From the IMG/VR virus record IMGVR_UViG_3300008113_000099, positions 1-54,814 of that record: 54,814 nucleotides of DNA, one strand, 5' to 3'. Of this stretch, positions 1-54,814 are shown one piece after another. The DNA is from a virus (taxonomy: Duplodnaviria > Caudoviricetes). Every line of letters begins with the position of its first letter. Position 1 is the stretch's first letter. A model generated the notes under the pieces. That model saw nothing but the letters and a program-made list of their open reading frames with translations, searched no databases and was not told the DNA's origin. Position numbers and translations under genes: made by a program.

Positions 1-45
1 TTCTAGTTGTTTTGCCTGATCAGTAGTTAACTCAATCTTTTGCAT
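1..45 (-). CDS. 5' end of hypothetical protein (MQKIELTTDQAKQLE...), runs off window
   Basis: ATG at 45 overlapping end of the HNH gene; frame open to the window edge. Confidence 0.5.
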   Translation of the reverse strand, partial: MQKIELTTDQAKQLE

Positions 46-370
46 TTCCAGCCCTATCCTGCCCAATCATGGACACCCAAGTGCGATGTTTATGACAATT
101 AGAACAAACAATGTCACACTTCGCAATTTCTTCTACTATTTCTTCCATTGTATGAGTAGCATACATTTTGGTTAGATTAGCTTTCTTTTCCCCTCTAACA
201 TGGTCATATTCCATTATATACCAAGGAAGGACTGTTTGGCAATCCGCACACGGCTTGTTATTTTTATATTCTTGAATAAAACGCCTTTTATGTCCAGTCT
301 TGTCTTTTCTTTTTGTTGGTAATAGTCTTTCTAGATCTGAATAATATCTATCTCTAGTTGTCTGTGTCAT
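32..370 (-). CDS. HNH endonuclease
   Basis: CADC...YDHVRG...CDIVCSNCHKHRT: zinc-binding HNH signature. Confidence 0.85.
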   Translation of the reverse strand: MTQTTRDRYYSDLERLLPTKRKDKTGHKRRFIQEYKNNKPCADCQTVLPWYIMEYDHVRGEKKANLTKMYATHTMEEIVEEIAKCDIVCSNCHKHRTWVSMIGQDRAGNAKD

Positions 371-683
371 CCAAATTTTCCATATCTACATATCCTAATT
401 GATACATAACTTCTTTAGCCGCTTCTGATATTTTCATGTTGGCATTTAAATCTTCATCGTATTCAACGTCTATTAATCCCTGCTCAAATAAACTTATAAG
501 AGCCTCATCAATCATTTCATGATGAACTTCCCACAAATCTGGAGCTAATTCCTTTGCCTTGTCTGTAATAACATAAATAAAATTACCAGACTTATCTATT
601 CCGTTGACAGTTACCGCACCTATTTCAACATAGTGCTCCATCATTTGATCAAAGCCGTCTTGGTCCATCTCAAAATCTTCCAT
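354..683 (-). CDS. Acidic hypothetical protein (possible winged-helix fold)
   Basis: 109-aa ORF with GGGAAGG RBS; no clear motif. Confidence 0.7.
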   Translation of the reverse strand: MEDFEMDQDGFDQMMEHYVEIGAVTVNGIDKSGNFIYVITDKAKELAPDLWEVHHEMIDEALISLFEQGLIDVEYDEDLNANMKISEAAKEVMYQLGYVDMENLDDTDN

Positions 684-691
684 GTGCCTTC

Positions 692-803
692 CCTATAGTA
701 CTGCCCAGCCCGAAGGCTGGGCAGCAGTAACTAGTCTTCCATCCCAAGGTACCTACAAGCACGTTGGCCAGGACCAGAGCTGTGGCTCATCCACAAACTA
801 TGG
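692..803 (-). ncRNA. Candidate structured RNA (four-way junction, UUCG-capped hairpin)
   Basis: Manual fold: P1 CCAUAGU/ACUAU(A)GG; P2 UGUGG/CCACA; P3 CUGGUC/GACUAG enclosing CCAA/UUGG and GUGCU/GGUAC; P4 CUGCCCAGCC-UUCG-GGCUGGGCAG; TATAAT at 811-816 upstream. Confidence 0.55.
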
Positions 804-816
804 TAATACAATTATA

Positions 817-918
817 CTACTTGTTCTTCTTCTCTTGCTTCTTTGCACGTTTTTCTTTTAGAGAGAGCTTAGGCTCTTTCTTTTTATTTGCGTTGCCTTT
901 TTGTTCTTTGTTAGCCAT
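817..918 (-). CDS. 33-aa lysine-rich peptide MANKEQKGNANKKKEPKLSLKEKRAKKQEKKNK (absent from ORF track)
   Basis: Strong RBS AAAGGAG 5 nt before ATG; fills the gap between the tRNA and the structured RNA. Confidence 0.75.
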   Translation of the reverse strand: MANKEQKGNANKKKEPKLSLKEKRAKKQEKKNK

Positions 919-935
919 GATTACTCCTTTCTTTG

Positions 936-1009
936 TGCGGCAGGTAGGACTTGAACCTACGATTACCGAATTATGAGTTCGGGGCTTTAACCAACTAAGC
1001 TACTGCCGC
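936..1009 (-). tRNA. tRNA with CAU anticodon (Ile2 or elongator Met), CCA not encoded
   Basis: Acceptor GCGGCAG/CTGCCGC+A; D arm TAGCTTAGTTGGTTAAAGC; anticodon arm CCGAA-CTCATAA-TTCGG; T arm GTAGG-TTCAAGT-CCTAC. Confidence 0.95.
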
Positions 1010-1020
1010 CTTATACAATT

Positions 1021-1275
1021 CTACAACAGTTGCTTGGATTTGTCTACACTTGATCGTACAAGATCCTGTACAAACTCACTAAAATGCTTTCTAATACTTC
1101 CAGGTGGCTCGTTGCCAAGCACTTCCCAGATCTTTTTATATTCAATAACATTATTATATGTTGTTGGACATAAATGATTTCCTTCATATGTTTCAAGTGT
1201 TACTGGCAGTGGCACATGTTTACCAACACAGGCACACATCATGCCATTGAATTTAGTGCTTACATATTTACTCAT
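1021..1275 (-). CDS. Hypothetical protein (Cys/His motif, possible metal binding)
   Basis: 84-aa ORF coupled to the TerL stop; CACVGKH and HLCP motifs. Confidence 0.65.
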   Translation of the reverse strand: MSKYVSTKFNGMMCACVGKHVPLPVTLETYEGNHLCPTTYNNVIEYKKIWEVLGNEPPGSIRKHFSEFVQDLVRSSVDKSKQLL

Positions 1276-3050
1276 AGTATACTCATTCCTGATATTGCAT
1301 CCAAGAGTTCTGCTGGCATCCTCTTAGGTACTCCATCTTTAGTTACCTTGCTATTTACATTATCTTCTTTGCTTCCAGCCCAAGTGTGAATATTAATTTC
1401 TCTATCGCCCTTCTGTGATCTTGATATGGCATTGTATATTGACCCGCATACGGCGTCTGCAAGGTCTTTAGAGCCCTTTCTAGGGTGGTCTACCTTATCT
1501 CTCATAATTCTTAGTTGTAAGAGCTCGTCTATGAGCAACTTAATATCTGGCCCTTTTATTCTCTCTTCCATAATACCTAGAGCCATGTCTTCGTAGTGTT
1601 TCTTTGCTACTGACAGGATCTCTGTATGTATATTATAATTTTTAATTTGCTGCATCATATCATGCGAGTTCCATCTGTCAAAAGTAACAGCTTTGATATT
1701 AAATCCTCTAGACTTAAGAGAAATAATATAATCTTTGACCTCAGTAAAATCAACAGATTTATCTGAAGTAGGTGTCCACCATCTTACTGCATCAACAATA
1801 ACTTTAGGTGCTACCTGCTCATAATCATTAAATGATCTGATCTTTACCCACTCACTTACATGAGACATAGATACCGCACAATGGTCATGCTTCTGGGCTA
1901 AATCTACGTGAACAAAATATTCCATATCATCAATAGGTTTTAGAGCCTCTTCAAATCTACCAGTAGAATTATCTACGCCGTTATTTAATACAAAAGCCGA
2001 CTCAATCTTTTCTCTTGATTTAAAGAAGGCGTCTACTGCTTCTGGTGGCATACACGCAAAACGTGACAGCGCATCTGTTGGATTTGTATAAAAAGCTACT
2101 TTAAAGTCATCAATAGTTCTAGTTGGATTAATTTGCCATGTGGGTCTACGCAGGGCAAAAGTCTTTGGAATCTTGTAGGATATGATTTGATCCTCTTCCC
2201 ACTCAATAGTAAACTCATTTCCATCCACCCCATCCGCAAGATCTTCGTCCATCTTAAACTTATGACTTAATACTTTTACTTCTTTTTGAGCAACTACCGC
2301 CTCATATCTTTGCTGGATATAGTCATTCTTATAACGTGGGAAAGAAAGAAGAATTACTTTGCCAAAGTCTGGGAAACGTGAGTCAACTGATGCACGATAC
2401 ATGTCATATATCGCTCCAGCTGTTTTTGCTTGCTCGTGACCAGTTGTATTATCAATGCTAAATCCAGAGATCTCGTCTAGGATAACTACTAGTGCGTTGT
2501 ATCCCTCAAATGCTTCTCTTTCTGAGTGACCTGAGTGGCAACTAATTCCTTTATCAAATTCAATTACGTCAGCCTTTGGAACATACTTACCTGCAAACCA
2601 AGGTGACTTATCAATTCTAGTTTTTAAGCCTTTAAAGAAAACGTTCTTTGCTTGCTGAGCGTTAACGGCGATATTGATAAGATCAATTGAGTCTCCAGGA
2701 GGTTTACCAAAATATTTTGCTGGATCTTTTAAGCATAGAAGAAGGTAAACAATATAGGCAACAGCAATGGTTGAGCAGTAGTCTTTTCCAGAACCTTTTC
2801 CTAGTTGTGCTACTACCTCATTAACTGTTTCTTTCCATCGCTTTTCACCAGCTTCTTCACCATAAAGTTTATTTAATGTTGCTCTCTTGTATATCTGAGA
2901 GCTTGCCCTGATAAGCATATATTGATATTCGGACAATGGTGGTAGACCAAGGTATTCGTTACTAACAACAAATTCATCCAACTCTACTGGACGCTCATCA
3001 AATTCTTCTCCGTCAAGAATGTCTATTATGTCTGCAAAATTAAACGACAT
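1272..3050 (-). CDS. terL: Terminase large subunit
   Basis: Walker A LGKGSGKD, Walker B VVILDE, RNase H-like nuclease motifs VHVDLA, TFDRW, KDLADA. Confidence 0.93.
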   Translation of the reverse strand: MSFNFADIIDILDGEEFDERPVELDEFVVSNEYLGLPPLSEYQYMLIRASSQIYKRATLNKLYGEEAGEKRWKETVNEVVAQLGKGSGKDYCSTIAVAYIVYLLLCLKDPAKYFGKPPGDSIDLINIAVNAQQAKNVFFKGLKTRIDKSPWFAGKYVPKADVIEFDKGISCHSGHSEREAFEGYNALVVILDEISGFSIDNTTGHEQAKTAGAIYDMYRASVDSRFPDFGKVILLSFPRYKNDYIQQRYEAVVAQKEVKVLSHKFKMDEDLADGVDGNEFTIEWEEDQIISYKIPKTFALRRPTWQINPTRTIDDFKVAFYTNPTDALSRFACMPPEAVDAFFKSREKIESAFVLNNGVDNSTGRFEEALKPIDDMEYFVHVDLAQKHDHCAVSMSHVSEWVKIRSFNDYEQVAPKVIVDAVRWWTPTSDKSVDFTEVKDYIISLKSRGFNIKAVTFDRWNSHDMMQQIKNYNIHTEILSVAKKHYEDMALGIMEERIKGPDIKLLIDELLQLRIMRDKVDHPRKGSKDLADAVCGSIYNAISRSQKGDREINIHTWAGSKEDNVNSKVTKDGVPKRMPAELLDAISGMSIL

Positions 3051-3609
3051 CTTCGCTCACATTCCTAAGACTTGTTACATTATTTTGCTCAGCAACAATT
3101 ACTTCTTCAACCTGATTAGATATTTGAGACAGCCTACGCATAATTTCATTTCTTACCTGTGGATATTCTGCAGATATATCCTTAAGTATTCCAATAAGTA
3201 TGTCTTGCTTTCTTTCTGTTTCCGCCAAATGGCTGGCAAGTTCTGCGTTGTCTAGTAATCCTAGTTGCTGAAGCATTGCAATTCTTTTTTGCTCAATATC
3301 CGCAATAAGCTTTAATGTACTAGCCTTAACATTTAGTTGTCCTGCCTGATCTGCGTCGTCTACAGTCTTCCACGCCTCTTTAATAAGCATTGCGTAATGT
3401 TGATCTGCACCAGCTACTGCTTCTTTTGCACGATCTCTTGCACTTGAATCATCACGAACAACAGCTTTCCACTCTTCAATTAAGTCAAGGACATCCTTGC
3501 GTGGTATGGATAGTGTCTTTGATATTTGTGTAGCGCTATTGCCCATCAGCATTTGTTCTACAACTTTGTTCATACGGTCAAAACGCTCTGCTAATTCTAT
3601 TTCAGACAT
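3040..3609 (-). CDS. HTH plus helical protein, putative terminase small subunit
   Basis: N-terminal HTH (SATQISKTLSIPRKDV), coiled-coil body, directly upstream of and overlapping TerL. Confidence 0.6.
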   Translation of the reverse strand: MSEIELAERFDRMNKVVEQMLMGNSATQISKTLSIPRKDVLDLIEEWKAVVRDDSSARDRAKEAVAGADQHYAMLIKEAWKTVDDADQAGQLNVKASTLKLIADIEQKRIAMLQQLGLLDNAELASHLAETERKQDILIGILKDISAEYPQVRNEIMRRLSQISNQVEEVIVAEQNNVTSLRNVSEDVV

Positions 3610-3630
3610 GCTATCTCCTGTTCTATATAA

Positions 3631-3659
3631 AGTATACTCTTGGTCAACTAAAATGTCAA
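3631..3659 (-). promoter_or_regulatory. Sigma70/SigA-type promoter for the terminase operon
   Basis: TTGACA-17 nt-TATACT, then RBS ACAGGAGA. Confidence 0.8.
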
Positions 3660-3676
3660 AGCTAATTAACTAGGAT

Positions 3677-4354
3677 TTATGCCTTAATACAACATTCATA
3701 TGGTGTGGAGCTATTTAAAAACTCTTCTGAGTGATATGGACCAAGCTCTACAATTGCAGCACGACATGACTTAAGTGGTCTTTCTAATGTGTCCCAGATC
3801 TTTTCTTCATGACCTTCTACATCCATTTTAATAATGTCTATTTCATCAATTGTAACATCATCAATAATATTGTTTATATTATCAAGCATTACTGGAAGGC
3901 TTGTCATTCCATCTATTGTACTATTTTCATCTGTTATTCCAGCTCCGCCAATATTAGTATTTGGAACTAAAATAAAGGCCTCTTTTGTTTCATCGGACAG
4001 ACCAATATCAAATAGGTTGATTGCTCCTGTAGACTCATAGTCATTATCTGACTCTAGTATAGTTTTTTCATAAACATTAACAAGTTCTTTGTTTGCCTCA
4101 AATGAGAAAACTCTTCCGTATGGACCAGTGGCTCTAGCCATGATCTCTGTAAAATAACCAATATTCATTCCTATGTCCAGGCACGTATCAGTTTCTTGTA
4201 CATTCTTTATTAGCCAATTTGTTGTCTCTGGCTCCCAGAATCCAAGCTTCTGAATGTTTCCGCCAACGTGTTCGTCTCCATCAACGACATATAGACTAAA
4301 GCCATAATTGGTTTTAGCCATAGTTATTGGGTAGATAGTTTCTACCTTTTCCAC
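3677..4354 (-). CDS. FkbM-family SAM-dependent methyltransferase (C-terminus possibly frameshifted or truncated)
   Basis: LDIGMNIGYF, VFSFEAN, IIKMDVEGHE motifs; start moved to GTG 4354 because 4342-4503 is a separate gene. Confidence 0.8.
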   Translation of the reverse strand: MEKVETIYPITMAKTNYGFSLYVVDGDEHVGGNIQKLGFWEPETTNWLIKNVQETDTCLDIGMNIGYFTEIMARATGPYGRVFSFEANKELVNVYEKTILESDNDYESTGAINLFDIGLSDETKEAFILVPNTNIGGAGITDENSTIDGMTSLPVMLDNINNIIDDVTIDEIDIIKMDVEGHEEKIWDTLERPLKSCRAAIVELGPYHSEEFLNSSTPYECCIKA

Positions 4355-4503
4355 TTCCTCTGATTCTTTATCAGACCAAAGTCTTCCAGATATCTCTGGA
4401 TTGTCATATGTGATACCTGACATTCTTCTGCTATCTCCTTTATCGTTTTCTTCTGAAGTACATATCTTCTAAATAAATAATCTTTGCTTTGGTATAGTTT
4501 CAC
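4342..4503 (-). CDS. 53-aa HTH protein MKLYQSKDYLFRRYVLQKKTIKEIAEECQVSHMTIQRYLEDFGLIKNQRKWKR (absent from ORF track)
   Basis: GTG overlaps the RuvC stop (GTGA); classic HTH pattern TIKEIAEECQVSHMTIQRYL. Confidence 0.75.
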   Translation of the reverse strand: MKLYQSKDYLFRRYVLQKKTIKEIAEECQVSHMTIQRYLEDFGLIKNQRKWKR

Positions 4504-5069
4504 TTTTTCTCCGTCAAAGTCTTCTGTGCAAAAAAAGCAATACCCACGGCATCCGCAACATCAAAATCATCTAGCTCAATACCAAAAGATCTTTTTACCC
4601 AGTCTACGGTTCTTTGCTTTCTTATTTCTCTTTGCTTTGTCTTATACCAGGAATCTGTTTTTCCTGGATTTGTAATCTTAATTCCATTCTTTTCATCATT
4701 AGTAAGGTTTTTATTTCCTATGTATGACTGCCAAGATATGGGTGCAACAGTTATTACTTCTGGGTTATACTGCATAAGTTCAGCAAGTACGACTCCGTAT
4801 ACATATGATAGTTTTATAACCGCATCAGCAGACTTAACCATAATTGCGCCTTCCATTGCAATGTAATCGGCCTTAAGCTCTTCACTAAATGCACCAATTT
4901 TGTTTCTAGCATCTGCTATCTTTTCATAAATTGTCATTCCATTAAGAAGAATCTTTCCATATCTTTCTGGTTTTCCATCTCTAAAAAGACAAAATGCTAC
5001 GGAATTAGTAGAAGCATCAATACCAATTACGGTAGATGCACTTACCTTATTTAGCTTTGCCAGCGTCAT
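4500..5069 (-). CDS. ruvC: RuvC-like Holliday junction resolvase
   Basis: VIGIDAST, IAMEG, DVADAVGIA catalytic motifs. Confidence 0.85.
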   Translation of the reverse strand: MTLAKLNKVSASTVIGIDASTNSVAFCLFRDGKPERYGKILLNGMTIYEKIADARNKIGAFSEELKADYIAMEGAIMVKSADAVIKLSYVYGVVLAELMQYNPEVITVAPISWQSYIGNKNLTNDEKNGIKITNPGKTDSWYKTKQREIRKQRTVDWVKRSFGIELDDFDVADAVGIAFFAQKTLTEKK

Positions 5070-5340
5070 TTATCATATCCAATAACTTTTTCTTAGCATT
5101 TTTTATTGCAGCAGACTCGCAAGAGGAGCAGACGGACTCATAATTATACCTACTAAGCTGTTTCCCGCACCCTTTATTCTTACATATTCTTACTGCACCG
5201 CTTCTAATTGCTTTCTTTTCATAGTATTTCTCCATGATTCTTTTGTTAGTAGCAATTCGACAGCATTCGTCAGAGCAATACTTTTGATTGTGTGTCTTTG
5301 GCTCAAAATCTAACGAGCACTCTAATCTAGCACATATCAC
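5047..5340 (-). CDS. Cys-rich zinc-finger-like protein
   Basis: CARLEC...YCSDECC and CKNKGC...CSSC; probable GTG start at 5340 coupled to the upstream stop. Confidence 0.65.
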   Translation of the reverse strand: MICARLECSLDFEPKTHNQKYCSDECCRIATNKRIMEKYYEKKAIRSGAVRICKNKGCGKQLSRYNYESVCSSCESAAIKNAKKKLLDMINDAGKAK

Positions 5341-6110
5341 TTTGGAAGATCCAACTTTTCTATAATTAAATCTCCGTGCTCTCCAGCCCAGCATTCTTTT
5401 CTTACTGGACAATACTTGCATGTAGATGTACTCTTAGTAAATGGTCTTTCTGGCAAATGTCCTGCCTGATAGTTTTTGTATACTATCCTCATCCAATCAA
5501 TAGTCTTTTCAATAAGTGCTCTGTGTCTAGCATTCATATTAATAGGCATAATAAGAATCTCATTGCTATTCTTATTTTCATACATTAAGAATCCTTCATC
5601 AAGCTTTTCAACCCACATATAAAGTAGTAACTGAATTAAGTGTGATGTGGTTGGAGCCATACTAGTTTGTCGTGCAGCAAAAACTTCATCTCTTACTGTT
5701 TTTAGCTCGCCAATTATTTCAGTGCCATACCAGTCAACAATCATATCTGCAAAGCCTCTGATTGGAGGATCATCACATAAAATTTCTCTTTCAAGCTCTT
5801 TAGCAAGGCCAGCGCTTTCTAATAAAGTTTGAATTCTTTCGTGTGCCTGCTTACCATTTTCCATGTTAGCAATTGCAATTGCGTCAAAATTGTCTTCAAA
5901 CTCACAGCCGTTAAAAGCTATGAACCAGTATCTTGGACACATGCCGTACCCATAACCAACAGTACTTGGAGAAAAGGTATGCTTCTTGGCATATCTATCT
6001 AAGTTTCTATTTGCTGTGTAGGCCTCATTCATCATTCTTCCGAATTCAATTGGGTCAAACTCACCCATTGTTTTCTTGAATTTTAAATTTGTTACTAGAT
6101 CTCTGCCCAT
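5337..6110 (-). CDS. Cas4-like PD-(D/E)XK exonuclease
   Basis: CPR, H, RGFAD, ELKT, QLLLY and C-terminal CKYCPVRKEC: four Fe-S cysteines. Confidence 0.85.
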   Translation of the reverse strand: MGRDLVTNLKFKKTMGEFDPIEFGRMMNEAYTANRNLDRYAKKHTFSPSTVGYGYGMCPRYWFIAFNGCEFEDNFDAIAIANMENGKQAHERIQTLLESAGLAKELEREILCDDPPIRGFADMIVDWYGTEIIGELKTVRDEVFAARQTSMAPTTSHLIQLLLYMWVEKLDEGFLMYENKNSNEILIMPINMNARHRALIEKTIDWMRIVYKNYQAGHLPERPFTKSTSTCKYCPVRKECWAGEHGDLIIEKLDLPK

Positions 6111-6440
6111 TTAGTTTCTCGCAGCATATTTTAGTGCATCAACTAGTCTATCAATAGCTTCTTTTGCAGAGTAGTAAATATTCTTTTTGTTATAGTTCAA
6201 AGTGTTGCTCTTATCTCTGCCGAAAGTTGTGTAATAGGCAGCGAGTACGGCTAGTTTTGCGCTGATTGCTTGCAATTCAATAATTAACATTGGGGCTTTT
6301 GCTGAAGGAATGTCAGGATTCATAATTAACTTAACAACAATTGCTAATGCTCTATCAAGCTGTTCATCCTTCATTAAGTCATGAAGGTCGTTAAATTCTG
6401 TTACATCACTAATTAGCTCTAGTACGCTTTTGTCTGACAC
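6111..6440 (-). CDS. Hypothetical helical protein
   Basis: 109-aa ORF abutting the Cas4-like gene. Confidence 0.7.
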   Translation of the reverse strand: MSDKSVLELISDVTEFNDLHDLMKDEQLDRALAIVVKLIMNPDIPSAKAPMLIIELQAISAKLAVLAAYYTTFGRDKSNTLNYNKKNIYYSAKEAIDRLVDALKYAARN

Positions 6441-6522
6441 GCTTATCCAATCTATCTATAAATAATCCCAATGGATATCCAACTGAAAATCCTAACATAA
6501 TACCAAATAAGAAACCTGTCAC
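6409..6522 (-). CDS. 37-aa single-pass membrane peptide MTGFLFGIMLGFSVGYPLGLFIDRLDKRVRQKRTRAN (absent from ORF track)
   Basis: GTG overlaps the upstream TGA, GGAG upstream; hydrophobic Gly-rich N-terminus with basic tail. Confidence 0.6.
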   Translation of the reverse strand: MTGFLFGIMLGFSVGYPLGLFIDRLDKRVRQKRTRAN

Positions 6523-6662
6523 TTCTTTTTCTCCAGGTTCTTCTTGTGTACTGTTAAATAAGGACCTAGGTCAGCTTTAATAGCTCCGTCCTTGCGAATT
6601 CTTACTATTCTGCCATTCTTAATGACAGTTTTATTCATTGGATGCTTATTATTTGATCCCAT
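6519..6662 (-). CDS. 47-aa basic peptide MGSNNKHPMNKTVIKNGRIVRIRKDGAIKADLGPYLTVHKKNLEKKK (absent from ORF track)
   Basis: RBS GGGAGGA before ATG; fills the gap in an otherwise tightly packed operon. Confidence 0.65.
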   Translation of the reverse strand: MGSNNKHPMNKTVIKNGRIVRIRKDGAIKADLGPYLTVHKKNLEKKK

Positions 6663-6960
6663 GATTATCCTCCCAAAATGTAATTAGTTCTTCTAAAATT
6701 GCCCACTCAATTATCCCAAGCCTGACTTTTGAATCTGTGCCTAATATTATCTTGAGTGCTGGATACATATCTCTATTGACTCTAAATGTATCAGTACATA
6801 TTTTTGACCATACTGGCTTATTCAATGTAAAAGATGAAGATGCTTCCTTATAGTCTACGAGGAACTGTTTCCACTGTGCGTCACCCTTTTGATAATCACC
6901 ACGGCCACTATTTTTTTGAGCCTTAGCGCCATCACGCTTTACTTCACCACGCTCTGACAT
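6649..6960 (-). CDS. Small PD-(D/E)XK nuclease, Hjc-like resolvase candidate
   Basis: E...SG...KGD...LVDYKE pattern. Confidence 0.6.
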   Translation of the reverse strand: MSERGEVKRDGAKAQKNSGRGDYQKGDAQWKQFLVDYKEASSSFTLNKPVWSKICTDTFRVNRDMYPALKIILGTDSKVRLGIIEWAILEELITFWEDNHGIK

Positions 6961-7154
6961 TATGCTAAATTAACTCTTGATGTGTGCCCATCTGGACATA
7001 CCCAGAATATAAAATATTCTGAGCGATTATACTCTGCTTCGCTGACAACTTTATTGCATGTCTGGCAACTAAATGCGCCACCCATTTCTATTTTGTCTTC
7101 AGATACGACAGTTGGCTTAGGCTTTTTGCCTATTAGATCTTCAATCTTGCCCAT
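6960..7154 (-). CDS. Small zinc-ribbon protein
   Basis: CQTC...CPDGH. Confidence 0.65.
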   Translation of the reverse strand: MGKIEDLIGKKPKPTVVSEDKIEMGGAFSCQTCNKVVSEAEYNRSEYFIFWVCPDGHTSRVNLA

Positions 7155-8142
7155 AGATTTTTTTCTTCAAGCTCTCTACTACGTCAGGATTTTCTCTTAA
7201 ATATTGAACAGTTTTTGCTCTACCCTGAAATCTTTCTTCACCTATAGTATACCATGCTCCGCCTTTTTCAATAGCTCCGTGCTGCTCTGCAACATCTAGA
7301 ACTTCTCCCACCTCATCAATACCTACATGGTCTCCTTGATAATAGAAGTCGTATTGCCCCGATAAATTAGGGGGGCCGAGTTTGTTGTAATCAATAATCC
7401 AGTTAACGGGTCTGCCAACTCTCTGCTCAATAATTTTGTCACCAACCGTAATGCCAGCCTTGATAGCATTAGCTTCAGCTTCTGAAGACCAAAGCTTGAC
7501 AACTGTGGATGAGAAAAACTTAACTGCCATTCCTCCCGTTGGGATGTGGCTAGCATGCATAGATCCAAATTGATTTCGTTGTTGCGAAATGAGTACAAGT
7601 AATGTGTTTTTGTTTGCGTAGTTAAGCATTTTGACTGCATGTGTCATATCCTTTGCTTCCGCACCAATTTGCTTGGTGTCTTCTAATTTCTTTAAATCTG
7701 TACTATCTTTTTCAAAGTAGATGGCTGGTAGCAATGCTGAAATAGAGTCAACAACAATAATGTCTACATCTGCCTCCATTAATTGTTGCGCTACATCTAC
7801 CATATCATTAATTGTTTTTGCTGGTGAGTAGATTAACTCATCTGAATTTACACCCAGCTTTTCTGCCCATTCTTGAGAATAAGAATGCTCAGCATCAATC
7901 CAAGCACAAGTCTTACCTTCTTTTTGCGCTTCAGCAATCATTTGCAAGCAGAATGAGGATTTTCCAGCAGACTTATTTCCCCATACAAGGATCTGTCTAC
8001 CGTGACCAAATCCACCTTTAAGTGCTAGGTTTAGACCTATGCTTGGTGTCTTTTGCTTTAGTGTTTCCACCTCTACTGCGGCTTGAACTCTTTGTCTTGT
8101 TTTGGGGTCTAGCTTTGCTAGAATTTCTGATATCTCTGTCAT
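7141..8142 (-). CDS. recA: RecA/UvsX-like recombinase
   Basis: GNKSAGKS Walker A, WIDAEH, IVVDSISAL, GGMAVKFFSS, GGAWY...QG. Confidence 0.93.
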   Translation of the reverse strand: MTEISEILAKLDPKTRQRVQAAVEVETLKQKTPSIGLNLALKGGFGHGRQILVWGNKSAGKSSFCLQMIAEAQKEGKTCAWIDAEHSYSQEWAEKLGVNSDELIYSPAKTINDMVDVAQQLMEADVDIIVVDSISALLPAIYFEKDSTDLKKLEDTKQIGAEAKDMTHAVKMLNYANKNTLLVLISQQRNQFGSMHASHIPTGGMAVKFFSSTVVKLWSSEAEANAIKAGITVGDKIIEQRVGRPVNWIIDYNKLGPPNLSGQYDFYYQGDHVGIDEVGEVLDVAEQHGAIEKGGAWYTIGEERFQGRAKTVQYLRENPDVVESLKKKIYGQD

Positions 8143-8302
8143 GAAAGTTTTCCTCTAATTCTGATCCTAGTTTTTTAATATCTTTATCTCTTGAAGCTTG
8201 TAGCTTTTTAATTATAGTTAGTAAAAGATCTTCATTATTGCTTTTAATAACTAGCAGTAGTTCTCCCTCGCTACCGTACAGGAAGTAACCGCCGAGTGTC
8301 AT
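8018..8302 (-). CDS. Hypothetical protein (C-terminus overlaps recA by 125 nt)
   Basis: ORF starts directly after the MazG-like stop. Confidence 0.55.
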   Translation of the reverse strand: MTLGGYFLYGSEGELLLVIKSNNEDLLLTIIKKLQASRDKDIKKLGSELEENFHDRDIRNSSKARPQNKTKSSSRSRGGNTKAKDTKHRSKPST

Positions 8303-8644
8303 CTAAAAAAGATTTCCGTGAAGCTTTGGTCTAGACATATTTTTATTAATCTTATTGTGTAATACTTCATCTAATGAGTGGTCTACTATTCCAGCATTTC
8401 TCATTGCTGCGTAAACATCTAGAAGTCTAATAATAACGTCAGATATCTCTTCTACAACCTCTTCACTTCCTTTTGATTTACGTAGTGCCTCAAGCACTTC
8501 TGTTACCTCTGAGTGAACTAAAGCAAGTTTATTTCCAAGCTTATCGTATGAAACCTCACCGTCCCAAAAGCCCTTTTCGATTGCAGATTCATGTAAAGTT
8601 GCTGCAAATGCGTCTAGGCCATAGTCTGTTACTAGATTACTCAA
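8303..8644 (-). CDS. MazG-like NTP pyrophosphohydrolase
   Basis: HSEVTEVLEALRK...EEISDVIIRLLD...KINKN..RP; probable TTG start at 8644 with AGGAG RBS. Confidence 0.85.
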   Translation of the reverse strand: MSNLVTDYGLDAFAATLHESAIEKGFWDGEVSYDKLGNKLALVHSEVTEVLEALRKSKGSEEVVEEISDVIIRLLDVYAAMRNAGIVDHSLDEVLHNKINKNMSRPKLHGNLF

Positions 8645-8894
8645 CTTCAGTCTCCTGACCAACCAAACCTTTTTCAATTGTAATAATAAAGTCTCTAGAC
8701 TCATTATCATACTCTAGAATAAGCTTTCTATCTACTGTCATAGAGCTTGTAAATTTTTCTGCTGGAATTCTTACAACTCCACCAATGTGATCCATTATAA
8801 CGGATACTACATGGCTTATATCCAGCTTTCCTTCAAAAGGTGCTACCAAGTCACCCTCTGTTTCTGGTAATTCATTTTGCATATCTTCGTTCAT
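8637..8894 (-). CDS. Hypothetical acidic protein
   Basis: 85-aa ORF coupled to the dnaE stop. Confidence 0.65.
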   Translation of the reverse strand: MNEDMQNELPETEGDLVAPFEGKLDISHVVSVIMDHIGGVVRIPAEKFTSSMTVDRKLILEYDNESRDFIITIEKGLVGQETEVE

Positions 8895-11518
8895 TTTACG
8901 CTCCTTAGCGAATAAGTGCCATCGTCTGTTTGGCCAATCTCTGGAATGTATATCATTCCATCTTTAATTCTTCCCTTTAATTTATCATACGATTGTGGGA
9001 AAACAATTGCACGAGTAAGTTCTTTAGAACTATTAGACATAATTAAATGGCCCATAGACTTCCCCTGTTTTGTTCTATATGGGAGAAGGCTTACGCTCAT
9101 CTTCATTGCATCTGGTATGTTTAGACTTTCTGAATGTAAGAATGTCACGAATGTATCGTTTATTCTATTTGCTACATCATCTATTGTAACATATCTATGG
9201 ATTCTATTATCTCCGACCAAGAAGAAGTACATGTTTCCGACCTCGATCTGAGTTTGTTCTGTATGGAATACGCCAATTGTCCCAGTCTCATCGACCATTT
9301 CAATTCTTGACCAGCCGTTGCCCTTTTTAATTCCTTTAACCATAGCAAGCATAACGAAAGTACCACGCTCTTCAAAGTCCTCTAGTGGTGTTACCTGCGC
9401 TTTAATATGAGGTGAAACCTTTCCTAGATCAAACTTTGGAATACTTAGGTACTCATATAAGTTCTCAGACTCTTTGCCAGTTCTTGGATTATCTTCAAAT
9501 GCCGCTGCACCAATAGAGTTGAGCGCTGCAAGTGCTCTGGAGTTAATTCCGCTGCCCTTGACTGATGCCTTTTCTTCTAAGTCTTTATATGATTTAAAAG
9601 GACCAGCTTCCATCAGCTTTTTACCAATATTATCAGATATAAATTTAATATTTGAAAGACCAAATCTAATTGCATCCTTTTGAATCTTAAAATCTAAATC
9701 TGATTCATTAACATGTGGCAATAGAATCTTAATTCCTAATCTTTTTGCTTCAATTAAATACTCTGTACGAGCATCCTTGTCGTGTTCATTTCTAAGGATT
9801 GCAAACATAAACTCAGTTGGATAATAGTGCTTTAGCCAAGCAGTCCAATAACTAAGAAGAGAGTAAGCGATAGCATGAGAACGATTAAAGGAATATCCAG
9901 AGTGTGCCTCGAAGTCATGCCAAAGCTCTTCAGCAGTTTTGACTGGAATATGCTTTGAAGCGCCTTCAACAAACCTTTCCTTGAACTCATCAAACTCTTT
10001 AGCATCCTTTTTCTTTCCAATGATCTTTCTAACTTTATCTGCTTCCGACATGGACATACCGCCAAGGTGTACGCATGCTTGCATAACTTGTTCCTGGTAA
10101 ATAATAACGCCATAAGTTCTCTCCGTAAACTGTCTCATTATTTCGTGCTGATAAACAATATCTTCTAATCCTTTTTTACGAGCAATATAGGCATGACCAA
10201 CAGTATTCATTGCTCCAGGACGCACCAAAGCGTTTGATGCTGCAAGATCTTCAAATGTACTTACACCCATCTTAATAAGAAGGTTTGTATATGGCGTTGC
10301 TTCCGCCTGGAATATGCCTTTAGTATATCCCTTAGACAGGTCTTCGTAAATTTTAGGATCAGTAAGGTCAAGCTTTTCTAAATCAATGTGCTTTCCATGT
10401 CTATCGCTAATCATCTTTAATGTATCGGATATAACAGATAAAGTCTTTAATCCCAATGCGTCAATTTTGATTAGGCCAATGTCTGCAACAGTATCCATGT
10501 CGTAAGCTACGACTGGAATTCTTCCACTCACATCATCATCTTTATCAGATCTAGTTTCAATTGGTGCAAACTTGACCAGTTCATCCTTCGCTACAACCAT
10601 TCCAGCAGCATGCATTCCAACACTTCGAATCTTTCCACGAAGGTTTCTTGCTAAATCAGTTACTTCTGGATATCTTTCTCTGAACCAGAACGCATTAGGG
10701 CTTGTCTCAAACTCTTCAAAAGTGTCGACTTGCTTAAGCGCTTTATTAACTTCAGATAGTGGTACTCCAAATACACGAGCAGCATCTCTTACAACTCCTT
10801 TATCTTTAAAATATGTAAACGTTGAGATTGAAGCAACGTGCTTAAACTTCTTTCTCAAATACTCTTTAACTTCTTTTCTACGACGGTCCTCAAAGTCTGT
10901 ATCAATATCAGGAAAGTCATTACGCTCTGGATTGATAAATCTAAAGAACAGTAGATCAAATTTTACTGGATCTACAGTAGTAATGCCAAGTAGGTAGCAG
11001 ACTAACGAGCCAGCAGCAGACCCACGTCCTGGTCCAACCATGATATCTTTATTCTTTGCAAAGTTAATCATATCTGCAACGACTAGGAAGTAAGAGGCAA
11101 AGCTCTTATCTTTAATAATTTTAAGCTCTTCATCTAGTCTTAACTCATATTCATCATTACCGTGAAGTTCTTTGGTAAGACCTTTTTCTTTCATGCTATT
11201 TAAGGCTAATTCTTTTAGCTTATTGTCAGCATTTGTTTTTGGAACTGGAAGCAAGTCTAGGCCTCTTCTGAACTCATAAGATCCAATCTTATTTGAAACC
11301 TCTAGCGTATTGTCGTACATATCAGTTCTTGTAAAACCTTGCTCTACAAAATCTTTTTGCATCTCTTCTCTTGAAGACACATATACATTAATATCTTGAA
11401 AAGAAATTTTTCTTTCTGGGTATAAATAATTAAGTCTTTGAAATATATCTGGCATCTTTCTTGATGCTTCAAAATCTGCGTCCTTATTAATCTTAGGGGA
11501 TGTTGAAAGGATTAGCAT
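8891..11518 (-). CDS. dnaE: DnaE (Pol III alpha-type, family C) DNA polymerase, main fragment
   Basis: GPGRGSAAGS, PDIDTDF, HAAG, KIDALGL, FNRSHA, HhH and OB regions; the homologous frame extends upstream to ~11578 (PIATADCHY). Confidence 0.95.
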   Translation of the reverse strand: MLILSTSPKINKDADFEASRKMPDIFQRLNYLYPERKISFQDINVYVSSREEMQKDFVEQGFTRTDMYDNTLEVSNKIGSYEFRRGLDLLPVPKTNADNKLKELALNSMKEKGLTKELHGNDEYELRLDEELKIIKDKSFASYFLVVADMINFAKNKDIMVGPGRGSAAGSLVCYLLGITTVDPVKFDLLFFRFINPERNDFPDIDTDFEDRRRKEVKEYLRKKFKHVASISTFTYFKDKGVVRDAARVFGVPLSEVNKALKQVDTFEEFETSPNAFWFRERYPEVTDLARNLRGKIRSVGMHAAGMVVAKDELVKFAPIETRSDKDDDVSGRIPVVAYDMDTVADIGLIKIDALGLKTLSVISDTLKMISDRHGKHIDLEKLDLTDPKIYEDLSKGYTKGIFQAEATPYTNLLIKMGVSTFEDLAASNALVRPGAMNTVGHAYIARKKGLEDIVYQHEIMRQFTERTYGVIIYQEQVMQACVHLGGMSMSEADKVRKIIGKKKDAKEFDEFKERFVEGASKHIPVKTAEELWHDFEAHSGYSFNRSHAIAYSLLSYWTAWLKHYYPTEFMFAILRNEHDKDARTEYLIEAKRLGIKILLPHVNESDLDFKIQKDAIRFGLSNIKFISDNIGKKLMEAGPFKSYKDLEEKASVKGSGINSRALAALNSIGAAAFEDNPRTGKESENLYEYLSIPKFDLGKVSPHIKAQVTPLEDFEERGTFVMLAMVKGIKKGNGWSRIEMVDETGTIGVFHTEQTQIEVGNMYFFLVGDNRIHRYVTIDDVANRINDTFVTFLHSESLNIPDAMKMSVSLLPYRTKQGKSMGHLIMSNSSKELTRAIVFPQSYDKLKGRIKDGMIYIPEIGQTDDGTYSLRSVK

Positions 11519-11934
11519 AGCCTCTTCTGTTGCACGGTCTTCAGCTTTTGCATAGTGGCAGTCTGCTGTTGCAATAGGTGATAATATCCCTCAGTCCAAG
11601 CAATCTCTGAGAGTCTATTTAAATTCTTTAGGCCATCCTCATCCTTTGCCAATAGAATGATGTGATTATATGCCTGAACTGTTTTATCTGTCTTTGATGA
11701 TTTATCAAACCTATCTGTAGGCGATATGTATGCCTCTAACCCAAGGATTGGTTTCAATCCTTGTTCTACCGCCGCAATTTGCATTTCTCTGTGAGAAGAT
11801 AATGTTCCGTGGTCTGTAATGGCTATAGATGTATGACCAAGATCTTTGGCTGCTTGCATTAATTCTGCAGGCGAATTCAACCCATCCATAAGACTATAAT
11901 AGCTATGAACGTGAAGGTGCGTAAAGTCTGTCAT
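11512..11934 (-). CDS. dnaE: DnaE N-terminal PHP domain fragment (goes out of frame after ...WTEGYYH)
   Basis: HLHVHSYYSLMDG, ITDHG, GLEAY, HIILLAK; last 21 aa do not resemble DnaE. Confidence 0.9.
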   Translation of the reverse strand: MTDFTHLHVHSYYSLMDGLNSPAELMQAAKDLGHTSIAITDHGTLSSHREMQIAAVEQGLKPILGLEAYISPTDRFDKSSKTDKTVQAYNHIILLAKDEDGLKNLNRLSEIAWTEGYYHLLQQQTATMQKLKTVQQKRLC

Positions 11935-11948
11935 TATTCTCCATTACT

Positions 11949-11974
11949 TATAGGGGGGCTTTCGCCCCCCTATA
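11949..11974 (-). terminator. GC-rich hairpin after the SSB gene, probable terminator
   Basis: TATAGGGGGGC-GAAA-GCCCCCCTATA, 11-bp perfect stem, no long U tract. Confidence 0.65.
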
Positions 11975-11984
11975 TATTAATTAT

Positions 11985-12662
11985 TTACCACTCTAGGTTA
12001 GATGTTGTTGTTTCTACTGATTCTTCTGCAGCTCCGCCATCACCGTATAGGTAGAATGCTTCTTGTTCTGCATAAGGTACATAACGTACTGCGCTCTTTT
12101 CTAGATCAATTAGTTCTAGTGCTGATGTATCAAATGGTTGCTCATCCTTTGCAAGTGGGATGATTGTGTAGCTTGTATCTGTCTTTGTACCTGTACGCTT
12201 GATACGCCATGTGCAATTTGAAATACTTCCCATTTCTCCAGCATACTCAATAAGAGTTGGAGTAATTGTCTTTGCGCTTGTTCCTTGGGACAGGATGGCG
12301 ACGTATGGCTCTTCCTTGCCGTCATCTACTAGAACATTGATATAAAGGCGGCTACGGGCCTTCCAGCCTGCTTTTGGATCCTTGCGGTGCTGTTCATTAG
12401 CCCAGTCTCTGCCGTCTGATTCCATAGTGTCTAGTGCCTTGCGACGATAATCTTTTGGATTGGTATGCTCTAGTGCAATAAAACCTAGGCCCATCTTTTC
12501 GTCATATGTTGGTGAGTCAGGATCTAACTCTTGTAGAAAGCGAATCTTAATGCTTTCTCCATCTTCAAGCTTAAGCCAGCGAGCCTTTGAGCTTTCTCCG
12601 CTGTTATAAGTTGGCTTGTCTAATGTCTTATTCATATTCTTAAGACCACGAACGATACTCAT
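11985..12662 (-). CDS. Single-stranded DNA-binding protein (gp32-like)
   Basis: WLKLEDGESIKIRFL, YINVLV, IKRTGTKTDTSYTI; acidic tail ending in W; lies between primase and polymerase. Confidence 0.8.
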   Translation of the reverse strand: MSIVRGLKNMNKTLDKPTYNSGESSKARWLKLEDGESIKIRFLQELDPDSPTYDEKMGLGFIALEHTNPKDYRRKALDTMESDGRDWANEQHRKDPKAGWKARSRLYINVLVDDGKEEPYVAILSQGTSAKTITPTLIEYAGEMGSISNCTWRIKRTGTKTDTSYTIIPLAKDEQPFDTSALELIDLEKSAVRYVPYAEQEAFYLYGDGGAAEESVETTTSNLEW

Positions 12663-12677
12663 TTTATATATTCTCCT

Positions 12678-12721
12678 TTTATAGTTGAGGCTATAAATGC
12701 CCCGTTACTTCTATTGTATCA
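12678..12721 (-). promoter_or_regulatory. Extended -10 promoter and pseudoknot-like leader of SSB
   Basis: TGATACAAT at 12713-12721; GGGGC/GCCTC stem whose loop TTTATA is complementary to TATAAA next to the AAGGAG RBS. Confidence 0.55.
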
Positions 12722-13712
12722 TATTATTGGAGTACTCGTAATGAGGTATAGCATTATTTACACAATGCTTAATTTCCTCATCAGTCATATCACCAACATC
12801 TTTTGCTCCATGCGGATATATTGTGCTATTGTCGTAAACAGCCCATAGGACTTCTTTACCTTTTAACTTTTTTACAATTGCCAGCCCAAGCTCTCTGCCT
12901 GCCTGATCATTGTCTGTCATAATAATAACCTTAGTAAAGTATTTATTTAAAAGGTTAATACTATCATTAGAGATATGGCCACCAAGTGTAGCGACTCCGT
13001 TTGGAAATCCTGCCTGATGCAATCTCATAGCATCAAATGATGCCTCTGTAACTATAGCCACTGGACTTACTTTCTTAGCTCTATGTATATTAAATACAGT
13101 TTTGCTCTTTGGTAAACCTGGTGAATTCTTAAATCTTTTTTCTGTTATATGCCTTCCAACAATTCCAATGCATTTGCCATCGGCACTGTGTACTGGGACA
13201 GTAACCATTTGTTGGTTTGAAGAAAATCCAATATCAAAGTCTAATATAGTCTGATCAGTAAAGCCACGCATATGCATGTAATCTCTACCGTCATTGCTAC
13301 CTGACATCTCAGAAGAAAGCTTGGTTATAATTGACATGTCAAATTCTTTTAGGTCTTCTGAATCCACCAACATGTCCGAAAGTCTTTCTTCAAAGTCTTC
13401 CTTAATCTCATCTTCTTTAGATGCAATAAAACGAATTGACTCAAAGTCATTTCTCTCAGTCATCTTCTTAACTAGTTCTATTATGCTTCCTGCTTCACCA
13501 CATGATGGATTAAAACAGATAAAAGCTCCACGCTCTTTGCTTACGCTAAAACTTGGTGTATTTCTGTTTCCGTGAAATGGGCAAAGGCAAAGGAAGTCGT
13601 TTCCTGTTTGCGAAACTATTTCGACATTGATCGCTCTGAGGACAGCTCTGATTTGTAATGGGGCGTATACCTGTGAATCAATTGACCCTGAACCATTCCC
13701 TCTGAATGCCAC
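12711..13712 (-). CDS. dnaG: DNA primase (CHC2 zinc finger plus TOPRIM)
   Basis: CPFH...TPSF...CFNPSC; VTEASFD; TDNDQAG; KDVGD. Confidence 0.9.
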   Translation of the reverse strand: MAFRGNGSGSIDSQVYAPLQIRAVLRAINVEIVSQTGNDFLCLCPFHGNRNTPSFSVSKERGAFICFNPSCGEAGSIIELVKKMTERNDFESIRFIASKEDEIKEDFEERLSDMLVDSEDLKEFDMSIITKLSSEMSGSNDGRDYMHMRGFTDQTILDFDIGFSSNQQMVTVPVHSADGKCIGIVGRHITEKRFKNSPGLPKSKTVFNIHRAKKVSPVAIVTEASFDAMRLHQAGFPNGVATLGGHISNDSINLLNKYFTKVIIMTDNDQAGRELGLAIVKKLKGKEVLWAVYDNSTIYPHGAKDVGDMTDEEIKHCVNNAIPHYEYSNNMIQ

Positions 13713-13945
13713 GCTTTTCTCTTTCCTACGAAGACCCCATGCATTGTAAACACAAAGTCGTAATTTTGCTCTATAGTATTAAATTGTACCGAAAAGGCTG
13801 GGTTTATGTCAAGTACCCTGACATATCCAGTTATCCTCATCTGGTGAGTTAATAAATTCTCGTATTGATTTCTTAGTCGTACAAAGTCTGCGTCATCACG
13901 TATGATGCCGTTAACCTGAAATCGGTGAATCTTTCTGTGGGTCAT
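13616..13945 (-). CDS. Hypothetical protein between helicase and primase
   Basis: Probable start MTHRKIHRF; overlaps both neighbours. Confidence 0.6.
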   Translation of the reverse strand: MTHRKIHRFQVNGIIRDDADFVRLRNQYENLLTHQMRITGYVRVLDINPAFSVQFNTIEQNYDFVFTMHGVFVGKRKAWHSEGMVQGQLIHRYTPHYKSELSSERSMSK

Positions 13946-15170
13946 TCTGACTTCCGTTCTGGTATACTTCTTCAATTATACCCCTGTCAATGTCCCAATT
14001 TAAATAGAATGAGAAGTTTTTCCCGTGTCTATTCTTTCTAGAAACTACTTCAATAAGATCAGTATCGGTATGCTTGTGGATGGCAATAGCCATATCAGCA
14101 TCATACTCAATAGCCTTTGACCAAGCAACCTGAGATAGCATTGGTGGCGCATCCTGATCTGATACATCATCCATGGTTGCTGCAGTAATATCAATTACTG
14201 GAATGTTATTGCTTACTGCCAGCATCTTGAACTCACGAGAAATATTCATGTTACGCTCTGTAGCGCCATTACTTCTTTTAGTGTCGGTAAATAGTTGATG
14301 ATAATCAAGAATAACTAAGTCTGGTTTATGCTGGTCAATTTTTGCTTGAACTGTTGCTGGAGTTACATCTGCCATTCCCTCATTAGAAACAAGGATAAAT
14401 CCTCGCTTATCAGCAAACCTCTTTTTACCCCAAGCACCAAAGTCATCAATGTTTACATCTCCACGAGCAAAGTCGCTGGCTCTAAATTGTCCTGAACCTA
14501 ACATTGTATAAATACGATCTCGCATATTTTCTGGAGACATTTCAAGAGAAACAATCATTGGCTTGAACCCTTGTTCCCAAGCTTTACATGCAAGATAGGA
14601 AGTAAGCCATGTTTTACCACGGCCTGGCCATCCAATAGCAACGATAAGGTGTCCAGGAGCCATACCAGTTGGATAAGCAATGTCCATAGCCTTAAACCCT
14701 GTAGCAATACCTGGGGAACCTCCCATAGCATCTGAGCGCTCTCTTAGCGCCATAATATGCTTTTGTGCACTCTCATAGTCTGTTAGATCTACGTCTCTCA
14801 CATTATTTGTATACTTGCCAAGCTTTGATATTTCTTTTTGCATATCTGCAACTACACGAGATGCAGCATTTTCTTTAAGTGCTGAACCTGTATTTAACAA
14901 TAGATTTCTAATTTTGCCAGAGAGAAATTCATTCTTTAGTTGATCTAGGTAGTATCCAGTCTCCGCATTTGTAGCAATTGAATCAAAATCTCTAAACTTA
15001 TCTGATAGTACATCCGCCTCTGGAACAGATCTAAATTTAGAATAGTAGGACTTTAGTCCTTCCCAAACATCTTTATGAGATTGGAAAAGATCATCTACGT
15101 TTTCTTGTAAAAGAATAGAGATGTCTTTATTTTTACATACCGCACTAATTACTGCCGCTTCAGTGTTCAA
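13911..15170 (-). CDS. dnaB: DnaB-like replicative helicase
   Basis: GWPGRGKT, SLEMS, ILDYHQL, IEYDAD, KNRHG. Confidence 0.92.
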   Translation of the reverse strand: MNTEAAVISAVCKNKDISILLQENVDDLFQSHKDVWEGLKSYYSKFRSVPEADVLSDKFRDFDSIATNAETGYYLDQLKNEFLSGKIRNLLLNTGSALKENAASRVVADMQKEISKLGKYTNNVRDVDLTDYESAQKHIMALRERSDAMGGSPGIATGFKAMDIAYPTGMAPGHLIVAIGWPGRGKTWLTSYLACKAWEQGFKPMIVSLEMSPENMRDRIYTMLGSGQFRASDFARGDVNIDDFGAWGKKRFADKRGFILVSNEGMADVTPATVQAKIDQHKPDLVILDYHQLFTDTKRSNGATERNMNISREFKMLAVSNNIPVIDITAATMDDVSDQDAPPMLSQVAWSKAIEYDADMAIAIHKHTDTDLIEVVSRKNRHGKNFSFYLNWDIDRGIIEEVYQNGSQNDPQKDSPISG

Positions 15171-15495
15171 GTGATTCTCTTTCTTCTACCATTTGTTTTG
15201 TTTGCATTCTTAGCTTTTCTCTAGCTAATTTGTCTTTATCCAATTCTATCATTACTTGGTCAAGCTTGTCAAAGTTAAAGAAAAAATGCTGTAAAGGGTG
15301 ACCTGGACGGTTAGTTTTAAAATAATATTCTAAAACATTTCGTGCACGATCAAAGCCTATACTATCAATAACATCCTGCATAGCCCACTTTTCACGATAC
15401 TTATTAATCTTAGGAGTTCGATTATATTTCTCCTTATACAACATCTCATAGATTGAGATAAGAACATATGGCTGTCTCGCCTCTTCTTTGGCCAT
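15160..15495 (-). CDS. Hypothetical protein upstream of the helicase (possible loader)
   Basis: 111-aa ORF overlapping the helicase start; function inferred from position only. Confidence 0.6.
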   Translation of the reverse strand: MAKEEARQPYVLISIYEMLYKEKYNRTPKINKYREKWAMQDVIDSIGFDRARNVLEYYFKTNRPGHPLQHFFFNFDKLDQVMIELDKDKLAREKLRMQTKQMVEERESLEH

Positions 15496-15698
15496 TAAGA
15501 CTTAAGCTCCTTTTCAATCTCCTGCATTTTTTCAATTAGCTTTCCTTCTACAAATGCGTATACACGCTCAGTAGCTTTATCTACATTTTCCTCTGACCGC
15601 AAAAAATCTTCTACTCCGATGCTAACCTTAATGCTTTCGTAGTTGCCAAGGTTGCGTGTGTACTGGAGATCTACTTTTACTTTTGTGCTTTCACTCAT
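15495..15698 (-). CDS. Hypothetical phage protein (NLGNYESIKV motif)
   Basis: TRNLGNYESIKVSIG motif; GAGG RBS. Confidence 0.65.
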   Translation of the reverse strand: MSESTKVKVDLQYTRNLGNYESIKVSIGVEDFLRSEENVDKATERVYAFVEGKLIEKMQEIEKELKS

Positions 15699-15996
15699 AG
15701 TCATAATCCTCATCCTCTTCTTCTTCAATAATATCACGTTCTATGAGCGGTGTAAAGCCAACAGACAACTGAGGCTTTTTCTTAGGCTTTTTTAATCTTT
15801 TATCCTCTTTGCCAATTTCTAACCACGCTCCAGCTATTTGAAGAAGTGTATCTGTATCATGAGACATTTCAGCAATCGATGCAGCCTTAGACAACATAGT
15901 TGCTGCGTTCTTTAAATATAGACTACTGTTCTTTGCAATATTAAATTCAGTTTGAGGAAGTACATATTCCTGTTTTTTCTTCCGCCTTCTTACCAT
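15691..15996 (-). CDS. Hypothetical protein with basic N-terminus and acidic tail
   Basis: Open frame in a tightly packed operon. Confidence 0.6.
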   Translation of the reverse strand: MVRRRKKKQEYVLPQTEFNIAKNSSLYLKNAATMLSKAASIAEMSHDTDTLLQIAGAWLEIGKEDKRLKKPKKKPQLSVGFTPLIERDIIEEEEDEDYDYE

Positions 15997-16508
15997 ACGT
16001 TTTCCTTCCAAACTGGAATAAATTCCCCTGAGTCGTTTTTTATATATAATGTTGATGTTTCTTTTAGCATTGATTTAACTTCGGATCTGGTGGGGAGACC
16101 AGATGAATTTACTAATCCATCTTTGCGTGGTCTCCCCACACTGACCGTTGAGCAATACTCGTGAAGTTCTAGAACGCCTTTTTCAGAAAAAAAGTATTTG
16201 CCGTAAGAGTCAAACTTTCCGTCAATTTTATAACTTCTTTCTGGTGTCCTGATTATTCCATCACGAATATACTTGTCTATCGTCATCCTATGACGATTTA
16301 GAATGTTAGCTACTTCTGTAATTGTGTAAGCTTTTTCCATACTCTTTTGAGTCTCAGACCAAGAGTAGGCAGTTCTTCTCTTTTGAGAATAACACCACGC
16401 CGTCACAATATCACTACTACGATTTACATGCAGCGTTTTATGCAGCATTTCGTTTACGAAGAAATACCTGACTTTTTTAGATAGCGTCTTTCCTTTGCGT
16501 CTAGCCAT
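15990..16508 (-). CDS. MerR/excisionase-like HTH DNA-binding protein
   Basis: YTITEVANILNRHRMTIDKYIRDG; GRPRK AT-hook-like motif. Confidence 0.75.
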   Translation of the reverse strand: MARRKGKTLSKKVRYFFVNEMLHKTLHVNRSSDIVTAWCYSQKRRTAYSWSETQKSMEKAYTITEVANILNRHRMTIDKYIRDGIIRTPERSYKIDGKFDSYGKYFFSEKGVLELHEYCSTVSVGRPRKDGLVNSSGLPTRSEVKSMLKETSTLYIKNDSGEFIPVWKENVW

Positions 16509-16639
16509 CTACCTAATGCATTCCTCTCTTTATCTAACATCCATCTTTTACCACATCTGATGCAAAAAAGTTCTACGTGTAATTTTTGAGAGAATACTCT
16601 GTCTAAGAACACGGAACCAAGGCATCTTTTGCATCTCAT
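16454..16639 (-). CDS. Small zinc-ribbon protein
   Basis: CKRC...CIRCGKRW. Confidence 0.7.
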   Translation of the reverse strand: MRCKRCLGSVFLDRVFSQKLHVELFCIRCGKRWMLDKERNALGRWLDAKERRYLKKSGISS

Positions 16640-16647
16640 ATTAAGAC

Positions 16648-17055
16648 CTACTTATCTGAGGTCTTTTTTACAGTTGCTTTCTTAGCTGTAGTTTTCTTTG
16701 CTGTTGGCTTATTTGTCTTTGCAATGTCTGATAGAAGTGAAGCCATAGATGTTGCTTGAGCAACTGACTTATTTCCACCGCCAAATGACTTTTCCAAAAT
16801 AGCGTCTGCAGGCGTACCTCTTAGAACCAAGTTATAAATAGCTTGTGAAGTACCAAATACTAGCATAGCAGACTGAAGCGAATCTCCGCTGAATAAAGAT
16901 GCACCACTTTGGATCCATGCTGTAGCAATTCCTGCTACTGCGCTAGTCACAAGTGCCAGTGTGCTCTTTGTCTTTGCTGACATTCTTACTGTCTTAATTA
17001 GAGATGTTGCAACAATGGTAACCAATGAGGCACCAAAAATTACTAATCCATCCAT
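16648..17055 (-). CDS. Holin-like membrane protein with Lys/Ala/Thr-rich tail
   Basis: Two to three hydrophobic segments, SQAIY motif, basic C-terminus; AAGGAG RBS. Confidence 0.6.
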   Translation of the reverse strand: MDGLVIFGASLVTIVATSLIKTVRMSAKTKSTLALVTSAVAGIATAWIQSGASLFSGDSLQSAMLVFGTSQAIYNLVLRGTPADAILEKSFGGGNKSVAQATSMASLLSDIAKTNKPTAKKTTAKKATVKKTSDK

Positions 17056-17078
17056 GTTTTTCTCCTTATACTGTTTGT

Positions 17079-17123
17079 GCTCTATTGCTAGAGCGTTTTA
17101 TTGCTATCGTAGTTTTGCTACGA
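17079..17123 (-). promoter_or_regulatory. Twin-hairpin leader with three TAGCAA repeats upstream of the holin-like gene
   Basis: TCGTAG-CAAAA-CTACGA and GCTCTA-GCAA-TAGAGC. Confidence 0.5.
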
Positions 17124-17127
17124 ATTC

Positions 17128-17952
17128 TTATACTGCGAACTTTTTTCCATCAACTACACAACTGTAGTCTGGAGATACGTGAATCATTTGAATGTGTGGA
17201 TAATTACCATTCTCAATATGAGCAATAGCAAATCCTTTTTGCCAGTCATGGTGTTGAGTGTACTTCATTCCTGGACCCTTTTCGTCACACATGTGACCAA
17301 TTTCATATCCACGAAGAGTTTCGCCCTTACCGTTATTTCTAAGTTCATATGTAACCATGTGAGATGCAATTCTATGAGAGTGTCCTCTAATCAATGAGAC
17401 TTGCATGTCTTCCATATCTTTTCTTACTGCTCCGCCTGATGCAATTGAAAGTCCATGGTGTACGTGTATATCTCCAAAGCGTCGTCTAGGAAGACTGTCG
17501 TAATAGATGTAGTCGTAGCCCAAAGAGTCTAGGCTCCATAAAGCTTCTGGAGTAACATGCTTTGCATACTCTGGAATCTTTTTATCCAAGTAATCAAAAA
17601 TTCTAATGTCGTGATTTCCTAGAGCAGAAAATAGTTGTGCCTTTGGAAGTATCTTTCTTGTCTTAGCATAGAACTCTCTTGCTCCGCTTGCTTCAATTCT
17701 CATGTCCTTAATCATTAACTCTAAATCATTAGTGACATCATCATTTTTATATGCCTTTAAAAACTCTGTTGGCTTACCCTCAGTATACTTACTGTAGCAT
17801 GCCTGGTCATCTGTATCTCCAAGGTAGTCTACAACGTCTGGCTTAAACCATTTCATCACCTTAAACCAAAGCTCGATCATCTTGTCATCCTGATATGGAA
17901 ACTGTTGATCTGATGAGAGCATCCATTTAAGGTCATTCTTTGCCTGTGTCAT
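17128..17952 (-). CDS. Calcineurin-like metallophosphoesterase
   Basis: SDQQ, LGDTDD, GNHD, HHG, GHSHR motifs. Confidence 0.88.
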   Translation of the reverse strand: MTQAKNDLKWMLSSDQQFPYQDDKMIELWFKVMKWFKPDVVDYLGDTDDQACYSKYTEGKPTEFLKAYKNDDVTNDLELMIKDMRIEASGAREFYAKTRKILPKAQLFSALGNHDIRIFDYLDKKIPEYAKHVTPEALWSLDSLGYDYIYYDSLPRRRFGDIHVHHGLSIASGGAVRKDMEDMQVSLIRGHSHRIASHMVTYELRNNGKGETLRGYEIGHMCDEKGPGMKYTQHHDWQKGFAIAHIENGNYPHIQMIHVSPDYSCVVDGKKFAV

Positions 17953-17974
17953 AAAAATCCGTTCATATATGTAG

Positions 17975-18031
17975 AAAGACGACTCTTCGTCGCCTTTATT
18001 TAATAATAATCTATTGTTTCTATTATGTCAA
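17975..18031 (-). promoter_or_regulatory. Promoter and 5' hairpin for the phosphoesterase operon
   Basis: TTGACA-17-TATTAT (18003-18031), then AAAGGCGAC-GAAGA-GTCGTCTTT hairpin (17975-17997). Confidence 0.7.
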
Positions 18032-18303
18032 GCACACTGTCTATGTGCTTTATCGTGTTCTCTTCTTGAACATATAAAAAGATTATATGTTTGATTATTT
18101 GTTTTGTCTTCGTCTATATGATGAATAGTTTCATTAGACTTAACCATTCTATCCATCTCTTTCTCTATTACTAAAACGTGTTCATAATACCAGCCTCCTG
18201 CGAAGGCTTTGGGATGTTCTGGCACCCATACAAGGATATAGCCATTACGACTAATCATAGTATTTCTTTGATGCCAGCTTTTAATCGGCTGATACCGTGT
18301 CAT
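18028..18303 (-). CDS. HNH endonuclease (HNH_3-like, free-standing)
   Basis: GYILVWVPEHP...YEHVLV...IHHIDEDKTNN...NL...EHDKAH. Confidence 0.85.
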   Translation of the reverse strand: MTRYQPIKSWHQRNTMISRNGYILVWVPEHPKAFAGGWYYEHVLVIEKEMDRMVKSNETIHHIDEDKTNNQTYNLFICSRREHDKAHRQCA

Positions 18304-18312
18304 ACTATAACT

Positions 18313-18341
18313 ATTATACTATATGTCTTTAGATACTACAA
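18313..18341 (-). promoter_or_regulatory. Promoter for the HNH gene (near-leaderless)
   Basis: TTGTAG-17-TATAAT, 9 nt before the ATG, no SD. Confidence 0.55.
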
Positions 18342-18345
18342 TCTA

Positions 18346-18813
18346 TTAAGCTGAAGGTATTTCATTTCCAATTGCTATGTATTGAATATAAAAGTTTCCA
18401 GTAGAAGATCTTGAAACCCATCCGCCTCTTACTGGAAAGTTTGTTGTAGTTGTTAATCCATTTTTATTCAAAATGGCCATTCCAGATCCAGGATTTGTTG
18501 GAGTTGCCCAGGCAATCACATGTGGAGGAGAAGAAAATGTTACTGGCTTGTTATCACGCATAAAGGGAACAGTATAATTTGCGCCAGTTCCTTTAGCTCC
18601 AAGTGACGGTGCGTTCATCAATTGATATGATCCAGTTAAAATTGTTTGTGCCACATTTGTTACCGTTGCTGTACCAGTTGATCCAGCGGGAGCTGAAGTA
18701 CTAATCGTTGGCATTGCTGCTGCAATTGTTTTAATTGCCAATACTAGTTTATTTAATTCTGCATAGTCTAATGGACTATTTGCACTAAACTCTTGTACGT
18801 CTACGCTAACCAA
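18346..18813 (-). CDS. Hypothetical protein, probably tail-associated (beta-rich C-terminus)
   Basis: VTFSSPPHV...YIQYIAIG resembles small tail-fibre beta domains. Confidence 0.6.
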   Translation of the reverse strand: MVSVDVQEFSANSPLDYAELNKLVLAIKTIAAAMPTISTSAPAGSTGTATVTNVAQTILTGSYQLMNAPSLGAKGTGANYTVPFMRDNKPVTFSSPPHVIAWATPTNPGSGMAILNKNGLTTTTNFPVRGGWVSRSSTGNFYIQYIAIGNEIPSA

Positions 18814-19231
18814 TTATCTCTACCCCTTCCTTATGAAGACCAACTTCTGCTTCGCTAACAGTAACCTTATTTGCTTCTATCCAGCCTTCTGGGAAGGCAT
18901 CTGGAGTCTTGATGTGAAGCTTTTTGTTGTCAGACACTACATATATTTTACCATCTGCAAGGTTATGAATGATTGTGCCATCTCTAAAGCCTAATATACC
19001 AGCGTATGGCATCTGAGAAATGTTCTTAAAATCAGTATCTATTGCAGACACACACCAAGAACTAAAGCACCTATCTGAATAAACCTTGTACCTTTTGCCA
19101 GATCTTATATAAAAATATCCTCTTTCTGTCTTATAAAAAAGTCCAGATATTGGATAGGCTAGGCCATTAAGTTTATTACTCTCCGTCAGTGGCTTCTGAG
19201 ATCTTTTGTAGAATTTCTTCAGAATATTCAT
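18806..19231 (-). CDS. Hypothetical protein with internal two-fold repeat
   Basis: GYFYIRSGKRYKV and GKIYVVSDNKKLHI repeats. Confidence 0.65.
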   Translation of the reverse strand: MNILKKFYKRSQKPLTESNKLNGLAYPISGLFYKTERGYFYIRSGKRYKVYSDRCFSSWCVSAIDTDFKNISQMPYAGILGFRDGTIIHNLADGKIYVVSDNKKLHIKTPDAFPEGWIEANKVTVSEAEVGLHKEGVEIIG

Positions 19232-19373
19232 CTAGGGCCTTTTCTTTTTCTGATTGGTTTATTACTGTTGTTAGCTCTGCTCTAAGCATAGCAATCTGTG
19301 TCTCATAGTTTGAGACAATCTCACCTATACGTTGCTGAAGAGCGGTAATTATAAGTTCCGCTTTTTCTATCAT
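19176..19373 (-). CDS. Small coiled-coil protein
   Basis: Heptad pattern ALQQRIGEIVSNYETQIAMLRAEL. Confidence 0.7.
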   Translation of the reverse strand: MIEKAELIITALQQRIGEIVSNYETQIAMLRAELTTVINQSEKEKALDEYSEEILQKISEATDGE

Positions 19374-19381
19374 TTATTTTC

Positions 19382-19606
19382 CTATTCTGATAATGAATCT
19401 AGCTCTGCTTTAACAACAGCTCTTTTTGCTGTTAGCCCTGAGAGTCTAGAGTTTATATTTGAGACTGCTTCCTGGTCTACTGTACCTGCATTTGCTTCCA
19501 ATAGATCAATCTCTAAATTGTAAATTCCGAAATCAATACTTTTTAGGTGTTGATTTACCACAGATAGCTTATCTGCGTTTGTTAATGTTGTGGTTGTTGT
19601 TGTCAT
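19382..19606 (-). CDS. Small helical-hairpin protein (paralog of 19660-19869)
   Basis: GAGGAG RBS; own extended -10 TGATATAAT at 19621-19629. Confidence 0.75.
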   Translation of the reverse strand: MTTTTTTLTNADKLSVVNQHLKSIDFGIYNLEIDLLEANAGTVDQEAVSNINSRLSGLTAKRAVVKAELDSLSE

Positions 19607-19659
19607 GTTTCTCCTCTATTATTATATCATATCAGACGTGCGTCTAGCAAATTGCCTAT

Positions 19660-19869
19660 TTAAGCTAAAAGCTCTTCTAGCCTACCATTTACAGCGGCTA
19701 AAGACAGGGTTTCCTCAGATTTTTGTGAGTTAAGCTCATCAATGACAATCTGTATAGGTTGAGATTTTGCCTGTTCTTCTAGAAGCAAGGTCTCAATATT
19801 ATATATTGATGTTTCAAGAACCGATATTCTTGCCCTTACAACCTCTATTTTTTGATCTTTAGTTAGCAT
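19660..19869 (-). CDS. Small helical-hairpin protein (paralog of 19382-19606)
   Basis: Start reassigned to ATG 19869 (GGGAGAAAC RBS); promoter TTGATT-17-TATACT at 19887-19915. Confidence 0.7.
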   Translation of the reverse strand: MLTKDQKIEVVRARISVLETSIYNIETLLLEEQAKSQPIQIVIDELNSQKSEETLSLAAVNGRLEELLA

Positions 19870-19917
19870 GTTTCTCCCATATCTCAAGTATAGCATTTTT
19901 AGCTAAATCAATCAACA

Positions 19918-22900
19918 CTAGACTCCAGTGTTATTAAATGCTCCAACCTGTCTGACACCTAGTCCGTCGGTATAAACCTTTCTTACTCTAACCCACCTTG
20001 GTGTATTGGCGTTTACAGATAAGGTTCTGGAGGTAGTAAATGTCCACGCTCCATAACCACTAGTAGAGCTTGTTGAGCTTATTTGCCATTCATACCCAGT
20101 TGCCGTTCCACCAGTTACTGAGCCAGTAGTCCAAGACCAGCTTCTTACTATGTTGGGGCTAGTTCCAGAAGTTCCAGTAAATGATACTGTAGGAGCTGTG
20201 GCTGAGTTAGCAACCGCATTCCATATAGCATATAGTGTAGCGTTTGCATTAAGTGTATACGACCCTTGATTTGAATAAGCTACTGATCCTGTTGATGTTG
20301 TAGCCCAACCTGCAAAGGTACAGTTAGTTCTTGTAAATGAGTTTGCTCTAAGTGTTATTGAACCATTTCCAATTGTGTCTGCCATGGTTCCAGATCCACC
20401 ATTAGCATTATAAGACAAAGTGTAATTTGTAGCTGGGTCCGATGTCCTTAAGCTATAGTTAGAAGATGCAGTATTTCCAGTTGAAGAAGTTACTGTTACC
20501 GTTCCAGTATATGTTGTTGACGCTGTTAATCCAGTTTTTGATATAGATGTACCAGTTGTTCCAGTTGCGGCAAATGTGCCGTTTGCACTAAAGCTTGCTT
20601 GATTAGTTGATGTCCAGCTAATTGTTCCTTGATTTTGACCAATTCCAGAGTTTGTAATAGCAGATATTGTTGGGATAATTGGAGTAACTGGAATATTTAT
20701 TGAATAAGTTGATGTATTAGAGTTTTTGTTTGTTGGAGTTACAAAAAGTAGGTTGTTATAATTTCCTAATCTTGCAACACCAGTATTATTTGCTCCTGAG
20801 TATGCTCGTATTCCAAGAACTCTTACAGCTCCAGCAGTTGTTACTGTATGACTAGTTGAAGTAAGGTTTGTAAGTGTTTGAGTTGTTCCGCCATCTATAT
20901 CATAATCTAGCCTATAGCTTACGGCACCTGCAACATTTCCCCAAGACATTGTTACGGTTTTAGTTGAGTTTATTGCATATACAGATCCGCTATAAGAGCT
21001 TCCTTCTGTTACTGACCAGAAGTCATTCGATACAAATCTAACATTTGTTCTAGATCCTTGTGTTCCTCCGCTAATAGAGCTTTGCCAACCTCCAGTTGCT
21101 GTTGTGTCATCTGCCCAATCAATGTTGACATTGGGAGAAGTATAGCTAGTTGTAAGGCTTGGCTGATTAGGAGTTGTAGTGCTATCAAAAATAGAAATTG
21201 AAAATTCAGCTGGGCCAGGAATAACAACAGATACATAGTTTGAGCTATATGGACCTTTATCAACATTAGGAGATGTTGCCCCTGCGGATGTTGCAGACCT
21301 AAGCCAAAAATTATAAGTCTCTCCTGCGGATGGAGTGAAGCCTGGAGTGTAAGTTACAGATCCAGGAGATGCAGGAAGAAGTCCAGAAGAATCATATCCA
21401 GTATCTACTGTGGGTGCAGTTGGAGATGTACCTCGCTCATACCACAATTGATAGTAAGGCCCAGCGCCATTAGAAAAAGTTACAATAAATGATGTTCCAT
21501 TCCAGGTTACCCCTGTTGGAGTTGGTGGTGTAAGGTCTATTGTAATTGGACCAATAGAAATTGAATAAGCACCAATGCCTTCTCCTCCAGCATTTCGTGC
21601 AAGGACGTAGCCTGATACGGTTTGTGTACTAGTGGCAGTAAAAGTATAGTTATAAGATGTAGCCGTTGTCCAACCACTATTTGCTAATGTTGTTCCATTA
21701 ATATCATTCTTAATAATATAATAATTATATTCTGTTGGGCTTTCCGACCAGGATCCACTAGTAAGTCTATAAGTAGCTCCAACTTTATTTGCATTTCCAG
21801 ATATTAATTGAAATTCTGGGTTTATTGAATTTACTGGCTTAGCAACTCCTTTAGCCAATGTTAATGTTGTTACTCCATCATCAACTTCATTCATTGTTGT
21901 TACAGATATAAAGTCTGTAGTAGGAGTGGGATTGTACGTTATTGTCTCAAAAGCAACCCCACTTTTAATAGTTATTCTGTAGGCTGTTGAGGCTGGCTTT
22001 GATGCTCCCCAAGGAACTTGCTGCTGACCATCGTATAAATAGGCATTTCCAGAAGTTCCTCCTGCGTTATTTATAACATAAAAATCTACATAATTTTGTC
22101 CTGGATAAAAATGAGCTTGATACCTATAGGTTACAGCAGTAGATGTTGCGTCGTAAAGCCTTCCAGACCAATCAACTATATACTTTGTTGTGTCAGCCCA
22201 ATACCTTAAAGTATTTTGCTTTAAATCTTTATTTAAAAAGCTTAATACGTGACCCGAAGTGCTTGTGTCAGATATTGAAGAGTTTCCAGTAGATCCAGCA
22301 AGACCGATGTATCCGTTTGTAGATACATAAATATCTTCTCCCCATTGTGGAGTTTTTTCATTTACTACTCCAACCCTAGTAGTCATATTAGTTGTAAGAA
22401 TTACTGTATTTCCAGTATATTGTGTTCCACTATTTTTTAAAGTTAGTCTAGCAAAAAGATACTTGTTTGAGTCTGAGTATCCTTTAGAATTTAATGTAGT
22501 AGGAGTATAGCTACTGGTATCATTTATTGCTGTTCCGTCACCTTCTGTTGTTGCTGTTGTTGAAGACAATGTTTGTGTTTTAACAAGAGTAGTAGAATTT
22601 AATAGAGGTGAGGTTATGCTATCTTCAGAAAACCATTCTATTGATGATTCGTACTGATCTGGTCCGTTATACCATAAATTTTGTCCAGCAATTGTTACTA
22701 CTTTAGCGGCTCCTATTGCACCAAAGCCTGGGGCGGTCATAACAAAAGTAAAATTGTTTGGAGGCTGTTTAATTATTCTAACTGGCACACTAACCTCTGA
22801 AGCGGATCCAGCAGAATTTGTCTGAGTTACTCTAAAATAAACTGAGCATCCATAAAGATATCCAGTAAGTTTATCTTTAAATCTAGTTGAGTCATTATTT

Positions 22901-23397
22901 ACTCTATCATTATAATCAGGATTAGTATTTGTAAAATTATTTAAGCTATTTGCATCTCCGTCATTATTATAGAACCAAGCATAGGATGCGGTCATAGAGG
23001 TTCCATTTCCAGAAACCCAGTCACCGTCATATCCAAATAGCATGGTTCCCATGTTATCGTCTGGATATCCTTCTACTGGTTGAGCTTCTGTTGTTCCTTG
23101 AACGTTATTAGATCTTGGTCCAGCATACTGGACTGGAGGAGCTTCAATTACAGGATTTACTGTTCCCGCAGAAGAGCTATTAGTTCTATATGTATTAAGT
23201 CTAATTTTTGGATAATCGTTTCCTGTAATAAATGGCCTATTACTTCCAGTATCAAATACTTTTTTCCAGAATCCATTATCAGACTTTACATAGGCTTTTC
23301 TTATAGCAGTCCAAGTTGTACCGCCAGTTTTGACGTACATTTTTTTGATTCTTGACCAATAGCCAGAATCACCTTTTACATAACTTTTTCCAGGCAT
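19918..23397 (-). CDS. Large tail fibre / minor tail protein with Ig/FN3-like repeats
   Basis: N-terminal YVK...W repeats; S/T/G/N-rich beta domains; Listeria-Bacteroides-repeat-like segment YTLSYNANGGSG...FAGWAT...TLYAIW. Confidence 0.75.
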   Translation of the reverse strand: MPGKSYVKGDSGYWSRIKKMYVKTGGTTWTAIRKAYVKSDNGFWKKVFDTGSNRPFITGNDYPKIRLNTYRTNSSSAGTVNPVIEAPPVQYAGPRSNNVQGTTEAQPVEGYPDDNMGTMLFGYDGDWVSGNGTSMTASYAWFYNNDGDANSLNNFTNTNPDYNDRVNNDSTRFKDKLTGYLYGCSVYFRVTQTNSAGSASEVSVPVRIIKQPPNNFTFVMTAPGFGAIGAAKVVTIAGQNLWYNGPDQYESSIEWFSEDSITSPLLNSTTLVKTQTLSSTTATTEGDGTAINDTSSYTPTTLNSKGYSDSNKYLFARLTLKNSGTQYTGNTVILTTNMTTRVGVVNEKTPQWGEDIYVSTNGYIGLAGSTGNSSISDTSTSGHVLSFLNKDLKQNTLRYWADTTKYIVDWSGRLYDATSTAVTYRYQAHFYPGQNYVDFYVINNAGGTSGNAYLYDGQQQVPWGASKPASTAYRITIKSGVAFETITYNPTPTTDFISVTTMNEVDDGVTTLTLAKGVAKPVNSINPEFQLISGNANKVGATYRLTSGSWSESPTEYNYYIIKNDINGTTLANSGWTTATSYNYTFTATSTQTVSGYVLARNAGGEGIGAYSISIGPITIDLTPPTPTGVTWNGTSFIVTFSNGAGPYYQLWYERGTSPTAPTVDTGYDSSGLLPASPGSVTYTPGFTPSAGETYNFWLRSATSAGATSPNVDKGPYSSNYVSVVIPGPAEFSISIFDSTTTPNQPSLTTSYTSPNVNIDWADDTTATGGWQSSISGGTQGSRTNVRFVSNDFWSVTEGSSYSGSVYAINSTKTVTMSWGNVAGAVSYRLDYDIDGGTTQTLTNLTSTSHTVTTAGAVRVLGIRAYSGANNTGVARLGNYNNLLFVTPTNKNSNTSTYSINIPVTPIIPTISAITNSGIGQNQGTISWTSTNQASFSANGTFAATGTTGTSISKTGLTASTTYTGTVTVTSSTGNTASSNYSLRTSDPATNYTLSYNANGGSGTMADTIGNGSITLRANSFTRTNCTFAGWATTSTGSVAYSNQGSYTLNANATLYAIWNAVANSATAPTVSFTGTSGTSPNIVRSWSWTTGSVTGGTATGYEWQISSTSSTSGYGAWTFTTSRTLSVNANTPRWVRVRKVYTDGLGVRQVGAFNNTGV

Positions 23398-23410
23398 TCT
23401 TTCTTCCTAT

Positions 23411-25711
23411 CTAGTCTGCAGTGCTAAATATAATGTCACCAATAAGACCTACATCTTTCCATATGTTTGTAGATGCTGTTGATGTAGATGTTATTGAGCT
23501 TTCTGAGGCTCCACTCTTATAAAAAGCTCTTCCAGTTGTTAGAGTACCATCAGATTTTATTATTAAAGAAACTCCTATTTCTGCATACGTATAGTTATTT
23601 ATTCCACTATATGTATAGTGTGGAGTAGTGGCTAGGTTCTCTATCTTGTACCCGCCCTTTTGTCCACTGAAAAGAATTCCTCCATCTTGTAGTACAATTT
23701 CAGATTGTGATCCTGCAGAAGATACGTTTTTAATTCTGCTAAATCCTGTTCCAGCAGAAGAAAGTGTTACTGATGGCTGAGCTCCAGTTGTTGCAGTTCT
23801 TTTTAAAGATATAGAGTTAGCTTCTGTAACGCTTGTAGTATAAATTGGAGTCCATGTTGAATAGTATCTGTTGAACCAAAAGTCGTCACCTGATCCGCCA
23901 TCATTAGTATACCCTGTAATAGTATATGTAGTTACAGTTTCTGCATCTTGATCTAAAGTAAATCCTGCTCCGCCATTGCTAAATACAATTCTGTCGTTTG
24001 AGCCATCAAGTACAAGCGGATAGGTACCGCCTGTTGAAATAGAATTTCTAAATATAGCTGTTCCATCATTAGAGAGGGCAAAGTTTGGAGTATTACTTCC
24101 AGAAGGATATGCAAATAGCCCTCCGCTATTTAAAAGAATTCTAGAATTATTCACACCTTTTGTAGTACCTAAGTAAATAGTTCCAGCTGGATTAGTTAAT
24201 CCAAGATCTGCTTCAAGCGTAGTGTTGGATGATATACTTACTGCTCCACTAATTGATAGATTAGCTCCATCCCAAGTTAATTTATTACCTAAGCTAAACT
24301 TTCCTATTCCAGCTTCATTTGCTGCATAAAATGGAGTATTAGCATTTCCATATGCTCCAGCACCTATGTATATAGACTTGTTAGTTGAATTTCCATCAAT
24401 TGTTATTGCATTGTTTGCACCAACATTCAATACTCCGACTAATGCTGTATTTGTTTTTATTCTATTTGCATCTAAGCTATCTGTTAATATGCTTGATCCA
24501 ACAATTGTATTTGAAGCAATTAAGTCACCAACAATTGTCCCAGATGTAAGAAGGTCCTGGGCAGAGGCTTTTCCTGGAGTTGCACTTACTGCAGATGAAA
24601 ATGCTCCTAAATTTCCAGTAGAATCTATTGCTCTTACTCTTACATAATATGTTGTGCCAGTTGTAAGTCCAGTAAATGAAGCAACTGTTGCTGAGCCAGA
24701 TTTGTCATATAATATGCTTGCAGGAATAAATGTATTTGCTGTTGCTAATTGAAATTGATATGTTCCTCTTCCAAGGTCCACGTCTGTTTCAGAGTTTCTG
24801 CTCCAATAAGCAATTATATTATTTAATCCAGCCACCGCTGATAATCCAGTTGGAGCTACTGGAGCAGTAGCGTCTACTGGAATTGCTGCAGAAATTGTTG
24901 ATGAAAATGTACTATTATTTACTCCATCGTTTGACGCAATCGAAAAATAGTATGTTGTTCCAGCTCTTAAATTATCAAGTCTTCCGCTAGTAACTTTTCC
25001 AAATGTCATGTATGTGTCTAGCGTTGATGCCGTTCTTCCAAACTTTACAGTGTAACCTTTTACGTCTGATGCTGCTGATGCATTCCAACTAAGTAATACA
25101 TATCCAGTATTACCAGATGGGTCTGTAGAATCATTATATCCTGTTGCCGCAAATCCCGAAGGTACATCTGGAGGAGTTTGATCTGATGCGTCTGGTGTTG
25201 TTGGAGTTGTTGATACTGCTGTAGATAAAGGGCTATAAACTAAAACTCCGTTAGAAGTCATAACGTGTCTTATCTTTACATATCTAAGTGCTAATGAGGC
25301 TCCAGTTGGAATAACAACAGAGTTTGATGTAAATGTTCCCATGCCAGAAACTGCTGGGTCTGTTAGTTGCTGAGCAGTAAAATTGCTTAATGTTATAGAT
25401 TCAAAAACTTCTGTGTATAAATAGTTTGGATACACAGATGAGCTTGGCTTTTCCCAAGCCGCAAGGTAGGAGAATGACTGAGCAGTAAGTGTGAGTGTTG
25501 GTGCTGGAAAAACTTTTGTTTCTAAGCCAGCATTTGTAAAAACTAAAGCTGGAGACAAATCTCCAACTATCTTATTGCCTTCCTCGTCTTTACCAATATA
25601 TCTTATAAAGAATCTTTCCTGTATGCCTGGAGACCTATCAGGAAGCTTTGCTATTTTATAGGATTGAGATTGTTGTGCTTTAAATAATGAATTGCCTGGT
25701 TCTAATCCCAC
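23411..25711 (-). CDS. Minor tail protein with FN3 domains (central fibre / tip)
   Basis: DQTPPDVPSG...LSW...LRAGTTYYF; GLTTGTTYYVRVRAIDSTGN. Confidence 0.8.
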   Translation of the reverse strand: MGLEPGNSLFKAQQSQSYKIAKLPDRSPGIQERFFIRYIGKDEEGNKIVGDLSPALVFTNAGLETKVFPAPTLTLTAQSFSYLAAWEKPSSSVYPNYLYTEVFESITLSNFTAQQLTDPAVSGMGTFTSNSVVIPTGASLALRYVKIRHVMTSNGVLVYSPLSTAVSTTPTTPDASDQTPPDVPSGFAATGYNDSTDPSGNTGYVLLSWNASAASDVKGYTVKFGRTASTLDTYMTFGKVTSGRLDNLRAGTTYYFSIASNDGVNNSTFSSTISAAIPVDATAPVAPTGLSAVAGLNNIIAYWSRNSETDVDLGRGTYQFQLATANTFIPASILYDKSGSATVASFTGLTTGTTYYVRVRAIDSTGNLGAFSSAVSATPGKASAQDLLTSGTIVGDLIASNTIVGSSILTDSLDANRIKTNTALVGVLNVGANNAITIDGNSTNKSIYIGAGAYGNANTPFYAANEAGIGKFSLGNKLTWDGANLSISGAVSISSNTTLEADLGLTNPAGTIYLGTTKGVNNSRILLNSGGLFAYPSGSNTPNFALSNDGTAIFRNSISTGGTYPLVLDGSNDRIVFSNGGAGFTLDQDAETVTTYTITGYTNDGGSGDDFWFNRYYSTWTPIYTTSVTEANSISLKRTATTGAQPSVTLSSAGTGFSRIKNVSSAGSQSEIVLQDGGILFSGQKGGYKIENLATTPHYTYSGINNYTYAEIGVSLIIKSDGTLTTGRAFYKSGASESSITSTSTASTNIWKDVGLIGDIIFSTAD

Positions 25712-26604
25712 TATGCAATCACCAGCCTATACTCAAGATCTAATATTCTTCCAAACTCTTTTACAATTGGGATTGATAGGGCAGCTCTGCTTATTGCCCC
25801 AGTTTCTTGTACGTATGTATCATTATCGTTTATTCTTATTCCGTCAAAATCTACTGATGTTGTTGTTGATGAATTTGCCTTAACCTGTATTGAAATCTTG
25901 CTTATTGAGTCTTTTGGATCACCCACTGGATTAGCAAGAAAGTTTACTAGTGGCACCTCTACAATTCTATGTCCAGAAGAAGCAGTTCCATTTATTGTGT
26001 ATGAATAATAATCTGTATCTGATGAATATAGTGAAACTACAATCTTTTCAAGATTGGCATCGTTTTGTTTAAATGCTAGCGATATAGAGTCGTCTGTTGA
26101 GTATCCAGCTATATCAAACGGGATGTCAGTAGATGTTGCTGTAATCGCAGATCCATTTGTAGATGTTATTTGAAATGAAGTATTATTAATCTTAGAGTTT
26201 GCTGATTCTGAAACATATATACCGTTTGTCCATGTTGCATCATTATTAAAAAATGTTATAACACGACTATCTGCAGATCTTGTAGAAGATGCTCCAGGAA
26301 ATAAGCCAAGCTCGCTTATAGTTGCCGCAAGCTGTAATGGAAGTTGAGCTTTCATTATAATAGTATTGCTTGCATAATCTATTGTAGACGTATATACTCT
26401 ATACTTATTAATTTCAAAATTAAGCTTATAGTCAACAGATGTTGCAGTATCGGATCCGATTCCAATACCTATATACCTAGTTCTATCTGCAACCTTGTCT
26501 GCTAGGTAGTCAAGTATATGTCTTTTTCCTACATTTGTAATTATATTATTTGATCTGCAGAGTTCTTTATCTCCGTCTTTAATTACATAATATCCAGTCA
26601 TCAT
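25711..26604 (-). CDS. Minor tail protein
   Basis: NIITNVGK...IGIG...ISELGLF...LEYRL pattern of tail-tip proteins; position. Confidence 0.7.
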   Translation of the reverse strand: MMTGYYVIKDGDKELCRSNNIITNVGKRHILDYLADKVADRTRYIGIGIGSDTATSVDYKLNFEINKYRVYTSTIDYASNTIIMKAQLPLQLAATISELGLFPGASSTRSADSRVITFFNNDATWTNGIYVSESANSKINNTSFQITSTNGSAITATSTDIPFDIAGYSTDDSISLAFKQNDANLEKIVVSLYSSDTDYYSYTINGTASSGHRIVEVPLVNFLANPVGDPKDSISKISIQVKANSSTTTSVDFDGIRINDNDTYVQETGAISRAALSIPIVKEFGRILDLEYRLVIA

Positions 26605-27023
26605 ATCTCAGAAACCACCTCATTGTCAGATAATATTTCAATTCCAGTAATAACATCAGCTAATTCAAGAGGTATCATAATCTTAAACTCTAGTTCTACC
26701 AAGGCTCTGCTTGTTCCAGAAACATTATAAAGCTTTCCATACTTATTATTTGGATTTATGTTTTCAAAAGCATTGTTATACTTTAGAAAGATATCTGTAA
26801 ATTCTGGTGCCTGTATAAGTCCGCCTGTAAGATTACCTTCACCAGGTTCTTCTCCCTCTCCACCCTCTTCTTCCCCTTGGCCCATAGATCTTCCAGATAT
26901 CTTATATGTCTCTTCTGGCTTTATAAATTTTGATGAGACTAGGTATGCGGCAGGGGAGTTCTTGTCTACGACAATCTTTGGCTTGTCTTTGACTTCATGA
27001 ATTGTTGGCATGTTTTCTCTCAT
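26601..27023 (-). CDS. Hypothetical tail-region protein
   Basis: GGAG RBS; extended -10 TGGTATAAT at 27033-27041. Confidence 0.65.
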   Translation of the reverse strand: MRENMPTIHEVKDKPKIVVDKNSPAAYLVSSKFIKPEETYKISGRSMGQGEEEGGEGEEPGEGNLTGGLIQAPEFTDIFLKYNNAFENINPNNKYGKLYNVSGTSRALVELEFKIMIPLELADVITGIEILSDNEVVSEI

Positions 27024-27043
27024 TATATCTCCATTATACCAAT

Positions 27044-30016
27044 TTAAGCCGAATAAATCGAACGTAGTTTAAGCTTAGTGCTTATGCCGATATCCATAGA
27101 ATGAGAGATAGATCTAATAACAAATTTGCCAGATCCGTCAAATCCTCTTTCTGGATAGTTAATTGTAACAATATCTCCAATCTGAAGCACTGGATTTCCA
27201 AATACCTCCATATCAATATCTACTGTTGACTTAGACCATTGTTTTGTTAGGAAGTCGGATAGGCTTTTTGCCGCCTCTTTGCTTTGTATCCACTGAGAGT
27301 CAAATGATGTTATCTGCTTTACATCAGTAATCTTATCGTCAGAGTTGTAGAAATTTTGCCCAGCATTTGCTACGGATACACCATATACAAATAGGTCTTT
27401 GCCATCCCCTCCCGCCAACGCTAGAGTTGAAGATGAAGTATTAAATACATAAAATTCACCCTTATAGTATCCAAGTCGTTGTCCTACAACTTGAGCTAAT
27501 CCATCTGAAGCCTGAGCACCTATTGCATATGCAGAGTCATATTGAGCCTCAGCCTTGTACAATTCTCTAATTACATCACCAAATTCATCATACTTTAAAC
27601 TAGTTGATGTGGCTGAATCGTAGGTAAACTTTTGAAAGAATGAGTTTGCTAGCAACTTTCCATTAGTTCTTGATGCAGATATATCCAGAACAAACGTATC
27701 TCTTTTTAATGAGTATAGGTAATCAAAGTAAGCTGTTGATTGTCCGCCAGCTACTAAGCCTATTGTTGATGTTGCTGATACTGGACTGGATGTATCTTCA
27801 TACTCAATTGTGCTACCGTTCACACTGATAAAAATTGTATTCTTACCAGTCTCCTTGTGTACCAAAATATCAAGACCGTAGAAAGACTGTTCAAATATGT
27901 TAGAGGTTACGCTTGTTAGCAATACTGATGATCCATTTGTAACTTTATATAAAGCAGCTTCTGATTTTTGTTTTACATCTTGTGCTGATCTAGTAGAGTA
28001 TAAAAGCAATAAATATCCACTATTTGTAGTTGTATTCCAAAAAAACGTCATGCCAGAAGTTTGCTGAATTCCTATTTGATTAGCCGCAGCCAATTCAAAT
28101 CCTACTGCTGTTCCTATTTGAAAAAATTCAGAATCAGATGTATTTGGAAATGTCTTACTAACTATATAAAGATTTTCCTTTGATCCTGAAGCACTTATTG
28201 CAAGTGCTGACATATTGTTTCCAGACTGATTCAATGAGCAAACCTTAGCAATATCAACAGTGTTATTCTGTGTGGTACCTAATTTAATTTGCTTTGCTGA
28301 GTATCCGCTTAAAATTAAAGAGGGAGATTGAACTGGATTTGCAGTTGTGTTTGGTGTACCAAATACGTTTCTTGACTTTATTTTTAATTTGCCTACTGGC
28401 TTTAAATTATTATTATGCTTTGCTCTTAATTCAAGATACTGGCCAGCAGAAGATACGTCTACTTCTCCATCTGGAGATTGAAACCTTATAGCATCATATT
28501 CTATTATCTCTCCGCCTATTAAAACAAAAGAATTAAATCTTGTTGGGATAACATCTGAGAATACCCCTCTTTCTGGATATAAAATATATCCTGAAGATAT
28601 ACCTTTATATGGTGCAGCAAAAATTGTTGATGGTGACTGCTCAGTCCATAAAGGCTGAGATGATGCTTCTTGAGAACTTGTTGTTGGAACATTGTATTTA
28701 ATTCTAACCGCATTTGTTGTTGGTCTAGATGAAGATGAAAGATTAACAATATCTGGTTTTATATTAGCAAGCGGAGTGGATCTAAATGTCCATGTATAGT
28801 TAGGTATTGAGCTGTAGAATGTATCTCTGTCTACAAACACTAGAGTTCCAGACTCGTTTACATATGCTACAGTTTGGCTCTCTCGACAAATTTCCTGTAT
28901 TGCCTGCCAAACAGATTTATTTGAGTCTCCCCACCAATATCTACAGGTTAAGATATCTGCAGTACATTTTGAAAAGTCATAGTCAACAAATCCAACTGCG
29001 TCAAGCACTCTCCACATAATTGCTTGAAATGAGGAATCTTTTAGCATTATTTCTGGGCAGGGAATTTCTTGCAAGAACTTAGCAACGTCTAGCGCTTTAA
29101 TTGAATAGTTTCCATATTCATCGGAGCTATAATCATTTATGTAGAATATTCCTTGCTGGACAGTATGTGTATCTTCAATTATAAATCTAACTGTACACTT
29201 TATGTTATTTGTTATCATTACCTTATTTGAAACTATAGTGTCACCACGAAGGAATTGAACTATATCATCTTGAACTATGGTGGATAAATTAAGTGATGCC
29301 GCATTTGCAGTAAGCATTCCAACTGGAAGCTTATCGTCATTCATTGAGTCATCTTTATCAATGCTAACAGACATAACTCTATCTGTAACATCTACAAGAT
29401 ACTTTGGAGATACCTCAATAATTGAATTAAATGTTCCGCCAGATACTGTTACTGTTAATGTTGATATTGATTGTGGAGCAGCATATGTTGTTGGCTCTGT
29501 GGTTGTCCAGGCAGTTCCGTTATACCAAATGTCTACAATTCCAGATGAGGGGACTGATCCAGTATATAGTGATCCTATAGATATTGCATTTGAACCATGG
29601 CCAGTTTCTACACGTACAGATATCTTATTTGTTAATATATTTTGTGATGCACTGCCAGCCTTATTTTTATATGACACAACAGCTACTGCATTTCCTTGAG
29701 CCAAGAAGTAGGTGTACGGGATATTCTTATCTACCATATAGGTTCTTGTTGTAGGTATAACCTTTGTCTTGTATGTACCAAGTGTAAGGCCTGTGCCTAA
29801 GATTGCGTATCTAACTCCAGCCTTTGATGGTCTAAATGACTGAACTATAGACTTTGCTGGAAAGAGTTCTTTTATAATATTTGATTGAGTTGAAGATGTT
29901 GTTACCTCAACTGTGCCAGCCATCTCGTTCATATTGTATTCAAATATGACTTTAGGCAGAGCCTTTACTGATGTATTTTCTGACAGGATCTGTGTAAGTG
30001 CTGGGATGTTTATCAA
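27044..30016 (-). CDS. Minor tail protein (hub/Tal-like)
   Basis: 990 aa, second gene after TMP; C-terminal GNPVLQIGDIVTI motif. Confidence 0.75.
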   Translation of the reverse strand: MINIPALTQILSENTSVKALPKVIFEYNMNEMAGTVEVTTSSTQSNIIKELFPAKSIVQSFRPSKAGVRYAILGTGLTLGTYKTKVIPTTRTYMVDKNIPYTYFLAQGNAVAVVSYKNKAGSASQNILTNKISVRVETGHGSNAISIGSLYTGSVPSSGIVDIWYNGTAWTTTEPTTYAAPQSISTLTVTVSGGTFNSIIEVSPKYLVDVTDRVMSVSIDKDDSMNDDKLPVGMLTANAASLNLSTIVQDDIVQFLRGDTIVSNKVMITNNIKCTVRFIIEDTHTVQQGIFYINDYSSDEYGNYSIKALDVAKFLQEIPCPEIMLKDSSFQAIMWRVLDAVGFVDYDFSKCTADILTCRYWWGDSNKSVWQAIQEICRESQTVAYVNESGTLVFVDRDTFYSSIPNYTWTFRSTPLANIKPDIVNLSSSSRPTTNAVRIKYNVPTTSSQEASSQPLWTEQSPSTIFAAPYKGISSGYILYPERGVFSDVIPTRFNSFVLIGGEIIEYDAIRFQSPDGEVDVSSAGQYLELRAKHNNNLKPVGKLKIKSRNVFGTPNTTANPVQSPSLILSGYSAKQIKLGTTQNNTVDIAKVCSLNQSGNNMSALAISASGSKENLYIVSKTFPNTSDSEFFQIGTAVGFELAAANQIGIQQTSGMTFFWNTTTNSGYLLLLYSTRSAQDVKQKSEAALYKVTNGSSVLLTSVTSNIFEQSFYGLDILVHKETGKNTIFISVNGSTIEYEDTSSPVSATSTIGLVAGGQSTAYFDYLYSLKRDTFVLDISASRTNGKLLANSFFQKFTYDSATSTSLKYDEFGDVIRELYKAEAQYDSAYAIGAQASDGLAQVVGQRLGYYKGEFYVFNTSSSTLALAGGDGKDLFVYGVSVANAGQNFYNSDDKITDVKQITSFDSQWIQSKEAAKSLSDFLTKQWSKSTVDIDMEVFGNPVLQIGDIVTINYPERGFDGSGKFVIRSISHSMDIGISTKLKLRSIYSA

Positions 30017-30448
30017 CTAAACCTCCTGCATTTCTATTGACAGATTATAGAAAGTATCTACTCCACGTTTTACAATAGTGGGTGAAAAACCTGAAAATAT
30101 GACAGTATATGGACCCTCATATGTGCCATCCGCTTTTTTTATTCTAATTCTAAATGATGCTTTTCCAGTTGCTGAGTTATAGAAGGTTTGCAGATCATTA
30201 ACTGACCAGGCTGTATCTATTAGATGAGTTTGTGCTCCTGGAACAAAATCCCAAGACATCGAGAATGACTTTTTATCAGCAATATAGTACTTTCTTAAAG
30301 TTCCGTTTGCCATTCTTTTTGTCTCTTCAATTCTTTCTGTAGACATTTCAAGCGCACCACGATTATGCTCAGTGAGTTTATTCCATGTATTTGTAGGAGA
30401 CTCTATCTCGACAAGGGAGCTTTTGGGAAGGGATATTTTAAATGGCAT
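30017..30448 (-). CDS. Distal tail protein-like
   Basis: Directly after TMP; RMANGTLRKYYIADK...YNLSIEMQEV. Confidence 0.7.
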   Translation of the reverse strand: MPFKISLPKSSLVEIESPTNTWNKLTEHNRGALEMSTERIEETKRMANGTLRKYYIADKKSFSMSWDFVPGAQTHLIDTAWSVNDLQTFYNSATGKASFRIRIKKADGTYEGPYTVIFSGFSPTIVKRGVDTFYNLSIEMQEV

Positions 30449-30450
30449 TG

Positions 30451-33400
30451 TTATACACTCCTTGATACTCCCACTCTTTGATCCATAAGCTTCATCTTAG
30501 ACTGAATTGCATTAGCAATCTGATCAGCTGTAGCGCCTGAATTCATAACGCTTACATTAATATTATACTCGTTTCCGCCTGCAGAGCCTGATAGATTCAT
30601 TTGTCTTACCGCATTAAATAACCTATCTGATGGTACCACATTTCCGTTCATATTTGGTATGAATAATTCTGGTCCTTTTTCTCCAACCATGTATGGCATT
30701 GTAGAAGACATAGTTCTTGCACCGTCAAAAGCTTGTGCTTTTATTCTATAACTTCCTTTTACTGGCCCGCCCATATATCTTTGTGCATACCCAAGAAATG
30801 CTGAGCCTTTACCAGTCTCTTGAGCATAAAGTGCAGCTGTATGTTCATCTATACCTTTCCCATCCCACGCATAATCAATTGCATTTTTTGAATATTCTTT
30901 GCCATCTTTATCTTTAAATTTCATTGTTGCTACATAGGAAGAAGCTCCTTCAACTATGCCACCTCTTTTAACCATATCTGCAGGAGCTGAGAAATATCCA
31001 ACTCCGCCTGATGCTCCTCCAGTAAATCCAAACATCTGTAGGAATCCAGAGCCCATATCACCAACTTTTTTACCACGTTTTCCACCTGGACCATTTTCAT
31101 ATATATCGCCAGTAGCATCATCTAATTGATACTTGCTACCTAGCAATGCTTTTATGGTATTTGTAAAAAACTTTTTAAAGTCTGCTGTAGCTTTTTCAGC
31201 AAACTTAGCAAATGAACCTTGAAGAACTCCAAGATCTCCACCAGTTTTTCCAAGAAGGGCTTGCAAATCTTTGTAAGACTTTTCATTTCCTTGAGCAGCT
31301 TCTAGATAAAGCTTTCTAAAGTCTGTTGCGGTTTTAGCAGCTGCAGCTTGAATTGCCTTAATTGCTTCTTGATGCTTTGCAACTTCTTTTGCAGTACGAG
31401 CATCAATTGCTTGCATCTGAGCATCAGTAAGCTCTTTGATTTCTTTCTTTCTGTCTTCATGACGCTTAATCTCTTCTTCACGAGCTTTAATTTCAGCATT
31501 TGATTTATCTTCAATTGCTTTTTCTGCAAGATCTACTGATCTTGAATTCATCTTCTTATCTATTTGTAGACCAATAATTGCAGCTTCTGCAAAATTACCA
31601 GTCATCATTGCTACATTTTGTTCTGCCCTAGACGTAGCTATTTCTTTTTCAAAGTTAGCGGCTTCTTCTTGAACACGCAATTGATCCTTGCGCTTATCTG
31701 TTGCATCCTGAATTACATCGATTTCTTCTTTAAGTTTATCTATTTTCTCATCAATATTATTCTTTTCGTTTTCTGCAGCATCTTTTTCTGCCTTAGCTCT
31801 TCTACGAACTGCAGCTATTGCTCTATTCTCAGCTAGAATCTTGGCATCATATTTCTTTTGAATTCCTGTTGCTCCATATGCGTCTGCAATTGCAAGATTT
31901 TGTGCTTGCTGGGCAGCAATATCAAATGAGGCTTCTACGCCAGATAGAGCACTAACTAATCCTAATGTATTTGCGGCTGCCTGCGTAATTGCATCACCCA
32001 AAGTTCCAGCAGTCATAAAGGCTTCGTACAGTGGTGCGTTTGTTTCCTTAAGCTTTTCTAATAATTGCTGTCCGCTGTATGTTGCCTGAAGCTGTTGGAA
32101 GTTTAAATTTTCCATTCCATCTGGAAGTGCGCTTACTATAGTATTTATATCTTCAAACTTACCTACTTGATTTACTGCAAGTCCAGCAAGGTTGCTTATC
32201 TGAGTAGCAAATCTTCCTTGCGTAGCCTCAGTAATAAATAATCCAGCATTAAGCTTTTCTTGAATCTCATTAAATGTTTTTTCTGCTGCAGTACTTAGAG
32301 CATCTAGTGCCGATTCTTTTGTACTTATTCCTTTTATTGCTAACATAACTGGAACTGTAAACTCTTCTCTATCAGCCTGCTGTAAGATAGATCCGATTAT
32401 TGCGTTTGCCTGTGCTTCTGCAACACCCTGCGAAACTAATGTTGCCTTAAGGTTTCGTGCAAATTCCTCAGCTGCTCCACGATCTTTAAGTCCACCTGCC
32501 GCTTTAATCTGATCCTGCATTAAAGTTTTTACATCTGCACTTACTGCATCAATTTCTTTCTGGTTTGGAAGTAATGATAGATCATCCTTGCTTCTAGCCA
32601 TTTTAGATCTAAGTGCGCCAGCGTTTTCAGAGAGTGCCTTAAATGCTGATTGAGCATTTAGGGCTTTTCCACCAAATTTTTCTACAGCTTCTGCAGATAC
32701 ATTAATATCAGCCTTTGCTTTTGCAAGAGCTTCGGCATGCTGCTTTTGCATAAACTTAATAGCCATTGTTACTGCAACAATTCCTGCAACTGCAGCGGCT
32801 CCGTATGGTCCGCCAATCATTGCAAGTCCTCTACCTAATCCTCCAACAAGACCTCCGCTTTTAGCAAGGGATCCGCCTACTGTTTTAAGTCCTCCACCTA
32901 AAGCTTTAATTGCTGGAAGACCATATCCTAATGCCATTGCAAATTCACTTGCTTTTGAAACAAGTCCGTTTTGAACTCCAGTAACTTGATTCAACATTGA
33001 AGCTGCCATTCCAAGAGTTCCTACTGACATCATTAAGTTGTTATTAAATAGCTTTGCTGCTTTTGCAGAGTTAACCATTCCCTTTTCAACCTTTCGTGTA
33101 TCTGGAACTCCACCCAATGCTGCTTTCCCAGTCTTTTTTCTATTTCTATCAATAGACTTTCTGGTAGCCATATCTGTGTTTGGATCATTATATACGTCTA
33201 CAGCTTTTCTTGTATTTTGAACAGCTGGAGTTACTGGCATTACTGTTGAAACTGGAACTTGACCAGCTAGTTGATCTTTTCTTCCAACAAATCTTCTTTT
33301 AAATGCTGCAGTTGCATCACCAATTTTTGTTTTCTTTCCGCTTATTGCAGTTTCGCCAACTGCAAATTGTGGGTAAGCTTCATGTGCGCCTTTTACTGCT

Positions 33401-35901
33401 GAGCCCATGTAAACTCCTTGAGCGCCCATTGTCATTTGTTCTTCTGGGCTATAAATACTTAACTGTCCAGCATCATATGTTCTTCCCTGATATTCAAATG
33501 TATTAGCAGCTAATTTTTTAGAAGCTTCATTAGCACCCTTTGATTGAACTGTTGGGGCAAGTGTCTGCTTACCTTTTACTTTACCAGCTGGGTCTGTATG
33601 TGCAATATTTGGAGAATCCATTGCGTCTGGAGAAGTTAAATCAATCTTGTCTCCGCCATAACCTCCAACAACACCGTCTCTGTATCCAGCAAATCCACCT
33701 TGTACTGCAGTTGCAAATCCTGTTGCATTTCCACCTGCTCCGCTAACCATAAGAGAATCTTGAACTTCTGCCATTGCAACCGTTACTGCCTTAGTTTGAT
33801 CTAGGCCAGCTTGCTTTAGTGCGTCAACTCTTTTTGTAAAAACTTCCTGAGCTCGTGCTTTTGCTGGATCTGATTTAATAGCATCTACTGTTGATTCAAA
33901 GTCTGACTGTTGTGGAGCCATAGTGCTTACTTGTGGTCCTCCACCTGGACCTACAATTGTTGGTGGGACTACAGTTCCAGAATTTGGACCTGGCGCACCA
34001 CCATTTTGACTTGAAGCTAGGTCTCTATAAGCCATTGCAAGTCTTTCTAATTCTACCCTAAGAATTGTTGCTGCATCTTTTTGAGAATAAATACTTTGTG
34101 TGTAAGCATCTGCAACTTGATCTGCCGCAATTGTTTCAGTTGTTACAAGCTTAAATGAGTCTGCTCCGCTTCTAAACTGTCTTAGTGCATTTACACCCTT
34201 GATAATGTAACCAAAGAAGTTAGCCATAAGACCAGTAAGCATGATAAGTGGACCAGCCAATGCTGTGAGAACACCCATTCCAGTTACAAATGCTTTTAGT
34301 GGTGCTGGCATCCTGCCAAACACTCCAAGAACTTTTCCTCCAACATCAAGAACCTTGGCCATGATATTTAAGAATGGCTCTCCAATATCTGCAATAGCAG
34401 CCTTAAATGTCTCTAGCGCTCTCTTATATCTTCCAGATGCAGACTCTGTTAATGCTTTTAATTCTCGATCAGCAATAGATCCAAGTTCTGAAGTTGATGC
34501 TTTCATGAGGTCAAAGACCTGCATGGTCTGACTTCCTTCTTTTCCTAAGTTTTCTAGCAAAGCATTTATTCTTGCAAACTGGTACTTACCAAACAATTGT
34601 TCGATTGCTTGTTGCTTTTGTAGTGGGTCTAGCTTATCTAATGCTTCTTTTAAAGATTCCATCATGCCTACAACATTGCCAGTATTTCCAGTAACTATAT
34701 TATCTATAGAAACTCCCCATCCCATTAAAAGATCTCTAGAAACTTTGGTTGGGTTAATCATAGATGCAAGTCCAGACTTTAATGCATTTGCACCTTCTGA
34801 TGCATTGATTCCGCCTTCTTTCATTGCTGTTAGCAATAGTGCTAGGTCTTCTACGTCTCCACCCAAGCCCTGAATTACGGGGCCAGCTTTTGGAATTGCA
34901 ATAACTAAATCTTCAAGAGTTGTTGATGTTTGGTTTTCAACTGCGTTTAAAAAGTTAATAGATTCTGCGAGCTCTTTTGTATTCATATTAAATGCGCTTT
35001 GAAGTGCTAATGTTGCTTTCATAGCTTCTTGTCTGTCAACGTCTCCGAGTGTTGCCAATCTTGTTGTTTCTGCAATTGACCCTAGAAGCTCGTTTCCTTC
35101 TTTACCAGTTGCAGCAATATCTGCACCTAATGCAATTGTCTCTTGAAATGATGCTCCATATGTTGAGGCTAATGTTTTTGATAGTTCCATAACATCTTTT
35201 TTAACTTGAGTAAGTTGTTCTGCAGATACAGCTCCAATGCCGCCGTATACCTTTGCAAGTCTTGTGAGCTCCATATCTGCGGCCCTAAAAGCTTCAGATG
35301 CTGTCTTTCCAAATATAGCAAGTGGCAGTGTGAGTCCTACTGTTAACTGACGTCCTGCCCATTGAGTATTTTTACCCCAGTTGATAAGAGATGTTGATCC
35401 ATCTCTTAATACTTTATGATAGATTGATAATTCTGCTGCTGCAATTTTAGAAGCATTTGCTACTGCATCAATTCCAGTAGGAGTAATAACCATTGCTTTT
35501 TGAGCACCAGAGACATCCCTTCCTAGTGATTTAACAATAGAAGAGTTCATTCTAACTTGCTCTTGAGCAAGCTTTCTTATTTGTCCTTGTGCGCCTCTGC
35601 TATATTCAGACCAAGCGCTATAGTAATCTTTTAGCTTTAATCTCTGGCCAGATAATTCTTTACCAAATTTTTGTGTTGATGATGTGACGTCAACTATTGA
35701 TGAATTATAATACCCTGCTGCAGTTACGGCTTTTCTAAATTCACCTACTGCACCATCAAAATCTTTTTTATTTAAACCTATGTTTTCTGTTAATGCCTGA
35801 TTTCTAAACTTAGAAAGCACCGCCATTGCTCTATTGGCTTCAGATATTAACTGTCCAAAATCAGCATTGGCGGTGAACTTTACATTTAAAATATCAGCCA
35901 T
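30451..35901 (-). CDS. Tape measure protein
   Basis: 1816 aa, Ala/Gly-rich helical; TP901-type segment EGGINASEGANALKS; C-terminal VGEKGPELFIP. Confidence 0.93.
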   Translation of the reverse strand: MADILNVKFTANADFGQLISEANRAMAVLSKFRNQALTENIGLNKKDFDGAVGEFRKAVTAAGYYNSSIVDVTSSTQKFGKELSGQRLKLKDYYSAWSEYSRGAQGQIRKLAQEQVRMNSSIVKSLGRDVSGAQKAMVITPTGIDAVANASKIAAAELSIYHKVLRDGSTSLINWGKNTQWAGRQLTVGLTLPLAIFGKTASEAFRAADMELTRLAKVYGGIGAVSAEQLTQVKKDVMELSKTLASTYGASFQETIALGADIAATGKEGNELLGSIAETTRLATLGDVDRQEAMKATLALQSAFNMNTKELAESINFLNAVENQTSTTLEDLVIAIPKAGPVIQGLGGDVEDLALLLTAMKEGGINASEGANALKSGLASMINPTKVSRDLLMGWGVSIDNIVTGNTGNVVGMMESLKEALDKLDPLQKQQAIEQLFGKYQFARINALLENLGKEGSQTMQVFDLMKASTSELGSIADRELKALTESASGRYKRALETFKAAIADIGEPFLNIMAKVLDVGGKVLGVFGRMPAPLKAFVTGMGVLTALAGPLIMLTGLMANFFGYIIKGVNALRQFRSGADSFKLVTTETIAADQVADAYTQSIYSQKDAATILRVELERLAMAYRDLASSQNGGAPGPNSGTVVPPTIVGPGGGPQVSTMAPQQSDFESTVDAIKSDPAKARAQEVFTKRVDALKQAGLDQTKAVTVAMAEVQDSLMVSGAGGNATGFATAVQGGFAGYRDGVVGGYGGDKIDLTSPDAMDSPNIAHTDPAGKVKGKQTLAPTVQSKGANEASKKLAANTFEYQGRTYDAGQLSIYSPEEQMTMGAQGVYMGSAVKGAHEAYPQFAVGETAISGKKTKIGDATAAFKRRFVGRKDQLAGQVPVSTVMPVTPAVQNTRKAVDVYNDPNTDMATRKSIDRNRKKTGKAALGGVPDTRKVEKGMVNSAKAAKLFNNNLMMSVGTLGMAASMLNQVTGVQNGLVSKASEFAMALGYGLPAIKALGGGLKTVGGSLAKSGGLVGGLGRGLAMIGGPYGAAAVAGIVAVTMAIKFMQKQHAEALAKAKADINVSAEAVEKFGGKALNAQSAFKALSENAGALRSKMARSKDDLSLLPNQKEIDAVSADVKTLMQDQIKAAGGLKDRGAAEEFARNLKATLVSQGVAEAQANAIIGSILQQADREEFTVPVMLAIKGISTKESALDALSTAAEKTFNEIQEKLNAGLFITEATQGRFATQISNLAGLAVNQVGKFEDINTIVSALPDGMENLNFQQLQATYSGQQLLEKLKETNAPLYEAFMTAGTLGDAITQAAANTLGLVSALSGVEASFDIAAQQAQNLAIADAYGATGIQKKYDAKILAENRAIAAVRRRAKAEKDAAENEKNNIDEKIDKLKEEIDVIQDATDKRKDQLRVQEEAANFEKEIATSRAEQNVAMMTGNFAEAAIIGLQIDKKMNSRSVDLAEKAIEDKSNAEIKAREEEIKRHEDRKKEIKELTDAQMQAIDARTAKEVAKHQEAIKAIQAAAAKTATDFRKLYLEAAQGNEKSYKDLQALLGKTGGDLGVLQGSFAKFAEKATADFKKFFTNTIKALLGSKYQLDDATGDIYENGPGGKRGKKVGDMGSGFLQMFGFTGGASGGVGYFSAPADMVKRGGIVEGASSYVATMKFKDKDGKEYSKNAIDYAWDGKGIDEHTAALYAQETGKGSAFLGYAQRYMGGPVKGSYRIKAQAFDGARTMSSTMPYMVGEKGPELFIPNMNGNVVPSDRLFNAVRQMNLSGSAGGNEYNINVSVMNSGATADQIANAIQSKMKLMDQRVGVSRSV

Positions 35902-35904
35902 TTG

Positions 35905-36267
35905 TTATTCTTCCCTATAACCTAGGCCTTGACCTACTCCGAAACCTTCCTGTTCTGCGAGTGAGCCTCTTAATGATGCTACGTCATTTGTTTCTGTATC
36001 GTAGCCCATTGCACGTCGCTTGATATCATCAAACGACTTTGTTGTTTCAGGATCGTCAATCTTAACACCCTGCAAAGCAGCAGAGAACTTGCGTTCTTCA
36101 TTCTTGTTTTTTCTTGATGCTTCAAGAATTGCTAGCAGTTCAGGCATTGATATTGACTCCTCCAGGTCTTGAAAATTTTTCCAGAGACCTAACAAAAAGG
36201 CCTCTGATTCTACGGCAACTAAATCTAGTTCTGACCAGCTAGTAGAGCTGCCGCCAAGAGGTTTGGG
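35905..36267 (-). CDS. Tail assembly chaperone, C-terminal extension made by -1 frameshift (gpGT-like)
   Basis: -1 frame open from the slippery site to just before TMP; no convincing independent start. Confidence 0.75.
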   Translation of the reverse strand, partial: PKPLGGSSTSWSELDLVAVESEAFLLGLWKNFQDLEESISMPELLAILEASRKNKNEERKFSAALQGVKIDDPETTKSFDDIKRRAMGYDTETNDVASLRGSLAEQEGFGVGQGLGYREE

Positions 36268-36557
36268 TCGTCCATCTTGATACCTCCACACACTTCAACA
36301 ATTTTCATAATTGTTGGCATGTCTAGAGCATTCTCTAGTTCACCCTTGTTGGCAGCCAATTCTGGAGCTGATGTTTTTAGTGCAACTGCTGATGCAGCGA
36401 GCAGTGTATCTACTGCTTCGTTTTCGTTGAGGGACCCGTCAAGCTTTGCCATATGAGTCATAAACTCTCTTAATTGTGCAATTGGTAATGGTCTAAGTGT
36501 AACCACTGTTCCATTTTGTAGTTCGATTTCGTACGTTTCGTATACCTTGGTAGCCAA
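36225..36557 (-). CDS. Tail assembly chaperone (gpG-like)
   Basis: Between major tail and TMP; AGGAGGAG RBS. Confidence 0.85.
   Translation of the reverse strand: MATKVYETYEIELQNGTVVTLRPLPIAQLREFMTHMAKLDGSLNENEAVDTLLAASAVALKTSAPELAANKGELENALDMPTIMKIVEVCGGIKMDDPNLLAAALLAGQN
36261..36267 (-). promoter_or_regulatory. -1 programmed frameshift slippery heptamer C CCA AAC
   Basis: X XXY YYZ at codons Asp-Pro-Asn of the chaperone. Confidence 0.75.
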
Positions 36558-36590
36558 AGTACTCCTCCTATTTCTGTTAGTCTCTGTACA

Positions 36591-36619
36591 ATTTTACCAG
36601 ACACTAGGTATTAAGACAA
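36591..36619 (-). promoter_or_regulatory. Promoter for the chaperone/TMP operon
   Basis: TTGTCT-17-TAAAAT with TGG extension. Confidence 0.55.
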
Positions 36620-36620
36620 G

Positions 36621-36648
36621 AAATGGCCCCTACGAATAGGGGCCATTT
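36621..36648 (-). terminator. Intrinsic terminator after the major tail gene
   Basis: AAATGGCCCCTA-TTCG-TAGGGGCCATTT followed by CTTGTCTT. Confidence 0.8.
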
Positions 36649-36673
36649 AATTGAGACTAAATAAATTTAGTTA

Positions 36674-37351
36674 TTAAGAAGCTGCAATTTGACGATCAAC
36701 GATCATTCCGTACTCAGCGCCTGAAAATGCTGGGTCTGGTAACAATCTAAATGATACTGGGAATACTGTTGCTTCATTACGACGGTATGAGTGTGAAGAA
36801 GCTTCTACGTTCAATACACGACGTGCATGATATAGACGCTCTCTCTTAACACCTGCTGTCGAACGTGGTGCGTTACCAATGAACACAAGTGCTCTTTCTA
36901 CTGGCTCTGCTCCAAGTGCTCCTGCCTCAAGTCCTAGTGACTCTCCGCCAGTTCCTTTTGCGTAAGCTGTATCTGCTCCTGCGCCTGTTGCTGCATCTTT
37001 TGTTGATCCTGCTTGTGCGAATGAGAACAGAAGGTTCTCAAGAGTTGCTTCTGCCAAAGTTGTGTTTACTGAAACTGTCATTGCTTGCTTGAAAAGCTTA
37101 GCTGTATCAAGTAGCTGATCTACCTGAATATCACCGTAATCTGGTGAGTACTGTACTTCAATTCCTTCTGATGTAAAACCAACGTTTCTCCAACCTGTTG
37201 CAGATGTTGCTGCGTCCATTGCTGTCGCTGCTGTCTGGTTAGCTGTGAATGTTGGTAATGCGTATGTTGGCCATGCTGCTACTTCTGTTGAGTCTTTCTT
37301 TGAAACCCAAACGTTAGCGGCACCAACGATAATATTATTTACATTTGCCAT
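36674..37351 (-). CDS. Major tail (tube) protein
   Basis: NIIVGAA...GFTSEGIE...VDQLLD...TLAEATLENL...FPVSFRLLPD; GGAGG RBS before ATG 37351. Confidence 0.85.
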   Translation of the reverse strand: MANVNNIIVGAANVWVSKKDSTEVAAWPTYALPTFTANQTAATAMDAATSATGWRNVGFTSEGIEVQYSPDYGDIQVDQLLDTAKLFKQAMTVSVNTTLAEATLENLLFSFAQAGSTKDAATGAGADTAYAKGTGGESLGLEAGALGAEPVERALVFIGNAPRSTAGVKRERLYHARRVLNVEASSHSYRRNEATVFPVSFRLLPDPAFSGAEYGMIVDRQIAAS

Positions 37352-37414
37352 TTTTGTTTCCACCTCCATCTTTTTTGTGGATATAGTTATTGCTTAAAAT
37401 CTTACCAATTAAAA

Positions 37415-37481
37415 CGAACAGCTGGCTAGGCTGACAAATCCTCGATAGTTAAATAATACAGCCTAACATATTAAAAAGCAA
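37415..37481 (-). promoter_or_regulatory. Promoter and structured 5' leader of the major tail gene
   Basis: TTGCTT-17-TATTAT (37453-37481); bulged hairpin CGAG...CAGC-CTAGCCA-GCTG-TTCG. Confidence 0.5.
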
Positions 37482-37484
37482 GGC

Positions 37485-38030
37485 CTAGGAGAATCTACCA
37501 GTAGTAGGAGATATCTGTCTTCCATACTTATATCTGATTACAACCTGACCTGCTTGCCATCCAACCTTTTCACGTTCTGGTTCTGGAGAAAGAAGGTCGA
37601 TTAGTGAGACCGAAAAGAAGATAAATGGTGAACTTGAGCCTATATAGTTGTTTATGTCCTCTGCTGTATCATCCATCCTTCTGAATAGATCTAGCATAAG
37701 GTTTTGAACCTCTGCAATCTCAGCATATGACTTAGAGTATATTGTAAACATCATTGAATCTCTGCAGATCATCCAATTGTCCTCATACCCATCTGCTACA
37801 TAATCATAGATAATGTGATTTCTATCTGCTAGGGCTCCGTCCAACAAAGCATCTTGCTGTGATGGAATGATAGGTATCATTGTAAATTCGGTTCCGCTCA
37901 ATAGATCAATTTGATAGTCTGACGGCTCAAACATCTTTTGGCCAGATTTAACATTTGAATCTGTTGTGCTTAGCTTACTCCACAAGAAGTCTCTGATTGC
38001 TCCTGCCGCATTTAATGAATAGTTTGCCAT
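37485..38030 (-). CDS. Tail terminator / completion-like protein
   Basis: Position upstream of the major tail gene. Confidence 0.55.
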   Translation of the reverse strand: MANYSLNAAGAIRDFLWSKLSTTDSNVKSGQKMFEPSDYQIDLLSGTEFTMIPIIPSQQDALLDGALADRNHIIYDYVADGYEDNWMICRDSMMFTIYSKSYAEIAEVQNLMLDLFRRMDDTAEDINNYIGSSSPFIFFSVSLIDLLSPEPEREKVGWQAGQVVIRYKYGRQISPTTGRFS

Positions 38031-38821
38031 TATATTTTGTTAGCCTCCCTCAATGCACTTGCCTTAGCAAGTGATCTTACAGCCTCTGGAGATATTCTTC
38101 CAATAGACAATTTGCTTGAAATCATGGCTGGAACCTTAGTAGAAGTTTTTGTTGCTCTAGTAACTGCGCTTTTAACTCCAGAATCCTCAAGGCTAGTCTT
38201 TACCATATTACCCTTAAAGAATCTTTCATAGGTTCTTCCAAATCCGTTATATACATTGTTTCCGCCTGGATTTTTAACTCTAACACTTTGTCCTTTTGGA
38301 AGTACAACTAGCTTCCCATCTCTTCCCTCAAAGGCTAATCTTATTGATGCCGCTTTAGGCCTAATAGTTACTGGAATTCTATATTCCATAATTCTTGCTT
38401 TCTCTTTAAATACATATTTCTTTAATGATCTTGTATTAGGAACATTTGATCTGGACTGCTTAAATGAATATGACAAAGCCATGTTGTATCCCGTAGAAGG
38501 GGTCATATCAAGGCTCCACAGCCTCGCTGACGGGTCTCCAGGTCTTCTCCACTCATATACGTGGTGTAGCCTAGATGTGTAGCTCCTAGCCTGTGCATCT
38601 GTATAAAATGAAAAGTCTTTGTTTATCTGATTAAAGATTCTTGTCTTTACTGCTTTCTGAGTTAATGAAGAATTAACTAGATAATCTAATGCTGCTGCTT
38701 TATAATATAATGCTGATGCTATCTTAGCTATTGAGCCATTATCTTTGATCATGCCTTTGCTTCCGCCCATTGACATAACTTGCTCAGCAGATTTAATTTG
38801 TGAGATTATATTAGACTTCAA
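38030..38821 (-). CDS. Neck / tail-completion-like protein (basic)
   Basis: Position in the head-tail block; LHHVYEW motif. Confidence 0.55.
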   Translation of the reverse strand: MKSNIISQIKSAEQVMSMGGSKGMIKDNGSIAKIASALYYKAAALDYLVNSSLTQKAVKTRIFNQINKDFSFYTDAQARSYTSRLHHVYEWRRPGDPSARLWSLDMTPSTGYNMALSYSFKQSRSNVPNTRSLKKYVFKEKARIMEYRIPVTIRPKAASIRLAFEGRDGKLVVLPKGQSVRVKNPGGNNVYNGFGRTYERFFKGNMVKTSLEDSGVKSAVTRATKTSTKVPAMISSKLSIGRISPEAVRSLAKASALREANKI

Positions 38822-39242
38822 GCTTCTGTACCTCTGAACGTTTAGCGCTTACGTTGAATGATAATATTTGTCCAAATGGGTCAAGCACTGGGGTTACTCC
38901 CATTACGTCAAATATAGTTGGGGTATCGTAGTTATTGCTAATTAATTCAAACCAGATTACTTCATCTCTATCGTTTCTGATATTAGTAATTCTTTGTGTC
39001 TTAGATGTCTTATACTTTGTTTCAATAATGATTCTTTCAGTATTTTCGTATCTTTCCCCAGTCTTTTCTGAGCTTCCGCCAGTTCTTCCAGTTTCAGATA
39101 TATAACCTCTAGCTAGGCATGGCTCTGTACTCTTGTATCCCCACTTCTTTACAAGTGCTCCAGTATTTTCATCCTGTGAAACAATGACCTCATAAACATC
39201 CATTTTCATGTTTAGGGTAGATTCTATAAGGCCTCTTGACAT
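38811..39242 (-). CDS. Head-to-tail stopper-like protein
   Basis: Beta-rich 143 aa after the adaptor; QDENTGA...W pattern. Confidence 0.6.
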   Translation of the reverse strand: MSRGLIESTLNMKMDVYEVIVSQDENTGALVKKWGYKSTEPCLARGYISETGRTGGSSEKTGERYENTERIIIETKYKTSKTQRITNIRNDRDEVIWFELISNNYDTPTIFDVMGVTPVLDPFGQILSFNVSAKRSEVQKLEV

Positions 39243-40171
39243 TAAATAACCACCATACGGTTAGCAACAAATGGCTCAAGCATTCTGTCTACTGCAGAGT
39301 TGCCTGTTCCAGTAAATGCTGCTGGAGAAATATCAACGTTCCAGTCACCAGTCTGCATAGACTTAACGTACTTCTCCTTCCATATAGTGTCTTGGTGGAA
39401 AAAGTCATTTGCCAATCTTATTGTGCAGTCATAGATTTCAATTGGAACATTCTTGTATCCAAACATTCCTTCAACACTGTACTTTGATCCGTTATTAAAG
39501 TATCCAGCATTTGGTCTATCTGCTTGGTAAGGATATGACTCAAATACTTCTAGGCCTGCGCCTTTGTCTATTACAATTGCATAGTTGGTATCTGTAACTT
39601 TCAATGTAACCTGATTATTTGCAGATGTTGAATCGTACACAAGAACATCGTTTTCGTATACCTTAGATATAGATTCAATTCTTTCTGGGAGTAATAGTAC
39701 ATCTACTCCGTCGCCAAGTACGGATATGGTCTTTTGAGTATAATCAAATTTTTGTCCAGTAAAGGCATTAATCTTAAATCTAGCATATCTTTCAGCAGAC
39801 ATAATCTCGTCATATGTCTTATAATTGGTATCTACAGTATCTACGCCATATCCAGAGTAATCTACAATATCTGCAACTGTGGCATATGGTCGTGTTACAA
39901 GGTAGTGCTTACGGTCAGAAAATACCGTTCCAGAAATTGTATAATCAATCTTCAAGTAAAAATACTTATAGCTTGTTGTGGCTGAGATAGGAACATATGT
40001 AAAATAGCTTCCTGCATCAACATCAGTATTATTGGCAGTCAAAACTGTACCAGTTGTTGCATCCTCATAAAATATAGTGACCGTTGGACCAACATCTGGA
40101 TCCTTGGCTATACCATTATAGTAAGTCTTAAAGTTTATAGGACCATTAGTTCCAGCGTGTATCTCTGCCAT
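39242..40171 (-). CDS. Head-to-tail adaptor with N-terminal extra domain
   Basis: PYATVAD...INAFTGQKF...GYKNVP.EI...L..F pattern of gp6/gp15-like adaptors. Confidence 0.7.
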   Translation of the reverse strand: MAEIHAGTNGPINFKTYYNGIAKDPDVGPTVTIFYEDATTGTVLTANNTDVDAGSYFTYVPISATTSYKYFYLKIDYTISGTVFSDRKHYLVTRPYATVADIVDYSGYGVDTVDTNYKTYDEIMSAERYARFKINAFTGQKFDYTQKTISVLGDGVDVLLLPERIESISKVYENDVLVYDSTSANNQVTLKVTDTNYAIVIDKGAGLEVFESYPYQADRPNAGYFNNGSKYSVEGMFGYKNVPIEIYDCTIRLANDFFHQDTIWKEKYVKSMQTGDWNVDISPAAFTGTGNSAVDRMLEPFVANRMVVI

Positions 40172-40182
40172 TTATTATCTCC

Positions 40183-40575
40183 TTATGAGTAGTATTCGTT
40201 AACTTCTCTAGGTGTAGCTAAACGAAAACCTTCTTGTGTATCAAAAATCTCCATGGCAGTCTCCATTGGCATTGCTGCAAATGGGTGCTCCTGGCTAAAG
40301 CTATATCCAAAAGTTTCATAACTTCTGTTTTTTCTTTCCATCTTTACTAAGGCAGATCCTGGATCCTTGCCCAAATCTTCAGCATTTGTAAATACTGGGG
40401 CTGGTGGAATTTCTTCTCTTTCTACCTTTTTTAAATTATCAATAAGATCTGAGGTAACTCCCTCTTCCGCCAAAGCTGCGAGAACTTCAGCCTTAGTCTT
40501 TGCAGACTCTAGGTCTACCGCAAATTCTTCTGCTACCTTTTTTAGTTCCGCTAACTTCATTGACTCTAATGACAT
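40183..40575 (-). CDS. Protein with Rho-N/HeH-like N-terminal domain
   Basis: LESMKLAELKKVAEEFAVDLESAKTKAEVLAAL; own TGCTATAAT at 40600-40608. Confidence 0.65.
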   Translation of the reverse strand: MSLESMKLAELKKVAEEFAVDLESAKTKAEVLAALAEEGVTSDLIDNLKKVEREEIPPAPVFTNAEDLGKDPGSALVKMERKNRSYETFGYSFSQEHPFAAMPMETAMEIFDTQEGFRLATPREVNEYYS

Positions 40576-40628
40576 TTATTTCTCCGTTTCTTTGTTTTAA
40601 TTATAGCATTTTACGGACTATAAAGGAA

Positions 40629-40656
40629 AAGGGCCCCCTTAAAGAAAGGGGCCCTT
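40629..40656 (-). terminator. Intrinsic terminator after the capsid gene
   Basis: AAGGGCCCCTT-TCTTT-AAGGGGGCCCTT followed by TTCCTTT. Confidence 0.8.
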
Positions 40657-40683
40657 CTCACACTTTGTTGTCCTAATTTATAA

Positions 40684-41769
40684 TTATGGACGTGATGCTG
40701 GAAGATTTGTGTAGCTTCCGCCTGTTACAGCTGCGAAGTCACGAGAATCGTATCCTGCTGCAACCTTAACGTTCTTGACGACAACGAATGCGTCAGGATT
40801 TTCGATTGCTGTACCAACACGAAGGAACAGAGTATATTCTGTTGTATCCTTCTTTGGCTTGAACTCACGGTGAACTGTAATGTCACGCTTCACACCAACG
40901 ATTACGTTGTCTGGGAATGTGAGGTGTACGTCTCCGTGTGCACCTGATGGACTTGTGTATGTTCCAGTTTGGTTCTCGTCTAGAAGTGGAACTTCTAATA
41001 CTGGGATACCATATGCGTAAGGGATTACGCCTCCTGGAGCACCATTGTTAGCTGCAACATCTCCACGAACGATAGAAGATGCAATATCTTCTGGTGATCC
41101 TGGAAGTGATGTTAGGCTGTATAAGTAGTCCTGTACCAAATTGCTTCCTGTAAGGAAACGTAGTTGGTTGCGACGTTGCTTGTAGCGACGTGGCATCTTC
41201 TTAAGAGCATCATTGAAGATACCCTTAGAAATTGTTGCACCTGCTGCATCAACAACATGTGCTTCTGTCTTTGCGATGTTTGTAACACCCTTGAATGCTT
41301 TTAGAAGTGTATCTGAGCCTGTTCCAACTCCGTTAAGGATAAGATCCTCAACATCGTTACCAACCTGAGTTGCCATCATTCTTGCGATGTGGTCTTCTAG
41401 GTCTTGGCCCTCAATGCCGTCTTCTAAAGATTCAGTTGAAAGCTCCCAATCTAAACGGAGCTTCTTTGTTGCAAGAGAGATCTTAGCGAACACAACTGAT
41501 TGTGCTGCTCCTGTATCAGATGCTTCTGTAGCAACCTTAAGGATTCTTTCGCCTACACCGATCTTGTCGATTTCTTGAATGTCAGAACGCATACGAATGG
41601 TTCTAGCAAACTTTGTTACAACTGTTGCATCAAACATATAGTCGATGAAACGATTAGCTTGATCTGGCTTTAGTAAGCCACCACGAGCTGAATCATCGCC
41701 TGATACGCCAAGAGCGTTAGCTCCTGTCTGCGCTGTAACTACTGCTTTTTCTAATAGTTCATTACTCAT
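40684..41769 (-). CDS. Major capsid protein (HK97 fold)
   Basis: GGLLKPDQANRFID, ELSTESLED, DVEDLILNG; follows protease/scaffold; terminator downstream. Confidence 0.9.
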   Translation of the reverse strand: MSNELLEKAVVTAQTGANALGVSGDDSARGGLLKPDQANRFIDYMFDATVVTKFARTIRMRSDIQEIDKIGVGERILKVATEASDTGAAQSVVFAKISLATKKLRLDWELSTESLEDGIEGQDLEDHIARMMATQVGNDVEDLILNGVGTGSDTLLKAFKGVTNIAKTEAHVVDAAGATISKGIFNDALKKMPRRYKQRRNQLRFLTGSNLVQDYLYSLTSLPGSPEDIASSIVRGDVAANNGAPGGVIPYAYGIPVLEVPLLDENQTGTYTSPSGAHGDVHLTFPDNVIVGVKRDITVHREFKPKKDTTEYTLFLRVGTAIENPDAFVVVKNVKVAAGYDSRDFAAVTGGSYTNLPASRP

Positions 41770-41792
41770 TTGTTTTTTCACCTGCCTTGTCT

Positions 41793-43136
41793 TTAGAGAA
41801 TTTCACGAACACCGAGGAAAGTGCCGTTCCACTTGCTTTTCTTAATTGGTTCATCATTAGACCCGCCAAGGTCTGCTGACTTTTTGATAGCAGTTGAAGT
41901 TTCAACTGAATCAATTCTTTTTTCTGTTGCTGTAAGGGAATCTGTGATGCCCTTTACGATGCCAGAAATCTCATCGTACTTCTTTGCAAGATCTTCGATC
42001 TTTGATTCTGTACCCTTAACTAGTTCCTCAACATTGTTACGTACTGACTCTAGACCTGTTGCATTCTCAGATGCATTCTTTGCAAAGTTATCGGCGAAGA
42101 ACGACTTGAGTTCATCAAGCTTCTTTGCGAAATCTAACTCTTCAACGGCGACCTCTTGAATATCTGCTGCCTTTTCGACAACTTCTTCATCGCCCTTTGG
42201 AGCTTCTGCGGCAACTTCTGCTGCCTCAACTACTTCCTCAGCTGCTGGTGCTTCAACAACTGCTTCAGCTGCTGGTGCGTCTACAACTTCAGACTGAAGT
42301 TCTGTATTTTCTGCCACTTCTGTACCTCCTACATTGGCTGTGTTTTTATTTAAATCAACGCCGTCGTTAGCTTCACGACGTTCTTCTGCGATATTTTCAA
42401 TCTCAGAATTCTTTTTAATATATGAATCAACAATTAATTTGATTGACTCTGCTTTGCTAACATCTGTTGACTCTACCCATCCGATTTGCTCCATATTGCA
42501 TGAGCAGTTGTCGCATGTTGCTGTATCGTTTTCCGATGTTATTGCAATTGAATCTTGACCGCACCAAAAAATATTCTCTGGTGTGACGCCAGTTGCAATT
42601 CCCTTCATAACCATTGCTCCATTAACCTTTTCAATAGAAAAAATGTTTGCTAACTGGTTTGCTGGATTGTCTACAAGGGATAACTCTACTAGATCATAAT
42701 CTTTAATTATTCTTACTGGCTCTTCTTGGCCTTCAATAAATTCATTATCTGACTTCTTAATTGATCCGCCAATTGAGAAACCAGAAAGAGTGCCATCAAG
42801 AACTTTCTCCCAAGTATCTTGTGCACCCTTTGAAACATACGATGTTACATAAACACCGTTATAAACTTTACCTTCTTTTGGATCATAATAACTTTTAGGT
42901 TCAAATGCTACAACTTTACCAACCGCCATTGGTTGATGCATTTCTCTAACATTTCCACGGAATCTCATGAATGCGCCTAGTGAGGCTTCAGAAGAAACAA
43001 TATCTCCATGTGAGTCTACATTGTCTAGTGTTGCGTAGCCAGAGACTGTTCGCTTATTTTGATCGACCTTTGAGAACGGGATGGACAACTTAATGTTGTT
43101 TCCGCTTGTGGTCCAATTAGACTTAGTTATTTCCAT
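41793..43136 (-). CDS. Prohead protease fused to acidic scaffold-like region
   Basis: VSGYAT.DNVD, REMH, GFSIGG, ELSLVDNPAN; Glu/Ala-rich and coiled-coil C-terminus. Confidence 0.88.
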   Translation of the reverse strand: MEITKSNWTTSGNNIKLSIPFSKVDQNKRTVSGYATLDNVDSHGDIVSSEASLGAFMRFRGNVREMHQPMAVGKVVAFEPKSYYDPKEGKVYNGVYVTSYVSKGAQDTWEKVLDGTLSGFSIGGSIKKSDNEFIEGQEEPVRIIKDYDLVELSLVDNPANQLANIFSIEKVNGAMVMKGIATGVTPENIFWCGQDSIAITSENDTATCDNCSCNMEQIGWVESTDVSKAESIKLIVDSYIKKNSEIENIAEERREANDGVDLNKNTANVGGTEVAENTELQSEVVDAPAAEAVVEAPAAEEVVEAAEVAAEAPKGDEEVVEKAADIQEVAVEELDFAKKLDELKSFFADNFAKNASENATGLESVRNNVEELVKGTESKIEDLAKKYDEISGIVKGITDSLTATEKRIDSVETSTAIKKSADLGGSNDEPIKKSKWNGTFLGVREIL

Positions 43137-43142
43137 AGTGTT

Positions 43143-43174
43143 ATTATAATATCTCTTAGTAGATTAAAACGCAA
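43143..43174 (-). promoter_or_regulatory. Promoter for the protease/capsid operon (leaderless)
   Basis: TTGCGT-17-TATTAT with overlapping TATAAT 6 nt before the ATG; no SD. Confidence 0.6.
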
Positions 43175-43182
43175 ATACTGGT

Positions 43183-44751
43183 CTATTGAGTTTGACGTCC
43201 GTCGCCTTGAGCATTTCTGCTACCATCGTTGTCTGCCTGATTCGCCTGTCTTTCTTGATCACGCTGTCTATTGCCTGTAGCTTGAGTTGTTAATTCAGCG
43301 GCTGCTTTTGCGTTCAATTCAACAGGTACATCTCCACCCGATAAACCTTGTAGTCCCATTCTAGCACGAATTTCATTAGGAACAATGACCTTCATTCTTA
43401 GGTATCTCTCGTCAATCTTAGATTGAGTATCCTCATCTGTAAGAGTTAATTCATTAAATTTAATCAAGAACATGTCTGTCTTCTCAGCAATAATCTTGCC
43501 AAGTCTCTTTTCAAGAGTTCTTTGAGATGGTCTACATACCTGCTCTTTAAATGTCTTGTCGGCATCCTTAGCATTTGCAAGGGACACTCCTTGAGGAGTT
43601 CCGATCTTGCTAATAGGCACTCTGTGAGACATCAGGATTTCATCTCTGTTGGCTGACTTATACTTATCAAATGATGAGTCTTGAACTCCTGCCTCAACCG
43701 CTTCCATCTTAAACTCAACTTTTGAGTCAGAGTTATCTGAAGGTAGAGGTATGTATAGAGAGCGATGATTCTTGCCCTTTAAACCTGTCTGGAAGAACTC
43801 TAGGAGCTTTCTTTCTGCATCGTTGGACAACTTTGCACCCTTGACTGTAATAATGTATCTAGGGACTGCTTTGTTCTCAAAATAGTCTAGATTAAATCTT
43901 GCCGCAAATTCATTTCCTGCCATAGCATTCTTTGAGGAAATAATATCTGGCACTCCGTAGAATCCGTTTGTTGGAGTGTAGTTCTTAAAGTGAATAACTT
44001 CGTTTGGCACTACGTCTGAAGTTATAGGGTTTGGAGTTTCGGTATCTCCATAATTTCTAAAAAATACAGTTTGGTTTCCAATGATCTGAACAAATCCATC
44101 TCTCAGTCTACGAATACGCATTGATGCTGATGGAACATGGCCAATGTAGCCAATCTCTCCAGTATTTTTTCTTCCTACTTCAAGGTAACCGTTTCCAGTT
44201 GTCTCGTAGTCTTTCCATACTCTAGCAAGAGTCTCTACAAATGTTTCCTCTTCGTTTGTGTTCTCCAACCAGGTGTGCATCTGAAGCTTTAATCTTTCAA
44301 GCTTTCTACGTGCTCTTTCTAAACCTTTTTCATCTTCTATATCTGAAAGGCGTTCTTTAGTTGCTTCGCTTTCAACAAAATCGTAGCCTAGGCCAACGAT
44401 GTTTGCAATCTTTGCGTTTACAGCAGCATAATGTGGTGAAGAAATTTCATAAATCTTTGCAAGGTAATCTAGGTTATATGGAGGCATAACAACATCAAGG
44501 ATGCTGTATCCAGTAATCATAAATGGTTCTACAATTGCCGTACTCTGTGAGCCATCTCCACGAAGGAACTTTGAAAAGTCTGTTCTAGCAACCTTCTTTT
44601 TAAAGTTAGTGCTAAATCCACTCATCTTCTTTACTTCATCTAGACCACGACTAAAAGGGTCTCCGTATTCGTTTCCACGAACACCAGCAAACATATCGCC
44701 AGATCCACTTATCTCAATTGTCTCTGTATCTTCAATAAACTCAGCGGCCAT
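43183..44751 (-). CDS. Portal protein
   Basis: DYETTGNGYLEV, EVIHFK, YGVPD, YFENKAVP, PNEIRARMGL; probable start MAAEFIED. Confidence 0.9.
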   Translation of the reverse strand: MAAEFIEDTETIEISGSGDMFAGVRGNEYGDPFSRGLDEVKKMSGFSTNFKKKVARTDFSKFLRGDGSQSTAIVEPFMITGYSILDVVMPPYNLDYLAKIYEISSPHYAAVNAKIANIVGLGYDFVESEATKERLSDIEDEKGLERARRKLERLKLQMHTWLENTNEEETFVETLARVWKDYETTGNGYLEVGRKNTGEIGYIGHVPSASMRIRRLRDGFVQIIGNQTVFFRNYGDTETPNPITSDVVPNEVIHFKNYTPTNGFYGVPDIISSKNAMAGNEFAARFNLDYFENKAVPRYIITVKGAKLSNDAERKLLEFFQTGLKGKNHRSLYIPLPSDNSDSKVEFKMEAVEAGVQDSSFDKYKSANRDEILMSHRVPISKIGTPQGVSLANAKDADKTFKEQVCRPSQRTLEKRLGKIIAEKTDMFLIKFNELTLTDEDTQSKIDERYLRMKVIVPNEIRARMGLQGLSGGDVPVELNAKAAAELTTQATGNRQRDQERQANQADNDGSRNAQGDGRQTQ

Positions 44752-45085
44752 TTTGTACCATCCTCTTTGCGGCATCTAAACCTTCTCCAAGATCCCAAGG
44801 ATCTGGTGTTAAACCAGCATGCAATCTTGCTTCTTGCGCTGCATACTCTTCATCAGAAACTTTTCTGCGACCTGGAAGAAACTTTGGTGCGCCCTCAGTA
44901 ACTCCATATCCTTCTGCTGCTTCTGTTAAAATCTTAATCTTTTCCGCATCTCCAAATACTGCTGGGATTAGCATATAGTGACCTTCGTCATCTCCGACCC
45001 ATTGGCCATTTGGCATTTCCCAAACATAGACTCCATACTTGGTCTTATCTGCAACTACCTTGGCTTTACCTAATTTATTTAGCAT
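44741..45085 (-). CDS. Hypothetical protein upstream of portal
   Basis: YGVYVWEMPNG...PGRRKVSDEEY; TGGTAGAAT 6 nt before the ATG. Confidence 0.75.
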   Translation of the reverse strand: MLNKLGKAKVVADKTKYGVYVWEMPNGQWVGDDEGHYMLIPAVFGDAEKIKILTEAAEGYGVTEGAPKFLPGRRKVSDEEYAAQEARLHAGLTPDPWDLGEGLDAAKRMVQNGR

Positions 45086-45116
45086 ATATCTATTCTACCA
45101 TTTTCTGTCATATAAG

Positions 45117-45139
45117 TCCATAGCTGGATTAGCTATGGA
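45117..45139 (-). terminator. Hairpin closing the fibre array
   Basis: TCCATAGCT-AATCC-AGCTATGGA. Confidence 0.55.
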
Positions 45140-45143
45140 TAGA

Positions 45144-46787
45144 TTATTGTGTTGAGAGAACTACTTTGTCCACATTATAGCCAGAATATGAGTCTGAGCC
45201 TATAGATATGGAATCTGCAGATGTTGCTTCTGAAACCCTAGATGTAAGATGTTTATAATGTGAAATAGCCTTTGTAGACATATCATAATTATATATTCCT
45301 AGATGGGCAAAACTATTGTCTGATCCAATTAGTGTTCCAGTTTTTGACTGATTTAAATATACGGTATCTAATTGATCCTGAGAGAATGTTATGACAACAT
45401 GATGCCATACACCAATAGTAAATACATTTGACACTGATGTCTGGCTATATAAATTAACTCCATTTACATATATAGAGGATACATCTGTCTTGGTTATATT
45501 TCCTGCCCCTGACCAAGAATACCTTGATGTGCCACAATCTACAAGGCATGTCTGACCTAAAGCACTTGGCATAAACATAAACTCTATTGATCTTGCAGTT
45601 GTATCTATTATCTTTACCCCGCCAGATAGTGTCTTTATGCCATTCTCTAGAGACTGGCTTAGTATTGAATTAGAGTATTTGCCAACGTGATAGCTAAAGT
45701 CTGTATCCAAGAAGTAGAGGGTGTTATCGGATCTGAACTCTTTGCTGTCATAAGATATAAAATCCATTCCTGTAAATGCTGGGCTGGGTAGCGTAGATGA
45801 ATCTCTAGTTAAAGTAACTTTATAGTAAAGCATTCCTCCAGTAAAGTTGGGAATACTAGAATGATTGACTAAGGCAGTATATGTGCTGCTTCCGTCAGTA
45901 TTGTATGCAACATCTATTCCGCCTGAATCTCCATACCAGTCTATCTGATTATTTTCAATTGTTGTAATAAAAACAGAGTCTGTAAAGTATCCAGAATTTT
46001 TACCATCATTTAAAATTACATAGTTATCAAAAGCTTCGTTTACGTCTACCATTAAAGCTGTAGAGAATGATTTATTAGAGCCATAAGAAAATCCAGTTTT
46101 AACTGGCTTTATATTTTTAGAGAAACTAAAATATGAGGCATCATCAAGGCATATAATTTGGCCTGCGCTTTGATAAAGCGAATCTAAAACAATCTCTTCA
46201 TTTATATACATATTGTCAATTGCTTCGTTAAATACCTCTATCTTATCTATTAAGAGTATAGAGCTTGTGCCGCCTAATAAAAGGTTTATATCTGATGTAG
46301 CTTTAAATTCAAAAGTGGTTGGTAAAGAAAGGCTTGCTCTTACAACGCCATCGACAAATAACGACATTGACCTTTTAGAGTATACGGCTGCTATGTGATA
46401 TGAATTTCCAATTTCTGGAATCTTGTAAGATATTGAGTTTAGGTTATTAGAATAGTCAGATATAGTAAATACAATATTTGATTTAAATATGCTCAGCCCA
46501 ATATCATTAGAAGAGTTATATATAATATTTTCTGATGTCGTAAAGGTGTCGGTAGCCTTAATATAGAAAGATATTGAAAACTCTTCTTCTTCGTGAGTTC
46601 TTTTTGCTATTGGAACACCCTGTATTGTTAAAGAATTAGTTCCTGTAAATGGGATTGAATTCTTTGTTCTTGCGGTAAGTGGTGGTGTAGATATGAATGT
46701 TCCAGTTTTTTGTAATACTAAATTTTTTCCAGAGGTGTCAGAAAATGATTGCTGGGACTGATCAAACAGCACCTGTGCGATTTTCAT
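45144..46787 (-). CDS. Structural protein with two LamG/concanavalin A-like domains
   Basis: SYHIAAVYS...LFVDG; WHHVVITF; start reassigned to ATG 46787 (GGGGAG RBS). Confidence 0.75.
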   Translation of the reverse strand: MKIAQVLFDQSQQSFSDTSGKNLVLQKTGTFISTPPLTARTKNSIPFTGTNSLTIQGVPIAKRTHEEEEFSISFYIKATDTFTTSENIIYNSSNDIGLSIFKSNIVFTISDYSNNLNSISYKIPEIGNSYHIAAVYSKRSMSLFVDGVVRASLSLPTTFEFKATSDINLLLGGTSSILLIDKIEVFNEAIDNMYINEEIVLDSLYQSAGQIICLDDASYFSFSKNIKPVKTGFSYGSNKSFSTALMVDVNEAFDNYVILNDGKNSGYFTDSVFITTIENNQIDWYGDSGGIDVAYNTDGSSTYTALVNHSSIPNFTGGMLYYKVTLTRDSSTLPSPAFTGMDFISYDSKEFRSDNTLYFLDTDFSYHVGKYSNSILSQSLENGIKTLSGGVKIIDTTARSIEFMFMPSALGQTCLVDCGTSRYSWSGAGNITKTDVSSIYVNGVNLYSQTSVSNVFTIGVWHHVVITFSQDQLDTVYLNQSKTGTLIGSDNSFAHLGIYNYDMSTKAISHYKHLTSRVSEATSADSISIGSDSYSGYNVDKVVLSTQ

Positions 46788-46815
46788 TATTCTCCCCTTA
46801 CATAGCTTATCTTGG

Positions 46816-47151
46816 TTAGTTGGCAGTAATTGACACACCGCTGATTGTTGCATTAATCAGATTGGGTATGCTGCCAAAACCGTAGATTTTATCTCCTGCA
46901 TTTACAACTAGGGAGTGTGAAAGAGTAATTGTTTCATTTCCTTCAATAGAGTTAAGGGTATATATCTTTTGAGAATCTAATCCGTACTCTGTTCCATTTG
47001 GAACAACAGCAAATGAGAAGTAAAGAACTCCGCTGCTAGTATTTGTAACAATAAATTCTTTTACTAGACCTGCTGTAGAAAATGTTGAAAGTAACATTGG
47101 AACCGTAGTTAATGCTACAGGACCAGCAAATCTTGTTGGTATATATGCCAT
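46816..47151 (-). CDS. Small beta-sandwich structural protein (paralog of 52004-52321)
   Basis: Shared P.R, V(V/L)NAGD.I and ISGV motifs. Confidence 0.7.
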   Translation of the reverse strand: MAYIPTRFAGPVALTTVPMLLSTFSTAGLVKEFIVTNTSSGVLYFSFAVVPNGTEYGLDSQKIYTLNSIEGNETITLSHSLVVNAGDKIYGFGSIPNLINATISGVSITAN

Positions 47152-47161
47152 ATTTAATTTC

Positions 47162-47881
47162 CTAGCTAATTGTCCACTTTGAGATTAAGTCACGCTCTAC
47201 TTGGCCTGTCTCATAATCACTAAGTGTTCTGTTATAAATAATCATCTCTCCAAGATCAAACTGACCGTATGAAGTTAAATATCTTCCTATTGCCTGCCCT
47301 GTCATTCCCGCTAGTGAGCCAGCAGAAGATCCAAGTCCTACTACTTTGCCGTTACGTCTTACAACTCTTTCTAGAGTTCCTGCATTAAAAGATATTGCAT
47401 AAAGTTCTGGCTGGCCAGGAGTTTTTAGTGGAACAATTGTACTTGCGTCATCTCCGCCAAAAACAATTCTGTGTGTGTTTGCAGCTGTGTATCCAGAAGC
47501 TAGGTTTGCTCTTGTTCCAGCAGACTGTCCACCCAGTACAAATGAGTTTGATGTTTGAGCAGTTTTTGTTGCTACATAAAAAATTGTAAATGATGAAGCA
47601 GTAAGCCATGATAGGGTTTGATCTGCCATTAATAAAAACTGGTCTATGCCATTAAATCTAATGCATGGAAGAGAGTTAATTCCAGAGGAAACAAACGTAG
47701 GTCTGTTAGCTAATGTTGGCTGAGATAAGTGTCTTATGTATTGAGATCTATCTTCTACTACTGAAATCTTTTGATTAGCATCTCTTTGAATATTATCAAC
47801 AGCTGTTGCGTCAATCCACATGCTAAGTCCGAATTGGCTATATCTAGCTCTCTTATAAATAGATCTTTGATTGCTTAACAT
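47162..47881 (-). CDS. LamG/lectin-like domain protein
   Basis: MWIDA...DRS...RPTF...GINSLPCIRFNG...GEMIIYNRTLS...KW. Confidence 0.7.
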   Translation of the reverse strand: MLSNQRSIYKRARYSQFGLSMWIDATAVDNIQRDANQKISVVEDRSQYIRHLSQPTLANRPTFVSSGINSLPCIRFNGIDQFLLMADQTLSWLTASSFTIFYVATKTAQTSNSFVLGGQSAGTRANLASGYTAANTHRIVFGGDDASTIVPLKTPGQPELYAISFNAGTLERVVRRNGKVVGLGSSAGSLAGMTGQAIGRYLTSYGQFDLGEMIIYNRTLSDYETGQVERDLISKWTIS

Positions 47882-47882
47882 G

Positions 47883-48179
47883 CTATTCCCCCTGTAATGC
47901 TTCAAATGCAGCTAGTGCACTTTTATTTTCTGAGGCCTCCGCCTTAGTAAACTTTTCTGCAACTACGCAGTAAACTTTATCTTCTAAAATATATGGGTCA
48001 CAATATACTAATTTATGAGTCGTAGCTGTATGGTTAACATACTCCAAGGCAACGTGCATATCGTTGTCTTTCATAAATTCTTCGTCTGGTCCAGTTGGTG
48101 GAAATCCAGATGTAGGGAATAAGTCTTTTAGAGTGCCAAACTTCTCTATCTTATTGGCTTTAACAATTGCATAATACAT
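47883..48179 (-). CDS. Small fibre-associated / chaperone-like protein
   Basis: LFPTSGFP...PYI pattern; follows the 507-aa fibre-like gene. Confidence 0.55.
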   Translation of the reverse strand: MYYAIVKANKIEKFGTLKDLFPTSGFPPTGPDEEFMKDNDMHVALEYVNHTATTHKLVYCDPYILEDKVYCVVAEKFTKAEASENKSALAAFEALQGE

Positions 48180-48182
48180 CTT

Positions 48183-49706
48183 TTATCCATTCGTCCAAGA
48201 TGTTGGCTGCATTAATCCTGGATAGTTTGTAGATGTATATCTAGTATCAAAGCTATAAAGCATAGTGGTTGGGCGAAGATTAATTGTTGCACCATTTGCA
48301 ATTCCAGATGTTGTTGCATCTCTACCGAACTCAAAGATTCCGCCTAGATCTACAACGGATAATCTCATTCCAACGTTGCCGTCTGAATTTTCTGTTGAGT
48401 CATTAAACAAGAACTTGTCCTCGTTAAATGGTACCAACTGACATCCATTTCCCGTCTGAGTATATCTTCCAAAATAGAAGTTTCGTGGGTCTCTAGTATC
48501 ATTAAATACTACACACATTCCTGCGCCATAGTAGTAGTATGGTGAATATGAAGCTAACCAGTAGTTGTCCCATGTTATATTACTTCTAATTCCATATTGT
48601 ACACCCTGGTCCCAACCGTATGAGGTTGTGTTTCCAACTCCACCTCTAGTTGTTAACGTTCCAGTAGTTCCTGCAATGTTAGGAAGAAATGTTGCATAGT
48701 GAGTAATAGTATTTGGAACAAATCTTGATATACCGACATGCTCATTATCTGCCGCTGTTACACGTAGTCTATAACGTGACTCTGTATAGCTCTGTGAGCT
48801 ATTTTCCTGCCATTGAAAATCATTGTAGTAGTAGTAGACACCAGTTGTTGTAGCTGCTGGAGTTCCAGCAGTCTTAGCTTCTGATAAGAATAAGTGAAGA
48901 GTTCCGACATCGTGTGTTTCTGAGTTTAAATCTCTTCCTGTGTTTGTATTGCGCCAAATATGCATACGGTAATTATTAGATGCATCTTTAGCTTCAATAA
49001 CAATTAGCTTCTTCTGTCTTTGGTTATAAGAAGCTGATCCGTATGTAGTTCCGCCGAACCATGTTGCGTATGTTGCTGTATTTAAATTTAAATTTTCAAT
49101 ATAGTTTGATGCACCTCTAGGCATAATTTGAAGCTGAGCATCTGCTGATCTTAAAGACATTTGTTGTCTTAATCCACGGTTTCCAATTACTGTTCCAAAG
49201 TAAGGCATAAATGAATCCATAGTTCCACGGTTACGTGCCCAAATTCCTTCTGGACCAAAACCTCTTCCTGGAATATTACAGTACCAATCTCCGTCTTGCT
49301 GGTGCATTGGTGTTGCCCCAGACCAGCTGTTTGTTACGCCGTTTGATGACCAGTTGTTTGTTGTGTAGTTTTGTCCTGTGTAATCATTTTGAATTTCAAA
49401 GTCTGTAGAACCATTTGCTCCGCCAATTGGTTGCATTTCGCTATCATAAATAGTCCATCCTGGAGTATTATTATAATTTGCAAATGTTGCAAATGTAGGT
49501 AGGGGATACTTATTAGGAAGATCATTAACCTTTGTTCTAATTGAAGTAATTGTTGTGTTTACTGAGCTTAAGCCTGTTGAAAGGCTTGAGTTTAAAAGAA
49601 TATTCAGCATTGTTGGGCTAGCATTTAGAGCGGCATCCAAATTGGATACCATTGTGGCTCCAATGCCAGGAAGGTCTATTGATGTGCTGCTAGTTGAAAT
49701 TGCCAT
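48183..49706 (-). CDS. Aromatic/Asn-rich structural protein, putative receptor-binding (paralog of 50473-51978)
   Basis: Short helical N-terminus and beta-rich Y/W/N/G body; long motifs shared with the paralog. Confidence 0.65.
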   Translation of the reverse strand: MAISTSSTSIDLPGIGATMVSNLDAALNASPTMLNILLNSSLSTGLSSVNTTITSIRTKVNDLPNKYPLPTFATFANYNNTPGWTIYDSEMQPIGGANGSTDFEIQNDYTGQNYTTNNWSSNGVTNSWSGATPMHQQDGDWYCNIPGRGFGPEGIWARNRGTMDSFMPYFGTVIGNRGLRQQMSLRSADAQLQIMPRGASNYIENLNLNTATYATWFGGTTYGSASYNQRQKKLIVIEAKDASNNYRMHIWRNTNTGRDLNSETHDVGTLHLFLSEAKTAGTPAATTTGVYYYYNDFQWQENSSQSYTESRYRLRVTAADNEHVGISRFVPNTITHYATFLPNIAGTTGTLTTRGGVGNTTSYGWDQGVQYGIRSNITWDNYWLASYSPYYYYGAGMCVVFNDTRDPRNFYFGRYTQTGNGCQLVPFNEDKFLFNDSTENSDGNVGMRLSVVDLGGIFEFGRDATTSGIANGATINLRPTTMLYSFDTRYTSTNYPGLMQPTSWTNG

Positions 49707-49718
49707 TTATTACTCCTC

Positions 49719-50156
49719 TTATATCTTCAAATCAGAATATGCGTATGATCCGTAAACGGTTGTTCCGTTATTTCTTGTGTAAAAGTTTAGTACTGTTGTG
49801 TCAAGGGAAAGAACTGGAGAGATGTTTGAAGCTCCTCCGCCGTCCCAGATAACTGATGCTGGCCATGTCTGAACATAACTTCCACCAGATTTAATTTCTA
49901 ATTGCCAAAACTGTGCTGTATTTGCTGTTGCAGCAATATTTGAAAATGCTACTGTAAATGCTCCGCCTGCAACTACCTTAAATACATTTGATGTTGCTAG
50001 GTCTAGAGTCAAAGTTCCAGAAGTCTTTGTTCCAAGGTCTGTGAACTGAGAAGGAATATTAAAATAAGGGTTTCCTTGTCCATTGATGGGAGCCTGAACA
50101 TATGTGTATGTCCATAGGGCTGGCACTACGGAAGAAGGGGTCTGTGTTATTGGCAT
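49719..50156 (-). CDS. Fibre module protein
   Basis: TLDLATSNVF...FTVAFSN...TWPASVIW...FYTRNNGTT pattern common in phage fibre proteins. Confidence 0.65.
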   Translation of the reverse strand: MPITQTPSSVVPALWTYTYVQAPINGQGNPYFNIPSQFTDLGTKTSGTLTLDLATSNVFKVVAGGAFTVAFSNIAATANTAQFWQLEIKSGGSYVQTWPASVIWDGGGASNISPVLSLDTTVLNFYTRNNGTTVYGSYAYSDLKI

Positions 50157-50157
50157 A

Positions 50158-50454
50158 TTACTCGTTATCCTCTGCTGGGGCTACAGCCTGTAAAGGTGGA
50201 AGCTCAGGTGGAATGTTTGCCTCTATTTCATCCCCTGCTTCAACTGCAGCAATTACTGCTTCACGAGCTGCCATTGCTGTTTCATGATCAATTCTTCTTA
50301 CTTCGTCGTCAGATACGCCGTTGTACTTGTCAACGACTACTCCGTCCTTTAGCTCAAAACGGTGAGGTAGATCAGACTCAACTGGAATATCATATTCTCC
50401 ATTTTCAAGGAATTGACCTACAAATCCTTCACCTAGCATAAAGCTTATTTTCAT
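50158..50454 (-). CDS. Small acidic fibre-associated / chaperone-like protein
   Basis: Follows the 501-aa fibre-like gene; GGAG RBS. Confidence 0.55.
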   Translation of the reverse strand: MKISFMLGEGFVGQFLENGEYDIPVESDLPHRFELKDGVVVDKYNGVSDDEVRRIDHETAMAAREAVIAAVEAGDEIEANIPPELPPLQAVAPAEDNE

Positions 50455-50472
50455 TTTGTTCTCCCTATTCCT

Positions 50473-51978
50473 TTAAATATTTCTTGGCCAGCGTTGTACT
50501 GGCATTAGCCATGTATAGTTTGTGCTTGTGTACTTTGTATCAAAGATACCGTTCATTATATTCTTTGATACATCAATATTAGCACCATTAGCAATTGTAC
50601 CAGAAAGTGTTCTTCCATACTTTAATGGACCCTCTAGGTCTACAATAGCAAGTCTTTGTCCAGATGTTCCATCTGAGTTGGACACATGGTATGACCACAT
50701 AAATTTGTTCTTATCAAACGGAACCAGTGCACAACCATTGCTTGTATCTCCATATTGACCAGTAAAGTAATTTCTTGGATCTCTAGTATCAATAAAGAAT
50801 ACATTCATTCCAGAGCCGTAGTAATAGTATACATTATATGCTGCTACCCAGTAATTATCCCAAGTAATCATATGTCTAGCGCCATACTTTCCGCCTTGTT
50901 CAATACCATATGACGTTGTGTTTGAAATTGTATTAAATGCTGTGCTTAAAGTTGAAGACGCTGGGTTATATGTTGCATAATGAGTAATGTTAGAAGGTAC
51001 GAATCTTTGCATTCCTATAATTCCATTATCTCCTGCAACAAGACGCATTCTGTATCTTGATTCATTATAGTTTTGTGAAGAGTTTGCTTGCCACTGGAAG
51101 TCATAGAAGTTATATGAAGCTACTCCTCCGCCTACTGTAATTCCAGCTTTTGCCTCTGACACAAATCTATGGAGCATTCCAGCCTTGAAGTTTGATTGGT
51201 TAAATGATCTATTTGTTCCAGTGTTAATCCATCTATGTAGGCGGTAGTTGTTGCTTCCGTCTTTAGCTTCTATAACAATAAGTGTTCCTGTTCTTTCATT
51301 GTATGAATTCATGCCGTAGCTTGTTCCACCGAACCAGGTTGCATATGTAGTTGAGTTTAGATCAATTCCCTCAAGCCATCCATTCTGAACACCTCTAGGA
51401 TACACTCTTAATGTGCTATTGCTATTAAATAAAGAAATTTTTTGTCTCTTACCAGTGTTGCCAATTATAACTCCCCAGTAAGGCATGTTTGAATCCTGTC
51501 CGTCTGGATTCATTGCAAATCCTGGATTGTTGTATCCTTCGCTTACTCTAAAGTACCAGTGTGTATCTGCTTGGTAAAATGATGTTGATCCCATCCAATA
51601 GGATGTCCATCCGTTTGAACCAATGTTACCGTTTGTATAGTTTAATCCAGTCCAAGATGACCACATTTCAGCATTTGTATCTGGCTTGCCATTATATACT
51701 TCACGCATATCGCTATTGTAAATAGATACTCTTGGATCATTATTAAAGTTTGAGAATGTGGCAAAATATGGGAGTGGCTCTTTACCTGGCAAAGCATCTA
51801 CGTCTGCAGTAAGAACTGCTAACGCCGCATTAATCTCAGTTAACGATCCAGCATTTTGTAAGTTAGTTTGAATAGCAGCAACGGTTGCATTAGAGGCTAG
51901 AGTTGTTGTAAAGCTATCTGCAATAAGCTTATCAATACCTGGAATGATTAGCTGTATCGTGCTATTTGCTACTGCCAT
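50473..51978 (-). CDS. Aromatic/Asn-rich structural protein, putative receptor-binding (paralog of 48183-49706)
   Basis: Shares TYATWFGGT, IEAKD.SNNYR, ESRYR, ITHYAT, ITWDNYW, DTRDPRN, YTSTNY. Confidence 0.65.
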   Translation of the reverse strand: MAVANSTIQLIIPGIDKLIADSFTTTLASNATVAAIQTNLQNAGSLTEINAALAVLTADVDALPGKEPLPYFATFSNFNNDPRVSIYNSDMREVYNGKPDTNAEMWSSWTGLNYTNGNIGSNGWTSYWMGSTSFYQADTHWYFRVSEGYNNPGFAMNPDGQDSNMPYWGVIIGNTGKRQKISLFNSNSTLRVYPRGVQNGWLEGIDLNSTTYATWFGGTSYGMNSYNERTGTLIVIEAKDGSNNYRLHRWINTGTNRSFNQSNFKAGMLHRFVSEAKAGITVGGGVASYNFYDFQWQANSSQNYNESRYRMRLVAGDNGIIGMQRFVPSNITHYATYNPASSTLSTAFNTISNTTSYGIEQGGKYGARHMITWDNYWVAAYNVYYYYGSGMNVFFIDTRDPRNYFTGQYGDTSNGCALVPFDKNKFMWSYHVSNSDGTSGQRLAIVDLEGPLKYGRTLSGTIANGANIDVSKNIMNGIFDTKYTSTNYTWLMPVQRWPRNI

Positions 51979-52003
51979 TTAAATTTCTCCTAAATTTCTA
52001 TTA

Positions 52004-52321
52004 TTAGATATTTGTTACTTTTACGCCAGAGATGAACAAGCTTACTGCGCTTGCTACTGATGCTGATACTGTGATTGCATCTCCTGCGTTTAATACTTGC
52101 TTAAAATCAAGCACTGTGATTTGGCGTGGGGCCAAGTCTAGGTTCTTGAAGAATTCTGTTCCTGCAAAGCTCAGTGTGCACTGGTTTGCAACGTTTGTTA
52201 GATTAGCAATTGTAACTGATGTGATAACATCTGTTTCACCTGCTGGGCATGTCCAAATCTGTGTTGATGTGTTTGGTACTACGCCGCTGTATAGTCTTGC
52301 TGGTAAGCTAATTGTAGCCAT
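52004..52321 (-). CDS. Small beta-sandwich structural protein (paralog of 46816-47151)
   Basis: WTCPAG...ITSVTIAN...VLNAGDAI...ISGV. Confidence 0.7.
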   Translation of the reverse strand: MATISLPARLYSGVVPNTSTQIWTCPAGETDVITSVTIANLTNVANQCTLSFAGTEFFKNLDLAPRQITVLDFKQVLNAGDAITVSASVASAVSLFISGVKVTNI

Positions 52322-52322
52322 T

Positions 52323-52655
52323 TTATATTACTCCCATGTTTGCGTATAAAGTATAGTTGCTAATTGCTGCTGCGACGAGTGCTATCTGTGTTGTACCAGA
52401 TGTGTTTACTGCTGCAATCTGTGTTGCTCCAGCGGCAGTTACAAGGTTGACCTGACCTGCTGCAGCGCTCTGAACGCTTGTAATAGAGCTATTTGTTACT
52501 CCAATAATATCATTGACTCCGAGCAAGTTTCCTAGAGTCTCTAAAGCTTTTGCTAAGAATACTAGGTCCTGGGCATCAAGAGTTGAGCTTGTTAAAGCAT
52601 CAATCTTATTTTTGGCCAGTGTTACTTGGGTGCCAAGTGTTGAATAGTCAGTCAT
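52323..52655 (-). CDS. Helical adaptor-like protein (paralog of the N-terminus of 54023-54691)
   Basis: MTDYSTL...KIDALTS.TL.A...LG.LLGV.DI.G; own TGCTATAAT at 52681-52689. Confidence 0.7.
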   Translation of the reverse strand: MTDYSTLGTQVTLAKNKIDALTSSTLDAQDLVFLAKALETLGNLLGVNDIIGVTNSSITSVQSAAAGQVNLVTAAGATQIAAVNTSGTTQIALVAAAISNYTLYANMGVI

Positions 52656-52698
52656 TTTTTACTACCACCTCTTTGTATTAATTATAGCATGGCCGCTA

Positions 52699-53085
52699 TT
52701 ATTGCGGTTCTGCTGGGAACTGAGCTTCTGGATCATTACCTAATACTGATAAGTAATCACGAAGAGCCTGTCTGTATATTTCCCATTCAGCTTTTTTAGC
52801 ATCAGACAGAGGAGAAGACGCTAGCTGAGTCCAATCAGACTCGGATAACTTCTTATCTCTTTCAAATCTAGCATAAGCCATTGTTGCATCGTATTGAAGC
52901 TTTGCAACGTAGTCTTTATTTTGTTTTACGGTCATAGGTGAAACTTTTCCGTCCACTAATTTATAAAGCTTTCCTTCTATTTCTAGAGGTACTTTATACC
53001 AGCCTTCTCCTGGGTCTGATTCAAAAAGACTAGAGGAGGCTTGAATTCCCTCTTCTGTAAAAGTCATATATCTTGATTCTGACAT
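52699..53085 (-). CDS. Tail fibre assembly chaperone (Tfa-like)
   Basis: ERDKKLSESDWTQL..SPL...EWEIYRQALRD...FPAEP. Confidence 0.8.
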   Translation of the reverse strand: MSESRYMTFTEEGIQASSSLFESDPGEGWYKVPLEIEGKLYKLVDGKVSPMTVKQNKDYVAKLQYDATMAYARFERDKKLSESDWTQLASSPLSDAKKAEWEIYRQALRDYLSVLGNDPEAQFPAEPQ

Positions 53086-54023
53086 TATCTATCTCCAAAC
53101 ATCTGGGCTGTTCTATTCCATATCTTATATGATGTCTTAATATTAAATTGATTATCTTGATCGTTATATGTTGCCGCTGCATGTGTCATCTTTAAATCTG
53201 GCTGAACCCAGAAATCAGAAAATGTTGTGTGTAGATCGTAGAACATATTTGAATCTAGGTACCAAGCAACATAACCTGATTGCCAGTAGTACATTGTGTT
53301 TGTCTGTGTAACTGAGACTGTTGTTTTTGGAGGAATGGCAACGTTAAACGACCATTCGTAATAAGAGTTTCCGCCAGTTCTGTTTACTGGAACTGTCCAG
53401 TTAATATCGGTTACTGCGTTATAGGATCCATTTTGATTAGGTGTTCCAATACACACTCCAGAACCATCATGACCTGATGCCCAATAATTACTATAGTGGC
53501 CATACATTGTTACTGTTTTAGTTAATGAAGGATGATGATTTCTAAGGAACATTGTCTTAAGTCTAAATGGTGAGTATGCTGTGTTTCTATTGTGAGCAAT
53601 ATGAACGCTGTCATTTCCAACCATAGAGTTTTTAGCGTATACAATTTCACCATTTGCGTAGCCTGAGCTAGTTGCATAGCCTACGGTATTTTGTCTAGTA
53701 TTAGTTCCAAGGGAGAACCAGAATGCTCTTTCGCAGTCCGCTTGAGTTGTTCCAGTTAAATAATTATAATAGCTTGTCCAAGGATCTCCAGAAGACCAGA
53801 TCTGCCACCATGACTGGTTTCTTTCGTTAACAGTATTAATTGTTGGGATCATGTACGGGCGACGAGTTCCGTCAGTTACTTCTCTAAAAAGTCTTGACTC
53901 GGCATCAACAACTCCAAGTGAGGCTGGTGTAATACCAAGTGCTGTACCAGTAACACCAATAGTTGCTAGATCTGCTGCTTTGAGTCCTGATCCTAAAGTA
54001 AGAACCGAATTTAAATCTGGCAT
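53085..54023 (-). CDS. Trp/Tyr-rich structural protein, putative receptor-binding
   Basis: Precedes a Tfa-like chaperone; start reassigned to ATG 54023 (GGAGG RBS). Confidence 0.6.
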   Translation of the reverse strand: MPDLNSVLTLGSGLKAADLATIGVTGTALGITPASLGVVDAESRLFREVTDGTRRPYMIPTINTVNERNQSWWQIWSSGDPWTSYYNYLTGTTQADCERAFWFSLGTNTRQNTVGYATSSGYANGEIVYAKNSMVGNDSVHIAHNRNTAYSPFRLKTMFLRNHHPSLTKTVTMYGHYSNYWASGHDGSGVCIGTPNQNGSYNAVTDINWTVPVNRTGGNSYYEWSFNVAIPPKTTVSVTQTNTMYYWQSGYVAWYLDSNMFYDLHTTFSDFWVQPDLKMTHAAATYNDQDNQFNIKTSYKIWNRTAQMFGDR

Positions 54024-54691
54024 TAGATGATCCTCCATCCGTATGTTATGTTTGTGTATAATAATTTAATTCTTTTGCCATTAACGTTGAATACAAGATT
54101 TTCTGCTAGACCTTGAATTTTTTCTCCAGATCTATTAATTGTAAAGTTTGTTGTTGCTGCTGTTCCAGCAATATCTATAATTTCAACGACATCACCGATA
54201 GCAGGTCCAGGTGGTAATGTAATAACCTGTGTTGCAACTGGAACTACCATCAATCTATCTTTTGAAAATGATTGGTATGAGGTTCCAGTAATTATTTGCC
54301 ATGGGTTAAATGATGCTGCTGCAGCCTGTGCTGATGCTGTTGCAATTGCTGAAGATTGTGAGTTTATTTGTCCTTCAAGAGAGTTGGTTCTTGGCTCAAT
54401 GTTGTTATAAGATGCTTGTAGATTGGTATATTGAGTTTGCAGATTTGAGACTGCTGCTCCATTTGCTGTGCTATTAACAACATCTATTGCTGTATCTCTT
54501 GCGGTATTTACTTGTAATATTGCCGCTGCTGTTGCGCCAACAATATCTTTTACGCCTAGAAGTTCACCTAAAATTGTAAGAGACTCAGCAACGTACATGA
54601 TGCTTTCTGCTGTAAGAGTTTGAGATGTTAATCCGTCAATCTTAGATTTTAAGACTGCGATTTCATCATTGAGTGTGCTATAGTCTGGCAC
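54023..54691 (-). CDS. Fibre protein: helical N-terminus plus T4 gp34-proximal-like module
   Basis: C-terminal ITLPPGPAIGDVVEIIDIAG...TINRSGEKIQGLAENL...LLY...YGW. Confidence 0.7.
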   Translation of the reverse strand: MPDYSTLNDEIAVLKSKIDGLTSQTLTAESIMYVAESLTILGELLGVKDIVGATAAAILQVNTARDTAIDVVNSTANGAAVSNLQTQYTNLQASYNNIEPRTNSLEGQINSQSSAIATASAQAAAASFNPWQIITGTSYQSFSKDRLMVVPVATQVITLPPGPAIGDVVEIIDIAGTAATTNFTINRSGEKIQGLAENLVFNVNGKRIKLLYTNITYGWRII

Positions 54692-54703
54692 TTTTTCTCC
54701 CTT

Positions 54704-54814
54704 TTAAGCCTGAGCTTCAGTCCATGAAAGACGAGCTGAAATATCTGAAGATGTTAAACCTAAGTTAGTTGCTACGATTGTAAGAATATCTGGACCATTT
54801 GGGAATCCTGGAGC
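54704..54814 (-). CDS. 3' end of a structural protein (...PNGPDILTIVATN...ISARLSWTEAQA), begins outside window
   Basis: 37 codons in frame to TAA at 54704-54706; C-terminal motif recalled from large phage structural proteins. Confidence 0.7.
   Translation of the reverse strand, partial: APGFPNGPDILTIVATNLGLTSSDISARLSWTEAQA

Follow-up and report, generated by a model that had tools for sequence, protein, structure and literature searches.

The gap between two small genes, p33 and p109, at the left end of the phage record IMGVR_UViG_3300008113_000099 (estimated completeness 45%) raises the question of whether it holds an RNA with a role of its own, and of how such an RNA would fold and act. 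The window analysed here is the whole stretch of 54,814 nt. A preliminary description had proposed a structured RNA on the minus strand, and the comparison of variants bears this out: the element is a folded RNA encoded on that strand and conserved in a narrow group of uncultured freshwater phages. The fold and the switch that had been proposed for it are wrong.

The left-end genes of the window all lie on the minus strand (Table 1). The consensus order of the element is TATAAT, 7 nt, P1, P2, single-stranded AGUUAC, P3, 15-21 nt and the AUG of p109. P1 (32 nt) and P2 (about 35 nt) are directly adjacent, and the same P1 hairpin is predicted independently in each of the five variants folded, out of 13 known. 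AGUUAC is unpaired in the consensus and in every single-sequence fold; the ribosome-binding site of p109 is likewise unpaired in the consensus. The distance from P3 to the AUG stays within 15-21 nt in all 13 variants (in variant L003 it was read by eye). The loop of P3 is UUCG in the window and GNRA in most relatives, a switch suggesting that this loop matters for stability and not for a specific contact.

Table 1. Positions of the RNA element, its parts and the surrounding features in the window
Feature	Position	Strand	Remarks
Large terminase	3050-1272	minus	
p84, 84-aa ORF	1275-1021	minus	
Candidate sigma-70-like promoter, TAGACA, 17 nt, TAGAAT	1018-1046	minus	10/12 consensus matches; directly ahead of tRNA-Met
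tRNA-Met, anticodon CAU	1009-935	minus	ARAGORN; Rfam tRNA 73.6 bits
p33, 33-aa lysine-rich ORF	918-817	minus	ORF list; AAGGAG ribosome-binding site; TAG stop abuts TATAAT
TATAAT, candidate -10	811-816	minus	identical in 13/13 variants; 7 nt ahead of P1
RNA element	810-692	minus	between p33 and p109
P1, 5' hairpin	773-804	minus	invariant ACCA/UGGU base, variable tip and loop
P2, interrupted hairpin, nearly invariant (CCUGGCCAACGUGCUUGUAGGUACCUUGGGAUGGA)	738-772	minus	pairwise identity 0.968
Single-stranded linker with AGUUAC (732-727)	727-737	minus	AGUUAC invariant in 13/13 variants
P3, 12-13 bp G+C-rich tetraloop hairpin	699-726	minus	7/13 pairs changed on both sides
Unpaired tail with ribosome-binding site GGGAAGG (693-687) of p109	684-698	minus	read from sequence
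p109, acidic 109-aa ORF	683-354	minus	ORF list; always directly downstream of the element
HNH endonuclease	370-32	minus	
Further G+C-rich tetraloop hairpins	11949-11974, 36621-36648, 40626-40659		loops GAAA/UUUC, UUCG, CUUU
RNA-library contig X1	681-982		
RNA-library contig X2	658-1053		
RNA-library contig X4	731-925		

The hairpins are supported by substitutions among the 13 variants. Standard pairs fill 95.8% of cells in the model-fitted alignment, which leans to the model; an alignment made with MAFFT has the same substitutions. Ten pairs are changed on both sides, three at the tip of P1, seven in P3 and none in P2. None of 500 shuffles reaches these values, and slid controls are 33-47% paired. 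The ACCA/UGGU base of P1 is paired in all variants and never varies; in the middle of P1, inconsistent gap placement in that alignment makes the pair count uninformative. The preliminary description had reasoned that the element would be only a terminator if covariation were confined to the UUCG hairpin, and the three compensated pairs at the tip of P1 lie beyond that hairpin. No compensatory change occurs in P2 among the 13 variants, and its predicted pairing is supported only by energy calculations together with a hairpin substitution in two variants, L007 and L113, whose P2 tip is swapped for another small hairpin. A hairpin at this tip is thus supported, since a replacement hairpin stands in the same place.

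Sequence conservation is distributed differently from covariation. Mean pairwise identity over 11 variants is 0.968 in P2, 0.824 in the coding sequence of p33, 0.748 in P3 and 0.741 in P1, while the tail past P3 has an identity of 0.436 and no invariant column. The leader, the loops and the tail vary, yet TATAAT, ACCA/UGGU and AGUUAC are invariant throughout. Invariant G-U pairs exist on the minus strand only, examples being alignment columns 90-118 in 13/13 variants and columns 52-63 in 11/13; for this reason, and because the neighbouring genes are also on the minus strand, the RNA strand is taken to be minus.

Several further kinds of constraint were considered for the element and rejected. 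A pseudoknot or other long-range pairing was sought by scanning all alignment columns against each other, which gave scattered single columns tracking the family tree and no run of adjacent pairs. By inspection, AGUUAC has no conserved pairing with the leader, the tail, the P2 loop or the start region of p33. Short open reading frames overlap the element in the window, but none of them is conserved across variants, whose frames are offset by indels in P1 and the P3 loop.

Folding energy gives a narrower picture than covariation does. The 112 nt that had been described as folding almost entirely on the minus strand do beat their shuffles (-49.9 kcal/mol, z = -3.44, none of 200 reaching this energy), but this signal is essentially one hairpin; the plus strand of the same 112 nt reaches -40.7 kcal/mol (z = -2.83). 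Once the UUCG hairpin is taken away, the 77-83 nt that are left show no advantage over their shuffles, with z between -0.36 and -1.05 in all five variants tested (of 13), and the excess folding energy therefore lies almost entirely in P3. The individual parts named in the preliminary description are all present in the sequence, among them the UGUGG-AUGAG-CCACA hairpin and the CCAA/UUGG and GUGCU/GGUAC helices on the minus strand, the C(UUCG)G hairpin, one of whose 12 pairs is a G-U, the GGGAAGG site ahead of the ATG at 683, and a TATAAT (816-811) 7 nt before the CCAUAG at 803. The CUGGUC/GACUAG helix fares less well, with three outer pairs kept and the rest lost in relatives, and it competes with the invariant base of P1. 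In the minimum-energy fold these parts form three tandem hairpins and no four-way junction, the 5' CCA pairing with a UGG just past the first hairpin.

Viral contigs with the element number 25. In metagenomes it is found at 13 loci, several of them on the same contigs as in IMG/VR, and both sets together give the 13 distinct variants. Each of the three records searched holds one copy. A covariance model built from seven sequences finds the element in 6 of 80 loci collected by terminase similarity, all six at 82-100% terminase identity; the 74 loci at 66-73% terminase identity have no element by this model (best 14.3 bits, E 0.13). Pattern scans returned 31 matches in viral contigs, 25 of them model-positive, and 13 metagenome loci, all model-positive, and a third pattern added no new members (24/24 contigs already in the set). 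A three-motif pattern had no match in 185,579 species genomes, and a looser one gave at least 120 stretches there, of which 80 loci were examined and none was model-positive (one 11.8-bit match). An origin from host sequence is rejected, as neither of these species-genome scans yielded a cellular homologue, with 80 loci examined for the looser one. One metagenome contig of 219,447 bp carries two identical copies about 105 kb apart (L115, L122); two copies of the genome were probably assembled head to tail here, given that a complete relative is 107,950 bp long.

That complete relative has a WhiB-family gene scoring above the Pfam cut-off, and the large terminase of the window matches a terminase of a Streptomyces phage. 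WhiB is a marker of phages of Actinobacteria, and the two observations together suggest an actinobacterial host, so that the hosts are probably freshwater Actinobacteria. On the plus strand at 935-1009, antisense to the tRNA, the Rfam Plastid-ycf2 model scores 54.2 bits (cut-off 65.7), which looks like an artefact of a model resembling an antisense tRNA.

The preliminary description had found no likeness to several known RNA classes, and the searches agree with it. At Rfam 15 gathering scores the whole window matches the tRNA family only. At E<=10, searches of 451 nt and 136 nt around the element return nothing except generic matches to P3, the best having 18.6 bits against a cut-off of 35 and lying on the opposite strand, and variant L113 has no match. 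A Ro60/Y RNA system was also considered and rejected: neither the complete relative (G001) nor a second record (G002) has a TROVE match, and there is no Rfam match to Y RNA or YrlA. The element is of the same kind, and comes from the same data source, as the 8,495 unnamed candidate structured RNAs (csRNAs) of Fremin et al. (2023) from IMG/VR, many of which lie directly upstream of genes or hold terminators (PMC10690425). The main text of that study names no candidate in the gene context of the element, and its supplementary tables may hold an earlier listing. A limited, keyword-based literature search returned no description, and the element is apparently undescribed so far.

Gene order indicates how the element came to lie before p109. 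Both p84 and p109 are present at 44 of the terminase loci, six of which bear the element, always with tRNA-Met, p33 and the RNA between the two genes. The other 38 have tRNA-Met between p84 and p109 in 33 cases and no tRNA in five, and in 22 of the 38 the tRNA stands alone in a gap of 77-107 nt from p84 to p109. Since wider relatives have tRNA-Met alone at this place, p33, TATAAT and the RNA (about 245 nt) were inserted as one piece between the tRNA and p109. The immediate upstream neighbour of the element is p33 in 11/13 variants. In L007 (about 3600-3810) and L113 (20-197), a 59-aa open reading frame with two CxxC pairs, resembling a zinc ribbon, sits between p33 and TATAAT; its TAA stop lies inside TATAAT, and the spacing from TATAAT to P1 is still 7 nt. 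The RNA thus travels with p109, whose junction with it is constant, whereas the junction with p33 can be split by an extra gene.

The p33 family (MANKEQKG...; MANKEQKGNANKKKEPK[LM][ST]LKEKR...) is lysine-rich, very conserved and present in at least 120 viral contigs. An intact reading frame of 33-36 aa occurs in 68 of 70 new loci (L252-L321), and p33 relatives usually overlap the start of the next gene. None of the 70 has the element (one 12.3-bit match, E 0.41) or an upstream tRNA-like motif, and p33 is rejected as a dedicated partner of the RNA on account of this wide occurrence apart from it. Relatives of p109 are found in 71 loci by tblastn. Neither protein belongs to a Pfam or PHROG family, and tblastn of both against cultured phages gives no match.

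With 12 pairs, eight of them G-C, and a tetraloop, P3 has the stem-loop of an intrinsic terminator. The U-rich tract is missing: at least five U in the 8 nt past the stem occur in one of 13 variants, the window has two, and a terminator scan does not list P3. The AUG of p109 follows within 15-21 nt, too short a space for p109 to have a separate promoter, and its expression therefore requires transcription through P3. Given this spacing and the absence of a U-tract in 12/13 variants, P3 fits the description of a stabiliser or leaky stop better than that of a canonical terminator. Four strong hairpins occur in the 54.8 kb, all with tetraloops and all in short gaps between co-directional minus-strand genes; the three others probably serve as intergenic stabilisers or terminators. 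Hairpins of the extra-stable C(UUCG)G and GNRA types between genes of a phage were first noted in T4. P3 is like them in being a G+C-rich UUCG/GNRA stem between co-directional genes, but the likeness describes P3 only and leaves P1, the invariant P2 and AGUUAC unexplained.

Two candidate promoters precede the element. The TAGACA and TAGAAT hexamers ahead of tRNA-Met align in the 10 variants (of 13) that have upstream sequence, and would, judged by sequence, be the upstream transcription signal of a unit of tRNA, p33 and element. For TATAAT, a consensus promoter scan finds no -35 partner; promoters of Actinobacteria often have no -35 element. The word GTATAAT was considered as a phage-wide promoter word and rejected, being found 11 times in the window against 11.1 expected. 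Contigs from three RNA-library runs of three studies span p33 and the element; they record presence in RNA libraries and are not a transcript map. RNA ends cannot be read from such contigs, and DNA may be among their sources. No contig from the four RNA-library runs covers p109. Contig ends and missing cover are not used as evidence, because the ends match the edges of the ultra-conserved block, where mixed-strain assemblies break.

The reading that we tentatively prefer, at somewhat short of even chances, is that of a structured RNA, either a promoter-proximal leader or an intercistronic segment, in which an invariant core of P2 and AGUUAC would bind a conserved partner. The element would be the 5' leader of a p109-HNH transcript started at TATAAT, and longer transcripts reading through from the tRNA-Met/p33 unit would contain it as well. 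P1, forming the extreme 5' end of an RNA started at TATAAT, would protect that end, and P3 would serve as an extra-stable intergenic hairpin, either an RNA stabiliser or a leaky terminator. P2 and AGUUAC may form a sequence-specific docking site for the partner, most likely a protein, which would set the fate of the transcript through its stability, read-through or the translation of p109. Such a reading agrees with the position of TATAAT at a constant 7 nt from P1 in all variants, even behind the 59-aa reading frame, with the higher identity of P2 than of the adjacent coding sequence, and with the resemblance of P3, lacking a U-tract in nearly all variants, to the three other intergenic hairpins of the phage. 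It also agrees with the comparison of relatives with flanks of 55-75% identity, in which the element is 91-100% identical, as is the tRNA, with the paired and compensated structure on the minus strand, with the constant junction to p109, and with the presence of the stretch in RNA libraries.

Other observations weigh against the leader. The candidate -10 has no -35 by the scan, and its word is no commoner in the window than expected; compensatory changes are absent from P2, and P1-P2 alone fold no better than shuffles. As wider relatives have only the tRNA before p109, this gene can generally do without the leader. A riboswitch or attenuator was looked for by inspection: no conserved helix competes with P3 or the ribosome-binding site (the best is 5 bp, UUGGG with CCCAG), and no alternative pairing links P1-P2 to either, so no switch is visible. 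Among the closest relatives, runs of 96-100% identity extend over about 800 nt, beyond the element alone, and may reflect recent exchange.

The element could instead be a stand-alone, trans-acting small RNA of about 112-120 nt, started at TATAAT or cut from the tRNA-p33 transcript, ending at P3 and acting through P2 and AGUUAC on a target in the host or the phage. Such an RNA would account for a candidate -10 placed 7 nt before a 5'-terminal hairpin, for the very stable 3' hairpin, and for the invariant single-stranded hexamer between hairpins, which resembles a seed region. Its arrival within an inserted piece of p33 and RNA that wider relatives do not have also favours this reading. A further parallel is the position in a tRNA transcription unit, shared with T4 rnaC (species 1, 139 nt) and rnaD (species 2, 119 nt, both as annotated in NC_000866), phage RNAs of similar size that are oriented with tRNA genes in the same transcription region; unlike there, a protein gene separates the tRNA from the element here. 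The model has no match on rnaC or rnaD (L361 2909-3172) in an 8-kb region of T4, its best match of 6.7 bits lying elsewhere. We nevertheless judge a stand-alone small RNA unlikely: 12 of the 13 variants have no U-tract past P3, the ribosome-binding site of p109 follows P3 within a few nucleotides and leaves no promoter room, so that transcription has to continue, and the RNA stays joined to p109 when an extra gene enters upstream.

It is improbable that the element consists of plain stabiliser or terminator hairpins in which the identity of P2 merely records a recent horizontal spread of the tRNA-p33-RNA block. The concentration of all excess folding energy in P3, the narrowness of a family of 13 variants and the extension of near-identity over about 800 nt in the closest relatives would suit such a spread, as would the few synonymous differences in p33 between certain variants that share only about 50-60% identity in their flanking proteins. 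Within the one set of variants, however, P1 and P3 changed often and with compensation and the coding sequence of p33 fell to its lower identity, while P2 stayed as it is, and the three short motifs remained invariant in all variants as the leader, loops and tail varied.

An analogy with the put RNAs (putL and putR) of phage HK022, cis-acting RNA antiterminators of a lambdoid phage that bind the beta' zinc-binding domain of RNA polymerase and suppress termination, suggests another reading, which we consider very improbable: nascent P1-P2 would bind the host RNA polymerase and, by RNA alone, allow read-through of P3 and later hairpins into p109, the HNH gene and beyond. In the published account, putL is an RNA of about 70 nt with two bulged stem-loops starting just past its promoter (PMC9378689). 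The layout of the element parallels it, with two adjacent stem-loops, P1 and P2, of about 66-72 nt in total, beginning 7 nt past TATAAT, and with a strong hairpin 11-13 nt further on that must be read through, here in order to express p109, as in the phage RNA of that account (PMC9378689). Contact with an invariant polymerase surface would also explain why P2 is frozen. The likeness is one of layout only, and two adjacent hairpins are a generic shape. Run against the whole HK022 genome with filters off, the element model finds no credible match (best 19.5 bits, antisense in the protease gene), and between the IS903 element and gene O it finds a single match of 4.7 bits. Unlike HK022, whose host is E. 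coli, the phages with the element probably infect actinobacteria; the element is single-copy and lies past the terminase gene, not in an immunity region; and nothing like the element lies upstream of the three other intergenic hairpins of the phage.

A translational switch in the form of a four-way junction, with the p109 ribosome-binding site concealed by the closing helix, is scarcely tenable: in the window CCAUAGU can pair with ACUAU-A-GG, the 3' strand of which touches GGGAAGG, but the comparative sequence data contradict this model, as the end-to-end helix is 63.7% paired over the 13 variants with four of its seven pairs broken in 5-8 variants each, the junction is not the minimum-energy fold even in the window, and the tail is the least conserved part of all.

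An invariant 35-nt hairpin and hexamer beside freely covarying hairpins suggest that the partner is a specific one, with RNA polymerase, a ribonuclease and the ribosome as candidates. A non-coding phage RNA with a frozen core offers a rare way into the question of how phages handle host machinery. Freshwater Actinobacteria are an abundant group, and to our knowledge almost nothing is known of phage gene control in them. Should the element prove to be no more than a leader or stabiliser, it adds modestly to an already large stock of unnamed phage RNA motifs. If the parallel with put held, phages would have two unrelated lineages of RNA for processive antitermination without protein, and RNA-only antitermination would have arisen more than once.

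Some minor observations concern tRNAs. A display of a Met codon in the manner of a T-box was considered for P1 and rejected, an AUG being present in its loop in just 8/13 variants. In the window, the P1 loop AUGAG (783-787) is exactly complementary to CUCAU (972-976) in the anticodon loop of tRNA-Met, both on the minus strand. In the complete relative, about 2.5 kb past the HNH gene (L088 13089-13351), the translations of open reading frames resemble those of a tRNA gene cluster.
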